Shown: positions 1-40,812 of the stretch, piece by piece | How the letters are laid out: each line of letters starts with the position of its first letter | Numbering within the stretch: the first letter of the stretch is position 1 | The notes under the pieces: model-generated | Databases searched by the model: none | What the model was told of the DNA's origin: nothing | Seen by the model: only the letters and a program-made list of their open reading frames with translations | NCBI GenBank assembly: GCA_050259015.1 | Contig: JBLMZV010000050.1 | Coordinates: forward strand, 1-40,812 | Source of the DNA: Candidatus Saccharimonadota bacterium | GTDB lineage: Bacteria > Patescibacteriota > Doudnabacteria > UBA920 > O2-02-FULL-48-8 | DNA: 40,812 nucleotides | Direction of reading: 5' to 3' | Made by a program: the position numbers and the translations under genes

Positions 1-741
1 GTGCCGTCGGCCGGCGATGTCCTAAAGTCGTATTCCTCGCTTGAAGAGGCGAAAAACCTGGCTTTGGCCGCGGTGAAGGCCGAACGGGCCAAGAAAATCC
101 AGAGGCTTGGACAGGTTAATGTTTCTTCGAAAGATTTAAACATCATCCTCAAGGTCGACGTCTTGGGCAGTCTCGAGGCCATCAATGAGGCGCTGACCAA
201 ACTGAAGAACACCGAGGTCAATCTGAATGTCCTGGAACAAGGGGCCGGGGAAATCAACGAGAACGATATCCTGCGCGCCGCCTCTGCCGGAGCGGTCATC
301 ATCGGATTCCATACCCGGATCAGCCCGCAGGCCACCAAGCTGGCGGCTGCCAAGCGCGTTCCGGTCCAGATTTACGACGTTATTTATGAATTGCTGGAGG
401 ACCTTACCCGGCAAGTGGTGGAGATGCTCACGCCTGAGGTTCTACGAGCCGATCTCGGACGCGCCAAGATCCTCGCGATTTTCCGGACCGAGAAGGAGAA
501 GATGATCGTCGGCGGCACCGTTGCGGAAGGCAAGGTCAAGGAGGGAAGCCTCTTTGAGATCAAGCGTTCGGATCAGATCGTCGGCCGTGGCGCTATCCTG
601 GAGCTGCAGCAGAACAAGGTCAAATCCAAAGAGGTCCTGCGCGGTTCCGACTTCGGAATGAGCGTAAAGTCGGATGTCAAAGTGGAAGAAGGGGATGTGC
701 TGATAATCTATGAAGAATCAGTCAGGAAACGGACCCTGTAA
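1..741 (+). CDS. infB: Translation initiation factor IF-2, C-terminal part (5'-truncated by the window edge)
   Basis: The frame is open from base 1. The translation shows IF-2 C-terminal domains (VDVLGSLEAI, IIGFHT, GGTVAEGKV, DVLIIYEE). It is followed by rbfA, the usual infB-rbfA order. Confidence 0.9.
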   Translation: MPSAGDVLKSYSSLEEAKNLALAAVKAERAKKIQRLGQVNVSSKDLNIILKVDVLGSLEAINEALTKLKNTEVNLNVLEQGAGEINENDILRAASAGAVIIGFHTRISPQATKLAAAKRVPVQIYDVIYELLEDLTRQVVEMLTPEVLRADLGRAKILAIFRTEKEKMIVGGTVAEGKVKEGSLFEIKRSDQIVGRGAILELQQNKVKSKEVLRGSDFGMSVKSDVKVEEGDVLIIYEESVRKRTL

Positions 742-767
742 GATGAATTAATTTTGGAATCAGTTTT

Positions 768-1106
768 ATGTCCCGTCGGACCGAAAAAGTTGAATCCCTG
801 CTGCAACAGACTTTGGGCGACATGCTCGAGCGGATCGATCTGCCGTCCATGACCACCATCAGCAAGGTGGAGGTTTCTCCTGACCTTAAGCACGCCAAAG
901 TCTGGATCACCGTCCTGGAGGGGGAAAGCAAAGAGCAGCAGGTGCTGGATTTTCTGGCCAACGAGCTCTACGGCCTGCAGGGCGAGCTGAACAGGAAATT
1001 TACGATGAGAAATGTGCCGCGCATTTCTTTTTTTGTCGATCACTCGGAAGAGTACGCGTCCCATATCAACGAACTGCTGCGCAAGACCAAGCGCGAAGAT
1101 GAATAA
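768..1106 (+). CDS. rbfA: Ribosome-binding factor A
   Basis: 112 aa, beginning MSRRTEKVESLLQQTLGDML, with ISKVEVSPDLKHAKVW typical of RbfA. Lies directly after infB. Confidence 0.85.
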   Translation: MSRRTEKVESLLQQTLGDMLERIDLPSMTTISKVEVSPDLKHAKVWITVLEGESKEQQVLDFLANELYGLQGELNRKFTMRNVPRISFFVDHSEEYASHINELLRKTKREDE

Positions 1107-2076
1107 TATGGTTTCCGCCGAACTTAAATTCCAATTCAGGAAAGCCTGGGACCTGATCGGGGCCGCGGACAATATTTTGCTGACCACCCACGAAGGCACG
1201 GACGGGGATGACCTGGGCAGTCTGCTTGCGGTCTATCAGGTGCTTGCCAAGGCGAACAAGCGCCTGACCATCTGCGTCAAGGAAGGCGTGCCTCATAATC
1301 TGCTGTTTTTGCCCGAGAACGAACTGGTGAACGACCTATATCGGCCGGGGGATTACGATCTCCTGATTACGTTCGGCTGCGGCAAGCTGTCCCGTCCGGG
1401 TTTTCCGGAAGTGGCGGAATATTCCGGCAAGATCCTGAATTTCGATCATCATCCCGACAACTCGCTCTTCGGGACAGTCAATCTGGTGGAACCCAAGACC
1501 GCGGCGGTGGCCGAGCTCGTCTATTATTTTTTGAAGTCGAGCGATCAGGTCGCGATCGACAAGAACATCGCCACCTGCCTGTTGACGGGCATCTTCACGG
1601 ACACGGGCGGGTTCAAACATTCCAACACCACCTCGGAAGTGCTGGAGGCGGCAGCGGAGCTGATGAAGAAAGGAGCCCGCATCGACCGCATCTCCTCTTT
1701 TACCATCGGGCAGAAGCGGCCGCAGACCATCCGGGCATGGTCCAAGGCTTTGGAAAACACCCGGTTCGATAAAGACAAGCGGATGGTATTCTCGGTATTG
1801 ACCGAGGAAGACCTGAAGGATATCGGAGCCACGGACGAGGACCTGTCCGGATTCGTGGAGCTCATCAACAACATCCCTTACGCCAAGTTCGCCCTGCTGT
1901 TAAGGCAGGACGGGGAATTGGTCAGGGGCAGTCTCCGCTCCGAGCCGCATAAGCGTACGGACGTTTCGCGGATCGCCCACTCGTTCGGTGGCGGCGGGCA
2001 TAAATACGCCTCCGGCTTCCGGTTGAAGGGCAGATTGGTGAAGGATAAGGATTCGTGGAAGATCGAGGAAGCATAA
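1099..2076 (+). CDS. DHH/DHHA1-family phosphoesterase (NrnA-like nanoRNase/pAp phosphatase)
   Basis: Motifs THEGTDGDDLGS, NFDHHPDN, GIFTDTGGF and a C-terminal GGGGH (DHHA1). The ATG at 1099 overlaps the rbfA stop. The ORF-track start at 1012 lies inside rbfA and is unlikely. Confidence 0.8.
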   Translation: MNNMVSAELKFQFRKAWDLIGAADNILLTTHEGTDGDDLGSLLAVYQVLAKANKRLTICVKEGVPHNLLFLPENELVNDLYRPGDYDLLITFGCGKLSRPGFPEVAEYSGKILNFDHHPDNSLFGTVNLVEPKTAAVAELVYYFLKSSDQVAIDKNIATCLLTGIFTDTGGFKHSNTTSEVLEAAAELMKKGARIDRISSFTIGQKRPQTIRAWSKALENTRFDKDKRMVFSVLTEEDLKDIGATDEDLSGFVELINNIPYAKFALLLRQDGELVRGSLRSEPHKRTDVSRIAHSFGGGGHKYASGFRLKGRLVKDKDSWKIEEA

Positions 2077-2140
2077 GCGGCTAAACCGGCGGAAAGGCGG
2101 CGTAAACGGCTTTTTGAAAACGGCAAAATATGGTAAAATA

Positions 2141-2166
2141 AACGGGTAAAAGTCACCCGTTTTTTG
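2141..2166 (+). terminator. Rho-independent terminator after the DHH gene
   Basis: ACGGGT-aaaagtc-ACCCGT hairpin followed by TTTTT. Confidence 0.6.
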
Positions 2167-2267
2167 TTACCGCGCAAGCGAACCGCCGCGGCTGGTCCTG
2201 ACAGGTGCGGACTGGCGACGGCGGCGTGAATTTGAAAAACACCTCTTATTTAACTGACACAAACTCA

Positions 2268-4460
2268 ATGGGACGAAAAAAAACGAAAGACCAAAGGTCA
2301 GACATGGCATTCAAGCGGCCTCAGCTCAATCTCAAGCATGAAACCCGGAAGGCCATCATCTCCGTTTTCTTCATCGTGATCGCGGTGCTGTTCGCCTTAT
2401 CCCTCAGCGGTTCGGCGGGCAGTTTCGGCCAGGTCGCAAGTAGGGTTCTAAGGCTGGCCTTCGGATGGATGGCTTACGGCGTCCCGGTCATATTCCTGAT
2501 CGTGGCTTTGGCGCTTTTAAGGAAAGACGAGGGCGAGGACGCCAACACGGTGTCCACGCACGCTTACGTGGGAGCGGTGCTTTTGACCGTGACCTTAACC
2601 GGTTTCCTGCATGCCCTGGTTCTGAAGGCTGATGTCAATCAGGCTTTCCAGCTGGTTAAGGACGGCCGCGGCGGCGGATATCTCGGGGTCCTTTCCAGTT
2701 ATCCTCTGATGCAACTGATGGGCTTCGTCGCGACCCTGGTCGTGATCGTCGCTGGAGTGATCGTTTCGGTTATGGTCACTTTCAACATTTCGCTCCGCGA
2801 CCTGCTGTTTAGGAAAGTGAAGCAAGAAGGACCGCTACCGCTGAAACCCAAAGTGGCGCCGCTTAAGATCAACAACTCCGCCACCGGGTTCACCAAAGAC
2901 ACCGTGGGCGAAGCCAACAAGGCGGTGAAGGAGATCGAGCGCGAGAAGCTGGAGCCGGTGGTGAATACGCATGCCGATGCCCCCTTGGATCACAAAGTCA
3001 CGAAAGCGATGCTTAAGGAAGCGACCGACAAGAGCTGGAAGTTCCCGTCTCTGGATTTTCTGGAGGAAACCAAGACCAAGGTCGATTCCGGTAACATCGA
3101 GGCCAACGTCGCCATCATCCAGAAGACTCTGGCCGACTTCGGGATCGAGGTGGAAATGGGCGAAGTGAACGTCGGCCCTACCGTGACTCAATATACCCTG
3201 CGGCCGGCGGTCGGCGTAAAGCTGTCGCAGATCGCGGCATTGCAGAACGATCTGGCTTTGGCCTTGGCCGCCAGTTCCATCCGTATGGAACTTCCGATCC
3301 CCGGCAAGGCTTTGGTTGGCGTGGAGATTCCGAACAAGTCTACGGCCCTGGTGCGGATCAAGGAAATCATCGGCAGCAGCCTGTTCGTCAACAGCCCCTC
3401 CCGGCTCACTTTCTCTTTGGGGCGGGACGTGGCCGGGCATCCGATGATTACCGATCTGGCCAAGATGCCGCATCTTCTGATCGCGGGGGCCACGGGCAGC
3501 GGCAAATCCGTCTGCGTAAACAGCCTTTTGGTCAGCCTGCTGTACCGGGCGACGCCTTCCGAAGTTAAGCTTATCGTGATCGACCCCAAGCGGGTGGAAC
3601 TCTCCCTTTATAACGGCATACCGCACCTGATGACGCCGGTCGTGACCGATCATCAGCAGGCGGTTAACGCGCTGAAGTGGGCCGTGTCGGAAATGGATCG
3701 CCGGTACAAGCTGTTGGCTGAGGTGCACAAGCGCAATATTTCGGAGTTTAATTCCTCTTCCCTGATGCAGCTGCCGTATCTGGTGATCGTGGTGGACGAG
3801 TTGGCGGACCTTATGGCCGTCGCGCAGAATGATGTGGAAGCGGCGATCGTGCGCCTGGCGCAGATGGCGCGCGCAGTCGGCATCCATTTGGTGGTGGCCA
3901 CGCAGCGTCCTTCGGTGGATGTCATCACCGGGCTGATCAAGGCCAACATCACGGCGCGCATAGCCTTCGCGGTGGCCAGCCAGGTCGACTCCCGAACGAT
4001 CCTGGACATGTCGGGCGCGGAAAAGCTGCTCGGTTCGGGCGACATGCTTTACATCACTTCCGATCTGCCCAAGCCCAAGCGCATTCAGGGCACCTTCGTG
4101 ACCGAGAAGGAAATCCGAAAAATCACCGACTTCATCCGGGAACAGTCCGGGGCGGTCATCTATGACGAAAAGATTCTTGAGAAGCCCAGGCACGATTCGG
4201 CTGGAGGCGGATTCGACGGTGAAGGCGATGATGATGAACTCGTGGAACAGGCAATCGAGGTGGTGCAGTCCGCCGGCAAGGCCTCCGCGTCGCTCTTGCA
4301 GCGCAGGCTTCGGATCGGGTACGCGCGCGCTGCCCGCATGCTCGATATTTTGGAAGACAAGGGCATCGTGGGGCCGGGCGAGGGGGCGAAGCCCAGGGAA
4401 GTGTATGGCGTGAGCGCGTCAGAGGGAGAGGAGCAGGAAGAGGAAGTCGAGAACTACTAA
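2268..4460 (+). CDS. ftsK: DNA translocase FtsK/SpoIIIE
   Basis: N-terminal TM helices, Walker A GATGSGKS, Walker B VVDELADL, and a C-terminal winged-helix gamma domain (LLQRRLRIGYARAARMLDILE). Start set at the first ATG (2268); the track start at 2205 is GTG. Confidence 0.92.
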   Translation: MGRKKTKDQRSDMAFKRPQLNLKHETRKAIISVFFIVIAVLFALSLSGSAGSFGQVASRVLRLAFGWMAYGVPVIFLIVALALLRKDEGEDANTVSTHAYVGAVLLTVTLTGFLHALVLKADVNQAFQLVKDGRGGGYLGVLSSYPLMQLMGFVATLVVIVAGVIVSVMVTFNISLRDLLFRKVKQEGPLPLKPKVAPLKINNSATGFTKDTVGEANKAVKEIEREKLEPVVNTHADAPLDHKVTKAMLKEATDKSWKFPSLDFLEETKTKVDSGNIEANVAIIQKTLADFGIEVEMGEVNVGPTVTQYTLRPAVGVKLSQIAALQNDLALALAASSIRMELPIPGKALVGVEIPNKSTALVRIKEIIGSSLFVNSPSRLTFSLGRDVAGHPMITDLAKMPHLLIAGATGSGKSVCVNSLLVSLLYRATPSEVKLIVIDPKRVELSLYNGIPHLMTPVVTDHQQAVNALKWAVSEMDRRYKLLAEVHKRNISEFNSSSLMQLPYLVIVVDELADLMAVAQNDVEAAIVRLAQMARAVGIHLVVATQRPSVDVITGLIKANITARIAFAVASQVDSRTILDMSGAEKLLGSGDMLYITSDLPKPKRIQGTFVTEKEIRKITDFIREQSGAVIYDEKILEKPRHDSAGGGFDGEGDDDELVEQAIEVVQSAGKASASLLQRRLRIGYARAARMLDILEDKGIVGPGEGAKPREVYGVSASEGEEQEEEVENY

Positions 4461-4475
4461 GATAAGGACCAGGGA

Positions 4476-5405
4476 ATGGCCAAGGCATTGTTTAAGACGA
4501 AACCGATCAAGATCGACACGCTGGGCGAATTTTTGGCGGACAGCCGGAAACGCCTGAATTACGATATCAAAACCGCAAGTCTTCTGACTCAGATCAAGCC
4601 GGTTTATCTGGAAAGCCTGGAAAGAGGCAAATGGAACGAGCTCCCCGCAGACGTTTACGTGCGGGGATTTCTGAAGAACCTGTCGGGGCTGTACCAGGTG
4701 GAAGAGCGGCTGCTGCTTGACCAGTACGAAAAAGAACACGGGTTCGAGCCGAAAGCCGAAAAGCGCAAACAGCCGGAAGTGCGTGCGGTGCTCACTCCCA
4801 AGACGATCATCATAACGGTTACGGTCCTGCTTTCGTTCCTTGCGATCGGGTATGTGGTGTCTCAGATCAGTTCCGTGCTGTCGCCTCCCAAACTGTCGCT
4901 CGCCGAACCGGTTTCTGACCTGACCGTCAAAGGCAACAGCCTGATGGTTTCGGGCAACGCCGAAATAGGGGCGGATGTGATGATCAACGGCCAGGCAGTG
5001 CTTTCCGATAAGAACGGCGATTTTTCGGAAAATCTGGCCCTGAGCCCAGGCTTGAACGTGGTGGAAGTGTCCGTAAAGAATAAGTTCAACAAGGTCAGTA
5101 CGGTCGTACGCCGGATCAACGCCGACATACCCGAAGCTCAGCCGCCGGCGGAAGCGCTGCCGGTAAACGTCACGGTGGAGGTAGGACCGGGCAGCGCCTG
5201 GATCTATATGGAAGCGGACGGGGTGGTGGTGGCGCGCGGTACGATGCTGCCGGGCTCGAGCAAGTCGGTTTCGGCCAAGGATGAAATCCTCCTGACCTCC
5301 TCGGATGCGGGGTCGACGAAGGTGCAATACAACGGCAAGGACATGGGGACCCTCGGCCGATCGGGCGAAGTCATCCGCAACGTGGAGTTTACCTCCCAAA
5401 AATAA
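4476..5405 (+). CDS. RodZ-like membrane protein: N-terminal HTH, one TM helix, Ig-like segment, DUF4115-like C-terminus
   Basis: N-terminal Xre-type HTH region (LGEFLADSRKRLNYDIKTAS...YLESLERG), TM helix IIITVTVLLSFLAIGYVV, and C-terminal VEVGPGSAWIYMEADG...STKVQYNG. Confidence 0.65.
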   Translation: MAKALFKTKPIKIDTLGEFLADSRKRLNYDIKTASLLTQIKPVYLESLERGKWNELPADVYVRGFLKNLSGLYQVEERLLLDQYEKEHGFEPKAEKRKQPEVRAVLTPKTIIITVTVLLSFLAIGYVVSQISSVLSPPKLSLAEPVSDLTVKGNSLMVSGNAEIGADVMINGQAVLSDKNGDFSENLALSPGLNVVEVSVKNKFNKVSTVVRRINADIPEAQPPAEALPVNVTVEVGPGSAWIYMEADGVVVARGTMLPGSSKSVSAKDEILLTSSDAGSTKVQYNGKDMGTLGRSGEVIRNVEFTSQK

Positions 5406-5419
5406 ATCTCCAAACTTTA

Positions 5420-5447
5420 AACCGCGACATGAACGTCGCGGTTTTTT
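5420..5447 (+). terminator. Rho-independent terminator
   Basis: ACCGCGAC-atgaac-GTCGCGGT hairpin followed by TTTTTT. Confidence 0.7.
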
Positions 5448-5455
5448 GTCGGCCC

Positions 5456-5483
5456 TTGCCTTAGAATATATTTCATTTATACT
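5456..5483 (+). promoter_or_regulatory. Putative recA promoter
   Basis: TTGCCT, 16-nt spacer, TATACT, about 40 nt upstream of the recA ATG. Confidence 0.5.
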
Positions 5484-5523
5484 TAAAATGTAGATTAATT
5501 TTGGCGGTTAAGGGGAAACAACA

Positions 5524-6555
5524 ATGGCAAAAAACAGCAACAAACCGGAGAACAAAGACGGCCTCGAGCAGGCCCTGGCTTCCATCCGAGACAAGTTCGG
5601 GGAAGGCTCGATCATGACTTTGCAGAAGGCGACGACCATGAATGTCGAAGCGATCCCGACCGGCTCGATCTCTCTCGACATCGCGCTCGGCGTCGGCGGA
5701 ATCCCGAAGGGCAGGATCATTGAAGTGTACGGACCGGAAGCTTCCGGCAAGACCACGCTCGCGATGCACATGATGGCGGAGGTCCAGCGCGAGGGCGGTG
5801 TCGCCGCGTTCGTGGATGCGGAACACGCGCTCGATCCGGAGCGGGCGAAAGCCGTCGGCGTGAAAGTCGATAAACTTTTGATTTCGCAACCGGACAACGG
5901 CGAACAGGCGCTCGACATCGTGGAGGCCTTGGTGAGATCCAACGCGGTCGACATCATCGTTATCGATTCGGTGGCCGCCTTGACGCCACGCGCGGAGATC
6001 GACGGCGAGATGGGCGACTCGCACATGGGGCTGCATGCCCGACTGATGAGCCAGGCGCTCCGGAAACTCACCGGCATCATTTCCAAATCCAAATCGACTG
6101 TGGTGTTCATCAATCAGATCCGCATGAAGATCGGCGTGATGTTCGGCAACCCTGAAACCACCACCGGCGGCCAGGCCCTGAAATTTTATTCGTCGGTGCG
6201 GATCGAAGTCAGGAAGATGGCGCAGATCAAGCAGGGCGAGGCTATCGTCGGCAACCGGGTGAAAGCCAAGATCGTCAAGAACAAAGTCTCGGCGCCGTTT
6301 AAGACTGCCGAATTCGACATCATGTTTTCCGAAGGCGGCATATCCTACACCGGCGACCTCCTGGACACCGGTTTGCGGTCGGGGATCGTCGAGAAGACCG
6401 GCAACACTTATGCGTTCGGAGAAGTTAAGCTGGGAGTCGGCCGGGAAAACGCCAAGACCTTCCTGAAGGATAACCCGAAGGTCGCCAAGGACATCGACAA
6501 GCAGATTCGTCTGAAGGCGAAGAGCGGGGATTTGACCCTCGCGCCGCTGGAATAA
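5524..6555 (+). CDS. recA: Recombinase RecA
   Basis: Canonical RecA sequence: [52 protein letters not shown]. Confidence 0.98.
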
Positions 6556-6571
6556 GGCTTAAAAAAATTCG

Positions 6572-6601
6572 AAAGCTCCGGAATCCGTTCCGGAGCTTTT
6601 T
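6572..6601 (+). terminator. recA terminator
   Basis: GCTCCGG-aatccgtt-CCGGAGC hairpin followed by TTTTT. Confidence 0.75.
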
Positions 6602-6761
6602 ACGTCACGAAATTTTAAGTAAAAATGAAAAAATTGAAAATGTATTGGGTTTTCATCGGTCGCTTAACGCTCTGAACGGTCAGTGGAACGGTTTGACGCG
6701 CTGCCGAAAACCTCAGGCAATCCGGAGTTTTCATAAATTAGCGCAAAAACATCCGTGAAGA

Positions 6762-6790
6762 TTGACATCGCTTCGCATTTTTGCTATACT
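6762..6790 (+). promoter_or_regulatory. Near-consensus sigma70-type promoter with no ORF behind it
   Basis: TTGACA (6762-6767), exactly 17 nt, TATACT (6785-6790), with TGC immediately upstream of the -10. Confidence 0.6.
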
Positions 6791-6795
6791 TAGTG

Positions 6796-7262
6796 CAGAA
6801 CATTGACAAATAAATATTGCGGTAGCGGAGAAAGCCGGAAGTTCAAACGAAATTTGAATCTCCCGCGTTCTCCACTATTCGTCATAGCTGTTCTAGTCCA
6901 GCTGTCTGTAAAACAAAAATAAAAAGTGCGACTAAAAGCAAACAAAAATAAAAAAAACAAAAATAGTTTTGTTAGGTCTGAATAAGACCCCAAGAACGGT
7001 GTAGAACTTCTGCTTATAAATTGACTAGATATATAAGCTCTCGCGGCTTCCACAGATGTATGTTTACTTCTGCTCAGGCTTGGCGGCTTAAAACAAAATT
7101 TTTTAAGCCCCCGAACCTGAGCGGAGATAAGCTACGTGGATGTCGTCCAAAACAGGGCGGAACTCGCTAATTATTTTTTAATAAATTGAGCGGCACGTTC
7201 CGCTCTGTATCCCATAAAGATCCAGAGCGTAAAACAGGAAGCCTTAAGGGCTGATTTTTTTT
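6796..7262 (+). ncRNA. Candidate structured non-coding RNA of unknown class. Both ends are approximate.
   Basis: No plausible ORF on either strand and a strong promoter upstream. Hairpins: GGAGAA..TTCTCC enclosing TTCAAA-cgaaa-TTTGAA (about 6826-6878), GGTCT-gaata-AGACC (6975-6989), a 21-bp stem (7073-7121), and GAGCGG-cacgtt-CCGCTC (7187-7204). An A-rich tract carries a 14-nt direct repeat. The region ends in a short stem plus T8 at 7240-7262. Confidence 0.3.
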
Positions 7263-7286
7263 GTCCGTTTTCGGTCGAAGGCACGA

Positions 7287-7315
7287 TTGTCTTCCGGGTT
7301 GCCATTTGGTATACT
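7287..7315 (+). promoter_or_regulatory. Putative promoter of the dksA-like/lspA unit
   Basis: TTGTCT, 17-nt spacer, TATACT, 24 nt upstream of the ATG at 7339. Confidence 0.5.
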
Positions 7316-7338
7316 TAAGCAAAGAGTTAAGCAAAAAT

Positions 7339-7695
7339 ATGAACGACCAACTGATTGAAGAGAATAAGAAAAAGTTGCTGGCCGAACAGACCAAGCTGCG
7401 GGGCATCTTAGGCGGCATGGGGAAGTTCGAAGGCAAGGGCCAGTTTCCCGGCGACTACAAACCGGACTTTCCGCAGTTCGGCGACGAAGAAGGCGAAGAT
7501 GCAAACGAGGTCGAAGTCTACGACCAGAACATCGGCGTCACCCGCGATCTCGAAAAGAGACTTTCGAACGTCGAGGCCGCGCTTAAGAGAATCGAAGACG
7601 GAACTTACGGCAAGTGCGTGGAAGGGGATGAGATCGAAGAGGATCGCTTGCGCGCGGTGCCGGAGGCGGACCGTTGCATCAAGCACTCCGCATAG
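7339..7695 (+). CDS. TraR/DksA-family regulator-like protein (reduced-Cys variant)
   Basis: 118 aa with an N-terminal coiled-coil (KKKLLAEQTKLRGIL) and C-terminal GTYGKCVEGDEIEEDRLRAVPEADRCIKH, resembling a DksA/YteA zinc-finger region. Only two Cys are present. Confidence 0.6.
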   Translation: MNDQLIEENKKKLLAEQTKLRGILGGMGKFEGKGQFPGDYKPDFPQFGDEEGEDANEVEVYDQNIGVTRDLEKRLSNVEAALKRIEDGTYGKCVEGDEIEEDRLRAVPEADRCIKHSA

Positions 7696-7702
7696 GATCG
7701 AG

Positions 7703-8122
7703 ATGTCACGCGCTGTCCCCAAAATCATAGTTCTCATTTTGATCGATCAAATCACGAAGCTGCTGCTGGCGCCTCGTGATTTTTCTTTCCTGTTTTTCCG
7801 TATCCGGCAGATTGCCAACGCCGGGCTGTCGTTCGGCCTGACTTTCGCCAATCCGGTCAGTCTGGTCATCGTCGCCGGCTGCCTGCTGCTCCTCGCAATT
7901 CAGTTCCTAAAAAATCCGCCCCGTACCGCGGTGCAAAATTGGGGTACGATCCTGGTGCTTGCGGGCGGCATTTCGAATATCCTGGACCGCCTGTTCCGGG
8001 GATTCGTTTTGGACTTCGTGGATGTGGGATTGGGATTCACGTTCAATCTTGCCGACTGCATGATTTTTGCCGGCCTGGTCGCGCTGCTGCTGCCGATCAC
8101 CAGGGAGGCGTGGAAAAAGTAG
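7703..8122 (+). CDS. lspA: Lipoprotein signal peptidase II
   Basis: Motifs NAGLSFG, GGISNILDR, VLDFVD and FNLADC, with four hydrophobic helices. The ORF-track N-terminal extension from 7499 overlaps the dksA-like gene and is Arg/Ser-rich junk. Confidence 0.85.
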   Translation: MSRAVPKIIVLILIDQITKLLLAPRDFSFLFFRIRQIANAGLSFGLTFANPVSLVIVAGCLLLLAIQFLKNPPRTAVQNWGTILVLAGGISNILDRLFRGFVLDFVDVGLGFTFNLADCMIFAGLVALLLPITREAWKK

Positions 8123-8151
8123 TTTCCGTATCGAAATGGTACAAAAAATAT

Positions 8152-8171
8152 ATTGCCACTTCGGCAATTTT
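8152..8171 (+). terminator. Terminator after lspA
   Basis: ATTGCC-acttc-GGCAAT hairpin followed by TTTT. Confidence 0.55.
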
Positions 8172-8256
8172 GGCCATTTGTCACGATGACACCTTTCGGG
8201 AGCCTGGGATAAGATGGTGAGGAATAAGCTTAAGGCTTAGGAAGGAGGTGTTAGTC

Positions 8257-8364
8257 ATGGCACGAAAGACAGAAGGACGCCGGGGCTGGTTCGGAGATTC
8301 GGAACGGCACGCGGAAGTGGGCAGAAAGGGCGGTAAGGCCCGCGGCAGAAAAAGTCGCAAATAA
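8257..8364 (+). CDS. Small (35 aa) basic KGG-repeat stress-protein-like peptide. Not in the ORF track because it is below the size cutoff.
   Basis: Strong RBS GGAAGGAGGTG 7 nt before the ATG. The translation is MARKTEGRRGWFGDSERHAEVGRKGGKARGRKSRK, and (E/H)xxxxxGRKGGKA resembles the KGG stress-induced repeat. A 16-bp hairpin follows at 8377-8412. Confidence 0.5.
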   Translation: MARKTEGRRGWFGDSERHAEVGRKGGKARGRKSRK

Positions 8365-8420
8365 GCGTAAATAAAGGCAAACGTAAGATCGCTTCCGCGA
8401 TTCTACGTTTGCGTTGCAAG

Positions 8421-8449
8421 TTGATAAAACCGCAAAGGATGGGTATAAT
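8421..8449 (+). promoter_or_regulatory. Putative promoter of tRNA-Ile
   Basis: TTGATA, 17-nt spacer, TATAAT. Confidence 0.55.
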
Positions 8450-8501
8450 AATACAGCCGCAGAGCTGTATTTTTGATTCCGCCCGCGGCGATGATTTTCC
8501 G

Positions 8502-8577
8502 GGGTGCATAGCTCAGCGGTTAGAGCACGACTCTTATAAAGTCGGGGTCGATGGTTCAAATCCATCTGCACCCACCA
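8502..8577 (+). tRNA. tRNA-Ile with anticodon UAU; CCA end is encoded
   Basis: Manual cloverleaf: acceptor GGGTGCA/TGCACCC, D arm GCTC..GAGC, anticodon stem CGACT/AGTCG, loop CTTATAA (positions 34-36 = TAT), T arm GATGG-TTCAAAT-CCATC, then ACCA. Confidence 0.85.
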
Positions 8578-8708
8578 GGAAAAGTTGAGCATCCTTCATT
8601 GACGGGGTGTTTTTTTGTTGCTTTTTTGCCCCCGTTTGTGGGGTTGGCAAGGAGCCCGTAATGTGCTATTTTATTACGACGGCCTTTTCAAAAACCCCGA
8701 GGAGGAAT

Positions 8709-9779
8709 ATGTTACCCAGCGACCGTTTCGTGGTGTACGGCACTACCTGCAACCACAGCTTCGATCAGCGGGTTTTGGAGCTGACAAATGGCGTCCTTTC
8801 GGCGAATCTGACGTTCAGCCACATCAACCACACTACGTTCCCGGATGGCGAACCCGGATTCAAGATCCGCAAACCGGAAAAGATCCGCGGCCGCCACGCT
8901 GTGCTGTTCGCCTGCCCGGTGACCTATAAGGTCAGGGCGCAGATGAAGGACATCATCGCGGCTTGCAGCTGCCAGTACGGCGCCAGGTCCCTGCTCCTGG
9001 TCCTGAGTTTCCTCTGTTTCCGCAGGCAGGACAGGCTGAACGAACACGAGATTACCCGGCTGCGTTGGTTCATGCGGGACTTGAAGCACTGGGGCGTCGA
9101 CCGGGTGGTGGTCTGCGAGCCGCATTCCGAGGAGCATGCTCGAGCTTATGCCGACGAATTCGGGGTGGAGCTTCTGTCCGCGGATCCCACGCGCGACTTC
9201 GCCGACGCCGTCGGGGGAGTGATCGCGACGTTGGGCCGGCAGAACGTGGTGTTCTATTCCCCGGATTTCGGATCGATCAAGCGGGCCGCCCGCCTGGCCA
9301 AGCACTTCGGCTGCCCGATCGTGGCCACCCCTAAAGTCAGGGCGCATGGCAGCGAGATTGAGATCGACCGTCTGGACGCCGACGCGTTCATGGCGAAGGT
9401 CAGGGAGGCCTACAGCGGCGAGATCGAAGTCATCCCCGACGTCGAACAGGTGGCGGGCAAGCACGTGTTCATGCGGGAAGATGAGGTGTCCACGGCCAGA
9501 ACGTCGGCCAGCACCGCCGTGCGGCTCAAGAACAAGAAGGCCGCCTCGGTCCGTCTGGTCGCCACGCATCCGGTCTGCTCCCCCGGCTGGCGGGAGTATC
9601 TGTTTCCGGAAGGCAAGCCGTATCCGTTCGACCAGGTTTGGCTCGGCGATACGAGGCCCCGCGGCCGGGACGACGAGTCGGAGTATGAAGGATCCACCGG
9701 CGGGGAGGTGAAGGTGGTTTCCATGGCCCCGGTTATGGCCCGGGCGCTCAAGGAAGCCCTGGAGCGGATCGTCGATTGA
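8709..9779 (+). CDS. Divergent ribose-phosphate pyrophosphokinase (Prs)-like protein
   Basis: By eye it aligns with Prs: FPDGEPGFKI (FSDGE), FRRQDR (ARQDR), VVVCEPHS (DLH), VVFYSPDFGSIKRAARLA. The ribose-5-P loop is altered: EDEVSTART in place of DDxxDTxGT. GGAGG RBS before the ATG at 8709. Confidence 0.7.
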   Translation: MLPSDRFVVYGTTCNHSFDQRVLELTNGVLSANLTFSHINHTTFPDGEPGFKIRKPEKIRGRHAVLFACPVTYKVRAQMKDIIAACSCQYGARSLLLVLSFLCFRRQDRLNEHEITRLRWFMRDLKHWGVDRVVVCEPHSEEHARAYADEFGVELLSADPTRDFADAVGGVIATLGRQNVVFYSPDFGSIKRAARLAKHFGCPIVATPKVRAHGSEIEIDRLDADAFMAKVREAYSGEIEVIPDVEQVAGKHVFMREDEVSTARTSASTAVRLKNKKAASVRLVATHPVCSPGWREYLFPEGKPYPFDQVWLGDTRPRGRDDESEYEGSTGGEVKVVSMAPVMARALKEALERIVD

Positions 9780-9785
9780 AAGAGC

Positions 9786-9822
9786 AAGTCCCGTCTCAAA
9801 CGTTTGAGACGGGACTTTATAT
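9786..9822 (+). terminator. Strong terminator after the Prs-like gene
   Basis: 15-bp perfect stem AAGTCCCGTCTCAAA-cg-TTTGAGACGGGACTT followed by a T-rich tail. Confidence 0.75.
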
Positions 9823-9880
9823 TTGTCCGAATGTGGATAAGGGCCGCGGTTTAGCGGGAATGCCGCGGTATTGCGGGGGG

Positions 9881-9909
9881 TTGACATAAGGTGAACGTTC
9901 GTATACCAT
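9881..9909 (+). promoter_or_regulatory. Putative lexA promoter with an embedded 8-bp palindrome
   Basis: TTGACA (9881-9886), then TATACCAT 15-17 nt downstream. The palindrome GAACGTTC (9893-9900) sits in the spacer. Confidence 0.45.
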
Positions 9910-10001
9910 AACTTCTGGAAGGACAAAACCGAAGGCAGCGGGCCGTAAACGCCGCCTCTACGACCCGCTCCTTCGGATCTTCCCACCCTTAAGAAAGATT
10001 T

Positions 10002-10616
10002 ATGGACGAACTGACTCCCAAACAGAAAAAACTCCTGGAATTTCTGACTGAACAGATAACCGGCAACGGCTTGCCGCCCTCTATTTCGGAAGCGGCCGCC
10101 GCCCTGAAGGTGAAATCCAAGAACGCGGTTGCCAAACTCCTGTCGGCCCTGGAGAATAAGGGCTACATCCGCCGGACGGGGAAGGCGAGGGGGATCGAGG
10201 TCTTGAACCCGGAAGGCGAACCGCTAAGCAGAGGAGTGTTGAGCGTCCCTCTGGTGGGACGCATTACCGCGGGGTTGCCGATGCTTGCCGAAGAACAGGT
10301 TGAGGATTGGCTGAATTTGCCCGCCAGCCTGGTGCGGGGAAGAAAAGATGTTTTCCTGCTCCGCGTCCAGGGCCTGAGCATGAAGGATGCCGGAATTCTC
10401 GATAAGGACCTGGTGTTGGTGAAGCAGCAGAAGATCGCGGAGGTCAACGATATCGTAGTCGCCCTGCTTGATGACGAGGCTACGGTCAAACGTCTGGTAA
10501 AGAAAGGTTCGCAGTATTTTTTGAAAGCAGAAAATAAAGAGTACCCCAATATTTATCCTGAGCATGAATGGTCGATTCAGGGTAAGGTCATAGGAGTAAT
10601 CAGGAAACTGGAGTAA
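10002..10616 (+). CDS. lexA: LexA repressor (S24 self-cleaving)
   Basis: N-terminal winged HTH (LTPKQKKLLEFL...SISEAAAAL), cleavage-site region VPLVGRITAGLP, catalytic GLSM (Ser) and VKRL (Lys). Confidence 0.93.
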   Translation: MDELTPKQKKLLEFLTEQITGNGLPPSISEAAAALKVKSKNAVAKLLSALENKGYIRRTGKARGIEVLNPEGEPLSRGVLSVPLVGRITAGLPMLAEEQVEDWLNLPASLVRGRKDVFLLRVQGLSMKDAGILDKDLVLVKQQKIAEVNDIVVALLDDEATVKRLVKKGSQYFLKAENKEYPNIYPEHEWSIQGKVIGVIRKLE

Positions 10617-10617
10617 T

Positions 10618-10800
10618 ATGAGCGAATTTGAAAAGCAAAAAATTAGTATTGCGATGCAGATCAAAAATCTTTGCGCCCATTGCGCAAACGACCTGCCGCA
10701 CCACTGCCGGCTGCAGAACCTGGCCGACCAAATTCGCGAGCTTAACGGAGTGCCGCTAATCGTGAACGACAGGTTCAATGGGTTGCTTTTTACAAATTAA
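10618..10800 (+). CDS. Hypothetical 60-aa Cys/His-containing protein, start-coupled to lexA
   Basis: TAATATG junction with the lexA stop. Sequence contains CAHCANDLPHHC (CxxC-x5-HHC). No family recognised. Confidence 0.4.
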   Translation: MSEFEKQKISIAMQIKNLCAHCANDLPHHCRLQNLADQIRELNGVPLIVNDRFNGLLFTN

Positions 10801-10844
10801 GATCCCTCGTGTCCTGGCCCCGAAGGGCCGGGCACGTAAAATAT

Positions 10845-11087
10845 ATGCAGGAGTTTTCCGCTCCGCTGTTCTCGACTAAGGTCAGCAGCGGCCGTCGCAC
10901 CTTCTTCTTTGACGTCAAGGCAACCAAGGAAGACAAGCCGTTCCTTAAGATCACCGAATCCTCGGTGAAGGACGGCGAAAAAAAGCGCATCAACCTGATG
11001 GTCTTCGATTCCGAAATACCGGAATTCGTGGCAGCGCTTTCGCAGGCGGCGGATTTTGCCAGCCAGCACAACAAAGCCAATAGTTAA
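10845..11087 (+). CDS. PUR-alpha-like (DUF3276-type) ssDNA/RNA-binding protein
   Basis: 80 aa. SGRRTFFFDVKATKEDKPFLKITES matches the PUR repeat signature (RxFFFDVK...FLKIxE). Start set at the ATG at 10845. Confidence 0.55.
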   Translation: MQEFSAPLFSTKVSSGRRTFFFDVKATKEDKPFLKITESSVKDGEKKRINLMVFDSEIPEFVAALSQAADFASQHNKANS

Positions 11088-11091
11088 TACA

Positions 11092-11119
11092 AAGCCCCGC
11101 TTTTCACAGCGGGGTTTTT
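11092..11119 (+). terminator. Terminator of the lexA unit
   Basis: CCCCGC-ttttcaca-GCGGGG hairpin followed by TTTTT. Confidence 0.7.
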
Positions 11120-11135
11120 GTGGTTTCGAAAATCT

Positions 11136-12656
11136 ATGCTGAGTAAAGTTTACTCCGGGGCTCTGATCGGATTGTCCGCGGCCGTAATCGAAGTGGAGGT
11201 CGATATCTCATCCGGCCTGCCGGCCGTGATTGTGGTGGGGCTTCCGGATACCGCGGTGCAGGAAGCGAGAGAGCGGGTAAAATCAGCCATCAAGAATTCC
11301 AGCGCCATCTTTCCGCGCAACCGGGTGGCGATCAATCTGGCTCCTGCCGATATGCCGAAGGCCGGCAGTCATTACGACCTGCCGATCGCGATTTCGATCC
11401 TTTTGAATTCCGGACAAATCATTTTCGATCCGGCCAAGGTGCTGTTCGTGGGGGAGCTTGCGTTAGACGGCTCGATCCGTTCCGTCCCAGGGGTGCTGCC
11501 CATCCTCCTGATGGCCAAAGAGTACGGCTTCGAAAGGGTGTATATCCCTAAGGGGAACAGCCGGGAGGCCAGTCTGGTTTCCGGTCTTAAGGTGCTTCCT
11601 GTCGACAGCCTGATGGAAGTGATCGGTTCGGTTCAGGGGCTGCTGACGGTGGAGCCGGTACAGGGTATGGATTGGTCCGAGGTTTTGAAAGTCCCTGAGG
11701 CATCTTTTGACATGAAACTGATCAAGGGGCAGGAAACCGCGAAGAGGGCTTTGGAGATCGCGGCGGCCGGCGGACACAACCTGCTGCTTTCGGGGCCGCC
11801 GGGCACCGGCAAGACTTTGCTGGCCCGGACTTTGCCGTCGATATTGCCGCGGCTGACCGTGGAGGAAGTATTGGAGATAACCAAGATCTACAGCGTGGCG
11901 GGACTTTTGAATTTTAAGGAAAAGCTGGTGATAGAGCGGCCGTTCCGCAGCCCGCACCATACCACCTCGGGCGTGGCCTTGGTCGGCGGCGGCACTACGC
12001 CCCGTCCGGGCGAAATCTCCCTGGCTCATCGCGGCGTACTGTTTTTGGACGAGTTCCCGGAGTTTCCCCGGTCGGTATTGGAGAACCTGCGCCAGCCGCT
12101 GGAGGACGGTTTGGTCACGGTATCAAGGGCGGCGGGTACCGTGACTTTTCCGGCGCAGTTCAGCCTGGTCGCAGCGCAGAACCCCTGTCCCTGCGGGTAC
12201 TTCACCGATTCGACCCGTTCGTGCGTGTGCTCGCCTTCCCAGATCATGAAATACCAAAAAAAGATTTCGGGGCCGCTCCTGGACCGGATCGATCTGCACG
12301 TCGAGGTCGGGAGGGTGGAATACGAGAAGCTGTCGGGGGAAGGTTCCGGGGAGGATTCGACCACGATCCAGAAGCGGGTGCAGAAAGCCCGCGATATCCA
12401 GACCGAACGGTTTCAAGGCAACCTCAAGGTGAAGACGAATGCCGAGATGTCCATCCGGGAAATCCGGGAGTTCTGCCGCCTCGGCCCGGAGGAGCAGGCC
12501 TTCATGAAGGCGGCGGTGATCAAGATGTACTTATCGGCCCGGTCGTATCACCGGGTCTTGAAGCTTGCGCGGACCATCGCCGATCTCTCCGGTTCGGCGG
12601 ACCTTAAGATTGCGCATCTTGCCGAATCGCTGCAGTACCGGCCGAGGGTGGATTAG
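11136..12656 (+). CDS. comM: Mg-chelatase-like AAA+ protein ComM/YifB
   Basis: N-terminal Lon-protease-like domain (VEVDISSGLPAVIVVGLPDTAVQEARERV), Walker A GPPGTGKT, LFLDEFPEF, and a C-terminal ChlI-type domain. Confidence 0.9.
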   Translation: MLSKVYSGALIGLSAAVIEVEVDISSGLPAVIVVGLPDTAVQEARERVKSAIKNSSAIFPRNRVAINLAPADMPKAGSHYDLPIAISILLNSGQIIFDPAKVLFVGELALDGSIRSVPGVLPILLMAKEYGFERVYIPKGNSREASLVSGLKVLPVDSLMEVIGSVQGLLTVEPVQGMDWSEVLKVPEASFDMKLIKGQETAKRALEIAAAGGHNLLLSGPPGTGKTLLARTLPSILPRLTVEEVLEITKIYSVAGLLNFKEKLVIERPFRSPHHTTSGVALVGGGTTPRPGEISLAHRGVLFLDEFPEFPRSVLENLRQPLEDGLVTVSRAAGTVTFPAQFSLVAAQNPCPCGYFTDSTRSCVCSPSQIMKYQKKISGPLLDRIDLHVEVGRVEYEKLSGEGSGEDSTTIQKRVQKARDIQTERFQGNLKVKTNAEMSIREIREFCRLGPEEQAFMKAAVIKMYLSARSYHRVLKLARTIADLSGSADLKIAHLAESLQYRPRVD

Positions 12657-12681
12657 GACAAAAAAAGCATTGCGCTTTCCT

Positions 12682-12710
12682 TTGTCAGCGTTTCTAATAA
12701 GGCATATAAT
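12682..12710 (+). promoter_or_regulatory. Putative galU promoter
   Basis: TTGTCA, 17-nt spacer, TATAAT. Confidence 0.55.
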
Positions 12711-12734
12711 ATTGAAGCAAGTAATCAAGAATAT

Positions 12735-13640
12735 ATGCCAAAAGTGAGAAAAGCGGTCATCCCGGCGGCAGGCTACGGCACCAGATTTTTGCCCGCCACC
12801 AAAGCCCAACCGAAAGAGATGCTTCCGATCGTGGATAAGCCGATCATCCAGTACGTGGTGGAAGACGCGGTCAGCGCCGGCATCACCGACATAGTGATCG
12901 TCACCGGCTGGCAAAAAAGGAGCATCGAGGATCACTTCGATTATCCCTTCGAACTCGAAAAGAGGCTGGAAGAATCCGGCAAGTACGAGGAGCTCGAGGA
13001 GATCAGGCGCATCGCCAACCTCGCCAATTTTTATTACATCCGGCAAAAAGGGCCGCTCGGCAATGCGACTCCGATTTGGAACGCCCGGGACATCGTGGGC
13101 AACGAGCCTTTCTTGGTGCTGTGGGGAGACGAGTTCGTGGAAGCGGCTCCGACCCGTTCGCAGCAGCTCGTTGAGGCGTTCGAAAAACTCGGCGGCTACG
13201 CAACCCTGGCAAGCATGAAGATGAACAAGCCGGAAGACTATAAGCGTTACGGTTATGCCGCAGGCAAGGAGATCGAGCGGGGGGTGCTCAAGATCGAGGA
13301 AATCGTCGAGAAGCCCGGCGTGGGCATGATCGACTCCGACTATGCGATAATCGGGGGCGCGGTTTACGGACCGGAGATGTTCAATGCCATCGAGGAGGCG
13401 ATGCACCGGCAGGCTGCGGCCGACAACACTCCCAAGGAGCTGGTGTACGTGGATGCGGTAAAGATCCTGATGGAACAGGGGAAAGCCTGTTATGCGAAGG
13501 AGATTGAAGACGGAAAGTTCCACGATTGCGGCAACAAGCTCGACTATTTAAAGACCGTGGTGGAGTTCGGTCTCAAGCACGAAGATTTAAGCCGCGACTT
13601 CGCCGAGTTTCTCCGCAAGACCACTTCCGATTTGAAATAA
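12735..13640 (+). CDS. galU: UTP--glucose-1-phosphate uridylyltransferase
   Basis: VIPAAGYGTRFLPATKAQPKEMLPIVDKPIIQY is the canonical GalU N-terminus. Confidence 0.92.
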   Translation: MPKVRKAVIPAAGYGTRFLPATKAQPKEMLPIVDKPIIQYVVEDAVSAGITDIVIVTGWQKRSIEDHFDYPFELEKRLEESGKYEELEEIRRIANLANFYYIRQKGPLGNATPIWNARDIVGNEPFLVLWGDEFVEAAPTRSQQLVEAFEKLGGYATLASMKMNKPEDYKRYGYAAGKEIERGVLKIEEIVEKPGVGMIDSDYAIIGGAVYGPEMFNAIEEAMHRQAAADNTPKELVYVDAVKILMEQGKACYAKEIEDGKFHDCGNKLDYLKTVVEFGLKHEDLSRDFAEFLRKTTSDLK

Positions 13641-13660
13641 AAATAGGTTTATCGTATAAT
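13632..13660 (+). promoter_or_regulatory. Putative promoter of the solute-binding protein gene
   Basis: TTGAAA, 17-nt spacer, TATAAT. The -35 element abuts the galU stop codon. Confidence 0.5.
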
Positions 13661-13694
13661 AAACGCAAAAGAAAACTAACTTGCGAAACAAACA

Positions 13695-14996
13695 ATGAAA
13701 AAGTACCTCATCATTGGCGGCATTTTGGCTCTCCTTGTGATAGTCGTTTTGGCCGCTTTTTTGACGAAGAACCCGGACAACGGCCCGACGGGTAACGTGG
13801 AGCTGGTCTGGTGGAAGACGTTCGAGGATACCACGAACGTGGAAGAGATGATCAACGCTTACCAGACGGCGCATAAAGGCGTGACGATCAAGTACGTCAA
13901 AAAGGACGTGAACACCTACGAACAGGACCTGGTGAACGCCATCGCCTCCGGCAACGGCCCGGACATCTTTACCATCCACAACGATTGGCTGCCCAAGCAT
14001 ATGGACAAACTGAGTCCGGCCCCGGCGACATTGCTTACCGAGCGCCAATACCGGGACGCGTTTATAGACGTGGTGGGGGATGACTTCGTGAAAGACGGCA
14101 AGATCTACGCGATGCCGATGAGCCTGGACGTGCTGGCCCTCTATTACAACCGGGACATCCTAAATTCTGCGGGTATTTCGGAACCGCCGAAAACCTGGCC
14201 GGAACTGGTTTCGGACGTGCAAAAAATCACCCGGCAGGATACGAGCGGCGCCTTCAGCCGGTCGGGAGTCGCGCTGGGGACTTCCAGCAACGTCAACCGC
14301 GCGGTGGACATCCTGCTTTTGCTGATGCTGCAGAACGGCACACAATTCTATTCGCAAAACCTCCAGGCGGCCACCTTCGGCCAGACCCAGAACAGCCCGG
14401 ACAATCCCAACTTCAACCCGGGTGGGGCAGCACTGCAGTTCTACACCCAGTTCGCCAATCCGGGCAAGAAGACCTATACCTGGAACGCCCGGACGGATAA
14501 CAGCGTGGACGCGTTCAGCCAGGGCAAACTGGCGATGATGATCTCCTATTCATATATGGAACCCACGATCAAGGATAAGGCTCCGACCCTGAATTGGGGG
14601 GTGGCGCCCGTCCCGCAGGTGGACTCAACCGGTCTTAAAGTGAACTTCGCGAACTACTGGGGCGAGGGGGTTTCCAAGGCTTCCAGCAAGACCAAGCAGG
14701 CGGCGGCCTGGGATTTCCTCAAATATATGGTCCAGAAGGATACCTTGGCCAAGTACTATGCCAAGCATAAGCTGGTGGCGGTGCGTAAAGATATGCTCCC
14801 TGATCAGTATTCGGATCTGGATATCGGAGTGTTTGCGGAGAACGCCTTAACTGCCAGGAGCGTCTACAAGCCTGACTCCGGGGTGTTCGAAGGCGTGATG
14901 GGTAAGGCCATCGACGACGTAGTGCTCCGGAACATCGATCCGGAAGAGGCGATAAGAAATGCCGCGCAGCAGATCACCATGACATTGCGCAAATAA
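13695..14996 (+). CDS. Extracellular solute-binding protein (ABC family 1, sugar type), membrane-anchored and orphan
   Basis: N-terminal TM anchor and a typical SBP_bac_1 pattern (VELVWWKTFED, GNGPDIFTIHNDWLPKH, YAMPMSLDVLALYYNRD). No permease or ATPase gene is adjacent. Confidence 0.85.
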   Translation: MKKYLIIGGILALLVIVVLAAFLTKNPDNGPTGNVELVWWKTFEDTTNVEEMINAYQTAHKGVTIKYVKKDVNTYEQDLVNAIASGNGPDIFTIHNDWLPKHMDKLSPAPATLLTERQYRDAFIDVVGDDFVKDGKIYAMPMSLDVLALYYNRDILNSAGISEPPKTWPELVSDVQKITRQDTSGAFSRSGVALGTSSNVNRAVDILLLLMLQNGTQFYSQNLQAATFGQTQNSPDNPNFNPGGAALQFYTQFANPGKKTYTWNARTDNSVDAFSQGKLAMMISYSYMEPTIKDKAPTLNWGVAPVPQVDSTGLKVNFANYWGEGVSKASSKTKQAAAWDFLKYMVQKDTLAKYYAKHKLVAVRKDMLPDQYSDLDIGVFAENALTARSVYKPDSGVFEGVMGKAIDDVVLRNIDPEEAIRNAAQQITMTLRK

Positions 14997-14997
14997 T

Positions 14998-15027
14998 TTG
15001 TCAGGGATAGGCGATTTGTGTTATAAT
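14998..15027 (+). promoter_or_regulatory. Putative promoter of the pilin array
   Basis: TTGTCA, 17-18 nt spacer, TATAAT (tgtgTTATAAT). Confidence 0.5.
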
Positions 15028-15044
15028 GTGGACAACTTAAATTT

Positions 15045-15437
15045 GTGACGAAACAAAAAACAACGGCAATTATAGGGGCAACTGCAAGCGGATTGCTTAT
15101 GGCTTATCCGGTTTTTGCTGCGCTTGTTACTTGCGGCGGACGGAATCAGACCGCGTGCACGTTAAGCGATATTTTCACCACTGTCGCCTTGGTCATCAGT
15201 TTCCTGCTGGGCGCGTCTTCCCTGGTGGCTATTCTGTTTATCGTAATAGGCGGGGTGCAGATGATTTTTTCCGGCGGCAATCCCAAGGCCATCGAAACCG
15301 GCAAACAGACCCTGTTTAACGCTATTTTGGGTCTGCTGATAGTGCTCGGTGCTTTCTTTATTATCAACCTCGTTTTGTCGCGGCTCTCTGGCGGCACGAT
15401 TAGCTTAACTAATATCGAGGGGTTTTTCGGAAACTAA
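15045..15437 (+). CDS. VirB2/TrbC-like mini-pilin paralog 1 (Pfam T4SS_pilin type, by eye)
   Basis: Signal/TM segment, hydrophobic helix, then the motif IGGVQMIFSGGNPKAIETGKQTLFNAILGLLIVLGAFFII (helix-loop-helix). GTG start; an alternative ATG lies at 15099. Confidence 0.7.
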   Translation: MTKQKTTAIIGATASGLLMAYPVFAALVTCGGRNQTACTLSDIFTTVALVISFLLGASSLVAILFIVIGGVQMIFSGGNPKAIETGKQTLFNAILGLLIVLGAFFIINLVLSRLSGGTISLTNIEGFFGN

Positions 15438-16081
15438 TGAAGTTGGATCCTCGTAAGTTCATACCGGTCATCATCCTTATCGCGCTGTTCGCGGTTCCGT
15501 TTTTGGCCGCAGCCCAAGCGCCCTGCTCTCAAGGCTATTCCGGAACCACCCTCTGCACCGCCCTCGGTGGTACCACTGATTATAAAGGGCTATTACAAAA
15601 GATTTTTACTTTCATAGCGGAAACGATCGGACTCGCTGCGATTGCGATGATGGTCTATAGCGGGGCGCGCATGATTACGGCCAACGGTAATCCTGATACG
15701 ATTAAGACTGCGAAGTCGGGATTTACCTGGGCGATAACCGGGTTCGTGATAGCGGTTTTGGCTTACGTGATTGTGGTCGCGATTGAGAATTTTATCGGCG
15801 TTACTAATATTGATGAAACGAGGAGGGCCCTCCAAAATCCTCTTGGCAACGAGAATTTAATGAGCTTTGCAGGAACTATTTTGAACGGCTTCGGCGCCAT
15901 CGTAGGAATCCTTGCTGTGCTCATGATCATCATAAACGGGTTCCGGTACGTCACTTCAGGGGGGAATGAGGACGCGGCTACCCAAGCCAAGTCCGGAATC
16001 CTCTGGTCTGTGGTCGGCTTGGTGGGAGTCGCTCTGGCATATGTCATCATTAAGGCAATCGGGAGTTTGCTCGGCTCATGA
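15437..16081 (+). CDS. Tandem two-module VirB2-like pilin, paralog 2
   Basis: Two copies of the module: YSGARMITANGNPDTIKTAKSGFTWAITGFVIAVLAYVIV and INGFRYVTSGGNEDAATQAKSGILWSVVGLVGVALAYVII. TAATG overlap with paralog 1. Confidence 0.75.
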   Translation: MKLDPRKFIPVIILIALFAVPFLAAAQAPCSQGYSGTTLCTALGGTTDYKGLLQKIFTFIAETIGLAAIAMMVYSGARMITANGNPDTIKTAKSGFTWAITGFVIAVLAYVIVVAIENFIGVTNIDETRRALQNPLGNENLMSFAGTILNGFGAIVGILAVLMIIINGFRYVTSGGNEDAATQAKSGILWSVVGLVGVALAYVIIKAIGSLLGS

Positions 16082-16437
16082 AAATCAACAAAAAACTTCT
16101 AGCGGTCGTGGTGCTTAACGGGTTATTCCTCGTCGGTTCAGCGGCTTTGGCTGTGAGCATACCGGACTTGGGTGGCGGCCTATTTACACAAGCGCCGGGC
16201 ACGACCTTCCCGCAGATCCTAAGGTGGGCGATCAACCTGGTATTGAGCATTGTCGGCCTGGTCTCCGTGGCGTTCCTGATTTACGGGGGATTCACCTATA
16301 TTACGTCGGGCGGCAACGAGGATAACGCGGAACGTGGCAAGAAAGCGGTAACAAATGCTATAATAGGATTGGTGGTAGTTATCCTCTCCGGCGTTATCGT
16401 CAACGTGGTGATCAATGCCTTAAACGGCCGCGCCTAA
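16078..16437 (+). CDS. VirB2-like mini-pilin paralog 3
   Basis: Signal peptide, then IYGGFTYITSGGNEDNAERGKKAVTNAIIGLVVVILSGVIV. ATGA overlap with paralog 2. Confidence 0.8.
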   Translation: MKINKKLLAVVVLNGLFLVGSAALAVSIPDLGGGLFTQAPGTTFPQILRWAINLVLSIVGLVSVAFLIYGGFTYITSGGNEDNAERGKKAVTNAIIGLVVVILSGVIVNVVINALNGRA

Positions 16438-16500
16438 TGAAACCAAGCTTATAATTATTAAAAACCAAAAGGTCGATTAAAATATTAAGAAAGGAAAGTT

Positions 16501-16875
16501 ATGAAAATTACAAAACTGACACAAATTCTCTCGGTCGTGATGGGCTTCGTGATGCTGGCTGTTCCGTTCTTTGCCGGCGCGCAGGGCCTGCGCATCCCTT
16601 CGGGCGGCAGCTTCGGCTTGCCGGACCAGGCGACTGCTTCTGACTTCATCATCTTCATCATCAACATCGCCTTGGCCATCGCCGGTTTGATTGCCGTGTT
16701 CTTCCTGATCATCGGCGGCTTCCGCTACATCACCGCGGCCGGGAACGAAGACTCCTCCGAACAGGCCAAGAAGATCATCTTGAATGCCATTATCGGTATC
16801 GTGGTGATCATCCTGTCGTTCGTGATCGTGAGAGTCATCTCCAACGCTCTGACTCGGGGCAGCGGCGGCGTGTAA
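16501..16875 (+). CDS. VirB2-like mini-pilin paralog 4
   Basis: Signal peptide ending in AGAQG, then IIGGFRYITAAGNEDSSEQAKKIILNAIIGIVVIILSFVIV. AAGGAAAG RBS. Confidence 0.8.
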   Translation: MKITKLTQILSVVMGFVMLAVPFFAGAQGLRIPSGGSFGLPDQATASDFIIFIINIALAIAGLIAVFFLIIGGFRYITAAGNEDSSEQAKKIILNAIIGIVVIILSFVIVRVISNALTRGSGGV

Positions 16876-16888
16876 GACTATCATCAAT

Positions 16889-17251
16889 ATGAAGAAAGCT
16901 TTATTCTTGTCTATGGTCACGGTTTTTGCGCTTAGCCCGGTTGTCGCGCTTGCGCAGCTGACTAATCCTAATTTAGCAGGAACGGGCTTGCCCAGTTCCA
17001 ATGACCCGAATGCAACGGCGAGCGATTGGATCTTCACTTTCATCAACGTGGCCTTGGGCGTGGTAGGGATAATCTCTGTGGCTTTCATTATCTACGGCGG
17101 TTTCCGTTACGTAACAGCCGGGGGCAATGACGATTCCTCAGAGAGCGCAAAGAAGATTATCACAAACGCTGTAATCGGGTTGGTGGTAGTAATCTTGTCC
17201 GCTGTCGTGGTCAACGTTATTATCAACGGGCTGGTTTGGCGTAGAGTGTAA
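16889..17251 (+). CDS. VirB2-like mini-pilin paralog 5
   Basis: Signal peptide ending in ALAQL, then IYGGFRYVTAGGNDDSSESAKKIITNAVIGLVVVILSAVVV. Confidence 0.8.
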   Translation: MKKALFLSMVTVFALSPVVALAQLTNPNLAGTGLPSSNDPNATASDWIFTFINVALGVVGIISVAFIIYGGFRYVTAGGNDDSSESAKKIITNAVIGLVVVILSAVVVNVIINGLVWRRV

Positions 17252-17260
17252 AAGCTTTTG

Positions 17261-17297
17261 AAAAAAACCGTTCTCCCCAAAGGGAGAACGGTTTTTG
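17261..17297. terminator. Bidirectional terminator between the convergent pilin array and the minus-strand island
   Basis: 13-bp stem AAACCGTTCTCCC-caaa-GGGAGAACGGTTT, flanked by an A-run on one side and a T-run on the other. Confidence 0.8.
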
Positions 17298-17298
17298 T

Positions 17299-18516
17299 TT
17301 ACTGAATTCCTCCTTGTCTCTTCCACTCGTCGGCCGTTATGGTCCGGTCCTTGCCGCGGACGATCTCCGTGGCAAGCGGTTCGTTCTGGAACCGCTTGGG
17401 ATCAACGTGGCGCGCCTCGGCATGGTCGTCGGTGACGTAGCTGGGCTGCACCTCGATCGTGTCCTCGTAGCCGTGCACGTTCTTGTCCTTGTGCACGAAC
17501 TCTACCTTGTACCAGCCTACCCGGACATCATAGGCGCGGTTAAACCAGCTGTTATGCTTTGAAACCGGCCCCTTGTTGACGCGGGGACCGATGGGACGGC
17601 CGTCCTTGTCGATCCAGGTCAGGTACATGTCCACGTCGGGAAGTTCCGGGCCGTCGATCTTAATCTTGCCGTGCGTGCACTTCCGGTTGGCCGGGAAATT
17701 GGCGCACCACTCGGCGGTCAGGTACGGGTTGTAGTAGCCGTAGCCGCTCGTATAAAGGTTACCGTAGAGTCGCTGGCTGTAAACTGAATAGCCGACATCA
17801 GCCCCGCCTGTATAGGTGGTGGCTGTGTAGTAGTGCGGGGCTCGCATCGCGGGTGCAGGCTCAACGTAAACAGCAGGTCCGAGCGACGCCGCGTATGCCG
17901 CAGAAGACGCTGGCAGGGGAACTATTACTGGTCTGCGCGCAGGTACGGGAGACGGAGTTGCGACTCTCGCCGAAACTGTTCCCAGCTGGTCCTCTTCAAT
18001 CTGCTCTGTTTGCGTTTGAGTGAACTCCCGGTTGACCGCGACCCGCTTCGGTGAAGTGGCTGGCGCCGATGGGACGACTGGTGTTGCGACTGTTACCGTT
18101 TCCGCGGGTGCCGCAGATTTCTTCTGTGGGACAGCTTCGACATCTGCGGTTTTCGCTGCCAGGGCTTCCCCCGAACCGTACAGGACGAGGGAGTCGCCGG
18201 CAAACCTATAACCTACGCCGCGGACGCCGCTCTCGCGGAAGATCTTCTCGATGGCCAACCTGAGGGTCGGCATTCCCTTGATGTCACCGTTGAAGGTATA
18301 ACCGACCAGCGCCTTCTGAACCTCTGTCGAGGCCTGAAGTTCGAACTGATTGGCCTCCGCCAGCGTGATCAGCACGTAGAGCACGGTGCTGCCTTTCTGC
18401 AAGGGGCGGACCAACTCCACGGTTGCCGAGAAGATCGTGGGTTCCTGAGCGATCGCCGGACCCGAACCGAAGGCGAAAGCAGCGGCAATCAAACCGACGA
18501 GTTTTTGAAACTTCAT
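17299..18516 (-). CDS. Secreted 405-aa hypothetical protein (island gene E)
   Basis: Signal peptide MKFQKLVGLIAAAFAFGSGPAIAQE and GGAGGGG RBS. Contains an N-terminal alpha/beta domain, a Pro/Ala/Ser/Val linker, a Tyr/Gly-rich segment (YYTATTYTGGADVGYSVYSQRLYGNLYTSGYGYYNPY), and a C-terminal beta-rich domain with two Cys. Confidence 0.75.
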   Translation of the reverse strand: MKFQKLVGLIAAAFAFGSGPAIAQEPTIFSATVELVRPLQKGSTVLYVLITLAEANQFELQASTEVQKALVGYTFNGDIKGMPTLRLAIEKIFRESGVRGVGYRFAGDSLVLYGSGEALAAKTADVEAVPQKKSAAPAETVTVATPVVPSAPATSPKRVAVNREFTQTQTEQIEEDQLGTVSARVATPSPVPARRPVIVPLPASSAAYAASLGPAVYVEPAPAMRAPHYYTATTYTGGADVGYSVYSQRLYGNLYTSGYGYYNPYLTAEWCANFPANRKCTHGKIKIDGPELPDVDMYLTWIDKDGRPIGPRVNKGPVSKHNSWFNRAYDVRVGWYKVEFVHKDKNVHGYEDTIEVQPSYVTDDHAEARHVDPKRFQNEPLATEIVRGKDRTITADEWKRQGGIQ

Positions 18517-18608
18517 AACCCCTCCTGCATTTTGTCAAAATCGAGTGCGAATCCGGCCTGTGAAACCGGATTGATTCACAGCTTCGGTCGAATCATTTTC
18601 GACGGGTC

Positions 18609-18637
18609 AGTATAGCAAAAATTGGGGGTTTTGTCAA
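18609..18637 (-). promoter_or_regulatory. Promoter of island gene E
   Basis: On the minus strand: TTGACA (18637-18632), 17-nt spacer, TATACT (18614-18609). It shares the 14-nt string ATTTTTGCTATACT with the promoter at 6762. Confidence 0.6.
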
Positions 18638-18671
18638 GGCTTGGCCAGGGTGCACATGCCTACGGGTAAAA

Positions 18672-18705
18672 TAAAAAGGACCCTCGGATATAATCCGAAG
18701 GTCCC
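18672..18705 (-). terminator. Terminator after island gene D
   Basis: Minus strand reads GGGACCUUCGGA-uuaua-UCCGAGGGUCC followed by UUUUU. Confidence 0.7.
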
Positions 18706-18712
18706 GACCCCG

Positions 18713-19576
18713 CTACTCAAGCGGGGTCACCTTCAATTCAAACCCTCCTTTCCTTTGGCGGGCCAGGTCCGAGAGGTGAATCCCGGGCCGGCCTGTTTCC
18801 CAATCGTACAACCGGGTGAAGCCGTTCACCGAAGTGTAGAGCTTCTCGCAACCATCCGGCCGCACTGTCTTTTGGAAGTGCTTGTCCGGCCCCTCCTCAT
18901 CGAAGATGAAGGGGGTGCCGCGGGTGCCCAGACGGCCGAGCGCAGCCATGAACGGCTGGTCAGGGACCAGCATCCGGTAAACCCTGGCGTTGCGCTGGAA
19001 GTTGGCCTGTTCCTCCGGAGTGGCATCCTGCCAGCCAAGAGGTCCGACCCACTTGTGAAGCGCGTACCCGGCCGGATCGTGCGTCGCCGTACCCCAGACT
19101 TCGATCCGGGTCGTTTGGCACACTTCCTTGCCGGTGTCGTACCAGGACAGCGGCTCATCCTCGTCCACGTCGGTCGTGACCGGCATCGAGACGTCGCCGA
19201 ACGTCCGGCCGTAGAGGTGGTTGAGCGCTTCCTTCTCGTTATTGACCTGCTGCCGTCCGTTGTCGCCGTACTTGAGGAGCGCGCTGCGCTGGTCTTCCAG
19301 GTTGAGCGCGCCCTTCTTGGCCGAGGCAATCACCGGCTCATTCTCGGTTTGGATCTTCCCGACCGCAGCCTCAGCGTACCGTCGACTCTCGCCCTTGATC
19401 GCGCTTTCGTGGAGCTGCAACGGAGTGTCGTAACTTTTGACGAAAGGATAAACCGCGAATCGAGCGAACAGGCAAACAAACAGTACCACGACGATGCTCG
19501 TGGCTGATTTAAATATCAACCAGGCGAGCCCAGCTGCGGCAGCGATCAGAAGTAGGAGCGTAAGTATCGCATTCAT
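18713..19576 (-). CDS. Island gene D: membrane protein with two TM helices and a roughly 230-aa soluble beta-rich domain
   Basis: TM helices ILTLLLLIAAAAGLAWLIF and IVVVLFVCLFARFAVYPFV. The start ATG overlaps the stop of C (ATGA). The overlapping plus-strand ORF 18641-19507 is Arg-rich antisense noise. Confidence 0.75.
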   Translation of the reverse strand: MNAILTLLLLIAAAAGLAWLIFKSATSIVVVLFVCLFARFAVYPFVKSYDTPLQLHESAIKGESRRYAEAAVGKIQTENEPVIASAKKGALNLEDQRSALLKYGDNGRQQVNNEKEALNHLYGRTFGDVSMPVTTDVDEDEPLSWYDTGKEVCQTTRIEVWGTATHDPAGYALHKWVGPLGWQDATPEEQANFQRNARVYRMLVPDQPFMAALGRLGTRGTPFIFDEEGPDKHFQKTVRPDGCEKLYTSVNGFTRLYDWETGRPGIHLSDLARQRKGGFELKVTPLE

Positions 19577-20463
19577 GATCGCCTCCGTTCCACGCGCCGC
19601 TCCTCGGTGGCGGAAGTCGCGACCGGAGCAATTGAAGTCGTGGTGGTCGTCTTCTCCGTTGTCTTGGTCTCTTTCTTGTCCGTTTTTTCTTCCTTCTTCT
19701 TCGGTAGAAGCGCGATTACGACGATACCTACGATAGTGAAGCTCACAATAGCCGCTCGGCTCAATCTAACGTCATCCGGGTCAAAGGACCGGATCCTGTC
19801 CCAGAGCGTTACGTTCTCCTCCGGCGGGTCAGGCTTTGCTTCGGGCTGCTTGAAGCGCACCCGGAGTTCCTGATCCATGTACTTAAGGTTCTGTTCCTTG
19901 GTCCGCAGGATTTTGGCAAGCTCCTGCTGCAGCTTCGGGAGGTCGTCCTTGTCGGGCTGCGGAACGAGGAGGTTCCCTTGTCCGTCTTTCTTTTTCCCTT
20001 TGTAGGCGTCGTAGGCTTTCTGGTAATCGTGTTCCGCGCCTTTGGTGATCAGTCGTTCCTGCTCTGCGCGCCAGTTAGCGGCTGCGATTTGCAGGTCGGT
20101 GCCCACCGGATTGGTGGCGTCGTGGGAGTCGATGTCGGCCTGCGCGTGGCGGTTAGCCGCCGCGGTGGTCGAGAACGGCCAGTTGGATGCGAAGTGCTGG
20201 TGGATCAGCGGCCAGTAGCCGATCGTGACCGTGCCTGCCAGAAGCAGGACGAAGATCGCGCCGGCGACCAGGGATACCAACCTGCCGATCGAATGGTTGT
20301 ACTCCCGGAACAGGTATTCCCCGGCGATGATGACTGCGCCCGTGGTAAAGAGCATCAGCCAAAACCTGAGGAAGTTGTCCAGGAGGCCTGACAGCGAAAA
20401 GGCGATGGACAGCAGGCTGACGACGAAGAACAGAACGACGGTTGCGCCGAGTACTTTTTTCAT
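19573..20463 (-). CDS. Island gene C: membrane protein with 3 TM helices, a charged coiled segment, a fourth TM helix and a K/E/T-rich tail
   Basis: Start set at the ATG at 20463, which forms an ATGA overlap with the stop of B; the ORF-track start at 20481 is TTG. Hydrophobic helices, a QQELAKILRTKEQNLKYMDQELR coil, and the tail KKKEEKTDKKETKTTEKTTTTT. Confidence 0.7.
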   Translation of the reverse strand: MKKVLGATVVLFFVVSLLSIAFSLSGLLDNFLRFWLMLFTTGAVIIAGEYLFREYNHSIGRLVSLVAGAIFVLLLAGTVTIGYWPLIHQHFASNWPFSTTAAANRHAQADIDSHDATNPVGTDLQIAAANWRAEQERLITKGAEHDYQKAYDAYKGKKKDGQGNLLVPQPDKDDLPKLQQELAKILRTKEQNLKYMDQELRVRFKQPEAKPDPPEENVTLWDRIRSFDPDDVRLSRAAIVSFTIVGIVVIALLPKKKEEKTDKKETKTTEKTTTTTSIAPVATSATEERRVERRRS

Positions 20464-21212
20464 GCCCGCCCCCTTCGCCAATGCTTGAATATGGCAATGG
20501 CGGTTTCGATCAGCAAGTCGATCTTGATGATGTTCAGGAATGACCGCCAGCCGGACAACGCGGGAGCGCCGGGAACCGTAGCCCCGGGTTCGCGGCGGGC
20601 GACCAGGCGCTGCAGGAGCAGCCTAAAGGGATTGTCCGAGGTGACTTCCTGCCTTTCCGTCCATCGGCTCCGCAGTTCCTGGAACGCCTCCGCGATTTCA
20701 TCGCGGAAAGCGAACGGCACGTACAGAATCGTCAGAATCAGAAGGATCCAAGAGGCGAGCCAGCGCGTGGACCAGTCTGACCAATCGTTGGCCGTTTCCG
20801 GTTTTGGCGCGGTCTGTCCGAGCTCCTGGTCGGTCTGGTACTTGCCTTCCCGAAACAGGTGTAGCCGGCGCTGCCGGTTTTCCTCGATGTCCTTGAGGAC
20901 CTGATTCTTGCTGTAAGCTTCCTGGTAACTTTGGGTCACCGGGGGAGGGCCTGGCTTGGCCGTCTTGAAGTTCCAGATGAACGCCGTAAGCGTTATCAAA
21001 AACATCCAGAACAGCCAGCGGTTGTTGGTCCGCATGAAGAGGCCTAAAAACCTCCCCACGCGGGCAGCGGCCAGTTCGCCGCCGATGAATACGATGGCGG
21101 AAACCGAGCCGAACACGACGAACATCACTATCAGGGTCAGCCAGAATTGTCCGGTCAGCGCCAACACGAAGAGCGTGACGCCGATCCAGGCAAACAGAAT
21201 TCGCAGGAACAT
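20460..21212 (-). CDS. Island gene B: polytopic membrane protein with about 4 TM helices
   Basis: Three N-terminal helices, a charged loop (QVLKDIEENRQRRLHLFREGKYQTDQELG), a fourth helix WLASWILLILTILYVPFAF, and a basic C-terminus. The start lies 9 nt after the stop of A. Confidence 0.7.
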   Translation of the reverse strand: MFLRILFAWIGVTLFVLALTGQFWLTLIVMFVVFGSVSAIVFIGGELAAARVGRFLGLFMRTNNRWLFWMFLITLTAFIWNFKTAKPGPPPVTQSYQEAYSKNQVLKDIEENRQRRLHLFREGKYQTDQELGQTAPKPETANDWSDWSTRWLASWILLILTILYVPFAFRDEIAEAFQELRSRWTERQEVTSDNPFRLLLQRLVARREPGATVPGAPALSGWRSFLNIIKIDLLIETAIAIFKHWRRGRA

Positions 21213-21221
21213 TTTATCCCC

Positions 21222-21890
21222 CTACTTCCATCCGTCGAACAGGTGTTTTAGCAGGCCGTCGCCGGGCTGAGCAGGCTGCTGGGGTTTGTGACCCCAGAAT
21301 TCCAGCTGGACCTTGGCGCTGATGCCGGCCACGAACACGTCCATCTCCAGATGCGGCACGTCGAACGTGAGCTCGACGTTGACGCCGCTCGCGGGAACGC
21401 TCAGGCTCCTCTTGTTGCGGGCGGCCGCTTTGCCGTCGATCTTGAAGTCGGCGCTTGAGACCAGGGTCAGCTTGGAATCGACGCCTTTCTCCTTGGGATC
21501 GACGACGATCAGGTTCAGCCGGTAGTGGCCCGGCTCGATCTTGGTCCGTTCCGTGATCAGACGGAGCTGCGGCTGTTCCTTCTTGACCGGCGCGCTCTTC
21601 TGGACGGGCACCGTGACGGTTTTGGCGAAGCCCTCCGCCTCCGCCTGGATCTGGACGCTGTTGGCGTCCGGCGGCGTGGCCAGGGTTTCCATCACGAGTC
21701 CGCTGACGTCTGTCCGCTTGGGCGGGCCGACGTGCTGGATGCCGTCGATTGAAAACGCCACTTCGACGTTCGGTTGGGGGGTGCCGTTCTTGTAAACGGT
21801 GGCCCGCACCTGTATCTGCCTTTCGTCGGCGGATACGGCATTTAAGCCGATGACAACACGGGGACCTCTTTGCTGCTGATTCTGCGGCAT
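21222..21890 (-). CDS. Island gene A: soluble 222-aa protein with two beta-sandwich (Ig-like) halves
   Basis: GGAGGA RBS, no signal peptide and no TM helix. Alternating beta-strand pattern (IQVRATVYKNGTPQPNVEVAFSIDG..., YRLNLIVVDPKEKGVDSKLTLVSS...) with a Lys/Pro/Gln linker. Confidence 0.7.
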   Translation of the reverse strand: MPQNQQQRGPRVVIGLNAVSADERQIQVRATVYKNGTPQPNVEVAFSIDGIQHVGPPKRTDVSGLVMETLATPPDANSVQIQAEAEGFAKTVTVPVQKSAPVKKEQPQLRLITERTKIEPGHYRLNLIVVDPKEKGVDSKLTLVSSADFKIDGKAAARNKRSLSVPASGVNVELTFDVPHLEMDVFVAGISAKVQLEFWGHKPQQPAQPGDGLLKHLFDGWK

Positions 21891-21959
21891 TATGTTTCCT
21901 CCGATTGGTAGCTTTAGGTGCGGGTTTTACGACTGGTTGCTGGTGTTACTGAACGCCAA

Positions 21960-21988
21960 AATATAGCAGAAATCGGCGTTTTTGTCAA
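21960..21988 (-). promoter_or_regulatory. Promoter of the island A-B-C-D operon
   Basis: On the minus strand: TTGACA (21988-21983), 17-nt spacer, TATATT (21965-21960). Confidence 0.6.
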
Positions 21989-22010
21989 TGAGAGAGGGCT
22001 TTGTTATAAT
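21982..22010 (+). promoter_or_regulatory. Promoter of tRNA-Leu, divergent from the island promoter
   Basis: TTGTCA (21982-21987), 17-nt spacer, TATAAT (22005-22010). The tRNA starts 23 nt downstream. Confidence 0.6.
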
Positions 22011-22032
22011 GGATTGGCTCTTTAGATTTCAG

Positions 22033-22119
22033 GCCGGGGTGGTGAAATTGGCAGACACGCAAGGTTTAGGACCTTGTGCCCGAAAGGGCGTGCAGGTTCA
22101 ATTCCTGTCCCCGGCACCA
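22033..22119 (+). tRNA. tRNA-Leu with anticodon UAG; long variable arm; CCA end is encoded
   Basis: Acceptor GCCGGGG/CCCCGGC, anticodon stem CAAGG/CCTTG with loop TTTAGGA, variable arm TGCCCGAAAGGGCGT, T arm GCAGG-TTCAATT-CCTGT, then ACCA. Confidence 0.9.
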
Positions 22120-22149
22120 AATTGCCCTTAAAGTTGGTAGGAATGAGAG

Positions 22150-22178
22150 TTGACAAACAGAGGGCGTTTAAGTAAAAT
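22150..22178 (+). promoter_or_regulatory. Putative ftsH promoter
   Basis: TTGACA, 17-nt spacer, TAAAAT. Confidence 0.5.
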
Positions 22179-22213
22179 TCGTAGGTCCAATTAACTATTC
22201 GATCCAATTTAAG

Positions 22214-24088
22214 ATGAGTAAATTTATAAGAAATCTCCTGATTATCTTCGCCATCTTCCTGGTAATCGCGGCGGCGTTCAGTTTCTTCGGCGGCGACAAG
22301 AAAAATATCCAGCAGATTTCGATCTCCCAGGTCGCGGACGAGGTCAACGCCGGACAGGTTGACCGGATCGAAGTTTCTCAGGATAACCTGAATGTTTTTT
22401 TGAAAGACGGAACTGAACAGCAATCGGTTAAGGAAAGGGAAGTGGCCCTGTCGGAAACTTTGAAGAATTACGGCGTGGATACCGGCAAGATCAAGGACGT
22501 GAAGATAGATGTGAAGGAAGGCTCCTCGACTTCTTTCTTGACCTCGACCGTGCTGCCGTTCGGAATCCCGTTTTTGCTGATTGCCGCCTTCATCTGGTTT
22601 TTGATGAGGCAGGTCCAGGGTTCTAACAACCGGGCGATGTCGTTCGGCCAGTCCGGCGCCAAGCTTCTGGAACAATCCGACCGCCGGAAAAGGATCACCT
22701 TCGCCGACGTCGCCGGCGTGAAGGAAGCGAAAGAAGAGTTGAAGGAAATCGTGGAATTCCTCCGCTACCCGCAGAAATTCTTTTCTCTGGGCGCCCGGAT
22801 TCCCAAAGGCGTGCTGCTGCTCGGCCCTCCCGGAGTGGGCAAGACCATCATGGCCCGGGCCGTGGCCGGGGAAGCGAATGTTCCGTTTTTTCATATTTCC
22901 GGGTCGGAATTCGTGGAAATGTTCGTGGGGGTCGGCGCGTCGCGCGTCCGCGACCTGTTTAAGCGGGCCAAGCGGAACGCCCCCTGCATAATATTTATCG
23001 ATGAAATCGACGCGGTCGGCCGCCAGCGCGGAACGGGTTTGGGCGGATCGCATGACGAACGCGAACAGACCCTCAATCAGATCCTGGTGGAGATGGACGG
23101 CTTCGACAATGAGACCAACGTGATCGTGATCGCGGCGACCAACCGTCCCGATGTGCTGGACCCGGCGCTTTTGCGTCCCGGCCGGTTCGACCGGCAGGTG
23201 ATTCTGGACCAGCCTGACATTGCGGACAGGGAAGCGATCCTCAAGGTGCATGCCAAGGGCAAGCCGTTGAGCAAACAGGTGGATATACGACAGATAGCCG
23301 AACGCACTCCGGGTTTTTCCGGAGCCGACCTTGCCAACCTCATGAACGAGGGGGCGATTCTGGCCGCCCGCCGAAACCAGAAGGAAGTCGCCCAGCTCGA
23401 TCTTGTCCAGGCGATAGAAAAAGTGATGCTCGGGCCGGAACGGAAAAGCCATGTGTTAAGCAAGCGGGAGAAGGAAATCGCCGCCTGGCACGAAGCCGGG
23501 CACGCCTTGGTCGCGACGGTATTGCCTCACGCCGATCCGGTGCACAAAGTGTCCATCGTGTCCCGCGGCCGGGCTGCGGGGTATACCATGAAGATCCCGT
23601 CTGAAGACAAGAACCTGCACACCAAATCGGAATTTTTGGCTGACATGGCGGTATCCATGGGCGGCTATGCCACCGAGAAGCTGGTCTTCAACGAACTGAC
23701 CACCGGGGCGTCCAATGACCTGAAGGTCGCGACCAATCTGGCCCGAAAACTTGTGACCACTTACGGCATGTCGGAAACCCTCGGACCGATGACTTTCGGA
23801 GAGCATCAGGAAATGATTTTCCTGGGGCGCGAGATATCGGAGCAGAAGAACTACTCCGAGAAGGTCGCCGCCAAGATCGACGAGGAGATCGCAGGGTTCA
23901 TCGACCGGGCTTTCAAGACCGCCACTGAAATCCTGAACACGTACAAGAACCAACTGACCCTGATCGCTGAGAGGCTGATCAAGGTCGAGACCCTCGAGCG
24001 CGAGGAGTTTGAAGCGCTCGTCCGGGATATCATTCCCAAGGAGAAGCTGTACAAAAAATCACAGGAACCGCTGCCCTCCGTGGCATAA
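22214..24088 (+). CDS. ftsH: ATP-dependent zinc metalloprotease FtsH
   Basis: Two TM helices, Walker A GPPGVGKT, Walker [13 protein letters not shown] region [20 protein letters not shown], and zinc site HEAGHA. Confidence 0.97.
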
Positions 24089-24091
24089 ATT

Positions 24092-25027
24092 ATGGGCGAT
24101 TTTCCTTACGCAAAAATCATAAGACAGGCTTACCAGCTGACGAAGACCAGAAAGGTTTTATGGCTGTTCGGCCTGTTTTTATTTCTGTCCGACACTCCCT
24201 TCTTGGTTTCGCTTTACCGGGTCCGGGGTTCGGCTTTCGAGGGCGGATTGGAATCGTGGTGGACGGAACTGTCCGCTCCCGGCCGTTACGGTTCGCTTCT
24301 GGCCGGGCTGGCCGTGCTTATCGCGGTCGTCGTGATGTATTTTTTATGCAAGGCCGCATTGATCATCGCCGTCAACAAATTCAAGGACCGCAAGGATATC
24401 CGCTTCGGGGAGGCGGTCAAATCCGGCCGGGAGTATTTCTGGCGGCTGCTCGGAGTTTCCGCTTCGGTTGGGGCCGGGCTGCTGATCGTGACCGCGGTGC
24501 TGTTCGTTCCGGTTGCCTACCTGGCCATGTCCCAATCCGCGGCGCGGGCCTGGTATCTCGGCGGTCTTGCGGCGGTGATTTTCCTGCCGCTGCTGGTCAT
24601 TGCGATGCTTTTGGGAATCCTGACGCCGATGTTCGTCACGCTGTTCGGGCTGAAAGTGGGGAACAGCTTCAAGGCGTCGTTCGACATGCTGGCGGCCAAC
24701 TGGTCGAGCATCCTCCTGTTGGGAATTTTCCTGCGGCTTTTGGGGCTAATCGTCTTCTTTGTCAGCCTGTTTCTGATGATTTTGATCGCCACTCCTGTTG
24801 CTATTTTAGCCAGAGTATCGTATAATACGGTAGGTTCAGCGGGTATGTACGCGATTTTCGCCCTGCTGAGCGTGATCCTGACCGCGATTTTCCTCGCGGT
24901 GCAGGCGGCGGTCGCGGCATTCAACCACACCGCCTGGGTTCTTGCGTTCCTTGAAATCGTGAAGCCCAAGAAAAGTTCGCCTGAAGAGGAAGCGGCGGTT
25001 GTGCCAGAGATGATTTCCGGCGGATAA
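24092..25027 (+). CDS. Polytopic membrane protein of unknown function
   Basis: 311 aa with about 6 hydrophobic helices. Starts 4 nt after the ftsH stop. Family not recognised with confidence. Confidence 0.6.
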   Translation: MGDFPYAKIIRQAYQLTKTRKVLWLFGLFLFLSDTPFLVSLYRVRGSAFEGGLESWWTELSAPGRYGSLLAGLAVLIAVVVMYFLCKAALIIAVNKFKDRKDIRFGEAVKSGREYFWRLLGVSASVGAGLLIVTAVLFVPVAYLAMSQSAARAWYLGGLAAVIFLPLLVIAMLLGILTPMFVTLFGLKVGNSFKASFDMLAANWSSILLLGIFLRLLGLIVFFVSLFLMILIATPVAILARVSYNTVGSAGMYAIFALLSVILTAIFLAVQAAVAAFNHTAWVLAFLEIVKPKKSSPEEEAAVVPEMISGG

Positions 25028-25035
25028 TGATGCAT

Positions 25036-25112
25036 GGACGATTAGCTCAGTTGGTTAGAGCGTCTCTTTGACGTAGAGAAGGTCAGTGGTTCGAATCCAC
25101 TATCGTCCACCA
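25036..25112 (+). tRNA. tRNA-Val with anticodon GAC; CCA end is encoded
   Basis: Acceptor GGACGAT/ATCGTCC, D arm GCTC..GAGC, anticodon stem TCTCT/AGAGA with loop TTGACGT, T arm AGTGG-TTCGAAT-CCACT, then ACCA. Confidence 0.9.
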
Positions 25113-25206
25113 GAAGAAATTCATTCGGAGCTTAGAAGCACGGAATTCTAAACAAAGCCATTTGTTTCGAATTTTGGATTTTGAAGTTCCGCTTAAGGAG
25201 CGGGCG

Positions 25207-25890
25207 ATGGATCTATCGAACTTAGAAAAAGAAATCAAATTAAAATTCAACGACAGGGACCTGCTGCAGAGCTCCCTCACTCACCGGTCTTATTTAAACG
25301 AGAACCGGAAATGGCCGCTGCCGCACAACGAGCGTCTGGAATTTTTGGGAGACGCGGTCTTGGAGCTGATCACAACCGAACATCTTTACCGCACTTACCC
25401 CAATCCGGAGGGCGAGCTGACGAACCTCAGGTCGGCGCTGGTCAACTACAAGATGCTGGCCGAGATCGCCAGCGACATCAAACTCGAACAATATATCCTG
25501 CTGTCCAAAGGCGAAGCCAAGGACACGGGCCGGGCCCGCCAGGTGATACTGGCCAACGCCTTGGAGGCTCTGATTGGCGCCATCTACCTCGATGCGGGAT
25601 TCGAAGAGGCCCGGAAATTCGTGGACGGCTACGTCATCAATAAATTGGCCAATATCCTTTCGGAGGGGAAAGTGATAGACCCCAAGAGCAAGTTTCAGGA
25701 GCTTACCCAGGAGAAGCTGGGCATCACGCCGCATTATAAGGTCCTGGCCGAATGGGGTCCCGACCACAACAAGAGCTTCGAGGTCGGCGTGTTCGTCAAT
25801 GACCGCCAGATCGCCAAGGGAATCGGATCGTCCAAGCAGGAAGCGGAAATCGCGGCGGCCGAGAACGGCCTGAAGGTGAGTGATTTTTAA
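25207..25890 (+). CDS. rnc: Ribonuclease III
   Basis: Signature NERLEFLGDAVLE and a C-terminal dsRBD (FEVGVFVNDRQIAKGIGSSKQEAEIAAAENGL). Start set at the ATG at 25207. Confidence 0.93.
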   Translation: MDLSNLEKEIKLKFNDRDLLQSSLTHRSYLNENRKWPLPHNERLEFLGDAVLELITTEHLYRTYPNPEGELTNLRSALVNYKMLAEIASDIKLEQYILLSKGEAKDTGRARQVILANALEALIGAIYLDAGFEEARKFVDGYVINKLANILSEGKVIDPKSKFQELTQEKLGITPHYKVLAEWGPDHNKSFEVGVFVNDRQIAKGIGSSKQEAEIAAAENGLKVSDF

Positions 25891-25908
25891 AACCAAGTAC
25901 GAATATAA

Positions 25909-28446
25909 ATGTATCTAAAGAGACTGGAAATCCACGGCTTCAAATCCTTCGCCCATAAGACGGTGCTCGATTTCGAACCCGGGATGACGGCCGTGGTGGG
26001 ACCGAACGGTTCGGGCAAGTCGAACGTGGCGGATTCGCTGCGCTGGGTCATGGGCGAACAGTCCATGAAGCTTTTGCGCGGCAAAAAATCCGAGGACGTT
26101 ATTTTCGCCGGCAGCGACAAGAAGTCCAAGCTGTCCATGGCCGAGGTCGCCCTGACCTTCGACAACAAGGACCGGAAGCTGCCGTTCGATTACGCGGAAG
26201 TGGAAATCCGACGGCGCGTATACCGGAACGGCGAATCCGAGTATCTGATCAACAACCAACGGGCCAGGCTGCTGGACGTCGTGGACGCCCTGATGCGTTC
26301 CGGATTCGGCGCCACCAATTACGCGGTCATCGGGCAGGGCACCATCGACCAGATGATCCTGGCCGGTCCGGCGGAAATCAAGAATCTGATCGAGGAGGCC
26401 TCCGGGGTCAAACCGTACTACCTGAAAAGAGAGAAGACGATCCGCCGCCTGCAGCAGACCGAAGAGAACCTGGTCCAGGTGTCCCAGCTCATAAACGAGA
26501 TCGAACCCCGGCTCAGATCTTTGAAGAGGCAGGCAAAACGCATGGAGGAACGGGAGGCGATCAGCCTGGAACTTAAACAGCTGCAGAACCGGTATTACTC
26601 CGAACAATACCGGCTCTTGAACCTGGAACTTTCGGCCGTCAATGACGGCGCTTCGCTGAAACAGAAGACAATCGGGGAGGTGGAAGCGGAGATCAGCCAG
26701 TTCCAGAAGGTTTTGGAGAAGGAAGAGCAGGAGAACCGGAAGGCGGCCAATTTTTCATATGAGCTCAACAAGACCGTGGGGCTGCTGGAACAGAAGCGGT
26801 TCAAGCTGCAGGAGGACCTCGCCGAGATACGGGGGAAACTTAAGGCTGACATGATTCCGGGGAGCATCGACCGGGACAGCCTTAACGTCCAGAAGCTTGA
26901 TTTGGAACGCGAACTGGAATCCTCGGAGAACCGGCAAAAGGGCCTGGTGACCAGGCTTACCAACGACGAGAAGCAGCTGGCGCGCCTGCAGGAACAGTTG
27001 GAGAAGCTCGGGGCGCAGATCGAACGGGCCAAAAACAACAAGATCGACCTAACTGTCTGGCAGCAGGAACTGAAGCGGTTCGAACTGAATTTCCTGGAGA
27101 CGCTGGACCGGCTTAGGGCGGACAACCTGGAGGAAGGCAAGAACCGGCTGAAGGCGATAGTCACTGCCCTGTCGACGTCCAACGCCGTGTCCGCATCCTC
27201 CGAGGAAGATCTGGGTAAGCTTATGGCCGGGAAGGAACAGCTGGTCGCGGAAGTGCATCAGCTGGAACTGAGGGTCGTGGAGCAGAAGACCCTGAAGGGC
27301 GCATACCAGGAAGAGATCGAGAGCCTGACCATGAAATTGAACCAGGTGAAGAGCCTTCTGAAGGATAATCCGCAGAATTTCAAGAGCGAATTGTTCCGAC
27401 AGGAAGAGATCCTGAACGCGGACCTAAACCGGATCCTTTCGCAGATCGAGGAGTCGAAAGCGGCGCTTTCCAAAGTGGAAGGCGAGGAACGGAGCAAGAA
27501 AAGCTTCCTGGTCGAAGAGGAGAAGAAATATCGCCGGCAAAGCGCCCAGGTAGGCAGCCTGAAGGACGAGCTCAACAAACTGCTGGTGGAAAAGGCCAGA
27601 CTTGAGACCCGGCTGGAGGGCCTGCTTAAGGAAGTGGCGGATAACGGCCTGGATGCCGGAGCCGTGAAGAACCAGCCCGGCGCGGAACTGGAACCGGACA
27701 TAGTGAACCGCATCGAAAAACTGAAACACCAGCTGGAGCTTGCGGGCGGCATCGACGAAGGCACGCTGGCCGAGTACCGCGAAACCGAAGAACGCTTCGC
27801 TTATCTGACTTCGCAATCCGGCGATCTGACCAAGGCGGTTTCTGACCTAAAGCAGGTAATCGAGGAACTGGATGTGATCATCAAGAAACAGTTCGACGAA
27901 GCGTTCGAACGGATATCCTCCCGTTTCTCCGAATATTTCAGGATCCTGTTCAACGGCGGCCGCGCACACATGGCCCTCCTAAAGGAAGTCGTGGCCGAGG
28001 CGGAAGAGGAAGATGATGACGGGGAAGACGGGGAGCGCCTGCCCGAGGAGACTGAAGGACGCAAAGGCGAAAAACAGATTACCGGCATCGAAATCAAGGC
28101 GACTCCGCCTGGCAAGAAACTGTCCACGATCGCATCCCTGTCCGGAGGGGAACGGGCCCTGACCGCAATTGCGCTGCTTTGCAGCATGCTCGCGTCTTAC
28201 CCTTCGCCGTTCGTGGTTTTGGATGAAGTGGACGCGGCGCTCGATGAGGCCAACTCCATCCGCTTCGCCAAAATTCTAAGCACCCTCGCGCACCAGACCC
28301 AATTCGTGACGATCACCCACAACCGGGAAACGATGCGCCAGGCGCATACCCTTTACGGGGTGACCATGAGCGACGAAGGCGTGTCGAAGATGCTGTCCTT
28401 AAAACTCGATCAGGCGATAAAGGCGCAGCCGCCGAAAGTCGTTTAA
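25909..28446 (+). CDS. smc: SMC-type chromosome segregation ATPase, unusually short (845 aa)
   Basis: Head motifs GPNGSGKSN (Walker A), LSGGERALTAIALL (signature) and VVLDEVDAALD (Walker B), with long heptad-rich arms. I could not see a canonical hinge segment. Confidence 0.85.
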   Translation: MYLKRLEIHGFKSFAHKTVLDFEPGMTAVVGPNGSGKSNVADSLRWVMGEQSMKLLRGKKSEDVIFAGSDKKSKLSMAEVALTFDNKDRKLPFDYAEVEIRRRVYRNGESEYLINNQRARLLDVVDALMRSGFGATNYAVIGQGTIDQMILAGPAEIKNLIEEASGVKPYYLKREKTIRRLQQTEENLVQVSQLINEIEPRLRSLKRQAKRMEEREAISLELKQLQNRYYSEQYRLLNLELSAVNDGASLKQKTIGEVEAEISQFQKVLEKEEQENRKAANFSYELNKTVGLLEQKRFKLQEDLAEIRGKLKADMIPGSIDRDSLNVQKLDLERELESSENRQKGLVTRLTNDEKQLARLQEQLEKLGAQIERAKNNKIDLTVWQQELKRFELNFLETLDRLRADNLEEGKNRLKAIVTALSTSNAVSASSEEDLGKLMAGKEQLVAEVHQLELRVVEQKTLKGAYQEEIESLTMKLNQVKSLLKDNPQNFKSELFRQEEILNADLNRILSQIEESKAALSKVEGEERSKKSFLVEEEKKYRRQSAQVGSLKDELNKLLVEKARLETRLEGLLKEVADNGLDAGAVKNQPGAELEPDIVNRIEKLKHQLELAGGIDEGTLAEYRETEERFAYLTSQSGDLTKAVSDLKQVIEELDVIIKKQFDEAFERISSRFSEYFRILFNGGRAHMALLKEVVAEAEEEDDDGEDGERLPEETEGRKGEKQITGIEIKATPPGKKLSTIASLSGGERALTAIALLCSMLASYPSPFVVLDEVDAALDEANSIRFAKILSTLAHQTQFVTITHNRETMRQAHTLYGVTMSDEGVSKMLSLKLDQAIKAQPPKVV

Positions 28447-28454
28447 ACAAAACC

Positions 28455-29066
28455 ATGGCCACCGATATTCTGCTCGCGGTCACCAAGTTCATTACCAACG
28501 TAATATCCAGCCTCGGTTACGCCGGGGTGGCGCTCCTGATGGCGATCGAATCGGCGGCAATCCCGCTGCCGTCAGAGGTGATCATGCCGTTTTCCGGATT
28601 CCTCGTGGAAAGCGGACGTTTTACGCTTTGGGGTCTGGCCCTGGCCGGCGCCGTCGGCTCGGTAGTCGGTTCTGCCTTAACTTACGCCCTGGGCTATTTC
28701 GGCGGGCGCAAACTGATTCTCAAGTACGGCCACTACGTGCTGATTAGCGCCCACGACCTGGAGCTGACCGAAAGGTTTTTCCGCCGTTTCGGGAGCCTGT
28801 CCTCCCTGATCGGCCGCGTGCTGCCGATAGTACGGACATTCATCTCCATCCCGGCGGGCATAGGCAAGGTCCCTCTGAAGCCCTTTTTGTTTTATACATT
28901 CATCGGTTCCTTCATCTGGTCGTACCTGCTGGCCTGGCTCGGCGTCCGGCTGGGCGAAAATTGGCATATGCTCGAAACGTACTTCCGGAAGTTCGACCTG
29001 CTCCTGGGGGCGCTCATCGTAGCCGCGCTGGGGTACTGGATCTGGCGTCATTTCCGGCAGGAATAG
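28455..29066 (+). CDS. DedA/SNARE-associated family membrane protein
   Basis: AIESAAIPLPSEVIMPFSGFL and RVLPIVRTFISIPAGIGKV are typical DedA motifs. Confidence 0.85.
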   Translation: MATDILLAVTKFITNVISSLGYAGVALLMAIESAAIPLPSEVIMPFSGFLVESGRFTLWGLALAGAVGSVVGSALTYALGYFGGRKLILKYGHYVLISAHDLELTERFFRRFGSLSSLIGRVLPIVRTFISIPAGIGKVPLKPFLFYTFIGSFIWSYLLAWLGVRLGENWHMLETYFRKFDLLLGALIVAALGYWIWRHFRQE

Positions 29067-29070
29067 GGGT

Positions 29071-29099
29071 TTGACGCGGGGAGGGAAAATTGCTATACT
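29071..29099 (+). promoter_or_regulatory. Putative rpsP promoter
   Basis: TTGACG, 17-nt spacer, TATACT with TGC upstream of the -10. Confidence 0.55.
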
Positions 29100-29139
29100 G
29101 TGCAGGCACTATCAATTAAGACTAACCCAAGTTAAGAGC

Positions 29140-29457
29140 ATGTTAACCATTCGTCTTCAAAGGACAGGGACCAAGAACAAGCCGGCTTTCCGTCTGGTAC
29201 TCGCCCAATCCTACCGTTCCGCCAGTAAGAAGTTCCTGGAAGTCTTGGGAAGCTACAACCCCCGGACGAAGAGTTTCGGCATCAAGAGCGAAGAACGGCT
29301 CAAGCACTGGCTGTCACAGAACGTGAATGTCTCGCCGACCGTCAGGAATCTTCTGATCGAAAAGAAGCTTATGACCGGCAAAAAGACCAAGGCCTGGCGC
29401 CCCAAGAAAAAGGCTGCCGCTGAGGCCGCTCCGGCCCCGGCCGCTCCTGCCGCTTAA
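29140..29457 (+). CDS. rpsP: 30S ribosomal protein S16
   Basis: MLTIRLQRTGTKNKPAFRLVLA... followed by a basic, Ala/Pro-rich tail. Start set at the ATG at 29140. Confidence 0.93.
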   Translation: MLTIRLQRTGTKNKPAFRLVLAQSYRSASKKFLEVLGSYNPRTKSFGIKSEERLKHWLSQNVNVSPTVRNLLIEKKLMTGKKTKAWRPKKKAAAEAAPAPAAPAA

Positions 29458-29467
29458 TAAACCTGAG

Positions 29468-29497
29468 AATTCCCGCAAATACTGCGGGAATTTTTTT
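29468..29497 (+). terminator. Terminator after rpsP
   Basis: AATTCCCGCA-aatac-TGCGGGAATT hairpin followed by TTTTT. Confidence 0.75.
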
Positions 29498-29517
29498 GCT
29501 CAGGCTTATCCCCAGAG

Positions 29518-29545
29518 TTGACACTGAGGGGCGGTTTGTTATACT
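29518..29545 (+). promoter_or_regulatory. Putative promoter of the KH-domain gene
   Basis: TTGACA, 16-nt spacer, TATACT, followed by a leader of about 90 nt. Confidence 0.5.
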
Positions 29546-29639
29546 ATGGGTGACTAAAGATGCCTTAACATTAAACCTTAGGTCGAAAAAGTAAGGGCAC
29601 TTTTAGTTCTTTGAGAACATTAAATAAGAGACGTAAGAT

Positions 29640-29969
29640 ATGGCAGAAGAAAAAGACCAGGAATTTGTTGAGTATCTCGTAAAAGCTTTAGTTGACCATC
29701 CTGAGGATGTCAAAACTGAGCGCACAGTCGACGAGATGGGTGTCCTCATTACGCTCCATCTGAACCCGGAAGACATGGGACAGGTGATCGGCCGACAGGG
29801 ACAAACCGCTAAGTCCATCCGCACCCTGTTGAGGGTGGTAGGCGCCAAGCGCAAGTCTCGAGTGAACCTGAAGATTCACGAGCCGGAAGGCTCCCGGCGG
29901 GCGGTCAGGGAAGAAGCAGCCCCTGCGGATCAGGAATTATCCACCGACATCGACGACTTCAAACTCTAA
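29640..29969 (+). CDS. KH-domain RNA-binding protein (KhpA/YlqC-like)
   Basis: LVKALVDHPEDV... and MGQVIGRQGQTAKSIRTLL (GxxG KH motif). It occupies the usual position after rpsP. Confidence 0.85.
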   Translation: MAEEKDQEFVEYLVKALVDHPEDVKTERTVDEMGVLITLHLNPEDMGQVIGRQGQTAKSIRTLLRVVGAKRKSRVNLKIHEPEGSRRAVREEAAPADQELSTDIDDFKL

Positions 29970-29978
29970 CCAAAACCA

Positions 29979-30004
29979 AACCCCCCGCTTGCCGGGGGGT
30001 TTTA
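29979..30004 (+). terminator. Terminator after the KH-domain gene
   Basis: CCCCCCG-cttg-CCGGGGGG hairpin followed by TTTT. Confidence 0.7.
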
Positions 30005-30019
30005 ATTGCTATTTAACCG

Positions 30020-30724
30020 ATGAGGAAAACCCCCACCCAATTTAATATCATAAGCTTGTTCCCGGAAGCCTTCACATCCTACTTCGACATCAGCCTGATG
30101 AAGCGGGCGGTGGCCAAAGGCTTCATTAAAGTCGTTCTGGTCGGCTTGCGGCGGTTCGGGCTCGGAGCCAGGCAGACGGTGGACGACCGGCCGTACGGCG
30201 GCGGGGCGGGAATGCTCCTCCGGGTGGATGTCATCCACAAAGCTCTCAAGAAGCTGAGGCTGAAGCGCGGACAAAAGGGCAAGACAATCGCGCTACTGAC
30301 GCCCCAGGGCAAACCTTTCGACCAGGCGATGGCCCTGAAGCTTTCGAAAAGCAAAACCATAACTTTGATTTGCGGCCGCTACGAGGGGTTCGACGAACGG
30401 GTGCGGGACCTGGTGGACATCGAAATCTCGCTCGGCGATTTCGTTATGACCGGCGGCGAGATTCCCGCTTTGGCCGTGGTCGATTGCGTCTCGCGTCTGG
30501 TGCCCGGAGTGGTCGGCAAGGAGGAGTCGGTGGAGAAGGAAAGCTTCGCCGAGCCGCTCCTGGAGTATCCGCAGTACACCCGTCCGGAGAAATACCTCGG
30601 CCAGAGGGTGCCGAAGGTGCTTTTGTCGGGCGATCACCGAAAAGTCGACGAGTGGAGGCATTCACAGGCGGTCAGGCGGACCAAGAAACGCCGGCCCGAT
30701 CTTCTGAAACATGCAAAAATTTGA
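30020..30724 (+). CDS. trmD: tRNA (guanine37-N1)-methyltransferase
   Basis: FNIISLFPEAF, DDRPYGGGAGM, ICGRYEGFDERV and GDFVMTGGEIPA are TrmD motifs. Confidence 0.93.
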   Translation: MRKTPTQFNIISLFPEAFTSYFDISLMKRAVAKGFIKVVLVGLRRFGLGARQTVDDRPYGGGAGMLLRVDVIHKALKKLRLKRGQKGKTIALLTPQGKPFDQAMALKLSKSKTITLICGRYEGFDERVRDLVDIEISLGDFVMTGGEIPALAVVDCVSRLVPGVVGKEESVEKESFAEPLLEYPQYTRPEKYLGQRVPKVLLSGDHRKVDEWRHSQAVRRTKKRRPDLLKHAKI

Positions 30725-31634
30725 AGCGGAGAGCGCGGAGCGCCTTGATAAGTTCCTGGCCGAACGTCTGCCGGTCTCCCGCGGCCGGATCCAAAGGTCC
30801 ATCAAGGACGGGGTTGTAGCCGTCAACGGCGGTCCAGTACTGGAAGCGGATTACCGGTTATGCGCGGGGGATATCGTGGAATTGCCGGAATTCGAGGACC
30901 GGGCGCTGGCGACCCGGCCGGATATCAAGCTTAACGTGGTTTTTGAAAACGATTACTGCCTCGTGATCGACAAGCCCGCCGGTCTGGTGGTCCATCCGGG
31001 GGCCGGCCATGTCGATGACACCCTGAGCAACGCCCTGTTGTCGCACTTCCCGGCCATCCGGGGAGTGGGCGACCCCCATCGGCCGGGCATCGTGCATCGG
31101 TTGGACGAGGACACGTCCGGCCTGCTGCTGATAGCCAAGACCCAGGCGGCTTATGATTATTTTAAAGGTCAATTTTTGGACCGCCGGGTCGAGAAGGACT
31201 ACCTGGCTTTGGTGCATGGCCTGCCTAAACTGCATGGCGTAATCGACCTGCCGATCGGCAAAAGCAACAGTCACCGTAAGATGAAGGCAGGCGAGGGGAA
31301 GGAGGCTGTAACCGAGTATTCCGTGCTGGCTCAGTCCCCGGAGACGGCCCTTGACCAACTGTCCCTGCTTAGGGTAAAATTACACACAGGCCGAACCCAT
31401 CAGATCAGGGTTCACTTGTCCCACGAGGGATTCCCGATTTTCGGGGACCAGGTTTACGGGGGCAATTATAAGGAAAGCGACAAGAAAACACTGCCTCGGC
31501 AGTTCCTTCACGCTTACAGATTGAAGTTTCAATTAATGGATGGCGCCTGGATTGAACTGGTATCGAATTTGCCAGAAGAATTAAAACAGACGCTAACCAA
31601 AGCAGGTATCGAATATGTCCATCCAAACGATTAA
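30711..31634 (+). CDS. RluA/RluD-family 23S rRNA pseudouridine synthase
   Basis: N-terminal S4 domain (RLDKFLAERL), catalytic HRLDEDTSGLLLIAK, and HTGRTHQIRVHL. Overlaps trmD by 14 nt. Confidence 0.88.
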   Translation: MQKFEAESAERLDKFLAERLPVSRGRIQRSIKDGVVAVNGGPVLEADYRLCAGDIVELPEFEDRALATRPDIKLNVVFENDYCLVIDKPAGLVVHPGAGHVDDTLSNALLSHFPAIRGVGDPHRPGIVHRLDEDTSGLLLIAKTQAAYDYFKGQFLDRRVEKDYLALVHGLPKLHGVIDLPIGKSNSHRKMKAGEGKEAVTEYSVLAQSPETALDQLSLLRVKLHTGRTHQIRVHLSHEGFPIFGDQVYGGNYKESDKKTLPRQFLHAYRLKFQLMDGAWIELVSNLPEELKQTLTKAGIEYVHPND

Positions 31635-31974
31635 GCCAGAACAGCTCAAGACCGAGGCTCCGAAACTGAAGGCCGGATACGTGGTCCGGGTCCACCAGAA
31701 GATCAAGGACGTTTCCCCGGACGGCAAGGAGAAGGAGCGTATCCAGATTTTTGAAGGCACCGTGATCGGCACCAAGAACGGCAAGGGTATCACCGGCACT
31801 GTAACCGTCAGGAAGATCTCCTCGGGAGTAGGCGTAGAGCGCATCTTTCCGATCCACTCTCCGAACATCGAGAAAATCGATGTGATCAAGCAGAATCCGA
31901 TCCGCAAAGCCAAACTGTACTATGTCCGTTCGGGAAAGGAAGCCCGGGTCAAGGATCGGAAAAAAACCAAGTAA
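31615..31974 (+). CDS. rplS: 50S ribosomal protein L19
   Basis: RIQIFEGTVIGTKNGKGITGTVTVRKISSGVGVERIFPIHSPNIEKI is a typical L19 core. Overlaps the rluD-like gene by 20 nt. Confidence 0.93.
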   Translation: MSIQTIKPEQLKTEAPKLKAGYVVRVHQKIKDVSPDGKEKERIQIFEGTVIGTKNGKGITGTVTVRKISSGVGVERIFPIHSPNIEKIDVIKQNPIRKAKLYYVRSGKEARVKDRKKTK

Positions 31975-31977
31975 TTC

Positions 31978-32005
31978 CAAATCGCCCCGACCAGGGCGAT
32001 TTTTT
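31978..32005 (+). terminator. Terminator after rplS
   Basis: ATCGCCC-cgacca-GGGCGAT hairpin followed by TTTTT. Confidence 0.75.
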
Positions 32006-32020
32006 GTAAGGCAAGCGGCG

Positions 32021-32049
32021 TTGACAATCGCCGCCAATTGGAGTAGAAT
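32021..32049 (+). promoter_or_regulatory. Promoter preceding a structured leader
   Basis: TTGACA, 17-nt spacer, TAGAAT. Confidence 0.55.
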
Positions 32050-32055
32050 AAGCTA

Positions 32056-32177
32056 AATCCGATAAGGGTGGGGGCTGTGATCCGCTGTCTATCATTTGGA
32101 CGCCTTATGACAGCGGGGAGCCAGTGGCGTAACCGATCACCGAAGAGCAACCTTTATCAGGACAGGGTTGTTTTTTT
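32056..32177 (+). promoter_or_regulatory. Candidate cis-regulatory leader (riboswitch or attenuator-like) or small RNA, ending in an intrinsic terminator
   Basis: Nested stems GTGATC..GATCAC and CCGCTGTC..GACAGCGG, with an alternative ATAAGG..CCTTAT pairing. Then the terminator CAACCTT-tatcaggac-AGGGTTG followed by T7, ending 15 nt before the next ATG. Confidence 0.4.
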
Positions 32178-32191
32178 ATTTATCATTTTTT

Positions 32192-32947
32192 ATGAACAGG
32201 ATAGTCCTGATTTTTGTTATGGTAACGGCGGCCACGGCAGCCTGCCCGCTGAAAGCCCGGGCGTCAGCGATCTTTTTCGAGCAGACGCCGTTACCGACCG
32301 GCAAGCTTTTGATCACGGTAATGCTGGATACAGAAGGCGAGATGCTCAACGCTTATGAAGGCGCGGTCGTTTACGATCCCGGCAAGTTGGAGCTGGATGC
32401 GATCGAAACCGAAGAGTCGATCGTGAGCCTCTGGCCGGAAGAGCCGCATGAGCAGCCGGCGGGCCGGCTGGCATTCGCCGGCGGCACGATCGGCGGGTTT
32501 AACGGTTCGGGGAAACTCTACGCGGCCGTGTTCCGGGCAAAAGAGCCGGGTATTGTCCGCATCGAGAATCCGGCTGTTTTGAGGCACGACGGAAAGGGTA
32601 CGCCGGTCCCGGTGCGGACCTCCGCCTTAAGCGTAGGGGAGTTTAGAGTCGCTTCCGGCTTTTCTGCCGGACCGGTTCCAGAGACGGAACCAACCGCTTA
32701 TCCGACAAGGAATCCAGACGGAGAGACGCAGGCTCCCCATGGCATTTCGGAAAACGGCATTGACCCTGAGGGTCCAATCGGATCGCCGGTGTTTCGGCTG
32801 CAGGCGGAAACCCCGGAGCGGCTGCCGACGGTATTCTCTGAGCCAATCCTCCCGGTATATGCCAATCCAAAAAATGCGCTTGCGGAGATGCTGGCCGCCT
32901 GGAGAGTGCTTCGGCTTGGATTGACTTTCAGGTCCTTTATGGTATAG
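32192..32947 (+). CDS. Secreted cohesin-domain-like protein
   Basis: Signal peptide MNRIVLIFVMVTAATAA. The segment ITVMLDTEGEMLNAYEGAVVYDPGKLEL...GRLAFAGGTIGGFNGSGKLYAAVFRAKEPG matches the cohesin fold pattern. Pro/Glu-rich C-terminus. Confidence 0.6.
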   Translation: MNRIVLIFVMVTAATAACPLKARASAIFFEQTPLPTGKLLITVMLDTEGEMLNAYEGAVVYDPGKLELDAIETEESIVSLWPEEPHEQPAGRLAFAGGTIGGFNGSGKLYAAVFRAKEPGIVRIENPAVLRHDGKGTPVPVRTSALSVGEFRVASGFSAGPVPETEPTAYPTRNPDGETQAPHGISENGIDPEGPIGSPVFRLQAETPERLPTVFSEPILPVYANPKNALAEMLAAWRVLRLGLTFRSFMV

Positions 32948-33207
32948 TAAAGCCAGCCCCGAATGCGGGGAGAACGTTAAAAAGACTATAGAATTCTCTA
33001 TATAAAGATTCTATTTAAACTTTGATTGCACCTCATCTTTAGCTCAATGATCGCAAGTTTTTCGTCTCAATACATCGATCCGTGTTCATCCCCGTCCAAC
33101 ACCGGGGATAATCGTGATTATTTGAAACAAAACATCCTTCCGCGGGAGTAATTTCGCGGAGTCTTTGAGGAAAGATTCAGGCCAATCAGGATTGGAAGGT
33201 TTTCATT

Positions 33208-34725
33208 ATGGAAATTTGGCAAATCCTCATCGGTATCGCGGTGGGGCTGATCGCCGGTTATTTTATCCGGAAGGTTCAGATAGCGAGCAAGGTCAATTCC
33301 GTGGAGGCCAAGGTCTCCCGGCTGCTCGAGGAGGCTCACAGTAAGGAAAAGGAAATCCTGCTCGAGGCCAAGAGCAAGGGCATCGAAATCGTGGAGCAGG
33401 CCAAGAAAAGCGAACAAGAATTCCGCAACCAGATCATCAAGGTGGAAGACCGCCTGTCCAAGCGGGACGCCGATCTGGAACGGAAGTTCACGGAGGTGGA
33501 GCGATTGCGCGGCGAAATCAGCAAGAAGCGGGAAGAGATCGTGAAGACCCAGGAAGAGCTGAAGGAAATCCGCCAGAAGCAGGTCGACCAGCTGCAGAAA
33601 ATCAGCGGTCTGTCTCTCGATGACGCGAAGCGGGTGCTGTTGGAGGCCACCGAACGCAACATGCGCGAGGAGCTGGCGGGATTGACCCGCAAGCTGGTAA
33701 TCCAGGCGCACGACGAGGCGGACAAGAAGGCCCGCGAAATCGTGGCCATGGCCATTCAGCGCTGCGCTTCGGAAGTGACCAGCGAAACCACGACCACAGC
33801 AGTGACGTTGCCTAACGAGGAAATGAAGGGACGCATCATCGGCAAAGAAGGCCGGAACATCCGGACCTTTGAACAGATGCTCGGGGTGGAAGTGATCGTG
33901 GACGATACGCCGGATGCCGTGATTATCTCCGGTTTCAATTCGGTCCGCCGGCACATCGCCAAGATCGCTCTTGAGAAACTTATCCAGGACGGCCGGATTC
34001 ATCCGGCCAAGATCGAAGAGGCGACCGAGAAGGCCAAGAAAGAGGTGGCGGAAATGATTAAGGAAGCCGGGGAAGCTGCGGTTTACGAACTCGGCATCGC
34101 CAACTTCCCGCCGAAACTCGTGCAATTGATCGGCCGGTTGAAGTTTCGGACCAGCTACGGCCAGAACGTGCTCAAACACTCGGTGGAAATGGCTAAATTG
34201 GCCGCCATAATCGCCGAGGACCTGGGCGCCGACGTGCAGGTGGTGAAACAGGGCGCCCTGCTTCATGACATCGGCAAGGCCTTGGATCAGGATATGGAAG
34301 GCACACACGTGGAGATCGGCAAACAGATCGCCAAGAAATTCAACCTGCCGGAAAAGATCATCAACGCCATTGAGGCGCACCACGGCGACGTGGAATACAC
34401 TTCCATCGAAGCGGCTATCGTGGATGCGGCGGACAATATCTCAGGCTCCCGTCCGGGCGCCCGGCGCGATACGTACGAACAGTACGTGCAGCGCCTGGAG
34501 GAACTGGAAACTTTGGCAATGGGCTTCGAGGGCGTGGAAAAGGTTTACGCCATCCAGGCGGGGCGCGAGATCCGGGTGTTCGTACGGCCGGAAAAAGTGG
34601 ACGATTGGGGAGCCGCCAAGATGGCCCGGGAGATTTCGAACAAGATCGAACAGGACTTGAAGTATCCGGGCGAGATCAAAGTCATGGTCATCCGGGAAAC
34701 CCGGGTGATCGAGTACGCAAGATAA
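33208..34725 (+). CDS. rny: Ribonuclease Y
   Basis: N-terminal TM helix, long coiled coil, KH domain (GRIIGKEGRNIRTFE), and HD domain (LLHDIGKA...HHGD). Confidence 0.95.
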   Translation: MEIWQILIGIAVGLIAGYFIRKVQIASKVNSVEAKVSRLLEEAHSKEKEILLEAKSKGIEIVEQAKKSEQEFRNQIIKVEDRLSKRDADLERKFTEVERLRGEISKKREEIVKTQEELKEIRQKQVDQLQKISGLSLDDAKRVLLEATERNMREELAGLTRKLVIQAHDEADKKAREIVAMAIQRCASEVTSETTTTAVTLPNEEMKGRIIGKEGRNIRTFEQMLGVEVIVDDTPDAVIISGFNSVRRHIAKIALEKLIQDGRIHPAKIEEATEKAKKEVAEMIKEAGEAAVYELGIANFPPKLVQLIGRLKFRTSYGQNVLKHSVEMAKLAAIIAEDLGADVQVVKQGALLHDIGKALDQDMEGTHVEIGKQIAKKFNLPEKIINAIEAHHGDVEYTSIEAAIVDAADNISGSRPGARRDTYEQYVQRLEELETLAMGFEGVEKVYAIQAGREIRVFVRPEKVDDWGAAKMAREISNKIEQDLKYPGEIKVMVIRETRVIEYAR

Positions 34726-34729
34726 TCAT

Positions 34730-35545
34730 ATGCTTAAGATCGTATTTTTCGGCGACGTCTGCGGAGAGCCGGGCCGAAAAGTCATAAAAAAATATCTGCC
34801 CGAAATCGCTGCGGCCGAAAAGCCGGACCTGGTTTTGGGCAACATCGAAAACCTGGCGCACGGCAAAGGCGTGACGGTCAAGACCGTGGAAGAGATGATG
34901 CGCGCCGGGATCCAGGCTTTCACCTCGGGCAATCACGTATTCTCCAAGAAGGACCTGTCCAATGCGGTCTTCGACAAGTATCCGGACCGGATTGTTCGGC
35001 CGGCGAATTTCCCGGCGGGCTACCAGGGCAAGTCGGCCATAGTAGTGCCTACCGGCAAGGGAGACGTCTTGGTCGGTAACTTCATGGGCGCGGTCTTCAT
35101 GGAAAAACAATTCCATGATCCCTTCCAGTCGCCGTTTGCGGAAATTGACGACTGGCTCAAGAAGTATGAACCGAAAAAATACAGCGCATCCTTAATCGAC
35201 CTTCACGCGGAAGCCACGAGCGAAAAAGTCGCATTCGGCTACTATCTCGATGGTAAGATTTCGGCGCTTCTCGGTACGCATACCCATATCCCGACCGCAG
35301 ATGCGAAGGTCCTGCCAGGCGGCACCGGCTATATTACGGACGTGGGGATGTGCGGCGCGGCCGGCTCGGTGCTCGGAGTCAAGAAAGAACTGTCGCTGGA
35401 ACGGTTCACCAGCGGCGGCTGGGTGCCGTTCGATATCCCTGAGGAGGTGTCGAAAGGCGAGTTGTCTTATGTTATCATAAACGTGGACGAAACAACCGGC
35501 CAAACCGCGGATATCCGCGGGGTCCACCGGATCGTAGAGATTTAA
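34730..35545 (+). CDS. ymdB: YmdB-like metallophosphoesterase (2',3'-cyclic-nucleotide phosphodiesterase family)
   Basis: IVFFGDVCGEPGRK, NIENLAHGKG and GNHV motifs. Conserved rny-ymdB adjacency. Confidence 0.88.
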   Translation: MLKIVFFGDVCGEPGRKVIKKYLPEIAAAEKPDLVLGNIENLAHGKGVTVKTVEEMMRAGIQAFTSGNHVFSKKDLSNAVFDKYPDRIVRPANFPAGYQGKSAIVVPTGKGDVLVGNFMGAVFMEKQFHDPFQSPFAEIDDWLKKYEPKKYSASLIDLHAEATSEKVAFGYYLDGKISALLGTHTHIPTADAKVLPGGTGYITDVGMCGAAGSVLGVKKELSLERFTSGGWVPFDIPEEVSKGELSYVIINVDETTGQTADIRGVHRIVEI

Positions 35546-35554
35546 AATAAAAAT

Positions 35555-36109
35555 ATGGCAAACTCAGGCTATGGGGGGAATAAGTTTCTGGATCCCGAAA
35601 AGATTTTGTTCCAGGCTGGTTTAGGCAAAGGACAGGTTATGGCCGACCTTGGGGCGGGCAGCGGTTATTACGTGCTGGCTGCCGGAAAGATGGTCGGCGG
35701 GAAGGGCACTGTCTACGCCGTGGACCTGTTGGAAAGCGCCTTGGAACACATCGGGGCGGAAGCCCGGCTCCGGCTTATCCGGAACGTCCGGACTATCCGG
35801 GCGGATTTGGATAATCCCGTTGCCTGCGGCTCCATTCCGGCAGGCACCTGCGATATGGTGCTCATGGGCAACGTGGTCCATGAGGCCAAGAACCGGAAGA
35901 ATTTGTTTATCGAGGCATACCGGCTCCTGAAGACCGGCGGCCATCTGTTGATCCTCGAATGGAACGACCAGAGAAGTCCGATCGGACCGGCGCCGGAAGT
36001 CCGGGTTAGCCCCCAGGAGGTCACGGCACTGGCCGAGGGCAACAGCCTTAAATTCTTAAAGAGGCTCGATGCCGACCAGTACCATTATTGTCTGCTGTTC
36101 AGCAAGTAA
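35555..36109 (+). CDS. Class I SAM-dependent methyltransferase
   Basis: Motif I VMADLGAGSGYY, then an acidic residue in VYAVDL, and a Methyltransf_11-like layout. Confidence 0.75.
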   Translation: MANSGYGGNKFLDPEKILFQAGLGKGQVMADLGAGSGYYVLAAGKMVGGKGTVYAVDLLESALEHIGAEARLRLIRNVRTIRADLDNPVACGSIPAGTCDMVLMGNVVHEAKNRKNLFIEAYRLLKTGGHLLILEWNDQRSPIGPAPEVRVSPQEVTALAEGNSLKFLKRLDADQYHYCLLFSK

Positions 36110-36125
36110 TTAATTTTTAAAGACG

Positions 36126-36524
36126 ATGTTCAAAGATTCCTCGTTCTGGCTGTCACAGCCGCCAATGTTTCTGACCAGATTCGATAACTGGGCCGCTTAT
36201 GGTTTGATCGCGGCGCTTGCCGTCGGTCTCGTCCTCTGGTTCATCCAGCGTTTCGTCAAGCATGAAGTGGTTAATCGTCTGGTTTCCCGGATTCGCAACC
36301 TGGCGATAAGCATGAGCATTATCGGCCTTCTTTGGGTCGGGTTCCGGTACGAGAACACCCCGATTTTCTCCCGCCGGGCATGGTTTCTTGCGATCTTCAT
36401 CATCGGGTTGATTTGGCTCGGATTCATCGTGAAATATTTCTTTACCGGTTTCCGGTCGGAAAAAAGGGATTACGAATTCAATCTCCAGAACAGCAGATAT
36501 CTCAACAACCGCCGGAAAAATTAA
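36126..36524 (+). CDS. Small membrane protein of unknown function
   Basis: 132 aa with three hydrophobic helices. Sits in an operon-like position. Confidence 0.55.
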   Translation: MFKDSSFWLSQPPMFLTRFDNWAAYGLIAALAVGLVLWFIQRFVKHEVVNRLVSRIRNLAISMSIIGLLWVGFRYENTPIFSRRAWFLAIFIIGLIWLGFIVKYFFTGFRSEKRDYEFNLQNSRYLNNRRKN

Positions 36525-36533
36525 CCAGATACC

Positions 36534-36911
36534 ATGCCAGCCAATCAGCTGGGTCAATTGGCGGAGGATTTGGCGGCCGAATATTACCGCCGGGACGGGT
36601 TTCGGATCCTTCACCGGAACTTCCGGCCGCCGAAGGGCAAACAGATAGGCGAGATCGATATCGTAGCCCGGAAAGGGAACGATCTGGTGTTCGTGGAAGT
36701 CAAAGCCAGGACCACGCGGGGTTTCGGCGACCCCTACGAGGCCGTTGACCGGAGCAAGCAGCTGAAGTTGGTGAGGATGGCGAAGCTTTACCGGCAGCTG
36801 TACCCGGAGCTTATAGACTGCGATTACCGGATCGATGTGGCTGCGGTGGACATTGACAATTCCCATGAGCCTGTTATAATACTGTCGAACGCTATTGAAG
36901 ACTCTGACTAA
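36534..36911 (+). CDS. yraN: YraN-family (UPF0102) endonuclease-like protein
   Basis: GQLAEDLAAEYYRRDGFRIL.RNFR...GEIDIVARKGNDLVFVEVKART is the YraN signature. Confidence 0.85.
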   Translation: MPANQLGQLAEDLAAEYYRRDGFRILHRNFRPPKGKQIGEIDIVARKGNDLVFVEVKARTTRGFGDPYEAVDRSKQLKLVRMAKLYRQLYPELIDCDYRIDVAAVDIDNSHEPVIILSNAIEDSD

Positions 36912-36936
36912 ACGAGCATTAAGCTCGTATTTTTTT
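36912..36936 (+). terminator. Terminator after yraN
   Basis: ACGAGC-attaa-GCTCGT hairpin followed by ATTTTTTT. Confidence 0.65.
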
Positions 36937-36970
36937 ATAATAAAATTAATTCTTCAGTGGCAACAATAAA

Positions 36971-38125
36971 ATGAACGAACAATTTGAGCAAGCCTTGAAC
37001 CAGATAGCGGAAGAAAAAGACATTGATCGCAACGAAATCCTCAAGATGATCGAGGCGTCTTTGGCCGCGGCTTTCCGCAAGGATTACGGGAAAAAGGACC
37101 AGAATATCGTGGTGGAGTTTTTTCCGGAGAATCTGTCCACCAAGGTCTTCGACGTCAAGAAAGTGGTGGAAGAAGTAACGGACCCGGTTAAGGAAGTGAC
37201 GCTCGAAGAAGGCAAGAAACTGAAGAAGTCGGCCAAGGTCGGCGATGAGATCAAGACGGATATCACTCCGAAGGCCGGCGCCAAGTTCGGCCGGATAGCG
37301 GCCCAGACCGCCAAACAGGTGATTGTCCAGAAGATCCGGGAAGCGGAACGCGGCGCGATGTTCTCCGATTACAAGGCCAAGGAAAGACAATTGGTTTCAG
37401 GCATCATCCAGCGGGTGGAAGGCGATACGGTCCTGGTCGACCTCGGCAAGGCGACCGGCGTACTGTTCCCTTCCGAACAGATCAAGAACGAGAAGTATTC
37501 CATCGGCAGCCGCCTGAAGGTCCTGATCCTGCACGTGGAGCCTACGGCAAAAGGACCGAAAATCACCCTGTCGCGTTCGCATCCGGACGTCGTCCGGCGC
37601 CTGTTCGAGATCGAAGTCCCGGAAATCTTCAACGGAATCGTCGAAGTGAAGTCTATCGCCCGGGAAGCCGGATCCCGCACCAAGATCGCGGTCTGGTCGT
37701 CCCAGGAAGGCGTGGACCCCATCGGCGCCTGCGTCGGCCAACGTGGCACCCGGGTGCAGGTGGTCATGTCGGAATTGAACGGCGAAAAGATCGATATAAT
37801 TTCCTGGTCGGAAGATTCGGTGAAGTTTATAGCCAACGCCCTGTCGCCGGCCAAGATCTTAAACGTCAGCCTGAACGAAGAAGCTAAGGAAGCGAAAGTC
37901 GGCGTGCTCGAAGACCAGCTGTCGCTCGCAATCGGCAAGGCGGGTCAGAACGTCCGCTTGGCCGCGCGTTTGACCAACTGGAAGATCGACATCCTTGAAG
38001 AAAAAATCGGAGGCGGCGAGACGACATCCGAATCGGTGACTCCGGAGGAGCAGGTCGAGATGGATGATAAGGCTGAAGTCGCCGAGCCGGGGGAGATGGA
38101 ACAGGAAGAGACTGCAGCCTCATAA
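36971..38125 (+). CDS. nusA: Transcription termination/antitermination factor NusA
   Basis: N-terminal domain, S1 domain ([18 protein letters not shown]), two KH domains ([27 protein letters not shown]), and an acidic tail. Confidence 0.93.
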
Positions 38126-38193
38126 TCGTCAGTTTGCCAATTCACGACAAAAGCATACTGGTTTATGATGAGATATCTTTAACCGGAAATATT

Positions 38194-38817
38194 ATGCTCA
38201 ATATCAGTTCAACCAATAAGCCCAACGAAGTGATGATGCCTCTTGTCCCGATGGTCGTGGAGAAGTCGCAGTTCGGCGAACGCGCCTTCGACATCTATTC
38301 CAGACTCCTTAAGGAACGGATAATCTTCCTGGGAGAAGCCATCGATGATCACGTCGCGAATCTTACGATAGCGCAATTGCTTTTTCTGTCCGCCGAAGAT
38401 CCCAAGAAGGAAATCAAGATCTATATCAATTCCCCCGGAGGGTCGGTGACCTCCGCGCTTGCGATCTACGATACGATGCAGTACGTGCAGCCGGAAGTCT
38501 CGACCGTCTGCATCGGACAGGCCGCGTCGGCGGCGGCGGTGTTGCTCGCTGCAGGCGCAAAGGGCAAGCGGGTTTCGTTGCCCAACGCGCGCATCATGAT
38601 CCATCAGGTGATGATGGAAGGCATGGGCGGACAGGCCAGGGATGTGGAGATACAGACTAAGGAGATGCTGCGGATAAAAAATCAGATCAATGACATCCTG
38701 GTTAAGCACACCGGGCAGAGCCTCAAGAAGATCGAAACCGACACTGATCGGGACTTCTTCATGGCCCCGGAAGAGGCTAAGGCCTACGGTCTGATCGACC
38801 AGATTATCGTCCAGTAG
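38194..38817 (+). CDS. clpP: ATP-dependent Clp protease proteolytic subunit
   Basis: [33 protein letters not shown] (catalytic Ser), IMIHQ (His), and DRDFFM (Asp). Start set at the ATG at 38194; a later MMPLVP start is possible. Confidence 0.93.
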
Positions 38818-38850
38818 GAAGTCGCTTAATAACGACAAAACGAACCGTCA

Positions 38851-38878
38851 AAACCGCCAATAAAATGGCGGTTTTTTT
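38851..38878 (+). terminator. Terminator after clpP
   Basis: AAACCGCCA-ataaaa-TGGCGGTTT hairpin followed by TTTT. Confidence 0.75.
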
Positions 38879-38913
38879 GTTTTTCGGGAAATAACCGTGG
38901 TCTTTGCCGCGGC

Positions 38914-38942
38914 TTGACTTTATGCAAAATTTTTGTTATTAT
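38914..38942 (+). promoter_or_regulatory. Promoter of the HTH/surface-protein unit
   Basis: TTGACT, 17-nt spacer, TATTAT. Confidence 0.5.
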
Positions 38943-39102
38943 AGTTATAGCAATGGTAGGTTTTGTTAGGTTCCAAGAAACAAAAATACATTAAAAATCG
39001 AGAGAAGACGAAGGAAGCTCCAAAATTGAGCTTCTTTCTGTGTTTCTTAGGCCTAAATCCAGCTTAAGAAACGCTCGTGAAACAAAAACAAAAACAAAGG
39101 TC

Positions 39103-39282
39103 ATGTCATTCGAGGAAATGCCGGAGCTCCTCACGATCCGTGAGGTGACCAAACTACTCAACGTCCATCCAAACACCCTTCGCAACTGGGAGAAAGAAGG
39201 GCTTATTCAAGTTGTCCGGATTGGCCCCCGTAAAGACAGGCGCTATAAGAAAGAGGTCATTAAGAAGATCATGTACATCTGA
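39103..39282 (+). CDS. Small (59 aa) excisionase/MerR-superfamily HTH DNA-binding protein
   Basis: LLTIREVTKLLNVHPNTLRNWEKEGLIQVVRIGPRKDRRY matches the excisionase-type HTH_17 pattern. Confidence 0.7.
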   Translation: MSFEEMPELLTIREVTKLLNVHPNTLRNWEKEGLIQVVRIGPRKDRRYKKEVIKKIMYI

Positions 39283-39287
39283 AGAAT

Positions 39288-40812
39288 ATGACACGGCCAA
39301 AGGCACAACTGCATACGGCGCCAATCAGGAAGTTTTCCTGGCTTTTGACCGTGGCTGCCCTGGCGCTCGTCTTCTCGGCTTTGGCCTGGACGAAAGTCGT
39401 GGCCGCTCCCGGCGTGCCAAAGACCATCAGCTACCAGGGCAGGCTCACCGACGCCTCCGGGAATCTTTTGGGCGGCGCGGGAACCAACTACTTCTTCAAG
39501 TTTTCCATCTGGGATAACCCGACCGTGGGAATGGGCAATCGTCTATGGCCGCTCGGCGCCCCGGGCGTCACTACCCTGAACGTCGCTTCCGGAGTATTCA
39601 ACGTGAACATCGGCGATACCGTCAATGGCTACCCCGACGCGCTGACGTACAATTTCAATGATAACGACACGGTCTATCTGCAGGTTGAGGCTTCGTCCAA
39701 CAACGTGACCTTCGAGACGCTGTCGCCGCGACAGGCAATCACCTCGAGCGGGTTCGCGATTAACGCGGGCAGCGTACTCGGCAGGACGCCGGGCACGAAC
39801 GCTAACAATCTGCTTACTCTGGATGCAAGCGGCAACATCGACATCGGCGGCCAGATCATAACCGGATCTTCGATCCAAGCCGGCACGGGTCTCATGAACG
39901 GCACGGCGGTCACGGTCAACACAGCCGGCGGGTTCACCGGCAACCTGATAGACCTGCAAGTTTCGGGCTCTTCCAGGCTGCGAGTAGATCAGGCGGGGAA
40001 TACGGTCGTCGCAGGCAACTTAGACGCAAGCGGCGCGATCCAGTCCGGCTCCTCCAACGTAAACGTCACCTTGCCCACCGGCTACATCGACGCCAACGCC
40101 ATCACGCTGACCGCTTCCGGCACAGTCGGAAGCACGGCAACCAGCTCCGGCTTGGAGGTGGTGGGCAACGGACTCACCTTGCTTAAAGGTTGTCTGGACA
40201 ACCAGCTGTTGAAATGGAATGACGCTTTGGAACAGTGGCAGTGCGCCAATGACACAGGCGGTATAGGCGGCGCCTCCACGCTGCAGGGTTCTTACGACAA
40301 CGGCAATTCTATCGTGACCACGAACGGCCGGAACATTTCGATTACGCTGGCCGATACGGCTGTTGACAGCAATTTCACGATTTCCATCGCCGACAACTCG
40401 ATCTCGACCGTTTCCATCACCCGCGCCAACGGCACTGGAGTCAATGACCCGGCGCAGCTATTGGTCTTAAGCAACCTCGATCTTGACCGAAGCATTGCCG
40501 ATGGACTGAAGATCACGTCGGCTACCGGCGGGATAGTGGACGGCATAGACGTGTCGGGAAGCAATATCACGAACGCCCTCAACATCGGACAGAACGCCAT
40601 CCTCTCTAATGGGGTGACGATTTCCTGGTCCGAGCTGAACCGGCTGGACGGATTGGACGGGCCTATCCTCGACACCAATGACGCGGTGAATACCTCCATC
40701 ACCGGGGTTGGCACTTTGACTTCCGGGACCTGGAATGCCGATATGATCGGCGTGGCTTACGGAGGCACCAACAATAACGCATTCAACGACGGAAAGTTTT
40801 TGACATATAACG
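39288..40812 (+). CDS. N-terminal 508 codons of a large secreted fibre-like surface protein. Open to the window end and absent from the ORF track.
   Basis: My own translation from the ATG at 39288 finds no stop codon through 40812. Signal/anchor FSWLLTVAALALVFSALAWTKVVAAPG, then PKTISYQGRLTDASGNLLGGAGTNYFFKFSIWDNP. The rest is Gly/Asn/Thr/Ser-rich beta-repeat-like sequence with a CLDNQLLKWNDALEQWQC motif. Confidence 0.8.
   Translation, partial: MTRPKAQLHTAPIRKFSWLLTVAALALVFSALAWTKVVAAPGVPKTISYQGRLTDASGNLLGGAGTNYFFKFSIWDNPTVGMGNRLWPLGAPGVTTLNVASGVFNVNIGDTVNGYPDALTYNFNDNDTVYLQVEASSNNVTFETLSPRQAITSSGFAINAGSVLGRTPGTNANNLLTLDASGNIDIGGQIITGSSIQAGTGLMNGTAVTVNTAGGFTGNLIDLQVSGSSRLRVDQAGNTVVAGNLDASGAIQSGSSNVNVTLPTGYIDANAITLTASGTVGSTATSSGLEVVGNGLTLLKGCLDNQLLKWNDALEQWQCANDTGGIGGASTLQGSYDNGNSIVTTNGRNISITLADTAVDSNFTISIADNSISTVSITRANGTGVNDPAQLLVLSNLDLDRSIADGLKITSATGGIVDGIDVSGSNITNALNIGQNAILSNGVTISWSELNRLDGLDGPILDTNDAVNTSITGVGTLTSGTWNADMIGVAYGGTNNNAFNDGKFLTYN

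Follow-up and report, generated by a model that had tools for sequence, protein, structure and literature searches.

What is encoded by the single block of genes that runs against the prevailing strand of a patescibacterial contig? The stretch of DNA analysed here (the window) comprises 40,812 nt from an uncultured, ultra-small bacterium, Candidatus Saccharimonadota bacterium (GTDB Doudnabacteria; GCA_050259015.1, JBLMZV010000050.1 positions 1-40,812). As an earlier note on this DNA had stated, genes A to E form a minus-strand island and all other annotatable genes lie on the plus strand; the long minus-strand ORFs at about 39.5-40.7 kb are antisense to a long plus-strand ORF that leaves the window. 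The island is bounded as described before, on the FtsH side by a conserved tRNA-Leu(TAG) gene (22033-22119, plus strand) and on the other by a bidirectional terminator (17263-17296), whose arms (17263-17277 and 17282-17296) form a perfect 15-nt inverted repeat with a 4-nt loop and A/T runs. This terminator is common to gene E and a convergent array of five VirB2-like pilin genes (15045-17251, plus strand), two of which were tested and match Pfam T4SS_pilin at 4e-7 and 1e-20; PF18895 is present in all five of their orthologues in the related locus L001. The convergence with the array that had been ascribed to the operon holds for gene E, and not for A-D itself.

Genes A-D (21890-18713, minus strand) genuinely form one operon with translational coupling. 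Its promoter (TTGACA-N17-TATATT, 21988-21960, extended by a TG) and the GGAGGA Shine-Dalgarno sequence (21902-21897, 6 nt ahead of the ATG that starts A) are both present as previously described, and the tight junctions were read directly: a gap of 9 nt between A and B (TAG-GGGGATAAA-ATG), and ATGA overlaps at B/C and at C/D. The starts of B, C and D each have a G-rich Shine-Dalgarno sequence inside the preceding gene, and C begins at an ATG rather than at a TTG upstream. The unit ends in an intrinsic terminator with a 13-bp stem and a T-run (18705-18677, minus strand), after which E has a separate minus-strand promoter (TTGACA-N17-TATACT with TG, 18637-18609). Neither this terminator nor the promoter of E featured in the earlier note. 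The arrangement of promoter, terminator and second promoter is repeated in L001 and in a second related locus, L010.

Searches of A-E against the Pfam, NCBIfam, PHROGs, PADLOC and PDB sequence libraries gave nothing above threshold, and a motif scan of the operon proteins, which had been reported to carry no catalytic signature, likewise found no Walker A, HExxH or similar motif. Matches to T4SS, T4P, Tad or phage parts were sought and none was confident; none of the known T4SS, T4P, phage or defence families accounts for the module. The description of these proteins as having no recognisable family is correct at the level of sequence, and incorrect at the level of fold for A and for the head of D.

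Gene D (18713-19576, minus strand; 287 aa) had been outlined as two TM helices and a soluble domain, which is confirmed by hydropathy (TM segments at 4-22 and 28-46) and by an AlphaFold2 model (pLDDT 85.7) in which a 2-TM hairpin is followed by a stalk formed by a helical hairpin (52-121) and a head folded as a beta-sandwich (127-285). The best Foldseek match is the N-terminal LecA/PllA-like lectin domain of EclA (6ygq; E 1.4e-4, probability 1.0, TMt 0.60), and the top matches are three EclA-N chains (E 1.4e-4 to 5.4e-4, probability 1.0); LecA and PllA themselves are not in the top 50. In a weak hhalign alignment with the verified LecA sequence (E 2.3e-3, probability 12%), three motifs fall in register (PyMAlLvrxG/CGALVMKIG, AvND/IYND and NxGGFxV/NNSGSFSV), and Pfam PA-IL matched 0/14 of the D family members searched. 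The head is thus predicted to be LecA/PA-IL-like at the fold level only. It shares a similar small beta-sandwich with the LecA (PA-IL)/PllA/EclA-N lectins, but these are small and soluble, whereas D is anchored in the membrane and stands on a helical stalk, lacks any Pfam or PDB sequence match and has a conserved Cys pair. These two cysteines (C153 and C243) are near-invariant in the family alignment, which suggests an extracytoplasmic disulfide, and the head is the best-conserved part of D (70-88% identity vs 23-38% for the TM region). D of the window's sub-clade also differs from LecA by a 6-residue insertion, and by having G252 and R275 at the positions aligned to the LecA Ca/galactose ligands D100 and N107; these substitutions indicate that a LecA-type sugar site is probably lacking in this sub-clade.

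Gene A (21222-21890, minus strand; 222 aa) has no signal peptide and no TM segment by hydropathy, and the two beta-rich halves noticed previously appear in its AlphaFold2 model (pLDDT 74.9) as beta-sandwiches at 12-95 and 110-197. A matches Pfam Big_1 at 4.6e-6 (27.1 bits, under the gathering cut-off of 34.9 bits), and its Foldseek matches are of Ig/MG type, including intimin D0-D1 (5e-6) and invasin (1.2e-5); the number of hits at E<=1e-3, 310, makes this a generic match. Modelling therefore shows A as two generic Ig/macroglobulin-like (Big_1/MG-type) beta-sandwiches in tandem, as found in intimin, invasin and the C3/TEP MG domains. Intimin and invasin are on the surface, whereas A is most likely cytoplasmic, because it lacks a signal peptide or anchor and because its homologue in locus L006 follows a cold-shock domain. 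The L006 protein is a single chain of 725 aa, in which an N-terminal cold-shock domain (Pfam 7.9e-8; NCBIfam CspE 6.5e-7) and Ig repeats precede an A-like domain and then B. The conserved, disordered C-terminal tail of A (GDGLLKHLFDGWK) has its motif placed in this fusion exactly where the A-like part meets B. A protein of similar architecture in L007 gives only faint CSD matches (NCBIfam CspE 0.017, CspC 0.15).

The remaining two operon products are membrane proteins, and hydropathy agrees with what had been said of both. Gene B (20460-21212, minus strand; 250 aa) is polytopic, with about 4 TM helices (4-5 hydrophobic segments), a charged loop of roughly 65 aa (83-149) that would face outward, and a C-terminal region that is rich in Arg and includes an amphipathic helix. 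Its conserved motifs are MRTNNRW, LFRxGxYxTDxEL and YVPFAFRDE, and homologues are found in L001 (51%) and in the C-terminal half of the L006 fusion (26%). Gene C (19573-20463, minus strand; 296 aa), with homologues in L001 (37%) and L006 (26%), has three TM segments (4-22, 34-52 and 63-81), a helical/charged domain of roughly 150 aa that is presumably extracytoplasmic, a fourth TM segment (234-252) and a K/E/T-rich tail that would be cytoplasmic. Gene E (17299-18516, minus strand; 405 aa) codes for a secreted protein whose Sec signal peptide (AIA/QE) is followed by an N-terminal domain, a linker rich in P/A, a stretch rich in Y/G and a beta-rich C-terminal domain containing a Cys pair (CANFPANRKC).

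A profile search of 1.84 billion representatives recovered the D family as a mere 12 clusters, which makes it a very small one. All members with usable chromosomal context are at one locus, between tRNA-Leu/FtsH and the VirB2-like pilin array, in Doudnabacteria-like genomes. In seven loci (L001, L010-L012, L014, L015 and L016), D is flanked by FtsH/tRNA-Leu on one side and by E with the pilin array on the other, and L013 has the same layout as far as an E-like gene at the contig end. The gene set and its order, sought in related genomes, recur in L001 and L016, where the full A-B-C-D-E order is kept, and E accompanies the operon, directly downstream, in all loci extending past D. All the genes are conserved in other genomes, which makes the arrangement more than a product of chance. 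Upstream of D, congeneric genomes can carry a second, non-homologous gene set (the window and L001 have type 1, L010 has type 2); D and E are retained in all variants. The only pairs linked by fusions are A-B, as in L006, and a C-like protein with D, since the upstream partner of D in the fusions P0006 (23 contigs) and P0011 is a multi-TM coiled-coil protein. These fusions argue that the products probably act together as subunits, as the earlier note had supposed from the tight junctions.

Compared with L001, the island proteins are 37-65% identical, whereas FtsH is 92% and SBP 77% identical. In L016 the identities are about 30% for B, 27% for C, 25% for D and 27% for E, with A at 28% (L001_A vs L016), against 82% for FtsH and 79% for RNase III. 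On sequence identity, the island is shown to evolve unusually fast. It is lineage-specific and associated with the envelope, as had been suggested. A host- or surface-recognition device is plausible because of the LecA-type head that D would turn outward, the lack of described relatives, the restriction to one small clade and the unusually fast change.

We tentatively favour, at somewhat less than an even chance, the view that A-D(-E) form a lineage-specific, cassette-like, envelope-spanning module for surface-ligand recognition or adhesion. A-D would then be a lineage-restricted complex across the cytoplasmic membrane of a Doudnabacteria-like Patescibacterium, with a topology that we infer solely from hydropathy profiles, the positive-inside rule and the logic of the fusions. 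A would be cytoplasmic, its conserved C-terminal tail docking on the N-terminus of the 4-TM protein B, to which it is covalently joined in some genomes. C would place its roughly 150-aa helical domain outside the cell from four TM helices, and D would be anchored beside it by its TM hairpin, the stalk lifting a probably disulfide-stabilised LecA/PA-IL-type head for outward display. B, C and A would thus provide a membrane and cytoplasmic base for D, whose head may bind a surface ligand such as a glycan from a host cell or the environment, or a different component of the envelope. The separately transcribed, secreted E would complete, with A-D, a fast-evolving cell-surface module at a fixed chromosomal site next to the pilin array.

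Host attachment is plausible, judging from the modelled lectin-like fold of D. In cultivated Patescibacteria, epibiotic growth requires lectin-like surface proteins and adhesins (PMC10633639, PMC11623550), and the lectin-like adhesins/minor pilins of Saccharibacteria, proposed to bind host glycans, are the nearest functional analogy. These belong to another Patescibacteria class and have no sequence relationship to the island; their folds are VCBS, L-type and PLL-type, and they are anchored via pilins or are secreted adhesins. Contrary to the simple prediction for an arms-race adhesin, the head of D is conserved and not hypervariable, and the cytoplasmic Ig domains of A have no obvious role in adhesion.

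It is also possible, though we consider it unlikely, that the island serves the neighbouring VirB2-like (T4SS-like) pilus in assembly, in anchoring or as a tip adhesin, with B and C as membrane platform and D and E as pilus-associated ectodomain proteins. The island adjoins a five-gene array of the kind described for patescibacterial T4SS (MPF-FATA-like; PMC12102498; PMC10633639) in every locus with context, including L006-L008, and both are envelope systems of the same phylum suspected in host interaction. A recognised adhesin is missing to date from patescibacterial T4SS clusters (PMC12102498), and the most distant D-like protein (P0015) is on a plasmid-like contig, with a weak TraG/VirD4-like gene one gene further on, followed by a Replic_Relax gene. 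The link to the array is, however, one of adjacency only, which says little because all relatives are collinear throughout the LexA-to-SMC region (~35 kb). The two are transcribed convergently and have separate promoters and terminators; no VirB4/VirD4-type ATPase was found within the window, and Pfam, NCBIfam and PDB sequence searches of A-E revealed no VirB3/4/6/8/10 or Prg/Trs relatives. In favour of a pilus role, the N-terminal domain of E (residues about 41-115) weakly resembles the STN/secretin N0 domains of pilus machines and transducers (PilQ, GspD, TonB-dependent), with matches to PilQ N0 at E 0.02-0.8 and, for one family member, to Pfam STN at 1e-3; these matches, like that to TraG, are under curated thresholds. 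E also lacks the core of secretins such as PilQ and GspD, and the organism's lineage is regarded as having no outer membrane and no PilQ (PMC6744442).

The fusions tie an apparently external ligand-binding-type fold to an internal protein, and the cold-shock domain of the L006 fusion, faintly matched in L007, is a nucleic-acid-binding one. This could describe a transmembrane sensor in which the head of D detects a ligand and B and C relay the signal to cytoplasmic A. We judge such a role improbable, as the cold-shock domain is missing from A of the window, the operon encodes no regulator, and no kinase, cyclase, HTH, anti-sigma or protease domain occurs in the island proteins.

That non-homologous gene sets replace one another at a fixed locus in congeneric genomes would also suit a membrane-embedded anti-phage defence or exclusion module in a variable hotspot beside a tRNA gene, an alternative raised in the earlier note. 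Here, C has a weak PHROG 'Sie-like' match (0.013) and B a weak PADLOC match to ZorB (0.0033, 15 bits), but TM3 of B, the matched segment, lacks charged residues, the MotB-type Asp included, and PADLOC scored 0/15 island proteins at a meaningful level. With no nuclease, ATPase, NAD-ase, protease or other effector signature found, no relatives in phage, plasmid or viral-contig collections, D and E kept in all variants and the head of D strongly constrained, defence seems a very remote prospect. Mobile-element cargo or a prophage remnant integrated at tRNA-Leu, as a block on the opposite strand with a slightly raised GC of 0.58-0.60 (window mean about 0.55) next to a tRNA gene might imply, is largely refuted and scarcely tenable, given that the island holds no integrase, recombinase or phage genes, no flanking direct repeat or tRNA fragment was found, those same collections gave no matches, every relative, down to an FtsH identity of 70-82%, carries the island at the same site, and the island lies at the 5' side of tRNA-Leu with a back-to-back promoter region in common.

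In this common region, the operon promoter overlaps the plus-strand tRNA-Leu promoter (21982-22010), and 8 promoter-like sites are present vs 1.3 expected.

The observation that the island holds a four-gene operon on the minus strand, which an earlier note had made from the sequence alone, is confirmed. Both the ORF list and a direct reading of the sequence place gene A at 21222-21890, gene B at 20460-21212 and gene D at 18713-19576, with the start of gene C (19573-20463) at the ATG overlapping the stop of B. The junctions are as tight as had been claimed, with a spacer of 9 nt between A and B and an ATGA overlap at both B/C and C/D, and a G-rich Shine-Dalgarno sequence lies ahead of every internal start (B, C and D). 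A consensus scan recovers the proposed operon promoter, TTGACA-N17-TATATT, TG-extended, at 21988-21960, and adds two elements absent from the earlier note: a terminator with a 13-bp stem right after D (18705-18677) and a second promoter, TTGACA-N17-TATACT (18637-18609), for the adjacent minus-strand gene E (17299-18516). A-D, with their own promoter and terminator, are therefore a self-contained transcription unit, and E, with the second promoter, is separate. This layout recurs in two related loci from other genomes, L001 and L010. The island is bounded on one side by tRNA-Leu(TAG) and on the other by a bidirectional terminator, a perfect 15-nt inverted repeat (17263-17296) common to the island and an array of five VirB2-like pilin genes (15045-17251, plus strand), both boundaries having been proposed before. 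The remaining annotatable genes of the window are all on the plus strand, again as proposed, and the long minus-strand ORFs at its right end lie antisense to a long ORF of the plus strand that extends beyond the window. At 21960-22010 the operon promoter (minus) stands back-to-back with the tRNA-Leu promoter (TTGTCA-N17-TATAAT, plus), the -35 regions overlapping, and this pair is kept in L001 and L010.

The window is chromosomal, with IF-2, FtsK, RodZ, RecA, LspA, LexA, ComM, the neighbouring plus-strand SBP and the five VirB2-like pilins among its genes, along with FtsH, a YidC-like protein, RNase III, SMC, TrmD, RluD, RNase Y, NusA and ClpP. The closest genomes in a collection of 185,579 species are MAGs (two carry the label Candidatus Doudnabacteria) that share the order LexA-ComM-NTP-transferase-SBP-pilin with the window (identity 78-81% for LexA, 72-75% for ComM). 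All D homologues with chromosomal context lie at the same site and in the same orientation, the order being FtsH / tRNA-Leu, two to four genes, D, E and the pilin array. This order holds in full in L001, L010-L012, L014, L015 and L016, and L013 has the same layout as far as an E-like gene at its contig end. The complete A-B-C-D-E set is found, in order, in L001 and L016; the neighbourhood check thus shows the gene set and its order to recur, against the possibility, raised in the earlier note, that no related genome would hold them.

Identity to L001 is 65% for A, 51% for B, 37% for C, 63% for D and 40% for E, vs 92% for FtsH and 77% for SBP. The corresponding values for L016 are 28% for A (taken between the L001 protein and L016), about 30% for B, 27% for C, 25% for D and 27% for E, vs 82% for FtsH, 79% for RNase III and 78% for LexA. 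Judged from these sequences, the island evolves roughly three times faster than the neighbouring genes. A 311-aa gene after FtsH (24092-25027, plus), with a sub-threshold YidC match (60KD_IMP, 24.9 vs 35 bits), diverges at the pace of the island (57% to L001 and 29% to L016; FtsH 92% and 82%).

The AF2 model of D, made from a 14-sequence alignment (pLDDT 85.7), consists of a TM hairpin, a helical hairpin (52-121) and a beta-sandwich (127-285). In the PDB, Foldseek matches it below 1e-3 only to the PllA/LecA-like N-terminal lectin domain of EclA, in three chains of 6ygq (E 1.4e-4 to 5.4e-4, probability 1.0, TMt 0.59-0.61), and the next match is a TNF-like jelly roll at 1.7e-2; AF2 and Foldseek together give D a small beta-sandwich of the LecA type. 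The head of D is thus nearest to LecA, PllA and the N-terminal domain of EclA by fold, but has no sequence-family match: D and 14 family members match no Pfam family at E<=1, and a PDB profile search with the D family did not retrieve LecA, PllA or EclA. In hhalign, D against LecA (its sequence confirmed against the PDB) gives E 2.3e-3 and a probability of 12%, in a register that sets PyMAlLvrxG / AvND / NxGGFxV of D with CGALVMKIG / IYND / NNSGSFSV of LecA, and LecA is the first non-member found by an HMM of the D head only (E 0.03, 35-sequence set). The head is also the most conserved part of D, at 70-88% identity vs 23-38% for the TM region, and its near-invariant cysteines, C153 and C243, suggest a disulfide and hence an extracytoplasmic location. 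In LecA, D100 and N107/N108 are ligands of Ca2+ and galactose. In the provisional, low-confidence hhalign register, the window clade of D lacks these ligands and has G252 and R275 at the positions aligned to D100 and N107, so the LecA sugar site is probably absent from the window D despite the fold. The position aligned to N107 is Asn in nine of ten distant D members, and eight of those ten also have Asp at the D100 equivalent.

Protein A has no hydrophobic segment by hydropathy. Its AF2 model, built from 2 sequences (pLDDT 74.9), comprises two beta-sandwiches (12-95 and 110-197, pLDDT about 80-89) and a disordered tail, and it draws 310 Foldseek matches at E<=1e-3 to Ig/MG domains, including those of C3, TEP1, GH2, intimin D0-D1 and invasin. 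The predicted fold of A is a generic Ig/MG one. It has the Ig-like beta-sandwich of Big_1 (PF02369) by AF2 and Foldseek, and its sequence scores below the gathering threshold of that family (27.1 vs 34.9 bits, E 4.6e-6); the L016 orthologue scores 16.2 bits. The statement that the four products belong to no recognisable family therefore holds by sequence, but fails by fold for D (nearest LecA/PllA/EclA-N) and for A (nearest Big_1/MG). Since A has no signal peptide, and its homologue in locus L006 lies between a cold-shock domain and B, it would most simply be cytoplasmic.

The hydrophobic segments of B lie at about 1-19, 25-43, 64-82 (sub-threshold) and 151-169, with an amphipathic helix at the C-terminus, and Arg-rich loops after TM2 and TM4 would place the N-terminus inside and the 83-149 loop outside. 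Its motifs MRTNNRW, LFRxGxYxTDxEL and YVPFAFRDE are kept to L016 and L006. C has three TM helices, a helical and charged domain of 150 aa, a fourth TM helix and a Lys-rich tail, this tail and the N-terminal Lys residues suggesting that the long domain is outside. E has a Sec-type signal peptide and an N-terminal domain; a P/A-rich linker and a stretch rich in Tyr/Gly come next, before a beta-rich C-terminal domain whose Cys pair is conserved. Residues ~41-115 of E bear a weak, sub-threshold likeness to STN/secretin-N0: Pfam STN is matched by one E homologue (1e-3), and the matches to several PilQ chains have E values of 0.02-0.8. This is odd, as the lineage is thought to be without an outer membrane and PilQ (PMC6744442).

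The genes upstream of D fall into two sets. Type 1 is the A/B/C set of the window and L001. Type 2, found in L014, L015, L013, L007 and L008, and in L010 without the Ig-like gene, comprises an Ig-like protein, a helical protein with a TM segment at its C-terminus and a larger multi-TM coiled-coil protein. No relationship of type 2 proteins to A, B or C is detectable by BLAST or hhalign, the sole hhalign signals between the types being two weak ones, a link of C2 to C3 and a match of C to the N-terminus of the D fusions described below. The window and L001 (type 1) and L010 (type 2) are equally close (FtsH 89-92%), and L015 and L016 have D proteins that are 43% identical yet carry different cassette types, so the types do not follow phylogeny. 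D and E stay constant in the locus, and the partners upstream of them behave like interchangeable cassettes. At the place of the type 2 multi-TM coiled-coil gene, L015 (8738-9670) has only two minus-strand ORF calls resembling antisense noise, which may represent a decayed or mis-assembled gene, and the L015 D gene encodes extra N-terminal TM helices.

Gene fusions bear on which proteins work together. A single 725-aa ORF in L006 (16375-18552, minus) encodes, in order, a cold-shock domain (Pfam 7.9e-8; NCBIfam CspE 6.5e-7), Ig repeats, a homologue of the second domain and tail of A, and a homologue of B, with the conserved tail motif of A (GxxxHLxxGW) exactly at the A-B junction. In P0006, a D homologue present in 23 contigs, and in P0011, a multi-TM coiled-coil protein is fused to D, and the first TM helix of D replaces the last TM helix of C. 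These fusions speak for a joint action of A and B, and of D and the polytopic protein encoded upstream of it. The L006 arrangement, in which a polytopic membrane protein carries a tethered cold-shock domain, is unusual. An ORF of similar architecture in L007 (18130-19251) is not detectably homologous to A, and its cold-shock evidence is limited to faint NCBIfam Csp matches (0.017 and 0.15). The E-like ORF of L006 (13925-15112, minus) starts with a NuoL-like segment and continues with a stretch of X (masked or N bases). Scaffolding or masking probably produced this artefact, which may be the reason that L006 shows no D gene.

Taken together, the evidence points to a three-layer membrane-spanning assembly, in which a cytoplasmic, Ig-like A would sit on B, the helical ectodomain of C and the stalk of D would form a middle layer, and the lectin-fold head of D would be held off the membrane as the outer layer, with E as a secreted partner. 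On its model, we rate D as a probable surface protein, anchored in the membrane and with a lectin fold, whose dedicated partners had not been described before. The most economical function would be ligand recognition or adhesion at the cell surface, a tentative reading that we consider somewhat likelier to fail than to hold; it is suggested by the fast evolution and cassette-like behaviour of the locus, and by the lectin-like surface proteins that are essential for, or implicated in, host binding of cultivated Patescibacteria (PMC10633639, PMC11623550). It seems to us unlikely that the island goes further and is an undescribed trans-envelope apparatus specific to a Doudnabacteria-like clade, with at least two interchangeable cassette types around a constant D/E pair, which would supply the missing host-recognition or adhesin module of the patescibacterial VirB2-like pilus/T4SS, the swapping of cassettes setting host specificity. 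The interpretation in the earlier note, a lineage-specific envelope or pilus-anchoring/host-attachment apparatus, is partly supported.

Profile searches with A-E found nothing above threshold in Pfam, PHROGs, PADLOC or NCBIfam, the cassette genes of relatives likewise found nothing above threshold in sequence libraries, and the D, B, A, C and E family profiles found only noise in the PDB, save the weak PilQ-N0 matches of E. No T4SS, T4P, Tad, phage or PADLOC system is recognisable; confident matches of all four proteins to a characterised system would have told against the earlier note. A pilus platform or adhesin is suggested by the neighbouring array, and the link of island to array is adjacency only; no positive evidence for it rises above threshold. 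VirB2-like arrays are a known patescibacterial feature, with 441 arrays in 383 assemblies and no adhesin found (PMC12102498). B, C and D do not match VirB3, VirB6, VirB8, VirB10 or Prg/Trs/Tra proteins of T4SS in Pfam, NCBIfam or PDB profiles, and D was rejected as VirB8 or VirB10, its fold in Foldseek being neither NTF2-like nor a VirB10 barrel. No VirB4/VirD4-type ATPase is encoded among the window's genes, the sole FtsK/HerA-type match being a bona fide FtsK with gamma domain, and A-E match no PilB/C/M/N/O, TadB/C or prepilin-type protein in Pfam or NCBIfam.

A transmembrane sensor, another rival reading, likewise has no positive evidence above threshold. The same holds for a defence module: PADLOC gives weak matches of B to ZorB (0.0033, 15 bits, 46 residues), of D to Csx18 (0.053) and of the L006 fusion to CSD_V (0.0033), and none for the remaining 12 among 15 scanned island proteins. 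A MotB/ZorB-like stator role for B was rejected, as B has no TM Asp and only the 15-bit match. Nor is a phage structural module seen, with no PHROG match below 0.01 and no BFVD match at E<=1e-3. A mobile element has no positive evidence above threshold either; the island is present in all relatives, no phage or plasmid relative accompanies it, and integration at the tRNA was rejected for want of an integrase and of att or flanking repeats, and because the island lies 5' of tRNA-Leu, the wrong side.

The families are rare. A word-indexed search of a 5.8-billion-protein index returned three entries for D and two for A, each including itself, and a full HMMER search with a profile over 1.84 billion representatives put the D family at 12 clusters. 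A search with a 14-sequence profile gave only 5. Pattern scans found no match to the D profile in GTDB genomes, nor to distant D members and E in JGI metagenomes; tblastn of D against 50,697 phage records and against plasmids was negative, as were three scans of viral contigs with D, B and E. No cultivated organism is among the members. The D-like proteins of L007 and L008, not counted as members, have head-profile E values of 2 and 0.084 (D-head HMM), and their kinship to D, by rank only, is suggestive. The most distant D-like protein, P0015 (L017, 6808-7785, E 2.4e-4), appears to carry two LecA-like repeats; its 12.8-kb contig of small ORFs has a plasmid-like context, unlike that of every other member. 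One gene beyond P0015 lies a weak TraG/VirD4-like protein (TraG-D_C 5.8e-4, below cut-off), followed by Replic_Relax and a faint primase match.

A large part of bacterial diversity belongs to the Patescibacteria, which seem to live attached to other cells. To our knowledge, the molecules with which they choose and hold a host are known only from a few Saccharibacteria, and none of their widespread VirB2-like pilin/T4SS systems has an assigned adhesin. This locus is well defined, and the comparative evidence for it is unusually clean and yields a host-recognition hypothesis, the operon being a concrete candidate by its lectin-fold head, membrane partners, fixed position, fast evolution and cassette exchange among genomes of one genus. 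Should D prove to bind a host glycan, this clade would have in the locus a genetic marker of its host range. Orphan, unannotated membrane operons are common in Patescibacteria genomes, and this, with the tiny family and its uncultivated members, limits the weight of the candidate.

Several further features of the window deserve mention. A c-di-GMP-II riboswitch (Rfam RF01786, 60.2 bits vs a gathering score of 53.5) lies at 32061-32147 (plus), directly upstream of an ORF of 259 aa (32168-32947) without a Pfam match. A tRNA-Ile with anticodon TAT (UAU) at 8502-8577 (plus) is kept in four related loci (L005-L008); such a tRNA is uncommon, since most bacteria decode AUA with a lysidine-modified CAU tRNA. 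Near the right end, a small ORF (39040-39282, plus) resembles, by eye, an excisionase/MerR-type helix-turn-helix protein. It is followed by the long ORF that runs past the window end (39303-40812, plus), which begins with a signal-peptide-like sequence and probably encodes a large secreted surface protein.
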